Source: the human T2T-CHM13v2.0 reference genome, Homo sapiens. Taken from it: a stretch of 64,000 nucleotides of DNA. The notes beneath the pieces were generated by a model, which was not told the DNA's origin, made no database searches, and was given only the letters and a program-made list of their open reading frames with translations. Positions 1-64,000 of this stretch are shown in pieces. Position 1 is the first letter of the stretch. The number at the start of each line of letters is the position of its first letter. The translations under genes were made by a program, and so were the position numbers. The stretch lies in assembly GCF_009914755.1 (NCBI RefSeq), contig NC_060936.1. The stretch is one strand, 5' to 3'.

Positions 1-237
1 TGGGCCCCCTATTCTGTTCCATTTGTCTATGTGTCTGTTTTTATGCCCCAGTACCACCTTGTTTTGGCTACTATAGCTTTGTAGTGTATTTTTAAGTCTG
101 GTAGTGTAATGCCTCCAGCTTTGTTCTTTTTGCTCAGGATTTCTTTGGCTATTTGAAATCTCTTGTAGTTCACTATAAATTTTAGGATTCTTTTTTTACT
201 TTCTGTGAAGAATGTCTTTAATATTTCGATAGGGACT
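1..237 (-). mobile_element. L1 ORF2 C-terminal-region fragment (runs off window start)
   Basis: Minus-strand ORF 27..260 contains [28 protein letters not shown], a recognisable L1 ORF2 motif. Confidence 0.9.
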
Positions 238-409
238 TGAGTTCTTAGCCACTCCAGCATACTGTCCTTTCCCAGAATGTATTAGGAGAGCAAATGTACC
301 CAAATATATTAAATACATGTAGGAAATTAAAAACTTCAAAATTTAGATGGTACTCTCTGACTTAGTTAATTTAAAGAAGAGAAGGGGTGGACAGAGGAAA
401 AAAGGGAGA

Positions 410-491
410 AGAAGGAGAGTAAAATGCTATAAAAATGATTTTATTTTAGGAGAAGGGGAGTAAAATGCTATAAAGATGATTTTATTTTAGG
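410..491. repeat. 41-bp tandem duplication, 2 copies
   Basis: agaaggagagtaaaatgctataaaaatgattttattttagg (410-450) repeated at 451-491 with 2 mismatches. Confidence 0.95.
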
Positions 492-956
492 AAAAGCAGA
501 ATTGAAGTGCATTTTTCATTTGCATTATGTAACATGAAACCTTCCTTCTTATTCTGAAATGGGCATCCTTTTGCTCTGGGGAAGATTAGAACCATTTCAG
601 CAGGAATACTAAGAGGAAGTTGGAATAAATATTGTCTCTAAGATTTAGAGTAGGGTATTTTAGATTCCTCAGCAAGACAGAAGTTTTGAAAGCAGGACTT
701 TGCAATGAGCAACGAACTTACTTCTAAACTCTCTTAGTGACCCTTAATATTAAAAAGCAGGCCTAGACTCCCAGATCGTGGAGTTTCTTCTAGAGCATAG
801 TGAGGATGACTCTTACCATTTAGACTGAGCTGTGAGGTTTAGTGCCCTTAGGAAAAAGAACATCATGCCTTAGAGAAAGTCCATCCCAGAGATTTGAATA
901 AGGGGAAAGCCTGCTCTTCCAAAGCTAGTAACATATAAAAGAAAAATGAAAATTGT

Positions 957-1308
<352 letters not shown>

Positions 1309-1452
1309 CTAAATCTACATTCTGGCATCAATTTCTTCCTCTTAGGCTAAAATTTTGACTAGGGGAGAACATGATAAATTCATTTTGATGTGTAAGTTCT
1401 TTCTTAAGGCAGCTGTATTGGTGGACTATTTTCCCAGGCCAACCCAAGAGAG

Positions 1453-1821
1453 TGCTATAGACTGGATGTTAGCGCTTCCTCCCAACAAATTAATATGTTG
1501 AAACCTAGTCCCCATTGTAATGGTACTTGGAGGCAGGGCCTTTGGAAAGTAATTAGGTCATGAGAGCAGAGCCTTCATAATTGGATTAATGCCCTTGGGA
1601 AAGAGTCCCAAGAGAGCTACCTTGTCCCTCTCACCAAGTGAGAACAGAGTGGAGAAGGTACCATCTATGTACCAGGAAATAGACCCTCACCAGATACCTA
1701 ATCTGTGGGTATCTTGACCTTGGACTTGCCAGTCTCCAGAGCTGGGAGAAATAAATTTTTGTTGCTTATAAGCTACCAAGTCTATGGTTTTCTGTTATAG
1801 CAGCTCCAGCAGACTAACACA
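1453..1821 (+). mobile_element. MaLR solo LTR (MLT1A-like)
   Basis: TG...CA termini (tgctatag...ctaacaca), aataaa at ~1750, 5-bp TSD GAGAG/GGGAG. Confidence 0.85.
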
Positions 1822-2599
1822 GGGAGGTTGCAGGTTTTTAGATAGAGCCCAGCTTGTGGCATGGGACTGCCTGTGTCCAGTATGGTATAGAACAATAGTG
1901 CTATATTGATAAAGGGAGGCAACTCAATACATAAGCTTGAAAAAGTTTTTCTCCTTCCTGGTGGCTTAAGTAGTTGTTCACAGACTTTACATATTCCCAT
2001 GTGACCTGACGAAGCAATATAGGAAGTGCTGAGAGCATGGTAGATTAGCTAAGTCCTGAGGTTGGAACAATGAAGCTGTACAATGCAGCGAGTTTGCTTC
2101 TTGATGTTGCAAGTCCAATATTTGAATACAAGTTCTGGTAAGTTACAGGCCAGAAAAAACCAGCCATATCTCAGGTGATTATAATCTAGAAATAAGAACA
2201 GATGAGCAACTTCATGGCAGAAACCAGTGAAGACCTTCTGATAGTCTGCAGATCAGAGGTCCCTCACAAAGTTACTACCAAATTGTGAGCTGTCACTCTC
2301 TCATACAAAGATGGCATCTTGAGGATGAGCAAGGAGAAGGAAAGCAAAACCTAGAAAGCTGAGCAATTATCTGAAATATTGTGAGTCATTCAAAAGAGAT
2401 TATTCAAATGGAAACATTGAGACACCATTATTTGGTAAATTTAAAATCTGTCACCTCATCTCTCACTGGAGTTAGGGTTCATGATGGAGATACGAAATCT
2501 GATCACAGCTATAGAAAAGCAAAAAGTTTCTCTTTCTTTTTCTTTGTCCAATTCACTCTCTATGTATGGTGAATGGATGACCCATTCCACCTGTGAGGG

Positions 2600-2919
2600 T
2601 TTTTATTATTTATTTATTTATTTATTTATTTTGACAGGGTCTCACTTGGTCCTCCAGGATAGAGTGCAGTGGGGTCATCTTGGCTCACTGCAGCCTCAAC
2701 CTCCTGGGCTCAAGTGATAGATATGCCCACCTTAGCCTTCCCAGTAGCTGTGACCACAGGCATGTACCACCACACCCAGCTAATTTTTTTGTATTTTTCT
2801 GTAGAGACAGGGTTTCACCGTGTTGCCCACGCTGGCCTTGAACTCCTGGGTTCAAACGATCTGCCCACCTCAGTATCTCAAAGTATTGGGATTACATATG
2901 TGAGCCACTGTGCCTGGCC
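2600..2919 (-). mobile_element. Alu, AluJ-type with (TTTA)n tail
   Basis: Antisense Alu consensus ending gagccactgtgcctggcc. Confidence 0.92.
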
Positions 2920-2993
2920 CCACCACTGAGTTTTTATTCAAATGTTACCCTTTCTCTCTCTCTCTTTCTGTCTCTCTCTCTCTCTTTTTAAAG

Positions 2994-3142
2994 AGTTGGG
3001 GCATGCACCACCATGCCTGGCTAAGTCTTTACTTATTATTAATTGAGACAGGGGTCTTGCTATGCTGCTCAGGCTGGTCTCAAACTCCTGGTCTCAAATG
3101 ATCCTGCCACCTCAGCCTCCCAAAGTGTTGAGATTACTGGTG
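2994..3142 (-). mobile_element. Partial Alu (mainly left monomer)
   Basis: gcaccaccatgcctggctaa...gcctcccaaagtgttgagattac. Confidence 0.85.
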
Positions 3143-3237
3143 CTGGCTCCTATGCTGTTTTATAGGTCAGGTTGTCCCAGCTCCAGTTTTGTAAAAATGC
3201 TTTTTGTATTTTGGCCTTGATGGTAAAAATATAGACT

Positions 3238-4300
<1,063 letters not shown>

Positions 4301-4409
4301 TAATTTTCAGCATTTTCAGTGCTAAAGATCACCTTTCATTTCAGTCCTGACAGCCTGGGGAATGCCATAAATCAGACTCATCTACTCAGGACCTAAAATA
4401 TCACACACT

Positions 4410-4548
4410 TCTTTATTTTTTTATTTTTTGTAGAAAGGAAGTCTTGCCATGTTGTCCAGATTGGTCCCAAATTCCTGGGCTCAAGCGATCAGCCACCTCG
4501 GCCTCCCAAAGTATTGGGATTACAGGCATGAGCCACTGCCCGCAGCCA
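4410..4548 (-). mobile_element. Alu left monomer / FLAM
   Basis: T-rich tail followed by a single antisense monomer. Confidence 0.85.
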
Positions 4549-5736
4549 GGTTTTTGGTATGTATTAACTAAAAATACAGATTTCATTAGACATAAGAAAA
4601 GAGAATTGGGTAAATTATTTTATGAGAAAAGTTGAAATAAAAGAATAAAACATGCATGAAGAACTTTTTGCCAAACTATACCTTATTGCTAGTAACTCAA
4701 TGAAGACAGTGTCTCAGGCTATCAGCAATTATAATTTTAGTTTTATAGAACATCAAAATCATATAACAGCCTCAGAACGTGGATTAATACATGGTTCAAC
4801 ATTAAATCCTGTCTTCAATGATGACACTTACATGCCATCAGATGATATTAAACTATAAACTTTGAGAACTCCTTTCTCATTTTTCTCTAAAGTTATTTAT
4901 CTAGCTAAAGGGAACCACTATTTCCATTGTTAAAGAAAGAAAATAAATGAGATTTCCTCTAATAAAAAAGTCCATTCTTATTCTAAATCCTAGCCAAGGA
5001 GCCCCACGAATAATGCCAAAAGACAGCTTTCCGTTTCATCTTTCACCTGCATGCTAAGTTTTCATAGATTTAACTGTAACCATTAACTGTTTCCTATCAC
5101 CAGCTTTTTATCAGAAAAATCCATAGTTAGAAACATTGGAAAATCATTTCAAGGAGTGGTTCTATGGGCAAGCAAGAAGTAAGTTTTTCTATTTTGAAAT
5201 AGCTAAAATGTCTTTGTAGAAAATTACACAGAAATAATCATATATCATACAGCACACCAAGAGATGTAGTTATGTGCCAAGACGTGGAATTATGAAATCA
5301 GAGCTTGAAGAGAATAAAAACGGCCAAGACAACTGCGGTAAACAGCAACAGTGCATTTTACTTTTATATTTCCCACAATGCCTCCATCATGGAGTTTCCT
5401 GACAATAGAGCAAGGTTACCCTACAGGGACAAAGTAAGAAAGAAAGAATTCCCAAGGACCAATTAGAAGGCCAGAGTATGCCATGGGTAGGTCTCCTTGA
5501 ACAAGGGATTAAACAGAATGGAAGTGCAAATACATATTCAAATCCAACACGACAGATGGTGAAACATTTGTGGGCAACATACAATGTGCACCCCTCTTCT
5601 AGAGATGCTGCCCAAGGTTGAATGAGAAGTTTTCTGGAGGCTGGTTAGCAAAGGATTTAGATTTAGATTCAAATTATACTCATGCACAAATCTGCTTGTT
5701 ATTTCTTGTGAGACTTGAGAAAATGTGACCTGCACG

Positions 5737-5950
5737 TTCATTCAATTGTCAAATCTTTTTTGGGCACCCCTTCTGTGCCAGGCTTTGGACTAAGTGCTCG
5801 AAATTTAGTGATAAACAAAGGAACAGGTCCCTGATCTCAGGAAATTCACAGTAGAGATATTAATTATTATTAATTAATTATTCTGGTAAGTGATAAAGGA
5901 AAGATTCATGTGCTATGAGAATTTGTAAAAGGGGACATCCACTAGCCTGG
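5737..5950 (-). mobile_element. L2 3' fragment
   Basis: ttcattcaa...tgtgccaggc...aagtgct...gtccctgatctcagg pattern. Confidence 0.7.
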
Positions 5951-5959
5951 GGTACAGCA

Positions 5960-6415
5960 CAGCTCTGTCCCTCAATTCCTTTATTGAAAATATGGAAAAC
6001 AGAACAGGCAGGGTGGCTCATGTCTGTAATCCCAGCACTTTGGGAGGCTGAGGCGGGCAGATTGCTTGAGTCCAGGAGTTTGAGACCAGCCTGGCCAACA
6101 TGGTGAAAACCCATCTTGACAAAAATACAACAACAACAAAAAAATTAGCTGGGCATGGTGGCATATGCCTGTAGTACCAGCTACTTGGGGGGCTGAAGTG
6201 GGAGGATCACTTTAGCCTGGGAGGCGGAGGTTGCAGTGAGCCAAGATCACACCATTGCACTCCAGCCTGGACAACAGAGCAAGACCCTGTCTCAAACAAA
6301 ACAAAACAAAACAAAACAAAACAAACAAAACAGAGGAAGTGATATTTCTTGTTTCACATCATTGTTGTAGGGATAAAATTAATGAATATATGAGAATATG
6401 TTATATAAAAGTTAA
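5960..6415 (+). mobile_element. MIR split by an Alu
   Basis: ctctgtccctcaattcct before and ttgttgtagggataaaatta after the Alu. Confidence 0.55.
6005..6330 (+). mobile_element. Alu (old S or Jb type) with (CAAAA)n tail
   Basis: Full dimer; TSD-like aaaacaga. Confidence 0.93.
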
Positions 6416-7209
6416 AAACGACATATGTTTTAAAATGTTGTCACGATGATTTCTAGGATATGCTAATATCCCTGATAATTTGCTATAAATCAGTCTTTAC
6501 TGCATACACCAGTAATCTGTACAGACTTCAGTTACTTAGTTACGTTCTAGATACTAAATCCTCAGTAGGTGGCTGGTAATGGCTGACAGGCTTTCCAGCC
6601 AGATGGGAGATCCTACATAGAAATGAGTTGGGATAAAAAAGCAAAAATAACATTTTCTTCACCATACCTGTAGTCATGATGCCTAAAAAAAACCCCAACC
6701 TGCATTTTATAAGCTTCAGTATTTTCATATCATCTCACTATATTTCATGTCATCCAATAGCATGCTTATATCGTCCAACAATATTTTTAGCTTTTTAACA
6801 AGATAGTTTTGCTATCTGATTTGACCTTTTTATTTGACGTATATATATTTTTAAGAAACAACTGTCAGGTGAAATATTTTGATTATACATTTTGAATCCA
6901 TGATTTAAGTATGTCTGACAGTCATAAATGTCCCAGAAGGCAATGAGATTCATGTCCCAAATTTTATAGCTTTATGTTTAAATTCTGCAGCCAAACTAAG
7001 TATTTCTTTTTTTCCTGAAGATAATTAAATATTATTATAGTGGCTGTTTCTGCCTGAAACAATTTCTTTGACTTGACATTTATTACTATATTTTCAGCCA
7101 GGGAAACACAGCGTTCAACTTTCCAAAGTCCAGATTTCCACACATGTACTATATTATTTTCATCTCAAAATAAAGGAAACTACTTGTACCTTGAAAAAGA
7201 AGAGGCTCA

Positions 7210-7525
<316 letters not shown>

Positions 7526-7826
7526 TCAAATTGTAGGATCCTTTTTTTTTTTCCACTACCATAAGGCGTTCTGATTAAATCTACCTTAGTTACAGGGTCT
7601 GGTTTATGGATGGAGACAATAGGTAGCATAGTAGCTGAAAAAGAGAGAGAGAGAGACAAAGTTTATATTAACATTTAGTGGTTTTATTGCAACAATCTTC
7701 CACTGAGTTTATAAAACAAAGCTCTTTGCCTAAGCTCTTTTACGTAACTATCTATAGTTATAGTTTTATCAAAGACTTCTTTCTTGGGTTTGTATTGGGG
7801 TTTTTTGTTTATTTTGTTTGCCTGTT

Positions 7827-7974
7827 TATATATCTCTATATATATATTTTTAATTATACTTTAAGTTCTAGGGTACATGTGCACAACGTGCAGGTTTGTT
7901 ACATATGTATACATGTGCCATGTTGGTGTGCTGCACCCATTAACTCATCATTTACATTAGGTATATCTCCTAAT
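7827..7974 (-). mobile_element. Severely 5'-truncated L1PA4/PA5-like 3' end
   Basis: Reverse complement reads attaggagatatacctaatgtaaatga..cacgttgtgcacatgtaccctagaacttaaagtataat; TSD ttgcctgtt at 7818-7826 and 7974-7982. Confidence 0.92.
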
Positions 7975-9022
7975 TGCCTGTTGTTTTTAATGCATATACC
8001 TAATCCCACATTTCTTGATGTCATTTTGCAAAGGAAAAGTTTGAATTTTCTGAGACTTTCTTTTTGAGAGAACACAGTAGCAACATTTAATCTCATCTTT
8101 GGATCCCAATCCAGCCACTGGTATGCTTTGATACCAAGTAGGAAAAGGAAGTGCTTAAAAATGTAAAAGGCTCTCCCTCCCTTTGTTTATTTACTCCTTT
8201 TCTCTATTTTTATTCTGGCATGCTCTGTCTCAGTGACTCAGGGGAAGGATGATGTCAAGCTGTTGTCAAGCCAATTGCATGGAAAGAGAAGAATTAACGT
8301 GTTCTCCCTTCAAAATGATGGATTCCATGGCTCCACATTCATCATCTGGCTCATGATTACCAACTCTTTGCAGTCCATTGCAGGGTGACCTCGTTAGCAC
8401 TATCTGTGCACTTTCTGTGATAGCGGGCTGCCTGGAGGCCCTGCATGTGTGGTTCGGGTTAATGAGGGTCTGAGTCATCAAGTTAGAAACTCACCTTTCC
8501 AGCCATCAGATCCAGAAATGCTAGAAAAAGGCACAGGGCTCATAATCAGACATGCCATGTTGACGAAAGAGTAATGTCTCATCCTGGTGAGATCGTCCAC
8601 AGGACCTGTGCTGAATAATTGTCAGGCAGCCATGAGACCACAGTAAGCTCCCATACTATCTAGAGGTCAATTTATCATCCAAGATGGCCTGCTTTGCAGA
8701 TTGCTGCATGCATACCCTCTGCAGCACCAGGTAGCAGGCAGCAGGAGAGGTAGCCCCACAATAACACAGCATGTGTCCCTAGAGCATCTTCTTATTGAAA
8801 TGGGAGATTTAAAACCTTTTAAAGAAAACTAATGGTCCTGTTTGCTGTCTAAGGATAAAGACGAGTACATTTTAATGGTGAAATAAAGAAACTTCAAATA
8901 AATTTTTCACTTGAAGCTGGCCTTCTGAGTCCCTCTCTCAAACCTGCCCCCATCTCACAGTTTCCCACTCCCCTGCTGCTCAGGATACTTCAGTGGGAAA
9001 GTTTAAACAAAACACACTAAGA

Positions 9023-9097
9023 CAGTGTTTTCCAAACAGTGGGTCATGACCCATTAGTGGACTGTGAAAATAAATTTAGTGGATCACAACCAACATT
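9023..9097. mobile_element. hAT-Charlie terminal fragment (Charlie4-like)
   Basis: cagtgttttccaaacagtgggtcatgacccattagtgg...aatttagtgg resembles a Charlie end. Confidence 0.65.
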
Positions 9098-9120
9098 AAA
9101 AAATAAAAAAAAGAAATAGG

Positions 9121-9300
9121 AGCTGGGTGCAGTGGTGTGTGCCTGTAGTCTCAGGTACTTGGGAGGCTGAGTGGGGAGGATTGCTTGAGTCTAGAAGTTC
9201 GAGGCTGCAATGATCTATGATGGTGCTTGTGAATAGCCACGGAGTCTAGCCTGGGCAACATAGCAAGACCCTGTATCTAAAAAAAAAATAAAAATAAGAA
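9121..9300 (+). mobile_element. Free Alu monomer (FRAM/FAM-like)
   Basis: Single monomer with gtgaatagccac motif and A tail. Confidence 0.85.
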
Positions 9301-9623
9301 AAGAAATAAAATAGAACATCTGGATTGCAATGAAATGCATTCTTTATTGGATATAGTGATAAAAACTCTTTCAAAGCTGTTGCCCTAAGTGATAAATTTT
9401 GGTAACTTCTTCCTATATAAAATAATTATTTAAAAAATCCTGAAAATGAATAAAACAAATGTTTTATGATGATTGATACTAGCCATATCTGGTGATTAGC
9501 AGGAGTAATAAGGAATAACATGCTCACTCCAACGCTCATAAGCCTTATCACCTAGATATTTTTTCTTGAAGCAATCTCCACATTCTCCATAGTGGAGACT
9601 ATAACTGATTCAGGGTATGGTGG

Positions 9624-9626
<3 letters not shown>

Positions 9627-9672
<46 letters not shown>
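9627..9672. repeat. (GT)23 microsatellite
   Basis: 46 bp of pure GT. Confidence 0.98.
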
Positions 9673-9676
<4 letters not shown>

Positions 9677-10283
9677 TTGCATGTGAGTATGTAATCTGGC
9701 TCCTGTGGAAAGAAAACACATTGCTGGAAGATGAAATCACTGGACATAATTCTTTATTTCAAGCCTTTTCAGTTACACAGCTTCTTTTAAAAGTTTGACA
9801 TGCAAAATTGTTAAATATCAAAATGCAAATCATGTAATTTCTCTTCCAGATGTCCTGCTTAGCTGCATATTTTTTCAGCCTGTGTATGTAACCCCAATGC
9901 TCAGTAACATAGCTTTCTGTTCAAATCATCTGTTTCTATGACCTTTGCCTTTATTGATTCGTTTTCTTTTTTCCTATTTTCAATGTTGCCTTTGAGATTA
10001 AAGTCATTTTTCTTCTGCAATAGTAAGTGAACAGTGACTTTGCTACTAGGAAATAAATTTTTTGATAAGGAAAAAAACGATTGGTAGCTCCGTAAAGTGT
10101 TTTATTGTCGTTGTTTTTGCTGTTGTTAATGAACCTACTCAGAGAGCAATGAGATGTAAACACTGTCTCCCTCTCGCATAAAAACAAAGGTTATATAGCT
10201 AGAACCCAAAATGATCTAAAGAATAGCTAAAATGTATTGAGCACTTATTATGTGCCTAGAAATTTGCTCAGCTCTTTAGAGGT

Positions 10284-10691
10284 TTAGAGCGGTTTGGATG
10301 TCCTGCTCAAATCTCATGTTGAAATGTAATTCCCAGTGTTGGAGGTGGGGTCTGGTGGGAGGTGATAGGATCATGGGGGTGGATTTCTTATGAATGGTTT
10401 AGCACCATCTCCCTGGTGTTGTCCCTGTGATAGTGAGTGAGCTCTCACCAGATCTGATCATTTTAGAATGTGTGGCGCCTCCCCTCTCTCTCTTGATCCT
10501 GCTTTCTTCATGGAGTGTCTGCTCCTGTTTCGCCTTCCACCATGAGTAAAAACTGCCTGAGGCCTCCTCAGAAGCAGGTGCAGCTATGCTTCCTGTACAG
10601 CCTGCAGAACCATGAGCCAATTGAACTTCTTTTCTTATAAATCACCCAGTCTCAGGCATTTCTGTATAGCAAAGTAAGAACACCTAATACA
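10284..10691 (+). mobile_element. MaLR solo LTR (MSTA/MSTB-like)
   Basis: caaatctcatgttgaaatgtaattcccagtgttggaggtgggg...ctaataca; perfect 5-bp TSD GAGGT (10279-10283, 10692-10696). Confidence 0.9.
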
Positions 10692-10814
10692 GAGGTATTA
10701 TCTCATTTAGTCCTCACGGCAACTTTAAACAAGAGGCTTTATTATTATCCTCACTTTTCTGAAGCTAAAACTGACTCAGAAATGTTAAGTAGTTTGCCTA
10801 AAATGCCTTAAGTA

Positions 10815-11128
<314 letters not shown>

Positions 11129-11304
11129 AAAATGCCTTAAGTAATGGATCAAGGATTCCAGAGAGGTGGCCTAACTCCCCTGGCGTTGTTTCCAAACACT
11201 GACTTCTTGCTAAGACTCTTAAATCACCACACTCTGCTATTATACACTCTGCCTTCTTTACAAAATAAAAAAAAAAATTGCAAACAGCAGGTAATATTTC
11301 TCAT

Positions 11305-11398
11305 ATTTATTCACACATTTACTCACTCAATCAACAAATATTTATTGACTATCTGCCACATGTGAGGATCTAAGCTAGGTGCTAGGAATACACTGATC
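11305..11398 (-). mobile_element. L2 3' end
   Basis: tcaacaaatatttattgact...gctaggtgctaggaatac. Confidence 0.7.
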
Positions 11399-11854
11399 AA
11401 TTGAGTCAGAGATAATAAATCCATAGTGCAAAGTAAAATACGTAAAAATGTATGTTTCACAGGCTCAGTTCCAATCATAGTTCTCTGTGAACTATGTAAG
11501 TGCTTGGGAAAGGAATGAGGAAAAGAGGAACATTCTGTAAAGTCAATTTTAGGAGCTTTAATAGCAGTACTTCAAGAGTGTATCACAAATTAATTTTGCA
11601 GCCAGTATCCACTTATTTCTAAATATTGTTCCTAAAAAGAACGATGAATGCAATCAAATTTTAAAGACTATTTGCTTAGCTTCATTATTATACTAAAGTG
11701 GCTAATAAACTAGCCAGTTTTTAAGTACTGTCTCATTCCAATGTTTGGGGAAGCTTGGAATTTAGTAGTAGCTACAGCTGTAGCAGCAGAAGAGTCCATG
11801 GTATTTAGGAGGAAAGGGACTTTGGTGAGCTTGCATTATCATTTTGCTAAGTAG

Positions 11855-12127
<273 letters not shown>

Positions 12128-12164
12128 TAAACCATCAACACAAGAAGGCTTCAGCAAAGTTCAT

Positions 12165-12800
12165 TTGGTGCAAGGTGTAAGGAGCAGAGAGTGTGTGGCC
12201 TCCAGTGTTAGCAGGCTTGGGGTCAAAGCCAGCCCTGTGTCCTCTTTAATGGCTGTGTGACTTCCAGCAAGTTGTCCAACCTATTTTAAATTTTTAAGCT
12301 CTTATAAAATATTTCAGCCACACAGAAATGATATAGGTGATATAGAGAATGATGTAATGATTACTCATATATTCAATTCCTAGCCTAAAAATAAAACACA
12401 CAAATAGAGCAGAAGCCCATATGTATATTTTGGTTTGACCTCATTTACCTTCATCAGAAAAGAACCATCCTGAATTTGACATTTGTCACTTCTGCCCATA
12501 TCCTTAAACATTTACTACATATGTATTTTTGCCTAGGTAGTATGTACCACCATTTGGCATGTTTTGCAAAAAGTACATGAATTGTATTATATTGTTAATA
12601 TCCTCTGTCACATTTTTCACTCAACATTCTGTTTGGGAGATTTATTCATCATATGATGCCTTTGAGTTTTAGTTTCTTCATCTGTAAAATGAATACAGTA
12701 GACACATTGCATAAGGTTGCTGTGAAGATCTTAAACAAAATAATAGAATGTGCATGGCACAGTATTTGGGACATTTGTAGATGCTTCAGAGAATGTCATC
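12165..12800 (+). mobile_element. MIR split by an antisense old L1 (L1ME-like, ~12290-12652)
   Basis: gctgtgtgacttccagcaagtt...aacct continues as gcctttgagttttagtttcttcatctgtaaaatg after an L1M-like 3'UTR block. Confidence 0.7.
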
Positions 12801-14069
12801 CTCTTTCCATACCTAGTGAAATAATGTTCTGCATCTGGCATCTGAGAGGCAGCAGCCACTTGGCTTGCTCAACTGTAATGTTCAAATTACAATTTGCCAC
12901 TAAACATTCCCATTGGTATAAAAATGGCCCCACACAGCAAAGGCGAGCTGATTATAGGCATTAGCATCTAATGTTCCCTGAGAGGACTCCGCCTAAGTAT
13001 GCTGCTTTACATAGCTATAGTCATAATTTCCCTCTGGTTCTTCAAAATCAGAGTTAGATTTCTGAATATGGAAAATATAAGAGTAATGCTCAAATGCATT
13101 CCACACATGGAATACTCTGAAAATTCTATGTTAATCATCTCTGAAGACATTACACAAGCATAAGCAAATGGCACTGTAATTTAATATGCTCCACTTCTAT
13201 TTTTTCCTCAGCCTATTCTTTCCACACACTTGTATATAATTCCCTATTTTTGTTATTTTGTATTTAATTGCCTCTGCTAAAGCAAACATATTGCAGAATT
13301 GCCAATTATCTTATAAATATGTATTGCTTTCATTGAGAGGGTTTTCGTTTTTCTGGAATTCCAACAAATTTCAATCAATCATTTATACTACAAAAATCTA
13401 GTAGTTTAGAAATCTTTTAAAAATTTGCCTGAGTTTTAGGTTTCTTATAACGTTTGGTCTAATGTTGGCTGAAGGCATGTCTCTATAATATCAAAACACA
13501 TGGTAATTCAATCATTTCAGTAAAATTTACTGTCAATTTGTTAAAGGGGAAAAATCAAACTGATAGCTTTGTACAGGGTAAACAACTGATTTATTAATTA
13601 AATCTTTTACTTTTCTCCAGTTATTTATTTGTTGTATAAACGTAGGCACAGTTGTAGAGAACACAGACATCTGCTTGCAGTAAAAAACATTAAAAAAGGG
13701 AAATTCTCACTATCTTAATGCAGTAAAATGTGCGGAATCACATACTAACAGTAATCATTTGGTGGGAGGAATGGAGCTTATACTCCAAAGGTTTATTATT
13801 TTTCAACTGAACTTGACTTCCACATAAAAGCCAGCACCAAGCCCTAAATGTGAAATACAGTGGATGGCAGTTGTGTATAAATCTGATTAAAAACGTTATT
13901 TGAGAATCCTACTTCCACCAGCTGATTTAAGAAGATGAGCTTGGTCATTTGATAAAAAAGAACTAGATTTCTAAACTCTCTCTCTCTATATATACCTACA
14001 TATATATATGTATATATGCAGAGGACCTAATTGTTACAAAGGTAATGCCTAAAGGATCACTTGGTAGTG

Positions 14070-14389
14070 TTTTTTGTTTTGTTTTGTTTTTTGTTTTTTG
14101 TTTTTTTTGAGACGGAGGCTCGCTGTGTCGCCCAGGCTGGAGTGCATTGGCGCGACCTCGGCTCACTGCAAGCTCCGCCTCCCGGGTTCACGCCATTCTC
14201 CTGCCTCAGCCTTCTGAGTAACTGGGACTACAGGCGCCCACCACCACGCCCAGCTAATTGTATTTTTTGTAGAGACGGGGTTTCACCATGTTAGCCATGA
14301 TGGTCTCGATCTCCTGACGTCGTGATCCACCTTCCTCGGACTCCCAAAGTGCTGGGATTACAGGCGTGAGTCACCCACCACGCCCAGTC
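14070..14389 (-). mobile_element. AluY-like
   Basis: gcaagctccgcctcccgggttcacgccattctc diagnostic; TSD-like gtagtg. Confidence 0.93.
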
Positions 14390-14659
14390 AGTAGTGCTTT
14401 TCTTGAAAGGAGCTCAGCCCAAGGTAGATTTAGTGGTGATTTTCAAAACATCCATAAAAGATTATTATTCCAGAGCTATTAGTTTGGCATAACTCTTGTT
14501 CCCCTTTTGTAATTACGATCTGGTATGCAATTGCTAAGGAGATGTTAAAAATGTCTATATTATTTACATTGGACATTATTCTTCAGAGGTGGTAAGAGCT
14601 ACCTGCAAGTCATACAATATGTTACCAAAATACTCAGTTGAACTAAATATTTTTGTTTT

Positions 14660-14797
14660 TCAAATGTTTTTCATATTGCTAGAGATGGGATTTCGCCATG
14701 TTGGCCAGGCTTGTCTAGAATTCCTGGCCTCAAGTTATCTGCCCACCTCAGCCTCCCAAAGTGCTGGGATTATAGGTGTGAGCCATTGCGCCCCGCC
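14660..14797 (-). mobile_element. Alu left-monomer fragment
   Basis: agagatgggatttcgccatgttggccagg...gagccattgcgcc. Confidence 0.87.
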
Positions 14798-14889
14798 ATA
14801 ATTGAATTAAATATTTTAAACTGAAGATTCAGTTAACATTGACTCGCTTGGCTCCAAGACCTCCAACAACAGATAGGATGAAATTGCAT

Positions 14890-15059
14890 TGTTGCCCAGG
14901 CTGAAGTACATGGTGCAGTCATCGCTCACTGGAGCCTCGACTTCTTGAGCTCAAGCAATCCTCCCACCTCAACCTCCTGAGTAGGTAGGACCAGAGGCAC
15001 ATGCCACTGTGCCCAGATAATTTTTTTATTTTTATAAAGGCAGAATCTTACTGTGTTGC
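14890..15059 (-). mobile_element. AluJ internal fragment, truncated at both ends
   Basis: Starts tgttgcccaggctg with no poly-T tail; stops at ctgtgttgc where the inverted-repeat arm begins. Confidence 0.88.
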
Positions 15060-16135
15060 ATGAAGCCTAAACTTCATGGCTAGCTCTTCAGTCCACAAAT
15101 CACTGAGTAACAGATGTGTATCATGATCAGCAACTAATCACGTCACATCTCTCAACATTTGTCAGTGAATGGTCACTGAGCATCTGTTACTCGGTTCACA
15201 CATAGACAGCAAAGCATGCAGTTGTATTGCCTCCTTGTCTCCCAGGGATAAACCTTTGTGACATTTTACAAAAATGAATAATTGAGAGAGGGAATTGGCC
15301 AAAAAAAGTGAAAGTGCAGCAAAGAAGCAAAAATGATAACACTGAAAGTGAATTTTGACTTTCATGTAAATGGAGTTATAGAAGAAATAGCTGATTGTTG
15401 GAAGGGTGACAATGTTGCCTTTGGAAAGGCTCAATCTGTGGACAGAGGAACTTAACTAAAGGGAACTTATCGGCATAAATGAGGAAATAGTTGTGATGAA
15501 ATGGATGAAAATGTCCCAGAGGAAGACACCAGAATTTCTATGTCTCAACTAATCGTCAAGCACTTTTCTAAGTTTTGGATTAGCTTCTAACATTTTATCC
15601 TTTACACTGCCAATGTCATGAAATATCTGTGAGAAATCCTTTAATGGCAAGATTTTTGCTGGTGTCTTCCTCTGGGACATTTTCATCCATTTCATCACAA
15701 CTATTTCCTCATTTATGCCGATAAGTTCCCTTTAGTTAAGTTCCTCTGTCCACAGATTGAGCCTTTCCAAAGGCAACATTGTCACCCTTCCAACAATCAG
15801 CTATTTCTTCTATAACTCCATTTACATGAAAGTCAAAATTCACTTTCAGTGTTATCATTTTTGCTTCTTTGCTGCACTTTCACTTTTTTTGGCCAATTCC
15901 CTCTCTCAATTATTCATTTTTGTAAAATGTCACAAAGGTTTATCCCTGGGAGACAAGGAGGCAATACAACTGCATGCTTTGCTGTCTATGTGTGAACCGA
16001 GTAACAGATGCTCAGTGACCATTCACTGACAAATGTTGAGAGATGTGACGTGATTAGTTGCTGATCATGATACACATCTGTTACTCAGTGATTTGTGGAC
16101 TGAAGAGCTAGCCATGAAGTTTAGGCTTCATGCAA
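15056..16135. repeat. Perfect long inverted repeat: 477-bp arms (15056-15532; 15659-16135), 126-bp spacer
   Basis: Position i pairs with 31191-i across both arms; identical 90-aa ORFs on opposite strands (15162..15434 -, 15757..16029 +); first mismatches at 15055/16136 and 15533/15658. Confidence 0.99.
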
Positions 16136-16260
16136 TTACTCACAGCTAATATACCATGGTAGCTAAACTTGAACCATGTTGTTGGAACTGGTGTTACTTA
16201 ACTCAACCATGGTAACTGAAATTTGTGCATTTTAGAACCATGAGAAACAAGAACTGTCTG
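15533..16260 (-). mobile_element. TcMar-Tigger DNA transposon fossil (Tigger6-like); one terminus at ~16260, other end missing
   Basis: Terminus reads cagacagttcttg on the minus strand; decayed ERELAKKSESAAKKQK..ITLKV Tigger-like N-terminus; continuous through spacer, right arm and 125 bp beyond. Confidence 0.75.
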
Positions 16261-16765
16261 CATTTGATTTCTTAAAACAATTCTTGGGGAAAAGATTAAA
16301 ACTGCCATAATCAGTGTCACAATAAGAGAACCTGAAGCATTTACTTTTGGGTACCAACAAAGCATGTGTCTCAATTTTAAATCATTAATAAAAAATGTAA
16401 TTTTATCCTTAATTTTTTCCAGTGTAGAAGTTTTTTTTTTTCTTTTTTTAAAGCTAATCTTATTGCCACTCACTCCTTGGAATTAATAAATGTAACTATT
16501 GATCAAATTCACAATTGAAATATTTTGTATTGACATGCAAAATAATTTCCTAGGATCACACTTGAGTAATCAACTATTAGTTTCTTTTAGAATTTATCTT
16601 ACATTAGCGTAAACACACACACAATCTCTTACTCATCCATGCATACTTAATGATGTATATAAAACAATGACATTGAACCCATAGAATGTACAAAGATCAG
16701 AATACAGATGTAGAAATAGTGCTTACATATGGAGTTTACACATTGAATTATAACATACATACACA

Positions 16766-17345
16766 AAGTCAGTTCTGCTATAATGCTTGTTTGAGAATAT
16801 GCATTTGTCCTATTAGGGAACAATTTGAACACAATGCAAATTTTGCATTTGCGTATGCACAATTTCACACAAGAGAAACACTAGGTATGTGCAGAAAACT
16901 GCACCCAGATGAACGAAGCTGCACAGGGCTACACAAAAGGCCCACACTTCAGACATCTACCAGCTACGTTATTTCACCATGCATATCCTGAGCCACATTT
17001 GTCCACACCCATTGTGACAACTGTCTGTTAAGTTTTAGATAACCCTTTACAATTTCATAACAAGTAAAAGCTATAATCCTTCAGATGCTTTCTTCCACAA
17101 GCAAATTTCAGGTCCCTTTCAAAGTAAAATCACATATTTATTATAGTATTTGTGCATTTTTTAACCATTTAAGATGGAAAAAACTGTGTTACTGCTTTTT
17201 TAAATTGGTTTCTATCTTTTTTTATGTGTCAGTGACAATGGTACGCCCTAACCCCATAAGGCCTGTGGTTTTTATTGTGCAATTTTGCATAGTGCACTGA
17301 TTTTTTTTTTGAAATGTACACATCGTGTTGCATAGATTTATGTAG
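16766..17345. mobile_element. TcMar-Tigger non-autonomous fossil (Tigger8-like)
   Basis: agtcagttctgctataatgc start; ctaaccccataaggcctgtggtttttattgtgcaattttgcatag near the other end. Confidence 0.65.
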
Positions 17346-17649
17346 ACTATAAAAAGAATGTATATGACTTTTTCTCTCCAAAGATTAAAATTTACTAGTA
17401 TAAAATTATTTAAAGTCTGAGTGGTGGAGCCCATGGTGTGACATTGCTTTTCAGGGCTTTAAACATCTTCTATGTGAGAAAGCCAAGTTTAAAAAATAGT
17501 CAAAAGGATGATTACCCAATCGAACCTCTAAAAACAAACCCATGACCGTGAAGGCTGTTTGCCTATTCTATCAGTAAATTCATAGTTGATGAGGAGAATT
17601 TTCAGCTTCTGCAGAGAGGCTCTATCTGTCTAGCTTTGAATTGTCTAAA

Positions 17650-18131
17650 CTAGTTGTTCTCAAACTTGAGTGTGCCTTGGGATCACCTGAAGGGCTTGTC
17701 AGATGCACGTTGCTGAGTTTCTGGATCATTAAGTCTTGGGTAGTACTCAAGAATTTGCATTTTCAATAAGTTCCCAGATGGTGCTAGGGCAAACTTATCC
17801 ACTAGGCACAGTAACACAGCACCTAAAAGTTGGACACTAAAAGTCCAATTTACTTTTAGTGAACCATGAAAATAGTTTGATTTTAATCTCTCTTCAAATC
17901 AGAATAAAATAATGAATATGATAATAATGAATGTATATGAGGAATCCAACCTAGAATATATTCATCTTTATATTAACGCAGTATAAAAATATTAATTCTA
18001 TTTGTTTATGTATTTCTAATGAAGGAGGGGACATGTGAAGGCAAAAGGGCCCCTGGTCCATGGAAGTCATGATGTGGCCCTGGCTGATGCAACTGCTGCT
18101 GCAGGAAGCATATGTTGAGAAGCGCTACTCT
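17650..18131. mobile_element. MER5A-like hAT-Charlie, split by a MER96B-like insertion
   Basis: gttctcaaacttgagtgtgc..gatcacctgaagggcttgt..gaatttgcatttt..aagttcccag, resuming gctgatgc..ttgagaagcgct. Confidence 0.75.
17785..18082. mobile_element. MER96B-like hAT-Tip100 element
   Basis: (t)agggc..acttatccactaggcacagta ... gtcatgatgtggccctg termini; degenerate 8-bp TSD gatggtgc/gctgatgc. Confidence 0.7.
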
Positions 18132-18939
18132 GAACTCACTGATCTTTTGAGATTTGTTAGTGTTCTGCTTTTCATTCTGAACTCTTTTGACTCTGTGCTG
18201 TTTTTACTCAGAAGAAATAAAGTTTTTAAGCCCCCTGCAATGCAAAGGAAGTCAATGGAACAACAAGCTAGTTTAAGCTCAGGAGATGTGAGGAACAACA
18301 CATGGTCAGAAATGTGTTTCTGATGTGGTCTTTCTATTCCTCACTCTGATGTAAGTTTTAAATTACAACTACATGTGTTGTACCTCCATCATTGCAAAAG
18401 AACCAGTTTAAAGATCCAACTAGTGAAGAATCTGGTCTATAAGACAATGCCTTAATAACACTCCAGATGCCATACTGTTCAAAAAACACTTACACTTTTC
18501 CATTTAGGATCCATCTGTTCCTCACAACCCCCTGTTCCATAGGTATTGCATTGTACTGAGCAGCAATATTCTAATATTTGGTAGCAATAAGAATAAACAA
18601 AAAACGTCCCCCACCCCACAAATCACTCACAGGATAAGCAGAGTTTAGACAAACAGCCCCTTATTACCATGGGGCAACTCTTATTTTTGTTACAGCTCCT
18701 GTGTTCCTACTCTTTCCAAAATCATTGCTACAAAAACTCAATAAACAATGAAATAAATGCATTCATAGTGTACTATAACACCTTAAGCATTCTCAATACT
18801 CTTTCCTACTTAATATAATCACTAATGAAAAAGAGGTTATATATGAAACAAGCAAAGCTTTTGTTGTATTTTTGAAATTTTAGACCTTTTATACATTCAT
18901 TTTGGAAACTATGAAACCTACTGACTGACAGGCAAAAAG

Positions 18940-19365
18940 AAGAAAGTAAAAATAATTCATAAGCCCACTTCAGAGATAAATAACCATTGGTAATATTTTG
19001 TTATTATTTACATATATTGTTGGTTTTCATGTATAGTATTTTTTAAAATAGATGATACAGTTTATAATGTTTACAATTTTACTTTAAAGCCTAGCAATAT
19101 ATTACAAACCTAAAGAATAAATCATGGGGTTAAAATTTTTGCATGAAATTCCATATGAATGGAGTTTCTGTTCTTAAATAACCAATTCCTTATTATTGGA
19201 GATTTAGGTTGTCTCTTATTTTCTGTTACAAACAAGGCTCTGAAGAACATTTTTTGTGTGGATGGTCAAATATTTATTTCTTTAATTTAGGGAAATGGAA
19301 TCCCTAGGTTAAAAAGACTGCTATTTTGAAGGTTTCTGACTCATATTTTCAAATTGTGCTTTAGC
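18940..19365 (-). mobile_element. Old L1 (L1ME-like) 3' fragment
   Basis: accaattccttattattggagatttaggttgt...ttacaaacaaggctctgaagaacatt. Confidence 0.65.
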
Positions 19366-20093
19366 TCCAGGACTCCTCCGATTAACATCAACAAGGAGGT
19401 ACTATGCAGTGAAATTGGTTCCACTATCTGATATAAAAAGACCAAATAACTCTGGAGGTACATTTAGCAATAATTGAAATCTGGGGCAAAACACATAAAA
19501 TGTCGTCACGAATTGATAAGAATGCACCAACGCAGGCTGTGGGGTGGGAGAAAGGAGACGGAGGAGAAGAGAGAAACTGGACCGTGAGCAATGTGCTCTT
19601 CACTTCCGGTCCCTGGCTCCTTTACCATGCATCAGCTCCTGAGGGGTCTATGTGGAGACAGAGGAATATCTCCACTTCAGCTGAAGAGGCAGTGATGACA
19701 GGAGAAAAATTACAGATTTTAATAATTATTAAAATTCTGCCCTTTAAATTTTGGTGCCTTGGGGCAAAGTTATGACCAGCTCATCTAAGTTGTAGTTCTG
19801 AGGAACTTCCTGTCTTTACCTTGGTGGTCTTGGAGAAGTGGTACAACCCAGCCCCAATGGCAGATGACTCTAGAAGAGACCCTTCCAAAGCAGGATAAGT
19901 TTCACCCTTATGGGAAATCAGGATGGTAAGTTTCACCCTTATTGGAGTGGTAGGGCTCCCTGGAGTGTTGTGTTGAGAAGGATCCTGAGCTGCAACCAGA
20001 AGAGGTGGGCAGAGGGCTGTGATTGGTTGATAATATCTGTTATGGGCACAGGAATGGAGATTAATAGACTGACACCAGAGTATTCATTAGGCC

Positions 20094-20503
<410 letters not shown>

Positions 20504-20552
20504 TAGTAATAGGAATCCACCTGCTCAAGGCATTGTTTTTCTTTAAAACATA

Positions 20553-20676
20553 TTGTTTTTAATAGCGACAGGGTCTCATTAGGTTGCCAAGACTAGTCTC
20601 AAACTCCTGGGCTCACGTGATCCTCCTGCCTCAGCCTCCCAAAATGCTGGGATTACCAGCATAAACCACTGTGCTC
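20553..20676 (-). mobile_element. FLAM / Alu monomer
   Basis: Single antisense monomer. Confidence 0.8.
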
Positions 20677-21755
20677 CTCCCTTTTTATTAAGTGAAAAAT
20701 ATTTTAATGAATTTGTGTGTTTACAGTTTTTTTCCCATTTTCCCTGTTTTCTATTTTTTTAAAAAAGGTGAAAAAGTATAAAGTCTATTACCATAAATTT
20801 CAGCTTCCTGTTTATATGAGCATTTAATATAAAGTAGAAAAAGGAAAACATAGGGGAAAAGAAAACAGAAGGAGAGAAAGTGAGGGAGATATTAGCTGAA
20901 ATTTGTAGAGGGGAAAGAAATGTACACTTTATCCTGCAGAGAAAAAAAAATGAAGGTAAATATGGACATGAGTTGGGAAGAAAAAGGAAAAAAGGAGGAA
21001 GCGAGAGGGAAGGAAGGAGGGATGGAGAGAGGTCTCACAGTTCTTGAAAAGACTAACTGTGCTAGTAAAAATGAGCAGAGTGAGTGAGTACAGACAGAAG
21101 AAAATCTGTTTAGTCTTATCAAAGTTAGTTGATGTAGGCTTTGAGATGCTGCCTCATTGGGAGCCCAGAAGAATTTTTGTTGAATATGCAATTACATGAA
21201 GAAGCCAACAAATAGTACCGGTCAATTTCTTCTAACATCTTGCTTCCAGGAATGCTTCGCTTCTATTAAGGCTGATAGTTTGCCTAAGGACAATGAATCA
21301 GAATGGTGACATCTCATAATATTCTCATATACAAATTCTCCTAACTCAATAAAAGTAAATGCAAATCTGCTGTCAGAAGCTATAGTGTCTGGCAAAACAT
21401 GTGATATAAATAATTGGTGTGGGGTTGTCATTTTGACAGCAGGCATTTGAAATGAAACTGAGGTTGGACTGAGGCCACTGGCATTAGTTTTAACACTTGA
21501 ATAATCCTGCAATATCAATATGCAATTTTGACCAAAAATTTCTTGAGTCACTTCCTAGGAAAATGTTTGTGCTTTTGGAGTGTTATGTTTAATTTCTTGA
21601 CATGTACTAGACTAATCTGGTCTTTTGTTTTCTAATTCTTCTTGAAAAATCAAATTGATTTAAAATTTTAAAAGGTGTACACATCTAATTTGACATGTAA
21701 ATAACACATCAGCATATAAAATTAAAACTGAGTGTCTCTTCAAAAAGAAGGAATG

Positions 21756-22061
21756 GGCCGGGCATGGTGACTCAGGCCTGTAATCCGAGCACTTTGGGAG
21801 GCCGAGGAAGGTGAATTGCTTGAGTCCAGGAGTTCCAGACCAGCCTGGGCAACATGGCAAAACCTTGTCTCTAAAAATAAAAATAAAAAATTAGCCAGGA
21901 GTGGTGGTGCGCTCCTGTAGTTCCAGCTACTTGTGAGGCTGAGGTGGAAGGATCGTTTGAGCCTAGGAGGTCAAGGCTGCAGTGAGCCCTGATGGCTGGT
22001 GCCACTGTATTCCTGGGTGGCAGAGCAAGACCCTGTCTCAAAAAAAAAAAAAAAAAAAAAA
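21756..22061 (+). mobile_element. Alu, AluJ-type
   Basis: Full dimer with long A tail; TSD aaaaagaaggaatg. Confidence 0.94.
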
Positions 22062-22104
22062 GAAGGAATGTTCCTCAATCCCCAGGAGTAGTTAAGAGTT
22101 TCCT

Positions 22105-22157
22105 AAACCTGCACATCCTGCACATGTACCCCTGAACTTAAAATAAAAGTTAGAAAT
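22105..22157 (+). mobile_element. Tiny L1 3' terminus (old L1PA/L1PB)
   Basis: aaacctgcacatcctgcacatgtacccctgaacttaaaataaaagtt. Confidence 0.85.
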
Positions 22158-22158
22158 A

Positions 22159-22451
<293 letters not shown>

Positions 22452-22652
22452 GACAGAATTTTTTTTTTTAAAGTTTAAAAAATAAAAAACAAAAAACAGT
22501 TTCTCCTTTGGCTGTGCCTCCAATGCATCAGGCACACTCTTCAGCCTCAGGGCCTTTGCCCTTCCTCTTCCTTCTACCTGGAATGTTATTTTCCCACATA
22601 TGTCCGTGGCTTGCTCCTCACTTCCTTTAGGAATTTCCTCAAATATCACCTT

Positions 22653-22941
22653 GTTTTTTTGTTTTTTTGTTTTTTTATTTTTGAGATGGAGTCTCGCTCT
22701 TTCGCCCAGGCTGGAGTGCACTGGCACGATCTTGGCTCACTGCGAGCTGCGCCTTAGCCTCCCGAGTAGCTGGGACTACAGGCGCCCGCCACCATGTCCG
22801 GCTAATTTTGTTTTTGTATTTTTAGTAGAGACGGAGTTTCACCATGTTATTCAGGATGGTCTCAATCTCCTGACCTTGTGATTCACCCACCCTGGCCTCC
22901 CAAAGTGCTGGGATTACAGGCATGAGCCACTGCGCTCGGCC
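22653..22941 (-). mobile_element. AluSc/Y-like with internal deletion
   Basis: gcgagctgcgcc joined directly to ttagcctcccgag; TSD caaatatcacctt. Confidence 0.92.
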
Positions 22942-23064
22942 AAATATCACCTTCTTAATGAGGCCTTCCCTGACTATCTTCTCCAACACTGTAGCCCTGT
23001 CTCTGTCCAACATTCCTACCCCCGCTCCACCCCACCAAGGACTAGAAGCTCCATGAGGCAGGAG

Positions 23065-23381
<317 letters not shown>

Positions 23382-23674
23382 AACAAGGATTTTTTTAGAA
23401 CTGTTTTATTCTTGCTGAATTCCCAGAGCCCAGAAAAATGCCTGACACATAGCAGGTACTCAGTATATATTTGTTGAATAAATGAATTTACACTTATTTT
23501 TAGAAATATTGGAATATGTTATTATACATACAATTTGACAGCTTTTTAAATATACTCAAAAGTGGATCATAGATATCTTTTCATTTTGGTACTTAAAGAT
23601 ATCCCTTATTTCTTTTAATGGCTACATAGTTTTTTTCTTATGAAACAAGTACTATAAACTGGCCATTCTTCTTC

Positions 23675-23961
23675 TTATTATTTCATTTCATTTTAGTTTT
23701 TTGAGACATGTTCTCACTCTGGTTGCCCAAGCCGGAGTGCAGCGGTGTAATCACAGCTCACTGCAGCTCCAGCCTCAACCTCCCAGGCTCAAATGATCCT
23801 CCCACCTCAGCCTCCTGAGTATCTTGGACTACAGGCACATGCCACCATGCCCAGCTACTTTTTAAAAATATTTTTTGTAAAGATGGGGTTTCCCCACGTT
23901 GCCCAGGATGGTCTCAAACTTCTGGCCTCAAGCAATCCACCCACCTCAGCTTCCCAAAGTG
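23675..23961 (-). mobile_element. Alu, AluJ-type, 5'-truncated
   Basis: Ends at cccaaagtgc; TSD-like cattctt. Confidence 0.9.
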
Positions 23962-24171
23962 CATTCTTATTTTGATGTACATGTGATTTTGCTCCAATTT
24001 TAATTAATTAATTTATTTATTTATTGGGGAGATGGGGCAGTGCTCCAATTTTTAATACAAAAAAATAATGCTGCAATGAATATCACTGCTCATATATTCT
24101 CTTCGGGCGCTTTCAATATGACAATAGAGTCCAGGCCACCAGACACTGTTTCTTGGCAAAACTTTCATATA

Positions 24172-24756
24172 CAGTGAGTCCTCAATGTCATTGTAAATAG
24201 ATTACTGGAAACTGCTACTTTATGCAAAACCATGTATAATGAAATCAAGTTTACCATAGGCTAATTGATATAAATAAGAGTTAAGTTCCTATGGCATATT
24301 TCTGGTCACAACAACATCACCAAGTTTCTATATAAACACTCAAAACCCTTATAATACTAAAAATTGAAGTAAATAAAATAATTTGTATTCATTTATTTAT
24401 CCATTTTCCAACCCTCTGATTCCAGGTCAGGGTCTTGGGTGGCCAGAGCCTGTCCTGGTGGCTCAGGGTGTGAGGGAGGAACGAACCCTGGACAACATGC
24501 CATTCAGTTGCAGGGTGCAGTCACATGCATACTCACACTCACTCAGACTGGGGTCATTTAGACATGCCAGTTAATCTAAAGTACACAACTTTGGGATGTG
24601 GAAGGAAACCAGAGTCCCAAGAGAAAACCCACCCAGGCCTGGGGAGAATAGGGAAACTCCACATTGACAGTGGCCCAGCCAGGATTTTCTTTTTTTCCTC
24701 ATCAACATTATAACAAAACAATGTTGAACAAAATGATATCATATGAGGACCTGCTG
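24172..24756. mobile_element. MER82-like TcMar-Tigger element
   Basis: cagtgagtcctca...gaggacctgctg termini; ttaccataggctaattgatataaataagagttaagttcctatggcatatttctggtcac. Confidence 0.8.
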
Positions 24757-24893
24757 TGTACAATTTGCAATTTGCTGCATTTTTTTGTGGCTAAGAATAT
24801 GTGATAACTACTTTATGAAATACCATATCATTTCTCTTTATTATTAGTTCATAAATGAGCAAATAATTCTTATTCTTTAAATTCATCAAATAG

Positions 24894-25390
24894 TGTATCC
24901 AACAGAGTCCCTAGCAAGAACAAATGGCACACTCAAAAAGGGTGGCAGAAGAGAGTTTAGTAAAATCATTTACAAAAGTGTAAGCAGGGTTAAGGGAAAC
25001 CGTCAGTAGTCAGTAAAGCACCCCAGGGTTGGCAAAAGTGGGAAGCCGTTACTGGTTCTGGCTGAAGGGGAAAGAGAGGGAACAGTTCCTAGAATATAGT
25101 GAGACCTGCAGCTGCAGAGAGAGTCATTCACTGGAAGCTGTGTTTTCAAATAAAATTATGTAGTCATCGCTAAGCTATGGCCCCTTCAGGGAGAGAGCTG
25201 GGGGAACAAAGACCTGAAGCTCTCTTTCCTCTTACCTTTCAAGTTCCCACTAGAACCCTTCACTGGCTGGACCCAACCAGAAGCCAGGGGGCAAGGAAGC
25301 AGTCCATAGAGTATCAGCTCCCTGAGCCCAGAACAGAGTAGAGAACAATGGAGAGTGAATCTGGAGGGACAAATCAAAAATATCTAGCAC
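24894..25390 (-). mobile_element. ERVL solo LTR (LTR33-like)
   Basis: Minus strand begins gtgctagatattttt..gtccctccagattcactctcc and ends ..ggataca. Confidence 0.65.
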
Positions 25391-25485
25391 CAATAGTTTT
25401 CTGTTAGCTTTGCTTCTTCCCTCCACATTTGGTTAGCTCACTGGCCATTACCAGGGAGTTCTAATACCAAAATGTCCATAGTAGA

Positions 25486-25534
25486 CAGCACTGCCTACAC
25501 AAATAGAATTTGCAGCACTGCCTACACAAATAGA
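25486..25534. repeat. Perfect 22-bp direct repeat with 5-bp spacer
   Basis: cagcactgcctacacaaataga at 25486-25507 and 25513-25534. Confidence 0.95.
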
Positions 25535-25646
25535 GCATTCAATGCTCTTCTAGGCTTACAGACAAGAAAGGAGTTGTAAGCACAGTAACTGGGAAGCTCT
25601 AATGATGCAAACATGATAGGGTGCACCACCACAACTAGTACTAACC

Positions 25647-25972
<326 letters not shown>

Positions 25973-26061
25973 TGGTATTTTAATCTTTAAAGCATGATTT
26001 TGGAGCCAGATAATTTTTGGGATTGGATCCTTACTTCTGATCTTTGCTAGCCATATGAACT

Positions 26062-26266
26062 TGGGCTATCCAATATGGTAGCCACTAACCACATGTGGTT
26101 ATTTAAATTTGTATTTATATAAACTAAAAGTAAATAAAAATTCACTTCATTTGCTCTTCCTACAAGTCAGGAGCTCAATAACTTACGTGGCTAAGTGGTT
26201 ACCATATTGGGCAGTACAGATATAGAACTGTTCCAGCATTGTAGAGAGTTTTATTGGACAGTGCTG
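26062..26266. mobile_element. MER3-like hAT-Charlie nested in a MIR (~25990-26410)
   Basis: tccaatatggtagccactaaccacatgtgg...ttattggacagtgctg; MIR motifs either side. Confidence 0.75.
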
Positions 26267-26683
26267 GGCTTAATGCTTAAACTCTCTGAACTCATCATAC
26301 AATAGCACTTAACTGGTGGGTTTATCTGAGGATTGAATAACTTACTATACATAAAGTTCTTAGCAAACTGCAGGTCACAGAGTAGGTGCTCAGTAAATGG
26401 TAGCCATAGAACTGACAACAGTAACAACAAAAGCAGCAACATAATTGTGACATATCATATCCCTGGGGATACTTTCAGCAATATTCTTACACAAGGCTTT
26501 CTGCCAAAGCTGTGGAGGCTTCCAGGCTTCAGCAATAATCACACAGCTGTTGCTGATGAGAACTCTGTGTCACTGAGCTCAGAGGCTCCTCATTATGAAA
26601 GCTCCTTGGCATTGCAGAGAACTGACTAGCAGGCCTCCATCTTGCAAGTGTGGTCCTGCACGTCTCTTGAAAACACTGCTCCA

Positions 26684-26988
26684 GGCCGGGCGCAGTGGCT
26701 CACACTTGTAATCCCAGCACTTTGGGAGGCTGAGGCAGATGGATCACCTGAGGTCAGAAGTTCAAAACCAGCCTGGCTAAAATGGCGAAACCCCATCTCT
26801 ACTGAAAATACAAAAATTAGCCAGGCATGGTGGCACACGCCTGTGCTCTCAGCTACTTGGGAGGCTGAGGCAGGAGAATCGCATGAACTTGGGAGGTGGA
26901 GGTTGCAGTGAGCTTACATCACGCCACTGCACCCAAGCCTGGGCAACAGAGTGAGGGTCTATCTCAAAAAAAGAAAAAAAGAAAGAAA
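26684..26988 (+). mobile_element. AluSx-like
   Basis: ggatcacctgaggtcag; TSD aaaacactgctc. Confidence 0.94.
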
Positions 26989-27439
26989 AACACTGCTCTG
27001 TCCCGAGACATTTTTCCATAATCTTTTGAATATGATACGATTCCTGTTTTTTTCTGGTGGCTTGAAATGGCATGCTCTGTCAACATATTCTTTTCACAGA
27101 AGCTGATTTTGTTTCATTTTTCTTTGTGTCTGCAAACAGAATATGGTTTTAATCTCCCACAGGACTTGTAATTATCATCTTAAGCTTCTAAGTAACCATA
27201 CTATTGCATCTCTATATCATGTCAAGTAACCAGTTTGATTCATGTTTTAATGGAAATTGTTTAGTTATCATGTAGTCAAATTTACAGAATATATTAGTGA
27301 TTTGGGGACATAGGTTTTAGAATCTCTAGAATGAATCCCCTATTCCTTAAGTGGAATGAGAAAACCATTGGTCAGCCACCAAATATAACTCATTTCTTCC
27401 ACTTTTCTCTATTTCCATTATTCCATCTCCATATTCCAA

Positions 27440-27735
27440 ATCACCATTATTTTTCTTCTCATAATCAATTTTCCACCCTGCTTAAAACATCCAATGCCTT
27501 CCTGATGCTCTTAGAAAAGAATCCAAATGCCTGTCCATGAGCTTTTATTTTCTTCAGAGAACTTACGTCTAGCTGTAATTATTTATCTGCTCTCCTGTTT
27601 ATTTTCAGTTTCCCCTCCTGCCACTGTTCCTGCAGATTTCAGCTCCATGGGAGCAGGAATCTTGTTTCCTCACTGAACATTATGTTCTCAGCTCCTGGAA
27701 AAGTGCCTGTTACAGAGCAGAAGCTTTCAAAAGGC
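27440..27735 (+). mobile_element. L2 fragment
   Basis: cctgcttaaaacatccaatgccttcc; agctccatgggagcaggaatcttgtt. Confidence 0.65.
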
Positions 27736-27840
27736 TTCAAGGCCATCTTCAGGCAGGATGTAAAGAGTAAGCTGCAAGCTTTTAATTTACAACCTAGTAC
27801 CATGTTTACTGCATTCCGATGTTTTTCTCCCAAAGCCCAA

Positions 27841-28348
27841 TAAATGGTTTTTAACTTTGTTATGTTTGTGCCATAACCACTCCGAGTGGTCTAGTGAATC
27901 CTATGAATTCCTTTTCTAAATAATGTTTAAATGCATAAAATTTTGTAAAAACAGGATGACAAAAGAAGGCAACTGCTCAGGTACAGCTATCAAAATACTT
28001 AAAAATTTCAGAGCTTCTTTATCACTGTGTTGAAGAACAAGCTCTAGCGGAGGGCCTAAAACCACTGTTATTTTCAGACTACAGCAGTTCATAAACAATA
28101 TTTTGAGATGTCTGTAACAATTGTAATAAGATATAAATAAATCTGTGATTTCTGCTGGTGACAAAGTCACAGGTACAGCTGCCACTTCTGGGGCTTGTTG
28201 CCTTTCTTCTTAGTTAAAGAAACTGACAAATTTCAATTAGAGGTTAATAAAAATGCAGATGTAATTTTTTTTTCATCCACATTGATAGATCTCTTGGATT
28301 CTATGCATAGACCTTGGTGGTTCCCTGGGTCTCAGGTGAAGGGACTTG
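27841..28348. mobile_element. MER119-like hAT-Charlie element
   Basis: gtctagtgaatcctatgaattcc..aataatgtttaaatgcataaaa; aaatttcaattagaggttaataaaaatgcagatgtaatttttt. Confidence 0.7.
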
Positions 28349-29139
28349 AACTGAATGTGAGAGAATGTGTGTTCAGGTGTGCATTTCTGTGCATCGTGGC
28401 TATAAGCGCATTCTCAGCCATGGTGCTCACCTTGGATATTGTCTGCCACCTCAAAAATGATCCAAGACCTTTTTTAGTTACTGGTGTCATTTATTCATTT
28501 GTATTTCAAATACTGGGAAAGAAACACAAAAAAAGCTCACTTATGATTCCATCATTAAAAAAATATATAAACCAGGTGAGAATCACCTCTTTCTAACCAC
28601 CTTACCTCCTAAAGATCATCACTGTTAAGAACTGATGAATATAATGCATGATTTAAAAAGCAAAATAGATGTGTGTGAATGTGTGTGTGTGTGCACCCGC
28701 GCATCAAACATATATCTACAAGAATGAAGTGATATTGAACAAATTCATTTACTCTTGGCTTTTTGTCACTTAATATATGTTAGACTTGTTTCCAGATTAC
28801 ATTTTATTTTTTTAATGACTGCTTGATATTCTTTTGTATGATGCACCACAATTTATTGATATTTTCTAGTAAGTGCTTTTATTTGCCACCACACATAATG
28901 CTACAATGAGCATCCTGTATGCATGCTTTTCTGTATCCTTGCTAGTATTGTACAAAATAGATTCCTAGATGTGGAATAGTTAGGTCAAGGAGTATGTTTA
29001 CTTAAGATTTTAATATAGATTACAAATTACTGAAACAAAAAGGTATTTAATTTACATTTCAATAAGAATATCTATTTCCTAACTCTCCTACCAAAACTGG
29101 AGATATATACAATTATCCACCCATCAAATTGGCTAATAC

Positions 29140-29325
29140 ATATTTTAAAAATATATAACATATATATTTAAAATATAGTATATTTAAATCTATTTGCCAC
29201 TATATAACATACATTTATATTTTATATATTAACTATATAAATATTTAATTATAATTATAAATATTTAAATTTAGTATATATTCATATTTTATATATTAAG
29301 AATCAAATATATGTAAATACATATT
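29140..29325. repeat. AT-rich low-complexity tract
   Basis: Degenerate (TA)-derived sequence, almost no G/C. Confidence 0.85.
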
Positions 29326-29327
29326 CC

Positions 29328-29633
29328 CTTTTTTTTTTTTTTTTGAGATGGAGTCTTACATTGTCACCCAGGCAGGAGTCCAGTGGTGTGATCTCAGCTC
29401 ACTGCAACCTCCACCTTTCAGGTTCAAGCAATTCTCCTGCGTCAGCCTGCTGAGCAGGCTGAGTAGCTAGGGTTACAGGTGCCTGCCACCACACCCGGCT
29501 AATTTTTGTATTTCTAGTAGAGATGGGGTTTCACCATCTTGGCCAGGCTAGTCTTGAACTCCTGACCTTATGATCCACTCGCCTCGGCCTCCCAAAGTGC
29601 TGGGATTACAGGCGTGAGCCACTGTGCCCGGCC
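29328..29633 (-). mobile_element. Alu, AluS-type
   Basis: Full antisense dimer; small internal duplication ctgagcagg/ctgagtagc. Confidence 0.93.
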
Positions 29634-29911
29634 ATATTTGCCAGGTTGATGGGTGAAACTGTTAGCTTACTACTTGAATTAATTTACTTTCCCCTGATAA
29701 CTAGTGAAATTGGTAATTTCTTCATTACTTTATTGATCATTTATATTTCCTTTTCTGAGAATTGCCTCTGAATTTATAGTATTCATTAGTATTTATACCT
29801 GATATTAATCTTTAACATATTAATTAGTATATGTTATTTTTATATAGAAGATGACAACCCTTTATCAGTAGAGTATGTTACAAGCACTTTTTCCTAGTCT
29901 GTCTTTCTCCT

Positions 29912-29913
<2 letters not shown>

Positions 29914-29951
<38 letters not shown>
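29914..29951. repeat. (GT)19 microsatellite
   Basis: 38 bp of pure GT. Confidence 0.97.
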
Positions 29952-29956
<5 letters not shown>

Positions 29957-30847
29957 AAAACAGGTGGTCTCAATTATCCAAGGAGAACTGATACAAGAAT
30001 TCTATTTTAAGTAAGTCTGCTTTTAAAATGGACCAAAATGTCATAATAAATCTATTTTTCAATGCATTTACTCTTTACCTTGTAAAATAAAATGGAAAAC
30101 AAGGAATTAAGTTGATTTTGTCTTATATTAAGTTTAATTCTAAAACTTAGTTAATTGTTAAAACATGCAAATGCAACTATTTTAGTTTGACAATGAATAA
30201 GATATAGATCAAATTTGTATTGCAGCACTTTAAAAAGACTGACACAATATAAATGCTTTCCCAGTATAATCATTGCTACATGTTTTGCAATAATATGAGA
30301 GGGCTTTATTCTTTTGTCTAAGGTCCCGTATAGCAGTTGTTAACTGTCTGATCATTTGTTGGTGACTTTGTCAATGATAAAAACAATTCTCCACGATCAC
30401 TGCTATCAACTTGGTGACATCCTGAGATATTTATGAGAATTGTAACCTCACAAGTAAAACTTATATGAAATTTAAATTGCATTGTTTATTCACTATTTCC
30501 AACATTAGACCATCATTAATTCATTAACACAATGAGTTAAAATAGGTATTAATCACAGAAGTAGAGGGCTTAATATTTATTAGTGAGCATTTTTATATTA
30601 TGACCACTTAGACTTCTGCTGAAACTAAAGGATCTTCAGTAATGAATATTCGGAAAACTGCAACCCTTAGAGTAAAATCTATTCTTTTATAATTTTTTTT
30701 CCCATTGTGTCTTCTGGTGTCCCTGCCATGCTTAGTTTTTTTCCAGCCTGGTGATAATATTTTCATATTTATTTTTTCCAATAGTTTTATTGTTCTGCTC
30801 TTTATAATTAGATATTTACTTAATCTGGGATTAATCCGTGAAATATA

Positions 30848-30925
30848 TTAGGTTGGTGCAAAAGTTTTTGTGGTTTTTGCCATCACTTCAATGGCAAAAA
30901 TCGTAATTACTTTTGCACCAACTAA
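30848..30925. mobile_element. Made1 (Hsmar1-derived MITE), near full length
   Basis: ttaggttggtgcaaaagt...gccat cacttca atggc...acttttgcaccaactaa palindrome flanked by TA on both sides. Confidence 0.95.
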
Positions 30926-32895
30926 TAGTTCTCTAATCTTGTTAGAGGATTTTTATTAGAAGACTTTTGTTTGTTCATCCAAAGAATAACTTATATTACC
31001 AACATGCCTCAGTCCTTTGGATTTTATAGACCAGCAAAGTTTAAGTACTTGTAGAGCTGACATACAGTTGTCAGTCTTTAATTTATCCACCTAGGGGCTT
31101 CAAAACGAAAATATTTCCATCTACTAACCCCATCATTTTACACAAATGACACCAAAAAGTAAAATCTTAGAATAAAACAATTCAGATTTATTAAAACTTC
31201 ACTGTTTTAATCTTATCTCTCCTCTTTCACGGTAGATGGGTGAGAATCTGATCACAGAGCCAAACTAGTGTGGGGGCCAGTATTTGGGATCAGCTGCTTT
31301 AAATAATAACCAAACTCTCCCATGTCAATTAAATGCACACTCACTCATCCATAGCCAGGGAGTCCATTTCAACCCCTGCATCTTAGAGCAGAGAGATCCC
31401 CAACCAGAGTGGAGCGTCTGTTCTTATACATGGTAATGGCAATACTCCATCTTCTTTCACGTTGTAAAGATTCTGAAGCTCTTGAGCATGGTCACTTAAC
31501 TGGAAGAAATGAAAAGCTGAAATGGATAGGACTTGCCAAGAATCACGAAGACACTTTCAATAGAAAGCACCTAACACTGAGCACAGTTCACAAAACCCAA
31601 TTATGAACAATTGGTTGTGCTGAATGAGGTCAGTTGCACCATGATCTGATGAGATGAGTAGGTCATTAGATTGTCTAGTTGCTCAAATAAAGGCATCGGG
31701 TGAAAAGTTGCCATAAGAATCAGGTATTCTTAGTATTTATTGTTGTGCATATATTGTTGGATGACACATTGTTGAAAATTTGTATTTGGTGGTTTGTTTT
31801 TCTGTTCCTCCATTCACATTTACATAAATTATTTCACCCATACCCAGGAAGATTACATTAATACCATAATGAGATTTGAATGTCAGTGGACGTGTTCCTT
31901 TGTTTATCCCTGTGTCTGGCTGTGTAAGCTACTTATTTATATGGTAGTTCTCAATAGCACTTGTACTGCTATCATTTCATTCATCTCAAGTTCTGTGTTA
32001 TCCAAATAAAAATGAATCTCCACAGGCATCAGTTTGGGATTGTTGCCTTTGAAATATAATAGTAAACGGGCTGTCTCAGCATCTGTGGAGCTTAGCTCAT
32101 TCCATCACTTTCCAGAATTATAATTCCCCGATTGGAGTCTCAGAAATGTAGTGATGGGAGAAAACGGCTATGAGAAAAGAGACAACTGATCAGAGAATTC
32201 AGAGTGCTAGAAGATGAATTTTTATGTCTTTGCACCTTTTCTTTTCTCTGGACAGGTGTATTTTGCAGAAAAGTCATGTTTTTTAAAAGTTGCCTATATG
32301 AATTTCTATGTAGCAAATCACAGTAGTCTATTTACTTCTATAAAATTAAATGTATGTTTTTCAGGGGGAAAATATTGATCGCCACATATTAAAACTCATG
32401 CATGTATCACAATTGCATTTTAAGAGCAAAAAAAAAACCAAACTTTTTAAATAAAACATGAGGAATAAACCCAAGAAATAAATTACAGAATAGAAACACA
32501 AGGGAGCTTCAGTCATTTTTGCATTTGGAAGAAGCCTGAAATTTTAAAAGAAAAATAACAACACTATTGTACTGAACAGAACATGCCAGGGGCAGAACTG
32601 AACAACTGTCTTATGAAAGACATTTTTCATTTTTAACGAGAGTATGCCTGCGTGTACAAGATGACAAAATAATCAAGTGAAGAGTGAATAATTCTGCACA
32701 TCAACAGGTTGTTTCATGTTAAATTGATGCAATGCCAACCAGTTGGTTTGGCTATTTCCCCCTTTGGAATATTTGTCTAAACAAATACTCTTAAAGGAAG
32801 AAAGCAGCTGAGCTTCAGTAAAATAAGACCTCAACTTAGAGTCCAAAACCTATGGCCATTATTTCATTCCTTTTCATAGCTGAGTAGTATTCTAT

Positions 32896-32897
<2 letters not shown>

Positions 32898-32945
<48 letters not shown>
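32898..32945. repeat. (TA)24 microsatellite inside L1
   Basis: 48 bp of pure TA. Confidence 0.97.
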
Positions 32946-32953
<8 letters not shown>

Positions 32954-34112
32954 TGCCACAGTTTCTTTATCCACTCATTGACTGATGGGCATTTGGGCTG
33001 CTTCCATATTGTTGCAACTGTGAATTGTGCTGCTATAAACATGCATGTGGAAGTATCTTTTTTGTATAATTACTTCTTTTTCTCTGGGTGGATACCCAGT
33101 AGTGGGATAGGTGGATCAAATGGTAGTTCTATTTATAGTTTTTCAAGTAATCCCCACACCGTTTTCCATGGTGGTTGTACAAGCTTACATTTCCACCAGT
33201 AGTGTAAAAGTGTTTCTTTTTGACTGCATCCATGCCAACATCTATTATTTTTTGATTTTTTGATTATGGTCATTCTTGCAGGAGCAAGGCAGTATTGCAT
33301 TGTGGTTTTGATTTGTGTTTCCCTGATCATTAGTGATGTTGAGCATTTTTTCATACGTTTATTGGCCAGTTGCATATCTTCTTTTGCGAATTGTCTATTC
33401 ATGTCCTTATTCCACTTTTCAATGGGATTGTTTGTTACTTTATTGCTGATTTGTTTGAGTTTCTTGTGGAATCTGGATGTCAGTCCTTTGTCAGATATAT
33501 AGATTGCAAAGATTTTTCTCTCACTGTGGGTTGTCTGTTTACCTTGCTGATTGCTCGTTTTGCAGTGCAAAACCTTTTTAGTTTAATTAAGTCCCATCTA
33601 TTTGTTTTTGTTGCACTTGCTTTTGGGTTCTTGGCCATGAAGTCTTCACCTAAGCCAATGTCTAGAAGGGTCTTTCCAATGTTATCTTCTGGAATACTTA
33701 TGGTTTCAGGTCTTAGATTTAAGTCCTTGATCCATCTTGAGTTGATTTTTATATAAGGTGAGAGATGAAGATGCAGTTTGATTCTTCTACGTGTGCCTTG
33801 CCAATTATCCCAGCCATTTGTTGAATAAGGTGTCCTTTCCCCAGTTTATGTTTTTGTTTGCTTTGCTGAAGATCAGTTGGCTGTAAGTATTTGGGTTTAT
33901 TTCTGGATTCTCTATTCTGTTCCATTGGTCTATGTGCGTATTTTTATAACAGTACCATGCTGTTTTGATAACTATGCCCTTATAGGATAGTTTGAAGTAA
34001 GGTAATGTGATACCTCCAGACTCATTCTTTTTTCTTAGTCTTGCTTTGGCTATGCAGGCTCTTTTTGGTTCCATATGAATTTTAGGATTGTTTTTTCAAG
34101 TGAAAAATGATG

Positions 34113-34415
34113 GGCTGGGCGCGGTGGCTCACGCCTGTAATCCCAGCACTTTGGGAGGCCGAGGCAGGTGGATCACGAGGTCAGGAGATCAAGACCATCC
34201 TGGCTAACATGGGGAAACCCCGTCTCTACTAAAAATACAGAAAATTAGCCAGGCATGGTGGCGGGCACCTGTAGTCCCAGCTACTCGGGAGGCTGAGGCA
34301 GGAGAATGGCGTGAACCTGGGAGGCAGAGCTTGTAGTAAGCCAAGATCGGCCACTGCACTCCAGGCTGGGCGACAGAGCGAGACTCAGTCTCAAAACAAA
34401 TAAACAAAAAAAAAA
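34113..34415 (+). mobile_element. AluY-like inserted in L1
   Basis: gaccatcctggctaac, ggagaatggcgtgaacc; 15-bp TSD aagtgaaaaatgatg. Confidence 0.94.
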
Positions 34416-35651
34416 GTGAAAAATGATGAAGAATGTGAAGAATGATGGTGGTGTTTCGATGAGAATTGCATTGAATTTGTAGATTGTTTTGGGTAGTATT
34501 ATTTTCACAATATTGATTCTACCCTTACATGAGCATGGGATGTGTTTCCAGTTGTTTGTGTTGTCTATGATCCCTTTCAGCAGTGTTTTGTAGTTTTCCT
34601 TGTAGAGGTCTTTCACCTCCTTGGTTAGGCATATTACTAAGTATTTTATGTCTTTTTCAGCTGTTGTAAAAGAGGTAGAGTTCTTGATTTGATTCTCAGC
34701 TTGGTTGCTCCTGGTGTATAGCAGAGCTGCTGATTTGTGTACATTAATTTTGTATCCTGAAATTTTGCTGAATTCATTTATCATTTCTAGGAGCTTTTTG
34801 GAGGAGTCTTTAGGGTTTTCTAGGTATACGATCACATTATTAGCATTAGCAAACAGTGACAATTTGACTTCCTCTTTACCAATTTGGATGCTCTTTATTT
34901 TTCTGTTGTCTGATTGCTCTGGCTAGAACTTCCAGTACTATGTTGAATAGAAGTGGTGAGAGTAGGCATCCTGCAAGGAGACTCTTGATATATATGGAAC
35001 CTCAGCTTTCCCAGGCATGAGCCAAGAGTGTCTTTACACCAAAAAGAAAGCTTTGCTACCGCTAGTATAATTTGACAACCAAATAATTTTTAATCATTCA
35101 CTAATTCATGCAATAAAATATCCTTTGTTGCCTACCATGTGCTATATGCACATTAAGGCTCACTTATTTGTGAAGATGATATGCAGCAAATGTTAATATG
35201 ATATCATAAATACTATAACAGACTGGAGAAAAGTATGGGAGGAAGAAAGTTGGTTCATTCCTGAAAAGTCACATAGAGGCAGATATTTAATAAATGATAT
35301 TGGTAAAGATTAAAAAACAAAAGGATTCAGCTATAATGGAATCATCTCACCATCCCTGTATGTATATGTGCAATGCATGCATGTGTTTATGTGTGCATTT
35401 TTGCATTTTTTCTAATTTATTTGTCAACTTCATAATTTGGAAAGTCTTTTCTTGCATCTTGCTGCTCACTGACTTAACTCCCACATGAACGCTGATACTA
35501 GGTTACCAGTCACAAAAGGCAACACAGCAGCTAATGGAATCCTGTCTTTCAAAGATGTAACTAGTTTTGATGTGACTAATCTTGCTGTTCAGTCAAATAA
35601 AGCAGCTCTGTGCTGACTGTAATATTTAATTTATACAGTTTAGATGATTGC

Positions 35652-35947
35652 TTTTTTTTTCTTTTCAATACAGGGCTTCACTTTATCACCTAGGAGTGCA
35701 GTGGTATGATCACAGCTCACTGAATTGTCGACCTCCTGGCCTCAAACTATCCTTCCATCTTGGCATCCCAAGCAGCTGGGACTACATGCATGCACCAGCA
35801 TGCCTGGCTAATTAAAAAAAAAATTTCAGTAGGGACAGAATCTTGCTATGCTACCCAGGCTGGTCTCAAACTCCTGGGCTCAAGCAGTCCTCCTGCCTTG
35901 GCCTCCCAAAGTGCTGGGATTACAGGTGTGAGCCACTGTGCCTGGCC
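35652..35947 (-). mobile_element. Alu, AluJ-type
   Basis: Antisense dimer ending gagccactgtgcctggcc. Confidence 0.92.
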
Positions 35948-36989
35948 TACTGCCTTTCAATGTAAAGAAAAACTAAAATAAAATGAAATAAAAATCAGCC
36001 ATGGTATATAACCTGCACATGATCTGTGTTCCTATATTTTTATTGTCTGACATTCAGAATAAACCACAATCATCATCTCTCCAGATCCTCAGATCATAAT
36101 CACCTGGAATATTTGATTCTCTGGAAGATGTGAGAATTTCTCAGCTTATCTGCTCCTAAACAAATTTACTTGCTAAGGAGATTTCATAAGAAGCAATTTA
36201 ACTCTGGGCCTCTTAAGTTTATATAAAATGAAAGAAAGGCATTAGATCTCTGGGTTTGCTCCCTCCACTGACATCTGGTTTTGCCTTTTCAGCCATAGAG
36301 ATTCTAAAGGCAGTGCCCCATAGAAATGATTTAACTGTTCCATTGTATTGTTAGTGTCTGTAACTGCCCAATACCACAGGTTTGAGATCATGTGTGGTGT
36401 AAGTGGGCAGAGGGTAAATAGATTGAGTACCTGAATCACCAGAAAATTTTTCCAAAGTGTACATCACTTTTTACGCTCCTCCTCACCCCAATCAGTTGTA
36501 GAACTAGCAGTCAAATGGCCTAAAATGGCCTGTGGGTGTGTTCTAAATAGAGCTCAGGGCTTAAACCATTCCCATGTCGACATTACACATCTTGTCGAAA
36601 ATTGTGTTTATAGGGAGCACGAAGGAAGTCCAGGAATGGAAAAGATTAGCTGGGAATTTTTTAGTATAGATTTTTATCGTCAAACGGAGTTTTATTGACC
36701 ATTTACATAAGAACCATTAACAGCCAATCAGGAAACTTCTGAACCAACTTGAGCCACCTTACTTAGCAGTTAACTCAAGTTCCCTTATGAATGCAAAATA
36801 AGTAAGTTTCACATAAATATGCTGGTAATACATTGCATAAGGGTATCTGCTTGCCTTGTTATAAGCCACTGCTGAAGCCAAGAAACCAAATAAACTTGAT
36901 TAATGCTTGAGCATAATCATGCAGACATGTAAGATGGAAAACTATGATTCACAGATAAAGGAAAGGACTTACTGAGACTCATCAGCAGA

Positions 36990-39535
36990 GTCTTAGCCTA
37001 GGTTTCTCCAGAAGCAAATCCTGAGTCAACCTGGTGTGTAGGTTTAATTACTTTGGAAATGTGATCCCAGGGAGCAGGAATGAGGGCTAAGTGAAAGAAG
37101 GGAGGAAGAAACCTGATGAAAGGAAGGCTTCTCCAGTTGTCCATTGCTGTGGTTAGCTGATGCCTGTTGCTGCAGGATCTTTTCTTTTTTTAACTTTTAT
37201 TTTAAGTTCAGGGGTACATGTGCAGGTTTGTTACTGTAGGTAAATGTGTGTCATGGGAGTTTGTTGTACAGATTATTTCATCATCCACGTATTAAGCCTA
37301 GTACCCATTAGCTGTTTTTCCTGATCCTCTCCCTCCTCCCGCCCCCCACACTCTGACAGGCCCCAGTGTGTGTTGTTCCCCACTATGTGTCCATGTGTTC
37401 TCATCATTTAGTTCCAGCTTATAAGTGAGAACATGCGGTATTTGGTTTTCTGTTCCTGCAGTAGTTTTCTAAGGATAATGGCCTCCCAGCTCCATCCATG
37501 TCCCTGCAAAGGACATGATCTCACTCCTTTTTTATGGCTGCCTAGTATTCTATGGTACATATGTACCACATTTTCTTTATCCATTCTATCATTGATGGGC
37601 CTTTAGGTTGATTCCATGTCTTTGCTATTATGAATAATGCTGCAGTGAACACACATGTGCATGTGTCTTTATAATAGAATGGTTTATACTCCTTTGGGTA
37701 CATACCCAGTAATGGGATTTCTGGATCAAATGGTATTTCTGTCTTTAGGTCTTTGAGAATCACCACGCAGTCTTCTACAATGGCTGAACTCATTCACACT
37801 CCACCAACAATGTATAAGCGTTCCTTTTTCTCCACACCCTCACCAGCACCTGTTATTTTTTGACTTTTTAATAACAGCCATTCTGACTGCTGTGAAATGC
37901 TATCTTATTATGGTTTTGGTTTGCATTTCTCTAATAATCAGTGATGTTGTGCTTTTTTTCATATGATTGTTGGCCATATGTATGTCTTCTTTTGAAAAGT
38001 GTCAGCTCATGTCCTTTGCTCACTTTTAAATGGGGTTATTGGTTTTTTCTTATAAATTTGTTTAAGTTTCTTATAGATGCTAGTATCAGACTTTTGTCAG
38101 GTGCGTAGTTAGCAAAAAATTTTCTTCCATTCTGTGGTTTGTCTGTTACTCTGTTGATAGTTTCTTTTGCTGTGCAGAAGCTCTTCAGTTTACTTAGATC
38201 CCATTTGTCAATTTTTGCTTTAGTTGCAATTGCTTTTGGCATCTCCATCATAAGATATTTGCTTGTGCCTATGTCCTGAATAGTATTGCCTAGGTAGTAT
38301 TGCCAGGGTTTTTATAGTTTTGAGTTTTACATTTAAGTCTTTAATCCATCTTGAGTAATTTTTGTATTTGTTGTAAGGAAGGTGTCCAGTTTCAATCTTC
38401 TGCATATGGCTAGCCAGTTCTCCCGGCACCATTTATTGAATTCCCCATTGCTTGTTTTTGTCAGGTTTGTCAAAGATCAGATAGTAGGTGTGTGGTCTTA
38501 TTTCTGGGTTCTCTATTCTGTTCCTTTGGTTGATATGTCTGTTTTTGTACCAGTACCATGCTGTTTCGGTTACTGTACCCTGTAGTATAGTTTGAAGTTG
38601 GTAGCCTGATGCCTCGAGGTTTGTTCTTTTTGCTTAGGATTGCCATGGCTATTTGGGCTCTTTTTTGGTTTTACATTAATTTAAAAATAGTTTTTCTAGT
38701 TCCATGAAGAATTTCAATGGTAGTTTAATAGGAATAGCATTGAATCTATAAATAGCATTGGGCAGTATGGCCATTTTAACAATATTGATTCTTCCGATCC
38801 ATGAGCATGCAATATTTTTCCATTTGTTTACATCATCTCTGATTTCTTTGAGCAGTGTTTTGTAGTTCACCTGGTAGAGATCTTTCACCTCCATTGTTAT
38901 CTGTATCCATAGGTATTTTATTCTTTTTGTGGCAATTTTGAATGGGAGTTCATTCCTGATTTCGCTCTTGGTTTGACTGTTGCTGACATATAGGAATCCT
39001 AGTCATTTCTGCACATTGATTTTGTATGCTGAGACTTTGCTGAAGTTGTTATCAGCTTAAGAAGCTTTTGGGCTGAGACTCTGGGGTTTTCTAGATACAG
39101 GATCACATGGTCCACAAACAGGGATAGTTTGACTTCCTCTCTTTCTATTGGGATGCACTTTCTTTCTTTCTCTTGCCTGATTGCCCTGGCCAGGACTTCC
39201 AATGCTACGTTGAATAGGAGTGGTGAGAGAGGACATCCTTGTCTTGTGCCAGTTTTCAAGGGGAATGCTTCCAGCTTTGTTGCAGGATCTTTTGAGGAGG
39301 CTTAGCAGATGTGTTTGGGAGCTATCCATTGGATGATATAAGGGGAAGTGGTATTCACTGGCTCCCACCCCACAGTGATCAAGGGTATTAGATCCCCAGT
39401 ACTTTTGGATTGTGCAAGTGTGAGTGATGTGGACTCCCACAAACATCCAAAGCTGACTGTCAGAAAGTTGAGGTGAAGTATGCCAGCTTGCACCTGCTAA
39501 AGCTGGTCAAAACTTCATAGAACTGGTTGTCACAG
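36990..39535. mobile_element. Old LTR (family unresolved) split by L1PA
   Basis: gtcttagcctaggtttctccagaagcaaatcctgag..gtgatcccagggagc is an LTR-end-like motif; continues after the L1 TSD. Confidence 0.55.
37184..39280 (-). mobile_element. 5'-truncated L1PA (about PA10-PA13), 2.1 kb
   Basis: Intact 3' end with T tail; ORF2 motifs [23 protein letters not shown] and [18 protein letters not shown]; 13-bp TSD tgcaggatctttt (37171-37183, 39281-39293). Confidence 0.95.
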
Positions 39536-39744
39536 CTCTTATTAGATAAGAGGGTTGAAAGGATTTAAAGTCTGCCCAAGAATTTTCTGGTATATTGAAA
39601 AACATAACAGCTTTTGAAACTAAAACAAACAGAGGTTTTTCACAGTGAGGATATTCAGTACCCAAACCAATATTGGATATCCAAAGGAGGATCTTTAATA
39701 AATAGAAAGCTTGGGAAATGGATTTGAAGTAAAAAGAACAGGTC

Positions 39745-39900
39745 CTAAATCTTTCTGGCAATGTGAACCTGGACAAGTTACTTTCAATTTTGCTGAGCTT
39801 CAGTGTCCTGATCTTCAGAAACAGGGATAAATAATATCCTCCTCATGGAATTCTTGAGTGCTAAATGAGATATTGCAAGTCATAGCATGGTTAGCATTTT
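39745..39900 (+). mobile_element. MIR
   Basis: tgtgaacctggacaagttact..gagcttcagtgtcctgatct..gggataaataata. Confidence 0.7.
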
Positions 39901-40646
39901 GAAAAACGAGGACTTATCATGATAATTATTAGCAATCGATCAGAGACAGCACACAGGGCACTGTGGAGGGGCCCCTCCATTGTTAGGGGCTGTAGATTTC
40001 AGTTGGCCAGGACTAGAGGAGAGAAAGAGAACAAAGGTGGTAACAGCTGGTGGGAGCTAGTGGAAGAGATTTTTCTGGACCCTGGGGGACTACAGATTGT
40101 GCAGAACAATCAAAGCCAAGTTGGGGGTTGGCAGTCAGAGATCACACTGAGGCCAGAGGTCAAGTGTGGTTACCCCTGGTCAAAAGCTAGGAAATAGAAA
40201 CCTCAAGCTGGAGGTCAAATCCCTGCCAAGGGTCAAAGGCAGGCAAATGGTCATGCCAGTAGATGCACAGCTCCATTAGAGGCCTTCCTTGTCAGGAAGC
40301 TTATTGTGGATTCCCTGCTACCCTGAAACAATAGCTGATTTCCTAGGGGTGGTTAGCCAGGTTTCTGAGAGATCAAAGATGCATAGCCTTGCAAATGATC
40401 ATGCAGCAGTTAACAGAAAAGTTCTAACTGAAATGTCTTTATCATGTACTTATACCAAGAAGATATGTGCTATTCTCAAGGATGCGTACTACTTTGAGGA
40501 GTTCTTGTTTACAATGTTCAACTTCAAGGGGTGACTAATTTTTCTGATTTTGTTTGACTTGCCTGCATCTTTCTTCCCTGGTCCTATAAGTTGGTATTAT
40601 GGCATTGGTATTATGATCAGAAATCTCTTGAAATAAGCTCCCTTAG

Positions 40647-40966
<320 letters not shown>

Positions 40967-41284
40967 TGTGTTATGTCTTAAAATGTTTTACATTGTTCTA
41001 CCCTTTACCAATTCCAAACATCCATCCACTCATTCAACCATTCAGAGATGAAATTACTTATTCATTTAACCAGAAAATATTGAGTATGTATCTTCTACAT
41101 TACTGCCTCAAGGGATTGTCAGGGTAAACTGAGATAAAACACATAGGATATCTGGCAAATAGTACACACTCACTACAGGCTTAGTGCTGGCTTATGTACT
41201 TGTCTTTTATCATATGCTATATATCTTATAAAATGTTCCATACTTTTATTTCTCTATTAGACTAAGAGTTTACATGTGACATAT

Positions 41285-43345
41285 AAGGAGATAGGTGTGT
41301 TGTGATATCTCATTGAGGTCTTGATTTCATTTAAAGGCTAATGGTGTTGAAGATCTTGTCATGTGCTTAATTTCTATCTGTGTATCTTCTTAGTAAGGTG
41401 TCTCTTCATATCTTTTGTCAATTTCCTAATTAGATGTTTGTCTTTTACTGTTAACTTTTGAAAGTTGTTTATCTATTCCACATACTAATCTTTTGTTGGC
41501 TATGTGCTTTGCAACTATTTTCTTCAAGTTTGTAGTTAGTTTTTCCATCCTCTTAGCAGAGTTGTTCACAGAAAAAAAGGCTTAATTTTGAGTAGGTCTA
41601 GTTAAATCTAATTTACCTATTTTTTTCTATTATGGACTTTGCTTTTGGTGTCAAGTCTAAGACTTGACTTTTTTGTGTGTTTTACATTTAAGTCCATTAC
41701 CTATTTTGAGTTAATTCTTGCATAAGGTGCGAGAGCTAGGTCAAGATATTTCTGCTCATGAAAGCCCAATTGCTCCAGCACCATTTGTTGAAAATGCTAT
41801 TTTTCCATCACTAAATTGCTTTTTCACCTTTGTCAAAAATCAATCGGGCATATTTTTGTGGGTCTATTTTTTGATTCTCTGGTCTGTTCCATTGATCTAT
41901 GTGTTTGCCCTTTGCCAATACCGTACAGTCTTAATTACTGTAGCTTTATAGTAAGTCTTAAAATGAGGGAGTTGATTTCTCCCACTTTATTCTTCTTTTT
42001 CAAAATTGGTTTAGCTATTTTAATTCCTATGTTTGTTCATCTAAATTTTAGAAATAGTCTTGTCTCAATCTACAAAACTCTTGCTGGGATTTTGATAGGA
42101 ATTGCGTTAAACCTGTATATCAATTTGAAGAGAACTGACATCTTCACTATGTCAATATTTCAATGCATAAATACGGTATGTCTCTCTCTAATTAGTTCTT
42201 CTTTGATTTCTTTCATCAGCATTTTGTATTTTTCAACACATAATTCCTGTATACATAAGTACATATTTTTTGGTTGATTGTAAATGGTATTGTATTTTTA
42301 ATTTTGGTATTCATGTGTTCACTGTTACCATATAGAAAGACAACTGATGTTTCTCATGTGTGCTTTTTTGTATTCTGCAAACTTGCTAAACTCACTTATT
42401 GATTCTAGTGGGATCTTTTATTGTTTTGTTTGTTTGTTTATTTGCTTAGATTCCATGGCATTTTCTACACAGGAAATCATGTCATCTGGGAATAGGGGAA
42501 GTGTTATTTCTTCCTTTCTGAGCTGTATGTCCCTCATTACCTGCTTAAAATGTAACTGTTTTAAATATTTCCTCAGTATACATTTAGAACCACATAAGAT
42601 GCTGTTATAATTTTTGCTTCAGCCATCAAACATGATTTAGAAGACCCAAGAAAAGAAGCAATCCATTGTCTTTAACCATATTTTTGCTCATTGCACACAT
42701 TTTATAAATAAACATTTCTCATATTTTCTCTTTCTTCCTAACATTCGAAGGTCCATATTTTATTATTTCCTTTCTGTTTAAAGAACTTCCTTTTGCCATT
42801 CTTCTAGAGAAGGCCTGCTGGTAAAAAAAAAAAAAAAAATTCTCTTAGTTTTCCTTTATCTGAGAATATCTTGATTTCCCTTTCATTTCTAAAGAAATTT
42901 TCACTAGATACAGAATTCTGCATTGACAGCTCTTTTCTTTCAGCACTTGAAAAATGTTGTACCACTTCCTTCTGTCATGCTTTCTGATAAGAACTCCACT
43001 GTCATTTGAGCTGTTTTTCTTCCTTAGGTAAATTGTTGTTTCTCCGTCACTGCTTTCAAGACTTCTTCCTAGTCTTTAATATTTGGAAGTTTGATTATGA
43101 TGTGCTTTAGATATAGATTTCTTTGGGTTTATCCTATTTGGGGTTAACCCAGTTTCTTGATTCTATAGGTTATATCTTTTGTCAAATTTTGGAAGTTTTC
43201 AGCTATTATGTCTGGTACTTTAGCAACCCCAAACTCTCTCTCCTCTTCTTCTAGCACCCCAATGACACAAATGTTAGATCTTCTGGTATAGTGCCACATG
43301 TGCCTGAGGCTGTTTATTTTGTTCCCAGTCTATTATATCTTTGTT
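41285..43345 (-). mobile_element. Old L1M (L1MC/MD-like): ORF2 3' region joined at ~42530 to ORF1-region sequence
   Basis: ccagcaccatttgttgaaaa, ggtctgttccattgatctatgtg, then tttcagcacttgaaaaatgttgtaccacttccttctg. Confidence 0.8.
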
Positions 43346-43711
43346 CTTTGTAAGTTTATTTGTTTCATTTTTAAAAGGAGAGATGTATATACAAAAGTCA
43401 GAAGATAAAATATTTCAGATTCTTTCTGATGAATGAGATTAGTAAGCATTTCCTTTTAGAACACAACATCTATGAATTTCAGCCCAGGACTTCAGCCTGA
43501 ACACAGACCAATCAGTTGAAAGCAGTTGGTACAGTCAGGATCCAGGTGCCCCAGAGAAAAACAACAATACATTCTTTATCTTATTTAAACCACACCACAG
43601 AGAAGGTACTACTAGCATTACCACTTTACAAATGAAGAAGATGAGGTTTAAAGAGAGGCAGAGTAACTTGCTAGAATAACAGCCAATTAATGGCGGAGCT
43701 AGGATAGAAAC

Positions 43712-44120
43712 CGTGGGGCACCTTTGAAATTATGCCTCATAGACTTCCAACTACAGGATGCATTATTGATTAAGGGACCCAGCTACTGCTCACTGAAACC
43801 CATTGCTGGGAATACTATGATAAGTTTGTTCATTGATAATACGGGGTCCTCTGACAGCTAACTTTGTTTTAAGAACTCCTCAAGATCCTTGCCAAATCTC
43901 TCCTGGACTTTACTATAGTCTAGGACACTTCAACCCAACCTTCCCTCCCTCCCTCCTTCACCTGGGGTCAGACATGTATCACTGATGATAACTCCCCCAG
44001 GCTTTTCCAGCTTCCTCTCCCATTTTCTCCAACACTGGCATTTTCTCTGAAAAAAAAAAAAAATCCCTGTATATTTTATCCCATTTTATCATCTGTTTCA
44101 TGGAGGACCCAATGAATACA
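43712..44120 (+). mobile_element. LTR16A-like ERVL solo LTR nested in an antisense MIR (~43580-44165)
   Basis: gaaattatgcctcatagacttccaactacagg...ggaggacccaatgaataca. Confidence 0.75.
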
Positions 44121-45324
44121 ATCAGGTAATTCGATGTAAGAGCCCAAGCTATTGAACACCACTATGAACGTGGGAAAAAGAGAAAAAGTGTTTCTGTGGG
44201 ATTATTTGACATTTCACCGAGAGGAACAAAGAAAATATGTGGGAAGATGCTATAATTTCTTAAATGAAATGCAAGTGCAAGTTGTCATTAGTTAAAGTTC
44301 ATACAACATGGTTTGCCCTGGGTTCTGCCTGTGTTCTGCCACTGGCCAAGGTGTGGATCATTTCTAATTTATCATTTAGTCTAATGATGGCCTTCTTGTG
44401 AGAAGTGCAGGCTTATCATTTTAATGTTTATAATACTTAACATAGCACGTGATTTATCAGGCATGTTGGTAACATTACAACTCCAAGTTGTTTTTTATCC
44501 AAATAAACTGAAATTTGGCAACAAGTTTGTAGAAATTGATGTAATTTGCACCCCAGCAATTATCCCCTTCATCACCATTCCAATTTTCTAAATTATCTTT
44601 AAACAAGGGTGTGGTGAGTTCCTGGAGAACTGATAATAAACTACACAACCCGTCCTACTTGTCCTACATCAGCAGTTATTGAAAGCTCACCTGTTATCAT
44701 CTTGGCCTACTCAACTGGAAAGCAAGACTGAGTGTGAGAAGCTCTTGCTCGCTTAGGCTACACCACCTCATTTGAATGAATCGCTTAGCTATGCTCAATA
44801 ACTAATGCAAAAATGATTCTGTTATTGTTGTTAAATGGACTCCTGACACTGAATAGTGTCAGAATAAACTGAAGCTTACCAAAATGCCAAGAATATTAAG
44901 CAGGATATTTCAGAGTATATTGAAATAAGAAGAAAAACATGGAAAGATAAGCTGATTACTTGGAGTAAGTAACACATGGTTCATCTGTGACAAAAACAAG
45001 GAAAAGTCATTCATTCCTCTATGATTTCCTTTTTACCATCAAAGACAATAAATTGGAAAATATAAAAAATAGAAGGTCAGTTTAAAAAGGGAATGAAAGC
45101 TAGAGATAGATGTGCAGATAAGAAAGCACATGACCATTTTATGAGCTCAAGTCTGGATGAATTACATTCCAAGATACTAATAATCATGGCAAACATTGAC
45201 TATCAGATGCAAGGGCTTTAAGTGCCATATATATATTATATTATATATATTCTCTATGCCATACATATATATGTATACATTATCTAGAATATACATATTC
45301 TCTACGCCAATTAGGGGAAAAAAA

Positions 45325-45595
45325 CGTAGAAGGTAGATGCTATTATCCCCATTTTTCAGATGAAAAAACTGAGGCCCAGGGAATTAAATAGCTTGCCCAT
45401 GGCAGGGCTGGGATTTGAGCCCAGACAGCCTGACTCTGGAGCCTTCTAGCCAGTGGATGGCTACAAGTCAGCAGCATTGTTATTGCCCAGATACATGTTG
45501 GAAATGTGGAATCTCAGCCTATGGAATCAGAATCTGCATTTTAATAAGATCTCCAGGTGATTCTTATGTACACTGTGGTTTGAGAAGCACCGTCC
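45325..45595. mobile_element. Antisense MIR core followed by a MER5-type element
   Basis: attatccccatttttcagatgaaaaaactgaggcccag; gaatcagaatctgcattttaataagatctccaggtgattc..tttgagaagcac. Confidence 0.8.
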
Positions 45596-45899
45596 TTGAG
45601 CCCATACACTGACCTGCAGTCATATGCTTTGCCACCTCCATCACACTAGAGAACTGTGAATGTGAGTACAGGTCCCTGCATATAACTTTTTGGGAATCAT
45701 TAAGTATGAGAGGGGTAGAAGGAAATTGGTGATAGATAAAAACCAGGATTTTCAACAGGTTGTCCTCATGTTTAAAGGAGGAGGAATCAAGAGGCTAAAA
45801 ACCAGTGTAACTGATACAAATTCATGGCAAGTCCCAGGTTAGAAAATTCTAAAATGATCACAAAGAACCAAATTGGGTTCACTAAGAAAGCATTCTATC

Positions 45900-46137
<238 letters not shown>

Positions 46138-46366
46138 CTATCAAATTAACCTGATTTCTTTTTTGGACTGTCACATATATATCAGGAAATGATCACAGTT
46201 ATGTCACACATGGATGTTAGCATCAATAATCAAATTTGGTAAAGTCTTTCATGATGTACTTGTGGATAACATAGACCCATGGGGAGGACTGGTAGCTAAT
46301 GGAATAATTATATCTAAAGGAGGCTGATTAATGAATTATTGCACATAAGCAAAATGGTTCTATATC

Positions 46367-46900
46367 CTTTCATTTATCCAAAAATGTCTATCGAGCACTT
46401 CTTATAATCCAAGTACTCTTCTTGGTGCTGGAGATACAGTGATGAACAAGATAATATTCTGCTCTCATGAAATTTCACAACTAAACAAATAAACATAATT
46501 ACAGATGTTAAATAAAAATAAGCATGCACATTATCTAGAGTGGGAAGGGAAGCCTGTCTGAGGTGTTGACATTGACCAGAGACCTGACTATTAAGACAGA
46601 AGCAACCATGAAGGGATCTGATGTAAGAGCATTCTAGACCAAGGAACTAGCAGGTATATGAAGACCTGAGGCTGGAGATATAAGGTTGACATGTTGGCAG
46701 AACAGTAAAGAGGCAGATGAAGTCCAAGAGGCCAGGTCAGTGCAGTGTTGAAGGCTATAGTGAATGCAAAGGCATTCAACAGAGAATTTTAATTTGGAGC
46801 ATGATGTGACCTGATTTTTTAAATTAATCCTGTGCCTATGTAGTCACTGATTTGTTATTTTAAAAGATCATAGACTGCTATGTGGGTAAATTGATGATAA
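46367..46900 (-). mobile_element. L2 3' region
   Basis: ttcatttatccaaaaatgtctatcgagcact..ggtgctggagatacagtgatgaacaagat. Confidence 0.8.
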
Positions 46901-47299
46901 TGGGGTGTGGAAGAAAGCTGGATCTAAGCTTGATTCAGTTCTAATCATTTTAATCAGAAATTCAGATGAGAATTCTGCAGGGATATTGGATTTAATGATT
47001 AAATTAGTACATACAGCTTAGTTAAGGTCTTATATGAAAGATTTAAGATTTATAATATAAGAGAAGTCTGGAAGTAGTGTCCCAAATTAGTGGAAGAAAT
47101 GTAAAAGGATAAACATAAAGTTTTGAGCTTAGGCTAAAAAAAAGCCTCATAAGTCTAGTATGAGTAGACAGAAACCTGGTTTATCTGGATTTACAGGAAA
47201 AAGACAGGTGTTGGTTAACTATTGACCAGTTTGAGACAACATTTAATTGTTTTCAAAATTCTAATGGAGTTTTGGGCTGCATAATAAGATGAAAACAAC

Positions 47300-47489
47300 A
47301 ACTCTTACACTTGAGTACGTATCAGAATCACTTGGAGAATGAAGCACACACATCCACACACATGAATGCACATAGACATCACTCTACAATTTTTTCTGGC
47401 ATTATCCCAGATATATCTCTAAGAGTGGGGCCCAGGAGTCTCCATTTTTAAAAAGTTTAGGTCCACAAACCACACTTGGGAATCACTGT
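47300..47489. mobile_element. MER5-type hAT-Charlie
   Basis: acttgagtacgtatcagaatcacttggag...gtggggcccagga..accacacttgggaatcactg. Confidence 0.65.
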
Positions 47490-48814
47490 TATTGAGTTTC
47501 TAATACAAGTATTTGTACTATATTCTCAGCTCATTAATCCACACTGGGCTTTGGGTTCAGTTTAGGGACCATGGGTATAGAATGACTAAAAGGTAGCAGG
47601 ATTTCTTAGAGAAAATAGTGGCAAGTCCCTTTAAGGTATGGTGTATATAGTTATTTTTTAATTCCTTCTTTGTTTCTCCCTTATTCTCTTCCTGGAAAAT
47701 TCTTCTATTTTTACAGTGATGGAGAACAAATAAGTAAGTAGCTTATGTTTCACTATTTATATAGCTACTTTCTTATGTTTTACCATATAGAATATATAGC
47801 TAATTTTATATATTCATAAACTTTTGACAGTTAGTTGTTACATTTTCTAGAATTAAACACCCCCTTTCTTGCCCCAGGAACATAATGGAAAGAAACGTTA
47901 CCTAGCGTAAGTCCGTGTGCATGCTGTAAGAGGGACATGTTGAGGAATCAGAATAGTTTTAATGAAAAATAAAAAAAGATAGCATGGAGTAGGCAAACCA
48001 CATTATATGAATACTGGGAAGCATTGGGGTGGTTATATTGAAAAGGTAACTTTTAAAAAATGGTGAGCTAGGTGTAAGAACTAATCATGTGAGCCTCAGA
48101 AAACAGGATTAAAATCATTTCAGATGAGGAAGAGCTTTCTAATAACTATTAATATCTAAACATAGAGTGAATTACCTCTGAAAGAAGGGAGTTCTTCATC
48201 CCTGAAGAGATCAGCAGAAGATATTGAGGGGACATCTACATTGAATGAGGATATTGACCAGGTGTTTGCTAAGATTCCTCCCAGCACTAATAGTTTGTGA
48301 TTTTATTTTACCACTTCCATTGAGTTGATCCAAATGATCTGCCATCATACCCTGTTTCCAAAGGAATGCAATCATGGACTTAATCTTATTAAGGCAAGCT
48401 GTAGCTATAGTACAGCATTGTAGATCAATAGAAGGATTATCTTTAAACCATAGCCATCTTCCCATAGCATTCAATATAAATCCTTACATGTTTTTAAAGG
48501 GCTCTGACCTACATAAGGGATGAGCTTAGTGTAGGGACGGTTGACACCCAACCAAATGGAAAGAAGTAGACTTAGGCTACCACTGCTAAGGCAAAAATAC
48601 ATAAAATAAAAATCATTCTAACTGGCTTTAAATATACTTGTAATTCACTCAGACAGAGCTAACATTTTCTTTTCAATCACTGTTTTGGTTACATAGAAAT
48701 GAAATTTCAAATCACTCTTCTACAGAAAATCAAGGTATTTAAGCTTTCTGGCATAATGTGGAACTCATTAGAATTTTATACTTAGATTGGAATTGACAAG
48801 TTTTAAATTTTTAG

Positions 48815-49154
<340 letters not shown>

Positions 49155-49632
49155 TGAAACTTAAAAATGTATATCCTATTTGTTTGGATGATCTAATAAA
49201 CTAAAATACTTGCTTCTAAAATAATACTATGATTTGATTATATATTGTATGCCCCTCTACATCTCTGTGATCGTAGATTTATCACCATTTCATAATTAAA
49301 CAAACTGATGCATAAAAAGATCCCAGATTTCAATGGGAGTCTTACAGCAAATAAGAAAGAAAAAAGGAATTGGTCTACTTTATGTGGGACCCTGTCTCAT
49401 TGTCTGGATTATGATTTTTCCCTCAATTCTCAGTCCTCAACTCGGGGATTTGGACAGATTCCCAAGAATGACTGCCATAGGGAGCCACTGTTACAGATAG
49501 GAAAGTGTCATATCCCTTGGCATGTTGGGGTGTATAAAAGTGGAGAAATGATGCATCTTAAGCAACCATCCTTGTGCTCTTACTCAAGATACTAAGATAA
49601 AGCAGCACTGATTGGTTTTCTTTTAAAGACAT

Positions 49633-50370
<738 letters not shown>

Positions 50371-50439
50371 AAGCCAATTAGCATTAGTCATTCAAAATCT
50401 TTTGCTTGAAATGCTACTTGGATTAATTGTCAGAATAGC

Positions 50440-50690
50440 ACAGCAGTTACAAATCTGGAATCCAGGTTATACAGTGAGGGTTTAAAGTCAGTGCTACCTC
50501 TTAACCTTGCAATCATTAGCAATGTGATTAAACTCTCTGTGCCTTTGATTCCTTACCTGCAAAATGAGAATAATAATAGTCCCTACCCACACAGTTGTCA
50601 CAAGGATTAAATTAGTTAACACATGTGAGGCATTTTGAAAAGTGACTGGGATATAGTAAGTGCTCAGTAAATGTTAACTATTGTTATTAT
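50440..50690 (+). mobile_element. MIR, near full length
   Basis: ctctctgtgcctttgattccttacctgcaaaatgagaataataatagt..gtaagtgctcagtaaatgtt. Confidence 0.85.
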
Positions 50691-50811
50691 ACTAATGATG
50701 CTGTCATTGCTGAAAACTCCTGTGGAATTTTTCATTTGAAATTGCTATTGGAAACTGCCTGAGGATCACACAAGGAGATCATCAGACTCTTTGTTGGTAG
50801 CTGTATCTATT

Positions 50812-51710
<899 letters not shown>

Positions 51711-52359
51711 CGTATCTATTTTTGATCTAAAGTGGTATTAACAAGTTTGATTGCTCATCTTTACCAAAAACCTAATTTTGGTTTCCTTTTAAGGGTTGCC
51801 AAAAAATTAAATCCATCCTCTTAAGGCCACATATTAATCATTGGCTATTCAAAAGCTTATGCTATAAGCACTGAAGATAACAATACTTATTTAGAAATAA
51901 TTTTTTCCCATTTGGATATTAGATACATTTTTATTTTCACTTTTCACATGTGTTTGGTGTGTAGTCTATAGATCATTTGGTAGATATATTTGAGCATGTC
52001 TTATATGCCAATAGTTGTGTATACATTGGGAGATTAAGGGAAAAAATCCTTCCTATTGAGGGTTTTAGAGTACAGTGTGGGAGACAGACATGTACAGGAA
52101 CATCAGGACAGATAGTGGGGGCAGGAAGCACAGAGATCTTTGTGGATACATGAGAGGGTCTCTTGACAGAGACTGATGGGGCAAGGGGAGTGGGGAGTGG
52201 TAGGAATTAGCCAAAAGAAAGCAAAACCTTTCCTAGCAGCAGGTGCAAAGCAATGTGAGAACGATGTAGTAGAGAGGAACTTCAAGTTCAATATAGCTGA
52301 AGTACATGGACAAATGCAGATGAAGAAAGGAGCATGTCTTATATCAAACAGCAATAGTT

Positions 52360-52590
52360 GAATAGTTGAATTGTACTGAATACTTACTATGGGCCAGGTA
52401 CTCTTCTGAGCTCTTGCCATATCTTTGCTTTCATCTTCACAATACCCTGTGAAGTAAATACTATTATTTTATTATTTCCATTTTACAGATGAGGAAACTG
52501 AAAGCTGGGGAGTTGATTTATTGAGTCTGAGCTGGAATCTCAACTCAGTCTGGTGCTAGGACACATCCTCTTATCTTCTATGCTGTAATG
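52360..52590 (-). mobile_element. MIR
   Basis: cattttacagatgaggaaactga core. Confidence 0.8.
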
Positions 52591-52748
52591 ACTCTCAGGG
52601 ATATTGTGTCATAAGGATTTTGATCCCAAACGTAACCAGGGGAGACAGGAAGAATTTTACAACAGAAACACAACATAATCTGTGTATTTAGATCATGCTT
52701 TCAAGAAAATTTGCATCTTTAAAATTCCTTGCTTTGCCTAGTATATCC

Positions 52749-53053
52749 TTTTTTTTTTTTTCTCCAGATAGAGTCTTAGTCTGTTGCCTAGGCTGGAATA
52801 CAGTGGTATGATCTTGGCTCACTGCAACCTCCACCTCCTGGTTCAAGCAATTCTCCTGCCTCAGCCTTCTGAGTGGCTGGGATTACATGCATGTGCCACC
52901 ATGCCTGACTAATTTTTGATTTTTTTTTTTTTTAGAAGAGACAGGGTTTCACCGTGTTGGCTGGGCTGGTCTCAAACTCCTGAACTTAAGTGATCCACCC
53001 ACCTCGACCTCCCAAAGTATTGGGATTACAGGTGTGAGTCACCACGTCCAGCC
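52749..53053 (-). mobile_element. Alu, AluS-type
   Basis: Full antisense dimer. Confidence 0.93.
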
Positions 53054-53499
53054 TTGACATACAGACAGAGATTGATATCTTAACCCCAATGATATCTTCA
53101 ATAGTGTGATGTATCCAGCAGGTGGACAAAAAGATTTAATTGAGATAATGAAGTGCCAGGCATTTATTTCTAATTAGGCAAAGTGGCAGAGACTCTCTGC
53201 CTGAATCCTACATATTCTCTAGAGACTTCCTTGTGTTCCAGCAATGCCTCTGTTAGGTCTCTAACCTAACCTAAGATGCTATTTTGCTAGCTTGCTCTGG
53301 CTTGTTTAATGTTGTTGTGATTGTCTGAGAACCCCCAAAACTGCAGCCAAGAAAGTAAGGCCACAATGTCAGTCACTGGAAACATGCACCTCAGAAGACA
53401 CCTGGTCTACAAGTCACTTTTCCAAGAGGTCAGTGGTTTTGGAGAAGTAAGTATTGTGGGTTATAGAGAAGATGTGGGTCTACAAGAATAAAGATATTT

Positions 53500-53763
53500 G
53501 GCCAGGCATGGTGGCTTACGTCTGTAATCTCAGCACTACGGGAGGCCGAGGTGGGAGGATCACCTGAAGTCCGGAGTTCAAGACCACCCTGGCCAACATG
53601 GTGAAGCCCCGTCTCTACTAAAATTACAAAAATTAGTTTGGTGTGGTGGCACTCGCCTGTAATCCCAGCTACTCGGGAGGCTGAGGCACAAGAATTGTTT
53701 GAACCTGGGAGGTGGAGGTTGCAGTGAGCAGCCTGGGTGAAAGAGTGAGACTTTGTCAAAAGA
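53500..53763 (+). mobile_element. Alu, AluS-type with ~22-bp right-arm deletion
   Basis: gcagtgagc joined to agcctgggtg; TSD aagatatt. Confidence 0.92.
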
Positions 53764-53994
53764 AATGAAGATATTCAAAAACCCTTGGAAGCTGTTAGAT
53801 ACTTTAAAAAATGTTTAGATACATTATGGCATCTTAGTGAATCAAAGAAATTTGCTGGTAGAATCAATATTCCATAGATGAGGGTCCAAAAATATAAAGA
53901 CATAGGAATTCAGTGAAAAATAAAATCAAGCATCATTTTAGTTTCTAGTCTAGGCACTTTAAGGGCAAAGATGAAAAAAATGTTTTAAAATCCA

Positions 53995-54885
53995 GTGAGA
54001 AAAATAAACAAAGGGGATAATAACAGAGATATCTACATAATGTTATGGAGAATAATAGAGAGGAATGGTACTTGTTCTGTTCTGGGAGTTCACAAGAGGT
54101 TTTCTGGAAGAGATAATGCTTTAGCTGAGTATTAAAAGATGAGTCAGACATAATTAGCTTGTGAAGAAGGGTAGGATGGGCACTCCAGATTGAAGGAATA
54201 ACTCCTGCAGAGGCACAGGGCTGGAAGCACACGTGGGAAATTAAAAGAGTATTACAAGCATTATAAAGGGAAAGAGGGAGTTATTGGGAGGTAACATTGG
54301 AGACGGCAGTCAAAGAGGGGCTGGATAATTAGTTTAGTGTTTAGTTCTCTAAATGATGGGGAGTTTTTAAAGACTTTCAGCATTTTAGATAGATTATTCA
54401 AGCTGTCATGTACAGTCTTAACTAGTTAAGGCAGAAGGCAGAAGGACTAGTTATGGGCAAACCAGGATGACTCTAAGAGCTTGGATTATGGTAGTAGCAG
54501 TGGGTAGAAATGAAAGGAAAGAGATACATTTAAAGAAAAACTAATTAGAATGTAAAATCAGCACAACATGGTGATAGATTGGATATATGTGAGGGTGGGT
54601 GGAGACGGAAAAGTAAAAGGTAACCAGTTCCAGTGACTGGTGAAGGTAGCACCACTAACAAAGCTAGAAAATTGAAGAGAAGAGCAAGTTGTAGGCTAAG
54701 ATGTTGACTTCAGTTTGGGGCATGTTGTCTGAGGTGTCCACTGTACACTCAGGTTGAGAAGTCTAGGCTGAGGCTCAGAAGAGAGCTTGGGGCTACAGAT
54801 ATAGATTTGGAGTTCATCAGACTGCAGCGGGTGGTTGAAATTCTGAAGCTGGGGAAGGTTACCCAGGGACAACAGGAAGAAGCAT
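53995..54885 (-). mobile_element. L2, long fragment
   Basis: agctgagtattaaaagatgagt; gatagattggatat..gaggg; ttcagtttggggcatgtt; ggctacagatatagatttggagttcatcag. Confidence 0.8.
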
Positions 54886-56443
54886 GGCAAGATTAGCTGG
54901 CCCAAATTTTCCAAATGGATGTCTGGTGCCAAGTTAGGGCAAAGTCCAGGTGGCTTCAAACTAGTTGGGTCTAGTTATGAGAGACTGCCATAACATGCTC
55001 TGCTCAGGGATTCGGGAAATTGGTTTAGAGACAGAGCAAGTTGCTCCAGCAATAAGGAAAATAAATCAAAGGACCCAAGCCAAAAGCCTATAGCTAGTTA
55101 TTTAAGGAAATCCCCACATTCTATCTCTCAGGAATATAGGTGGTTTACACCCTACAGGATGTTTACCTTTAATTTGTTCTTGCTTCATTAAAGTTACAGT
55201 GAGATAGGTGTGAATGTACAAGACCATGCCCTTTCTCAATGGTGAATGATTTTTCAAGGACAGAGTCCGACAATTTGCCGATAGTAAGTTCAGAAGCCTC
55301 TCCTGACCCGGTTAGGAAAAATTTGCAAGGGGCAAAGTAGTTGCTTCTGTTGCTTGTTTCAAGCCCTTAAACATGTGCAGATTATCCCAAAGACTACTGG
55401 GCAGATGCTGTCTTGCCCTTAGGAGTCGCCTAACCCTAGAGAAGCGTCATTTGGGAGACATCAAATTCCCTGAGCTTGTCCACATACAATAGCTTGTGAG
55501 AGCTCCTGAGGAAATAGAGATGATTAAAGAAATTATCATCGGATGGCATGCAGGTCTGTCTTTCCCACCTCCTATGACTTTTGCTACAAAGCAGATGGTG
55601 CTGTGGCACTTGTTAGAAGCCTGGGCCTAATTCAAGAGCATTATCTTTGCTTTCACTAAAGCTACTGAATTTGAGGGGACCTGGGGAGAATTAATATACC
55701 TCAATATTCCTCTAACATCTTTTCCCTGTGTGATACATCCATTTTCACCTGCTGCTTTCATATTGTATTCCTTTCATCCCTCTGTCTCATATTGAAAGCT
55801 TGCTGTGCTGGAATGCCACCTCTATCATTCTTAACAGGCTGCACACACCGTCAGAGTTTGGCAAATGACAATGCCCTTCTAGTGGAAATCTTTTCCCAGG
55901 GCCTCTGTCCCAAATGCTCCAGGCCCGCAGGGGTTAACTAGAGTCCCGCCCATGAGCCCATCTCTGGGAAGCTGACCTGCTTCTACTTGCCTGGCTGGGA
56001 ACTTCTGCAGCCTATTTCATCACCTTCTTGAGTTGGGCAGGGGGGCCGTGGGACAAGGGTAAAAGCCATTGCTATCGAGAAAAAGCAAGAGTAGCAATTA
56101 GTGAAATTTAACAGTGCCCTTTAATAAATAATTCACCTCACTTTCCAACCATATCTACACTGTGCCTCTCCTCCAAACCCACTTACAGATCCTCTCCTGC
56201 CCTTGGAGTCATTATTGCCCTCAATTCAAGTGTCTGAAAGCATGACTGATGAAAGGTAAGACTCCATTCCTGGCTAGCCGCCACTGGCCACACCCCACGA
56301 AGAATCCCAACAGCCCAGTTTGAAGACTTGTCATTAGGTAAGAACCCAATTTAGCATCTCTATGTGTGGTTTGCAAGTTCTTTATACCTTGTTAGTCTAG
56401 ATTTACGGATAGATGATAGATTGATAGACAGATAGATAAATAG

Positions 56444-57000
56444 TGTGATTTTTTATTGTACATGTCAATTTGGCTGTACCATGGTGCCCAGAATAATGAA
56501 ACATCATTCTGAATGTTTTTAGGAAGGTGCTTTTTGGATGAGATTAAAATCAATAATGGTAGAGTTTGAGAACGGCTTATTAAACTTTATAATGTGGGTG
56601 TGCCTCACTTAATCAGTTGAAGGGTTGAATAGAACAAAGACTCATCTCCGTCAAGTAAGAAGGAATTCTGTCAGCACACAGCCTTTTGATTCCAACTGCA
56701 ACTCTTCCCTGAGTCTCCAGCCTGCTGGCCTCCCCCATCAGATTGTGGACTTGCCAAGCCTCCACAATCATGTGAGCCAATTCTTAAAATAAATCTCTCT
56801 CTCTCCATATAGATAGATAAAAACTATCATCTATCCATCTGTGTATCTACATATGTGTGTGTGTATCTGTCTATCTATCAATCTATCTACATATCCATCC
56901 ATCCATCCATCCATCCATCCATCCATCCATCCATCCATCCATCTACCTGCATTAGGATTCTCCAGAGAAACAGAACCAACAAGATGTGTCTATATTTATG
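56444..57000 (+). mobile_element. MLT2-type (ERVL) solo LTR with inverted 3' terminus
   Basis: atgtcaatttggct..ttggatgagattaa..aatcagttgaagg..gtgagccaattcttaaaataaatctc; terminal block present as reverse complement at 56948-56990. Confidence 0.85.
56825..56947. repeat. (TATC)/(CATC)n tetranucleotide microsatellite
   Basis: Degenerate TATC followed by a pure CATC run at ~56897-56944. Confidence 0.95.
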
Positions 57001-57834
57001 GATATACACACATTTAAAGGTTAAATATGTCACTGTTTTCTGGCCAGTTCTTATGAGAACACACTCAAGTACCTGGACTGTTCCAGCCCAGCTCTGTAAG
57101 GCAGTCCCCTCATTGAGGAATATGAGCCCCCTCTCTCTTCAGAGGAAATCGCCTCCCTGCCTTTCTGAAACACAACAGCCTCACTTTAACCATTTGCCTT
57201 TTTTGGCCTCCCCATATCTGTGTGAATAGTTATTATTCATCTGCTGGACCTTTCACAGAATGCTGGTTGTAAATAGCACTCATCATCCCCCCTATCACCA
57301 CGCTGGTAATGAAGAGAAATGTGCTGGTAATGAGGAGAGCAGCCGCCATTATAGTAATGAAGAAAAATGGGCAGAAATGCCAGAGGAATGGCACCTCCAC
57401 TATTTCCTGGTGTAACTGGTATGAGGTAATTGCTTTTTTTCCCATCCTTCCTGCCTTCATCTTCACAAACCACTTCCAAATCCCTTACATTCATCACAAA
57501 ATAGAAAATTGAACTAGTGCAATAAATTAAAAAGGCAAAAGAGTTTAGCTTTGTGGTGCTAATCTTGAAAGAAAGAAATAAGAATGGTGACGGAATTAAT
57601 AAAAAGGATAATCGTTTTGGGGATTATTCCTTTTTGTTGTTATTTTTGTCACTACAGACTAAGCCTTCTGTCAACTCCATATAAAGAGAGACTCCAGCAG
57701 GAATAACTCTGAATATGCTCTAAATACATATGCCACAGCCACTACCACTACTGAAATAGCACCCACTACATGCAGGAGAATAACACACGAGGCAGGTCTA
57801 TTCTCACTCCTGCTGCTGGGAAACCCAGGCCTAA

Positions 57835-58292
<458 letters not shown>

Positions 58293-58399
58293 GAAAGATT
58301 CTTAAACTCAGGATTTTATAAATCCATCAAGAGAATTAGTAATGACTGAGCCCATACTCTGAAAAGAATTGTGTGCAGATGCTAAAATTAACTTAGGTG

Positions 58400-59676
58400 T
58401 CTGCTATCATTTTAGAGATATGCCCACAGATTCTTTGGTACCTCTGTCCTACCCCATCCCTGTAAGTGTGGGCTGGACTTAGTGACTTGTTTCCAGGGAA
58501 TAGATTACAATAGAAATGATGGGATGCCGCTTCCATAGTAGGTTTCGAAAAGACTGCAGCAAAAATGGAAACAACATAATACTATTTCACTGCATGTATA
58601 TATCATATTTTATTTATCCATCCATCTATAAAATGTGGTATATACATGGAACAGAAAATTATTCAGCCTTAAAAAGGCATGAAATTCTGATGCATGCAAC
58701 AACAGGAATGAATCTTTTAAAAATTTTTTTAATTTTTTTTTTTTTTTTTTAGAATTGGGGTCACACTATGTTGCTCAAGCTGTTCTTGAACTCCTGGACT
58801 CAAGTCATCCTCCCGCCTCAGCCTCCCAAAGTGTTAGGGTTACAGGCATGAGCCACCATACCTGGTCAACAAGAATGAGTCTTGGAAACATGCTAAGTAA
58901 AATAAACCAGACAGAAAAGGACAAGTATCGTATGATTCAACTTATAAAAAGAAAAAGGTACCTGGAGTAAGCAAATTCATAGAGACAGAAAGTGGAGTAG
59001 AAGATACCAGGAGCTGGGGATTTGGTGCATGGAGAGTTACTGCTGTTTAATGGGTATAGAAATTTTATTTGAGATGATGAAAAGGGTCTAGAAATAGGAA
59101 GTGCTGAGAGTTGCGCAACGATGTGAATGTACTTAATGCCACTGAATTGTACACTTACAACAGATTAAAATGGTAAGTTATATATATATACACATATATA
59201 TACGTATGTGTGTATGATATATATATTTACCTTACCACAATAAAAAATTACCCCCTCTCCAAAAAAGAGAAAAAGATTGAAGCTTAAGCTTTCATGTTAA
59301 ATCTACCCGGCTCCTTTTCTCTTGGACCACTCACTCTGAGAGAAACCAGCTACCATGTCTTGAGGCCACCCAGGGAGTTCTGTGGAGATGCCCACATGGC
59401 AAGGAACTGAGACTTTCAGATGACACCACTGAGGAACTGAGGACTCAAGTTAACTGCTTTGTGAGCTTTCTGGAGGCAGAACCTCCAAGCCCATCCAAAT
59501 TAGATGATGTATCCTCAGCTGACAGCTTGCCTATAACCTCATGAGACACCCTGACCCACGACCACCTAGCTAAGTTACTCCTGGATTTCTGACTCTCAAC
59601 TGTGAGATAATAGTTTGTTGTTTTAAGTCACTAAATCTTGGGATAATCAGTTACATGGCAATAGATAATCAAATAC
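58400..59676 (+). mobile_element. MaLR LTR (MLT1F-like) split by L1MB
   Basis: gtgggctggacttagtgacttg; cccacatggcaaggaactgag; gttacatggcaatagataatcaaataca end. Confidence 0.8.
58561..59270 (+). mobile_element. L1MB-like 3' end with short inverted 5' segment, containing an antisense FLAM/Alu monomer (~58724-58866)
   Basis: attattcagccttaaaaagg..gaaattctgatgcatgc; aaattcatagagacagaaagt; tgtgaatgtacttaatgccactgaattgtacactt; TSD aaaagactgcagc/aaaagattgaagc. Confidence 0.85.
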
Positions 59677-60367
59677 AGTATAAATAACTCTATATCCAAA
59701 CTCACAATAATGTTGAATAATATAAATGTATAATGTTAGATAATAATATTTATCTAAAATGGACTTCTACTCCATTCCACAAAGCAACTGGGGGAAACTT
59801 TAGCTACTGAGGTTAAGAAAAATGTCTATGTCCTGATCCTATTTCTATCCTTTCCTTGCTTTCATTTAGTTCTCTAAAATATGGCCATCCTCTCTCAGGT
59901 TCCATATGGTTCCCTTTCCCACATTTGTCTGTGTGGGAATGGGTATTTTTATTCAACTGCATAACATTCTTGGTATCTCTGCCTGCAGTAACTCAAAATG
60001 CATACGTCAAGTGCAGAATCTGTATTTCCACTGTATATTTAGAGCTCCAGATAGTACTTGGTTATTGCATAGACATGCACTAAATAGGAACTCCACAAAT
60101 AACCCCTACTACCTGCTTCTTTTTTTTTTCCCTCTCACTCTTCCTAAATTCTGCCTATCTTTATTACAGTTATGATAAAGGCAGTTTGTATAGATTATAT
60201 ATAGCTGTGGAGCTAGTAATTGTAACAACCAAAACCACAACCATAACAATTGTAACCAACCATTTCACCACCGATCAATGTCTGATGGGTGTCTAACTAC
60301 AAGCAACATATAAAAAGGAAGCCCTGGGAATCTGGTTGATCCAGGAATAGCGTTACCTATATGACTT

Positions 60368-60475
60368 CTGTTTGTTTGTTTGTTTTGTTTTTTGAGATGG
60401 GTCTCTCTGTGTTGCTCAGGCTGGTCTCAAATGCCTGGACTTAAGTGATTCTCCTGCCTCTGCCTCGAAGTAGCT
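60368..60475 (-). mobile_element. Alu monomer fragment
   Basis: (GTTT)n tail, gagatgggtctc..caggctggtctcaaa. Confidence 0.8.
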
Positions 60476-60691
60476 CAAATTATTGACACTCACCCCTAAT
60501 CCCAGCTCCAACTATCTGACATTTGAAGAATCATTCAGTGATGAAGGAAAGACCCAAACAATATCAAAAAACCGAGTTGAGGTGGCAAGACATGAGAAAA
60601 ACAAGAGAAGACTTCAGCAGAGGACAATGTGTGTAATAAAGTTCACAAAAATGGGTAAGGAACTATGTTATGAAGACAGGCATCTAAGTCA

Positions 60692-60990
<299 letters not shown>

Positions 60991-61074
60991 ATTAATTAAA
61001 ATAGTCCATCAATCCATAAATACTGAATATGTTACAGGTCATTCCTTTGCTCAAGTTTGGGTCAGGTTTTTAAT

Positions 61075-61211
61075 CTATTTTTTATTTTTTTTAGAGATGG
61101 TGGTTTTACCATGTTGCCCAGGCTGGTCACGAACTCCTGGGCTCAATCAGTCCTCCTGCCTCAGCCTCCCAAAGTGCTCGGATTACAGGTGTGAGCCACC
61201 ATGCCCAGCTG
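61075..61211 (-). mobile_element. FLAM_C-like monomer
   Basis: Single monomer; 11-bp TSD gtttgggtcag. Confidence 0.88.
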
Positions 61212-61364
61212 GGTTTGGGTCAGATTAAGTTAGACCTCAGAAGGAATTGATATCATAGGACCTCCTATGTTGTATTAAGAAGTATTCCATTCTTTCTCCC
61301 TTGCAAACACCTCATGGGCATGAGAAAGTCATTAGGTATTGGCATCCTATAGTCCTTTAAGCAT

Positions 61365-61580
61365 TTGCAAAGCAGTGTATTGAAGTAGGAGATAGTAGAT
61401 AAGGGCCCTAGGTCTCCTGCCTTCTCTAGCTCTACAAGATGACCAGATAACCTTGGATATGCCTTTCACCTTTCAGGCTCTCCACTTTGTCTTCAGTAAA
61501 ATGGAGTCATTCTACCCAAGATGTCTGAACTGGATCAAATGATCCATTGCGATTTCTTCCAACTATTAAATCTACAACTC
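61365..61580 (+). mobile_element. MIR (MIR3/MIRb-like)
   Basis: accttggatatgcctttcacctttcaggctc..cagtaaaatggag. Confidence 0.6.
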
Positions 61581-62754
61581 TATGGGGCTGATTTCTGTTG
61601 CCTATAGGGTCCTGCCTAGGGCAGTCCTAGGGAGCCATCTTAGCATGGCCACCTGGATAGATAAAATAATTTTTTCATCTCTACACTGCATGTCCTCCAA
61701 TCCAGAAGGGAAGCATAGTTTTTACTCTGAAAACTCAAGAATTGTGAGTTGGTTTAAGAGCAAATGGATAGTGAGATTGTGAGCACCTACAGTCAGTAAT
61801 TTATTTCCAGAGAAATTCTTATCTTAGCAGGAAAGTAGCCCTCCAAGGGGTGGAAACCTGGCTGAACATTCCATTCAATGGGGAAGGCAAGCCTGGAAAC
61901 TCTGCCTAGAGCAACAAGGGCATTCACAGAAAACTTGGTTTGGGGAATATACATGGATGGTGTCCAGCTATGAAGAAATAATTTTCAGAGGCTAAACTAT
62001 GTCACTTTCACTGTTTTGGCTGATTCTGATGGCAAATGAGGTTAACTGGTGCTCAGAACATCTTCTGGGAAAGTGAAACAGCAAGCAATTGCTTATTTTT
62101 TTTATGAGTTTTTCCATTTCTCATTGAAAGGAAGAATTCTTGTATGGGAGTTCTTAACCAGTAAATGTGGGTAGATCTGGAAGCCTGATTTGATGGTGCT
62201 CACGTCAGTGGCCTGGGGTTGTTAAGTTCCCCGAGGAGGAATGGAATAATCTACTGGGAACTCCCCACCCCCATCTCTTGACCTTAAAGCTTTAGGGAAA
62301 ATGAAAAGCAGCTTCTCTTTGACAAAAAAGGTTGGGAAGCCTTGCTGTGATGTATTACTGTTTCTTTAAAGCTTCCATGGAAATGAAAGATGTTCTCAAG
62401 CAAAGGTAGGTCAAATCTATTAAGAGAGTGGGTGAGGTGTTTCCCTCCTGAAAACTGGAGAATAACAGAAAAGAACTTTTTCTGACAAACCAACAGTATC
62501 CTTTTGTTTGTTGGAGTTTGTTTGTTTCACATTTATTTACTGAATGTTAGGGAGAAATACTTTAATTTGGGTATGAGAATAGCTAATTACTAGATGAAAA
62601 GAAGAAAGGATTTCTAAGATGGAGCCCCCCGCTCCCCCCACTGCCCCCATAGCTTACACATTGTGTAAACCTGCCTTTGATCCCATCCCCCTTTCTTCAG
62701 CAATTCCTTTTCCATACTCTCAGCTCCTAGAGAGTCATCAGAAAGCTGAGCTCC

Positions 62755-63096
<342 letters not shown>

Positions 63097-63847
63097 TTAA
63101 AAGGCATTTTATTTTTCTCTCCTGCTTCAAAATGGACCCTCTTACTAGAATTAGTTCCATCTTTGGGGGAGATGGGGAAAGAGAAGACCCGAGCAGATCT
63201 TTCTTCAAATTCTAATCACATTTTTGAATTAATATGATACCTGCCATCTGTTTATTTCCTGGAAGCTGGGAAGATTCATTTGATATCCAAAAAGCCCTTT
63301 AGAAAGCCTAAAAAAACACATGTAAAGACCGTGTAGTGATTTCCTATATCCAAGATTTCTGGTTTTTTTTTGTTTTTGTTTTTGTTTTTTATGTTCCCTG
63401 GACACTGGCAATGTTTTGGTCATATAGAGAAGGGAAAAATATTAAACCATTTTTATCTTAGCTGACCTTTACAGAGACAAGAAGTGATTTTGTTTGAATT
63501 CTCCGTTTTAGTTTGGGACACTAACAGCTGGGCAGGGATTTTGCTGAACACTTTGTGAGGTTTACACTCAACTTCCTTCTTCAGATTGCTATTTTATATT
63601 AAACCAATAGAGCACTGTTATTGAGACACCAGACTGCTACAACTTCAAGAAGATCCTAAACCAAGTAACTTTTTCTGGACCACTCGAGTCTCCATGAACG
63701 TAAAAGTCTAATATACTTGAAAAATCCATTGCAGCTCAGGAGACATTATAGTGGGATGATCTACAATCAGACTCTCTGGATTTGAAGAATCTTCCTACCA
63801 CTTATCAATGCTGTAAGTTTGAGAGACAATAGAGGTTAAGAATACAG

Positions 63848-63902
63848 TCCTTCCTTTCTTCCTTCCTTCCTTCCCTTCTTTCTTCCTTCCTTCCTTCCTT
63901 CC
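63848..63902. repeat. (CCTT)n polypyrimidine tract
   Basis: Imperfect CCTT repeats beside an Alu tail. Confidence 0.9.
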
Positions 63903-63911
63903 CCCCCCACC

Positions 63912-64000
63912 TTTTCTTTTTCTTTTCTTTTCTTTTTTTGAGATAGGGCCTTACTCTATCACCCAGGCTTGAGTGCGGTCACACATTCATGGCTCACTGC
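63912..64000 (-). mobile_element. Alu 3' part (runs off window end)
   Basis: T tail then gagatagggccttactctatcacccaggct..ggctcactgc. Confidence 0.88.

What the first reader, a model, noticed from the sequence alone, without database searches (positions are those of the whole stretch)
15040..15560. Junctions indicate template-switch replacement (deletion plus inverted duplication)
Seen: the AluJ at 14890 stops mid-element at ctgtgTTGC (Alu would continue ccaggctgg) and the arm begins TTGCatgaagcc, giving a 4-bp TTGC microhomology at 15056-15059. At the inner junction (15532/15533) the sequence returns to the native Tigger strand, and the rest of that Tigger (its other terminus) is absent. Inference: a replication fork switched at TTGC to the opposite strand about 1.08 kb downstream, copied 477 bp backwards, then switched back, deleting the Alu left-arm remainder and the far end of the Tigger (FoSTeS/MMBIR type). 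This predicts an ancestral allele with the remainder of the Alu left arm and a two-ended Tigger in place of the left arm.
Basis: partly seen in the sequence, partly recalled or inferred. Interest (0 to 1): 0.7.

Follow-up and report, generated by a model that had tools for sequence, protein, structure and literature searches.

The report
Young inverted copy replacing deleted DNA
In non-coding DNA on human chromosome 12, a 477-base piece of an old transposon is repeated backwards, letter for letter, exactly where two old repeats break off; it likely arose recently when a copying or repair error replaced about 450 bases, a known kind of mutation with no sign of function.

Summary
Arms 15056-15532 and 15659-16135 are 477 nt and 100% complementary, with a 126-nt spacer. 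The right arm, spacer and flank form one continuous old DNA-transposon copy (positions 1-738 of a 1080-nt consensus from 28 paralogs); its last 342 nt are absent from the window, while 28 of 28 paralogs continue. The Alu stops at 15059 where 22 of 23 window Alus continue, sharing TTGC with the donor. So the left arm is the copy and likely replaced at least ~435 nt. Best reading: one young template-switch or fold-back event (type 1-4-3-2 or its mirror), close to length-neutral. New here: the Alu also lacks its tail end, and the 28 nt in its place (14862-14889) are tiled by 7-10-nt pieces of the donor strand from near the two switch points. That suggests a third junction and serial switching (post hoc, ~55%). 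No ancestral allele, ape genome or second human genome was available, so age, deleted sequence and polymorphism are untested. No catalogue entry was found in the supplements I could read. Known class; interest modest.

The parts
15056..15532 (+). Left arm: exact inverted copy of 15659-16135 (consensus positions ~129-606); 473 nt gained beyond the 4-nt overlap
15659..16135 (-). Right arm: the original, continuous with transposon sequence on both sides
   Evidence: consensus 1-738 aligns to 16260-15535, 82% by BLAST
15533..15658 (-). 126-nt single-copy spacer in native orientation; 15533-15534 are 2 unexplained nt
15535..16260 (-). Old non-coding DNA transposon copy (Tigger-type, name recalled): first 738 of 1080 consensus nt; last 342 nt and second terminal repeat missing
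14890..15059 (-). 170-nt Alu piece cut at both ends; no near-identical copy elsewhere among 40 scored of 3933 candidates (next best 77-89%)
15056..15059 (+). TTGC microhomology shared by the Alu and the donor strand at 16135-16132
14862..14889 (+). 28-nt stretch in place of the Alu 3' end and tail, tiled by 7-10-nt exact pieces of the donor minus strand starting at 16186, 15630 (or 16082), 15688 (or 15696) and 16137; candidate templated patchwork at a third junction

Best explanation
A 477-nt piece of an old transposon is duplicated in inverted orientation where an Alu and that transposon both break off, and it likely arose in one recent template-switching event during replication or break repair that would have replaced at least ~435 nt. 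Shown: the arms, which one is the original, both truncations and the TTGC overlap. Inferred steps: synthesis left its template at the Alu's TTGC, copied 473 nt of the opposite strand from 16135 to 15659, and rejoined at 15533-15535. The mirror reading is equally valid: a 3' end near 15533 folded back over a 126-nt loop, copied itself for 477 nt and rejoined the Alu through TTGC. Minimum loss is 342 nt of transposon plus ~93 nt of Alu against 473-475 nt gained, so net length change is at most about +40 nt. Probably (about 55%) the same event included short abortive switches that left the 28-nt patch at 14862-14889 and removed the Alu tail. The product is most likely a neutral scar.
For: Arms identical up to both junctions with no diverged shoulders. 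Both arm ends coincide with truncations that are rare in controls: 22 of 23 Alus and 28 of 28 paralogs continue. 4-bp overlap, chance 0.004-0.016. 0 of 477 differences gives a 95% upper bound of 0.63% arm divergence; P(0)=0.003 at a recalled human-chimp divergence of 1.24%. Patch: two colinear exact matches (10+8 nt) reached by 0 of 3366 control 30-mers, 0 of 5000 shuffles and 0 of 2484 other targets; full 7-mer tiling reached by 20 of 11324 controls and 0 of 1222 other targets; the stretch scores 7 as an Alu end against 16-31 for 23 of 23 other Alus. The outcome matches published type 1-4-3-2 (PMC5453318).
Against: No ancestral allele was seen; the deletion size rests on both repeats having been full length. 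No microhomology is visible at the inner junction. The age bound fails if arms are homogenised. Patch statistics were chosen after the matches were seen; the family consensus scores almost as well as this copy (17 vs 18; 27 vs 28, and 1 of 28 paralogs also reaches 28); 10 other tiled runs of 28 nt or more occur on the + strand of the window; 14871-14889 can also be aligned loosely to an Alu end.
Confidence: 0.68

Rival explanations
1. Same young event, but copied as arm plus spacer in one 603-nt tract (type 1-3-4-2, deletion-inversion-duplication); recombination between the identical arms later flipped the spacer back.
For: It gives the same junction sequences (inference). Spacer inversion between repeats is described in PMC5453318. 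The densest mismatch window of the copy (9 of 20 at 15546-15565) lies next to the inner junction.
Against: Needs a second event. The spacer as a whole is not clearly more diverged (24 of 124 vs 76 of 477), and 2 of 28 paralogs have as many mismatches (8 of 20) in those columns, a third being gapped there.
Confidence: 0.1
2. The rearrangement is old (shared with other apes or monkeys) and the arms stay identical through arm-to-arm conversion or hairpin correction.
For: Template switching can homogenise inverted-repeat arms (abstract start of PMC8604942, search listing). The strand can fold into a very stable hairpin (-623 kcal/mol predicted).
Against: Identity is perfect to the last base at both ends, where incomplete conversion would be expected to leave mismatches (inference). 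Replication stalling in eukaryotic cells was not frequent at a 52-bp spacer in work reviewed in PMC7999016; this spacer is 126 nt.
Confidence: 0.1
3. A second old copy of the same family lay inverted on the left, interrupted by the Alu; the left arm overwrote it, and 14823-14889 is its relic.
For: 14798-14889 aligns to consensus ~36-100 with a score reached by 5 of 4014 controls, better than to the native copy (23 of 4014); order along the strand would be colinear.
Against: A profile from 28 paralogs finds no hit there; the pairwise alignment is gapped and weak; a genome search with 14798-14889 returns only itself. It does not explain why the Alu ends at the arm.
Confidence: 0.05
4. Assembly artefact, or a change private to the CHM13 cell line.
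For: No catalogue entry found at the expected coordinates in the supplements searched; only this assembly was available.
Against: A fold-back read chimera would not return to the forward strand with a deletion and a microhomology (inference). A near length-neutral change, or a fixed one, would also be absent from such tables.
Confidence: 0.05

Closest known systems
Four-point template-switch mutation, type 1-4-3-2 / mirror 3-2-1-4 (PMC5453318; bioRxiv 10.1101/2021.11.26.470150; PMC7954356)
   Same: Creates an inverted repeat around a non-inverted spacer while replacing local sequence; this type is 31% of high-confidence human-chimp events.
   Different: 473 nt copied here; the longest in the haplotype survey was 318 bp, and the mean after repeat-masked loci were removed 11.56 bp. 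One search was limited to +/-100 nt and 50 deleted bases, so it could not have found this.
Small polymorphic inverted duplications and inversion-plus-deletion SVs (PMC4617611; PMC12350158)
   Same: Inverted duplications were 54% of 229 verified inversion sites, mostly under 1 kb and within 5 kb of the source; 277 events, median 284 bp, in 1,019 genomes.
   Different: Polymorphism here is untested; the copy replaces about as much as it adds.
Complex germline MMBIR templated insertions (PMC8421209)
   Same: Several consecutive switches on nearby templates with microhomology; 33 of 103 and 26 of 99 germline events were complex.
   Different: That search looked within about 100 bp; here the templates would lie 0.7-1.3 kb away in present coordinates, and pieces are only 7-10 nt.
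Fold-back inverted duplications (PMC3907307)
   Same: Inverted copy, single-copy spacer as fold-back loop, adjacent deletion, short junction insertions.
   Different: Those are megabase terminal events with 766-70,466 bp spacers and a dicentric stage; this is interstitial and about 1 kb.

Membership tests
Template-switch replacement (1-4-3-2 / FoSTeS / MMBIR type) | New segment is an exact reverse-complement copy of nearby sequence | tested here: met
   477 of 477
Template-switch replacement (1-4-3-2 / FoSTeS / MMBIR type) | Microhomology at the outer junction | tested here: met
   TTGC; chance 0.004-0.016
Template-switch replacement (1-4-3-2 / FoSTeS / MMBIR type) | Microhomology or short insertion at the inner junction | tested here: inconclusive
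   none visible; 2 unexplained nt; ancestral bases unknown
Template-switch replacement (1-4-3-2 / FoSTeS / MMBIR type) | Sequence lost between leaving and return points | tested here: met
   indirect: both repeats truncated at the arm ends, missing parts absent from the window
Template-switch replacement (1-4-3-2 / FoSTeS / MMBIR type) | Ancestral allele without the copy exists | not testable with these tools
   no relatives held for this genome
Complex multi-template MMBIR insertion | Further short templated pieces from nearby DNA | tested here: inconclusive
   14862-14889 beats most controls but the statistics are post hoc and the consensus fits nearly as well
Polymorphic inverted-duplication SV | Segregates among humans | not testable with these tools
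   no entry in readable supplements, several cut or incomplete
Tigger-type non-autonomous DNA transposon (donor) | Terminal inverted repeats and TA flanks in the family | tested here: met
   consensus of 28 paralogs has ~24-nt terminal repeats and TA at both ends; the window copy keeps one end, flanked by CA; subfamily name not tested
Transposon's own terminal inverted repeats / hairpin MITE | Arms are the element's two ends | tested here: not met
   arms are internal positions ~129-606; 0 of 28 paralog loci are palindromic
Known structured RNA family | Rfam match | tested here: not met
   0 matches at gathering score in 13500-17500

The most novel reading that the evidence does not exclude
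A human-lineage or still-segregating germline event in which one broken 3' end made four or more 7-10-nt probing switches onto the two ends of the segment it then copied in full, deleted twice, and left a perfect 477-bp inverted repeat with almost no net length change, so that length-based SV catalogues and short-range template-switch scans both miss it. It would be a readable record of serial switching and one example of an under-counted size class (0.3-1 kb replacements).
Probability: 0.4. Interest if true: 0.5.

Novelty: new member of a known kind. Interest (0 to 1): 0.3.

Why it matters
As a locus it matters little: the supplied annotation shows no gene or RefSeq functional element over it, and the nearest annotated transcript end in the window is about 24 kb away. 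As an example it is useful: old repeats on both sides let one read a deletion without an outgroup, the copied tract is longer than in the template-switch surveys I read, and a perfect young inverted repeat allows spacer flipping and arm correction to be measured in pangenome data.

Tried and rejected
Alu piece as an insertion copied from elsewhere: no near-identical source among 40 scored of 3933 candidates. Missing transposon end moved nearby: no match in the window. Arms as the element's own terminal repeats: rejected. Known RNA family: none. Old second copy on the left: weak, kept as a minor rival. Mismatch cluster at 15546-15565 as a further switch (9-nt match to the minus strand at 16060): within the paralog range, not claimed. 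Catalogue look-ups with CHM13 prefixes 92208-92210 and GRCh38/GRCh37 prefixes estimated from recalled BTG1 coordinates (not lifted over): no relevant row seen in PMC12350158 (one file cut; 4 of 9 hits not viewed; prefix 92209 had 0), PMC10150506, PMC4617611 (one file only), PMC12350169 (one file cut, one unreadable; 1 of 4 hits not viewed), PMC13629690, PMC6467913; the PMC12058530 supplement was unreadable. Three papers I wanted were not held under the ids I recalled. A locus search (chr12, BTG1, LINC02391, 12q21.33) listed nothing on this structure among 15 of 138 papers. Earlier scan findings were not available.

Full report
Observation. The window holds a perfect inverted repeat, arms 15056-15532 and 15659-16135 (477 nt, identical, 126-nt spacer), CHM13 chr12:92,209,056-92,210,135. 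Among 410 inverted pairs of 60 nt or more (25 longest shown) the next is 266 nt at 86%. No Rfam family matches 13500-17500. The supplied annotation shows no gene or functional element here.

The donor. A search of the window's genome with 15533-16260 gave 46 matches (40 of 422 candidates scored). Of 30 loci fetched, 2 were this site; the other 28 gave a 1080-nt consensus with ~24-nt terminal inverted repeats and TA flanks, a Tigger-type DNA transposon (name recalled, not tested). The window copy covers consensus 1-738 on the minus strand from 16260 to 15535 at 82% identity, running through the right arm and spacer, so the right arm is the original. Positions 739-1080 have no credible match in the window by BLAST or profile. 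All 28 paralogs, chosen on the 5' part only, extend to position 877 or beyond and 18 of 28 reach the last 25 nt. None of the 28 loci holds a perfect 30-mer inverted match within 3 kb, so the palindrome is not a family trait.

Outer junction. The Alu piece 14890-15059 stops where 22 of 23 other window Alus (hits aligned over more than 105 nt) continue; the remainder is 91-93 nt in the 8 of 23 where my pattern found the end. TTGC fits both sides; 8 of 23 other Alus have TTGC there. Chance of such an overlap is 0.016 by formula or 0.004 one-sided. Inner junction: native sequence resumes at 15535, two bases (15533-15534) are unexplained and no microhomology can be seen without the ancestral bases. 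Minimum loss is thus about 435 nt against 473-475 gained, if both repeats were full length: a nearly length-neutral replacement (inference).

Age. Zero differences in 477 nt bound arm divergence at 0.63% (95%); at a recalled human-chimp divergence of 1.24% P(0) is 0.003, at 0.1% it is 0.62. This points to the human lineage or a living polymorphism unless arms are homogenised. Identity reaches the last base at both ends, which fits a single recent copy better.

A likely third junction. The Alu piece also lacks its 3' end and tail: the 24 nt before 14890 score 7 against the Alu end (13% of random 24-mers reach this) versus 16-31 for 23 of 23 other Alus, and T content in the tail position is 0.12 versus 0.53-1.0. 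The 28 nt at 14862-14889 are covered by exact 7-10-nt pieces of the donor minus strand starting at 16186, 15630 (or 16082), 15688 (or 15696) and 16137, that is within 51 nt of the two arm ends. For: 0 of 3366 control 30-mers and 0 of 5000 shuffles reach the 10+8 colinear match; 20 of 11324 reach the tiling, 0 of 3040 when sources must lie within 55 nt of the arm ends; with the 30-mer fixed, 0 of 2484 and 0 of 1222 other targets reach it; this copy scores 18 against 5-17 for 28 paralogs. Against: the statistics were chosen after seeing the matches; the consensus scores 17 and 27 against 18 and 28, and 1 of 28 paralogs also tiles 28; 10 other tiled runs of 28 nt or more exist on the + strand; 14798-14889 aligns to consensus ~36-100 with a score reached by 5 of 4014 controls, better than to this copy, though a profile search finds nothing there. 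I put the patch at about 55%. The Alu piece has no near-identical source elsewhere among the scored candidates.

Mechanism. The layout is type 1-4-3-2 of the four-point model, which cannot be told from its mirror 3-2-1-4 (PMC5453318, passages). A 1-3-4-2 event with later spacer flip gives the same letters. The strand can fold into a long hairpin (-623 kcal/mol), but a review reports no frequent stalling in eukaryotic cells at a 52-bp spacer (PMC7999016, passages), so strong fragility is not expected (inference).

Comparison. Small inverted duplications are common: 54% of 229 verified inversion sites (PMC4617611, passages); 277 events of median 284 bp (PMC12350158, section 18); 1,247 complex SVs against CHM13 (PMC12350169, passages). 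Multi-template germline insertions are described (PMC8421209, passages and first part of section 10). I saw no entry for this site in supplements of six papers (of PMC10150506, PMC13629690 and PMC6467913 I saw only the listing or reference and the supplement search); some files were cut or unreadable, five hits were not viewed, and non-CHM13 coordinates were estimated from memory. Nine full-text searches listed nothing on this locus. This is weak evidence of absence.

Verdict. The decisive test, the ancestral allele, could not be run: no relatives are held for this genome. Interest 0.3.

Noticed in passing
window 14890-15059: The Alu piece begins and ends with TGTTGC, at what look like equivalent positions of the Alu's two arms, so it spans about one monomer period; TTGCAT occurs on both sides of it (14884-14889 and 15056-15061).
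   Followed up: partly
window 14647-14797: A separate single-arm Alu (FLAM-like, label recalled) with a near-identical ~15-nt flanking repeat on both sides; not the missing arm of the cut Alu, as its position and sequence differ.
   Followed up: partly
window 15546-15565: Densest mismatch window of the transposon copy (9 of 20), with a 9-nt match to the minus strand at 16060; within the paralog range.
   Followed up: yes
window 15531-15539: The inner junction forms a tiny AGAA-T-TTCT inverted repeat that includes the two unexplained bases; may be chance.
   Followed up: no
window 16765-17345: A second old interspersed repeat of another family, 43 matches at about 65-83% identity in the genome; not identified.
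   Followed up: partly

What the first reader, a model, noticed from the sequence alone, without database searches (positions are those of the whole stretch)
15056..16135. Perfect 477-bp-arm palindrome made from an ancient, dead Tigger fossil
Seen: arms 15056-15532 and 15659-16135 are exact reverse complements (I compared the full arm length and found no mismatch, CpGs included) around a 126-bp spacer. The arms are not transposon TIRs: they are internal Tigger sequence, and the native copy continues through the spacer on one side and 125 bp to its terminus (16260) on the other. Known: Tigger elements stopped moving tens of millions of years ago, and long perfect inverted repeats with short spacers are unstable and uncommon. 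Inference: zero divergence between arms of an old repeat means a very recent inverted duplication (possibly polymorphic or lineage-specific) or continuing arm-to-arm gene conversion.
Basis: partly seen in the sequence, partly recalled or inferred. Interest (0 to 1): 0.85.

Follow-up and report, generated by a model that had tools for sequence, protein, structure and literature searches.

The report
Recent inverted duplication in transposon fossil
A 477-base piece of an ancient, dead DNA transposon was copied in reverse right next to itself, probably within the last few million years, leaving a perfect hairpin-forming repeat in a gene-poor stretch of human chromosome 12; it is a clean example of a known kind of mutation, not a new kind of element.

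Summary
Arms 15056-15532 and 15659-16135 are 477 nt, 100% complementary, and 126 nt apart.

The arms are internal sequence of an old interspersed DNA transposon family of about 1.03-1.08 kb. The family has roughly 20-nt terminal inverted repeats and TA flanks. Other copies are only 69-78% identical to the arm.

All 18 other copies examined are colinear with spacer + right arm + terminal 125 bp. So the right arm is native and the left arm is the new inverted copy.

The left arm abuts a truncated antisense Alu with 3-4 nt of microhomology. The element's own left 310-340 bp is missing.

Best reading: a single template-switch or fold-back repair event, type "1-4-3-2" of the four-point model. It happened within the last ~2% of the element's residence time, roughly 1.4-7 My or less.

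Arm-to-arm gene conversion of an older duplication, and an assembly artefact, cannot be excluded without other assemblies or reads.

No RNA family match lies in the arms. The "Tigger" name is supported only at superfamily level. This is a new instance of a known mutation type, of moderate interest.

The parts
15056..15532 (.). Left arm: the derived, inverted copy of 15659-16135
   Evidence: It is 100% reverse complement of the right arm. Its outer neighbour is an Alu, not the family's sequence. In 18 of 18 other loci this arm matches only in reverse orientation to the same stretch that matches the right arm.
15533..15658 (-). Spacer (126 nt): native, unduplicated part of the transposon fossil. 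It would form the loop of the fold-back.
   Evidence: It is colinear with other copies from about 15535 onwards. It carries a minus-strand ORF remnant, 15549-15731.
15659..16135 (-). Right arm: native template segment of the transposon fossil
   Evidence: It is contiguous with the spacer on one side and the terminal 125 bp on the other in all other copies aligned.
16136..16260 (-). Native terminal 125 bp of the element, ending in its TIR at g16260. It is followed by 'ca' where most copies have TA.
   Evidence: Alignment of the window with 14 copies: homology ends at the same column, and 10 of 14 copies have TA directly after the terminus. The TIR matches the left-end TIR of other copies.
14868..15059 (-). 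Antisense Alu fragment (right monomer and linker) cut off at the outer junction. Its left monomer is missing.
   Evidence: Rfam SRP/Alu-type sub-threshold match at 14868-15017 on the minus strand. Pairwise alignment to two full Alus of the window runs to about 15058-15060 and then stops being Alu-like.
15056..15059 (.). Outer junction microhomology (3-4 nt, TTG or TTGC), readable both as the end of the Alu fragment and as the complement of native 16132-16135
   Evidence: The family column at 16132-16135 reads GCAA in most copies.

Best explanation
A single mutational event copied 473-477 nt of an already decayed, immobile TA-flanked DNA transposon fossil in reverse-complement orientation. The copy was placed 126 nt upstream of its template. 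It replaced whatever lay between an old antisense Alu and the fossil, including the fossil's own left 310-340 bp and the Alu's left monomer. In the four-point template-switch description, synthesis coming from the left left the template at point 1 (15055-15059, inside the Alu). It resumed at point 2 (16135), copied backwards on the complementary or nascent strand to point 3 (15659), and returned to point 4 (15533). This is order 1-4-3-2. The same product arises from break repair: a break left of 15533, resection, fold-back of the 3' end with a 126-nt loop, about 0.5 kb of synthesis, unwinding, and end-joining to the Alu end through 3-4 nt of microhomology. The event is young, so the arms are still identical. 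The product is most likely neutral: an intergenic sequence with hairpin or cruciform potential and no evident function. Shown here: the anatomy, which arm is native, the missing element end, the outer microhomology, and the age bound. Inferred: the mechanism, its replicative or repair nature, and neutrality.
For: The IR is perfect at 477 nt with a 126-nt spacer. Only the two arms are 100% identical in the whole assembly, and the next best matches are 75-77%. All 18 other loci are colinear with 15535-16260, so the right arm is native. The family extends 310-340 bp further left in full copies (left ends, offsets), and nothing of that part is detectable in 10000-21000 or in the flanks. The Alu fragment is truncated exactly at the junction, with TTG(C) shared. 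Mean mismatch to 14 copies is 0.24, giving about 69 substitutions per arm since insertion against 0 between arms; the duplication therefore falls within the last 2.2% of residence time at 95%. The T95 is 2.8-7.1 My with per-year rates of 1e-9 to 0.4e-9. In passages of PMC5453318, type 1-4-3-2 'creates an inverted repeat' and makes up 31% of high-confidence human-chimp events. In passages of PMC11724301, fold-back priming with a 41-nt loop followed by end-joining, with 0-5 bp microhomology, gives local inverted duplications. In passages of PMC3907307, human fold-back inverted duplications always keep an unduplicated spacer and show 2-8 bp of microhomology.
Against: No second assembly, outgroup or read set could be consulted, so the ancestral allele is inferred and not seen. 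Microhomology at the inner junction (15530-15535) cannot be resolved, because this copy's own ancestral bases are unknown. The scale lies between the documented classes. Short template switches are tens of bp and yeast fold-backs are 2 to about 150 bp. Constitutional human fold-backs have spacers of 766-70,466 bp and duplications of several Mb and more in the table rows seen. The element could already have been truncated on the left before the event.
Confidence: 0.75

Rival explanations
1. The inverted duplication is old (more than about 7 My) and the arms are kept identical by recurrent arm-to-arm gene conversion. This is what happens in the large sex-chromosome palindromes.
For: Zero differences over 477 nt, including 3 CpGs per arm, is what conversion would also give. 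Conversion in large human palindromes is cited in the review PMC7999016 (reference-list entries seen).
Against: A young age explains the data without any extra process. With a flat prior on age, the likelihood exp(-t/~2 My) puts most weight on the last few My. The arms are short (477 nt), compared with the kilobase-to-megabase palindromes for which conversion is documented (recall). No diverged patch or conversion-tract boundary is visible.
Confidence: 0.13
2. The left arm is an assembly or library fold-back artefact and does not exist in the CHM13 genome.
For: Only one haplotype assembly was available, and no reads could be inspected.
Against: The structure is interstitial with unique flanks on both sides. 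It comes with a matching loss of sequence (the element's left end and the Alu's left monomer) and a microhomology junction, which is typical of biological rearrangements. That read-level fold-back chimeras usually span whole reads rather than 477 nt is recall only.
Confidence: 0.05
3. The palindrome is part of the transposon's own architecture (long TIRs), or it is two independent insertions of the family in opposite orientation.
For: Some non-autonomous DNA transposons are nearly palindromic (recall).
Against: The family's TIRs are about 20 nt. None of 14 other copies shows a long inverted self-match; only two 20-23-nt matches were found. Independent copies differ by 22-31%, not 0%. The left arm lacks both element termini.
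Confidence: 0.01

Closest known systems
Template-switch mutations, four-point model type 1-4-3-2 (Loytynoja & Goldman 2017, PMC5453318; passages read)
   Same: A reverse-complement copy of nearby sequence is placed next to its template and replaces the stretch between switch points 1 and 4. This creates a perfect inverted repeat in one step.
   Different: The copied fragment here is 473-477 nt. The events described there are short-range, with inserted segments of tens of bp and a 14-bp lower filter. The ancestral allele was not observed here.
Fold-back priming plus end-joining at a double-strand break (yeast, PMC11724301; human constitutional inverted duplications, PMC3907307; passages read)
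   Same: An unduplicated spacer corresponds to the fold-back loop. Microhomology of a few nt lies at the junction to the other end. Sequence at the break is lost.
   Different: The yeast events are 2 to about 150 bp with a 41-nt loop. The human cases have spacers of 766-70,466 bp with duplications of several Mb or more (table rows seen) and terminal deletions. This one is 0.5 kb, interstitial and apparently harmless.
Long inverted repeats as catalogued in LIRBase (PMC8728187; passages read)
   Same: Arms over 400 nt, at least 80% matches and a loop of 100 kb or less: this locus meets the stated criteria.
   Different: Most catalogued LIRs are imperfect pairs of interspersed repeats. This one is perfect and comes from a local duplication. 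Whether it is listed there was not checked, because the database is not available here.
Gene-converting palindromes of the human sex chromosomes (mentioned in PMC7999016; details recalled)
   Same: Near-identical inverted arms around a unique spacer.
   Different: Those arms are kilobases to megabases long, carry genes and are shared between species. Here the arms are 477 nt of dead transposon, and there is no evidence of conversion.
TA-flanked pogo/Tigger-type DNA transposon fossils
   Same: TA at both ends, short TIRs beginning CAGG, about 1 kb non-autonomous copies, and 24% mean mismatch between copies.
   Different: No DDE_1 or other transposase domain was recovered from the window copy or from 19 related loci. 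The subfamily name could not be assigned without Dfam.

Membership tests
Tc1/mariner-pogo (Tigger-type) DNA transposon fossil | TA target-site duplication at both ends | tested here: met
   At the right end, 10 of 14 other copies have TA directly after the terminus; the window copy has CA. At the left end, 4 of 4 ends located are preceded by TA.
Tc1/mariner-pogo (Tigger-type) DNA transposon fossil | Short terminal inverted repeats | tested here: met
   The left ends of L026, L027, L028 and L030 and the reverse-complemented right ends of L025, L030 and L034 share about 20 nt beginning CAGGCAG. The window's right end is a decayed version.
Tc1/mariner-pogo (Tigger-type) DNA transposon fossil | Homology to a pogo-type DDE transposase (Pfam DDE_1 and the like) | tested here: inconclusive
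   Pfam gave 0 families for 5 window ORFs and no DDE_1 in 102 ORFs from 19 related loci. tblastn of family ORFs against 14 DDE_1-bearing loci gave nothing significant. The search for homologous proteins found none. The minus-strand ORF remnants resemble the C-terminal tail of Tigger transposases only by recall.
Tc1/mariner-pogo (Tigger-type) DNA transposon fossil | Match to a named Dfam/Repbase consensus | not testable with these tools
   No repeat library was available.
One-step template-switch / fold-back inverted duplication | The inverted copy lies next to its template and is separated from it by an unduplicated spacer | tested here: met
   the spacer and right arm are native, and the left arm is inverted.
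One-step template-switch / fold-back inverted duplication | Loss or replacement of the sequence between the switch points (points 1 and 4) | tested here: met
   The element's left 310-340 bp and the Alu's left monomer are absent. That they were present before the event is inferred.
One-step template-switch / fold-back inverted duplication | Microhomology at the junctions | tested here: inconclusive
   The outer junction has 3-4 nt, TTG(C). The inner junction is unresolved at 0-2 nt.
One-step template-switch / fold-back inverted duplication | An ancestral allele without the inverted copy in an outgroup or other haplotype | not testable with these tools
   Only T2T-CHM13 was searchable.
Gene-converting palindrome | The palindrome is shared by diverged species, with arms more alike within a species than between species | not testable with these tools
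   No other primate assembly was available.
Palindromic non-autonomous transposon (arms are the element's own long TIRs) | The same inverted architecture in other copies of the family | tested here: not met
   0 of 14 copies have a long inverted self-match.
miRNA or hairpin-RNA gene | Match to a curated RNA family, or evidence of transcription | tested here: not met
   An Rfam E-value search of 13500-18000 gave 8 matches, all in Alu sequence at 14107-15019 and none in the arms or spacer. Per the hub's table, no gene is annotated between the end of BTG1-DT and 40076. Expression data were not available.

The most novel reading that the evidence does not exclude
The locus is a human-lineage-specific, perhaps still polymorphic, roughly 0.5-kb template-switch product. 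That is an order of magnitude longer than the short-range events catalogued so far. It would have created, in one step, a 477-bp perfect hairpin that can be transcribed into long double-stranded RNA (a source of small RNAs or an editing substrate), or that acts as a mild replication or fragility hotspot about 85 kb upstream of BTG1.
Probability: 0.08. Interest if true: 0.55.

Novelty: new member of a known kind. Interest (0 to 1): 0.3.

Why it matters
The locus is an unusually clean natural record of a mid-sized inverted duplication. Both junctions, the unduplicated loop, the lost sequence and a datable template are all readable from one sequence. Events of this size fall between the short template switches studied in primate alignments and the large fold-back duplications studied in patients. 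They also escape the non-B DNA annotation seen here, which caps the spacer at 100 nt (bioRxiv 10.64898/2026.03.05.709836, passages). If the left arm is absent in some humans or in other apes, the locus would give a dated example for calibrating how long perfect hairpins of this size survive. Otherwise it is a neutral curiosity in a gene desert.

Tried and rejected
1. Naming the repeat through protein homology led nowhere.
- Stop-free ORFs of the window gave no Pfam family.
- 102 ORFs of at least 75 aa from 19 related loci gave no transposase domain. The four weak hits, to five unrelated families, were all below cut-off.
- tblastn of family ORFs against 14 loci holding Pfam DDE_1 gave nothing, apart from Alu-derived poly-F/Alu frames.
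- blastn-short of the element ends against the same loci gave only 12-21-nt chance matches.
- The search for homologous proteins with 'longer' lengths scored none of 171 candidates.

2. I looked for remnants of the element's missing left end.
- BLAST of window 10000-21000 against 14 extended copies found only Alu matches outside the palindrome.
- Smith-Waterman scores of 14392-14679, 14798-14867 and 16261-16560 against 8 left ends were no better than shuffles.

3. I considered that the Alu pieces at 14680-14797 and 14868-15059 might be two halves of one split Alu, which would indicate a more complex rearrangement. I rejected this because they overlap by about 25 consensus positions.

4. I considered long TIRs or two independent insertions and rejected both.

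6. Warburton et al. 2004 on human inverted repeats was not held. Nothing is cited from it.

7. Literature searches found no paper describing this locus. The search for 'inverted duplication' + Tigger + palindrome + human returned 2 papers, on mir-548/Made1 and on 22q13 deletions, and neither concerns this locus. The searches gave only general work. Supplementary tables of structural-variant catalogues were not searched.

Full report
**Observation.**
The repeat finder on 14000-17500 reports one inverted pair: arms 15056-15532 and 15659-16135, 477 nt, 100% complementary, 126 nt apart. A direct string test confirms exact reverse complementarity. The flanking bases g15055/t16136 and a15533/g15658 do not pair.

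Arm G+C is 39%. Each arm has 3 CpGs.

As single-stranded DNA, the 1080 nt fold into one uninterrupted stem with a minimum free energy of -618.9 kcal/mol (no shuffles are offered at this length).

Within the 64-kb window there are 38 inverted pairs closer than 5 kb. The other 24 of the 25 listed are 85-189 nt long and 71-88% complementary. The feature is real and far beyond chance.

**What the arms are made of.**
A DNA search of the window's own assembly (T2T-CHM13; the window is C12:92194001-92258000) with 15533-16260 scored 40 of 422 candidates and gave 46 matches. Only the two arms are 100% identical. The next best matches are 75-77%, and most are 70-73%.

All 18 other loci fetched match 15535..16261 in one piece in forward orientation. 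They match the left arm only in reverse, over the same stretch of their own sequence.

The other copies continue to resemble each other further left than the point equivalent to 15533. So the window copy is cut there.

Alignments of 14 extended copies fix the family's ends.
- **Right end.** Homology stops at the column of g16260. 10 of 14 copies have TA directly after it; the window has CA.
- **Left end.** Four copies show TA followed by a terminal repeat of about 20 nt beginning CAGGCAG. This is the reverse complement of the right end.

From these ends and the offsets, full copies are about 1.03-1.08 kb. The window copy keeps 728 bp (15533-16260) and lacks its left 310-340 bp.

None of the 14 copies has a long internal inverted repeat. 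The arms are therefore neither the family's TIRs nor part of its normal architecture.

**Is it a Tigger?**
TA flanks and short TIRs place the family in the TA-inserting Tc1/mariner-pogo group.

Minus-strand ORF remnants exist in the window (15549-15731) and in relatives. By my recollection only, they look like the C-terminal tail of Tigger-type transposases.

No tool confirmed this.
- Pfam gave nothing for 5 window ORFs.
- Pfam gave nothing relevant for 102 ORFs from 19 related loci.
- tblastn against 14 DDE_1-bearing loci of the same genome was not significant.
- A database search scored none of 171 candidates.

The family behaves as a non-autonomous deletion derivative. Its subfamily name needs Dfam.

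**Age of the fossil and of the duplication.**
The right arm differs from 14 other copies by 20-26% at aligned bases, with a mean of 0.24. Under a star phylogeny this is about 0.144 substitutions per site per copy, or about 69 substitutions per arm since insertion.

There are none between the arms. At 95% confidence, the arms have been separate for at most 2.2% of the element's residence time.
- This corresponds to about 1.4 My at 2.2e-9 substitutions per site per year.
- It corresponds to about 3.1 My at 1e-9 per site per year.

Using per-year rates of 0.4-1.0e-9 with a tenfold CpG rate gives T95 = 2.8-7.1 My and a median-type value of 0.65-1.6 My.

So "recent" is justified. It does not by itself show human specificity or polymorphism.

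**Junctions.**
- **Outer junction.** The sequence left of 15056 is an antisense Alu fragment covering the right monomer and linker. Rfam gives an SRP-type sub-threshold match at 14868-15017. Alignment to two full Alus of the window runs to about 15058-15060. The fragment's last bases, TTG(C), are also the complement of the native bases 16132-16135, which read GCAA in most family copies. That is 3-4 nt of microhomology. The Alu's left monomer is missing and is not found on the far side of the palindrome.
- **Inner junction.** Family homology is clear from 15535 rightwards. The bases 15530-15534 cannot be assigned, because this copy's ancestral state is unknown.

No trace of the element's missing left end is detectable in 10000-21000. 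None is found in the immediate flanks by Smith-Waterman scoring against shuffles either.

**Mechanism.**
The anatomy is the 1-4-3-2 case of the four-point template-switch model, with point 1 in the Alu, point 2 at 16135, point 3 at 15659 and point 4 at 15533. [quoted passage not shown]

The same product is predicted by fold-back repair of a break. In yeast, a resected end folds back with a 41-nt loop and is extended, and the new strand is unwound and joined to the other end with 0-5 bp of microhomology (PMC11724301, passages). In human constitutional inverted duplications, an unduplicated spacer was found in all 21 sequenced junctions and 2-8 bp of inverted microhomology in 13 of them (PMC3907307, passages).

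Template switching is reported to create perfect stems in a single event (PMC10710096, passages).

The scale is what differs here. The copy is about 0.5 kb, against tens of bp or up to about 150 bp. The loop is 126 nt, against 766-70,466 bp.

I cannot tell the replicative version from the break-repair version.

**Rivals.**
- **Gene conversion of an older duplication.** This fits the identity equally well but needs an extra process. It would be shown by both arms being present in distant apes.
- **Assembly artefact.** This is unlikely, given unique flanks, matched sequence loss and a microhomology junction. Reads were not available.
- **Two independent insertions, or long TIRs.** Both are excluded.

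**Consequences.**
No Rfam family matches the arms or the spacer. All 8 weak matches lie in Alu sequence. According to the hub's table, the locus lies between BTG1-DT and LINC02391 with no annotated gene.

A review passage reports that inverted Alus with a 12-bp spacer stall replication in primate cells. With a 52-bp spacer they did so only in E. coli (PMC7999016).

The non-B DNA annotation seen here caps the spacer at 100 nt, so this repeat would be missed there. It does meet the stated LIRBase criteria of arms over 400 nt and at least 80% matches.

**Novelty.**
No paper on this locus turned up in the searches. Structural-variant supplements were not searched.

The kind of event is well known. 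The instance is a tidy, mid-sized example.

**Verdict.**
This is a new member of a known kind, of moderate-to-low interest. A cross-assembly comparison is the decisive missing step.

Noticed in passing
window 14680-14797: An isolated antisense Alu left-monomer-like fragment with a T-rich stretch before it, 70 nt upstream of the truncated Alu at 14868-15059. The two overlap by about 25 consensus positions, so they are not halves of one Alu.
   Followed up: partly
L021, L023, L033, L034 (aligned columns just left of the 15533-equivalent): In 4 of 14 other copies of the family, homology is interrupted at the same A-rich stretch by A-rich or poly-A sequence that looks like Alu tails. This suggests a recurrent retroposon insertion spot inside this transposon family.
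   Followed up: no
L074:1276-1749 (+), i.e. G000:C12:120515481-120515954: A relative of the family keeps a 158-aa stop-free frame across the transposase-tail remnant, ending in a poly-F/Alu-derived stretch. It has no Pfam match.
   Followed up: partly
window 13975-14035: A short CT/TA-type microsatellite lies directly upstream of the full Alu at 14063-14391.
   Followed up: no
window 14205-14256 and 14893-14951: Sub-threshold Rfam matches to mir-1268 and mir-3135 lie inside Alu sequence. They are Alu-derived look-alikes below gathering score.
   Followed up: no
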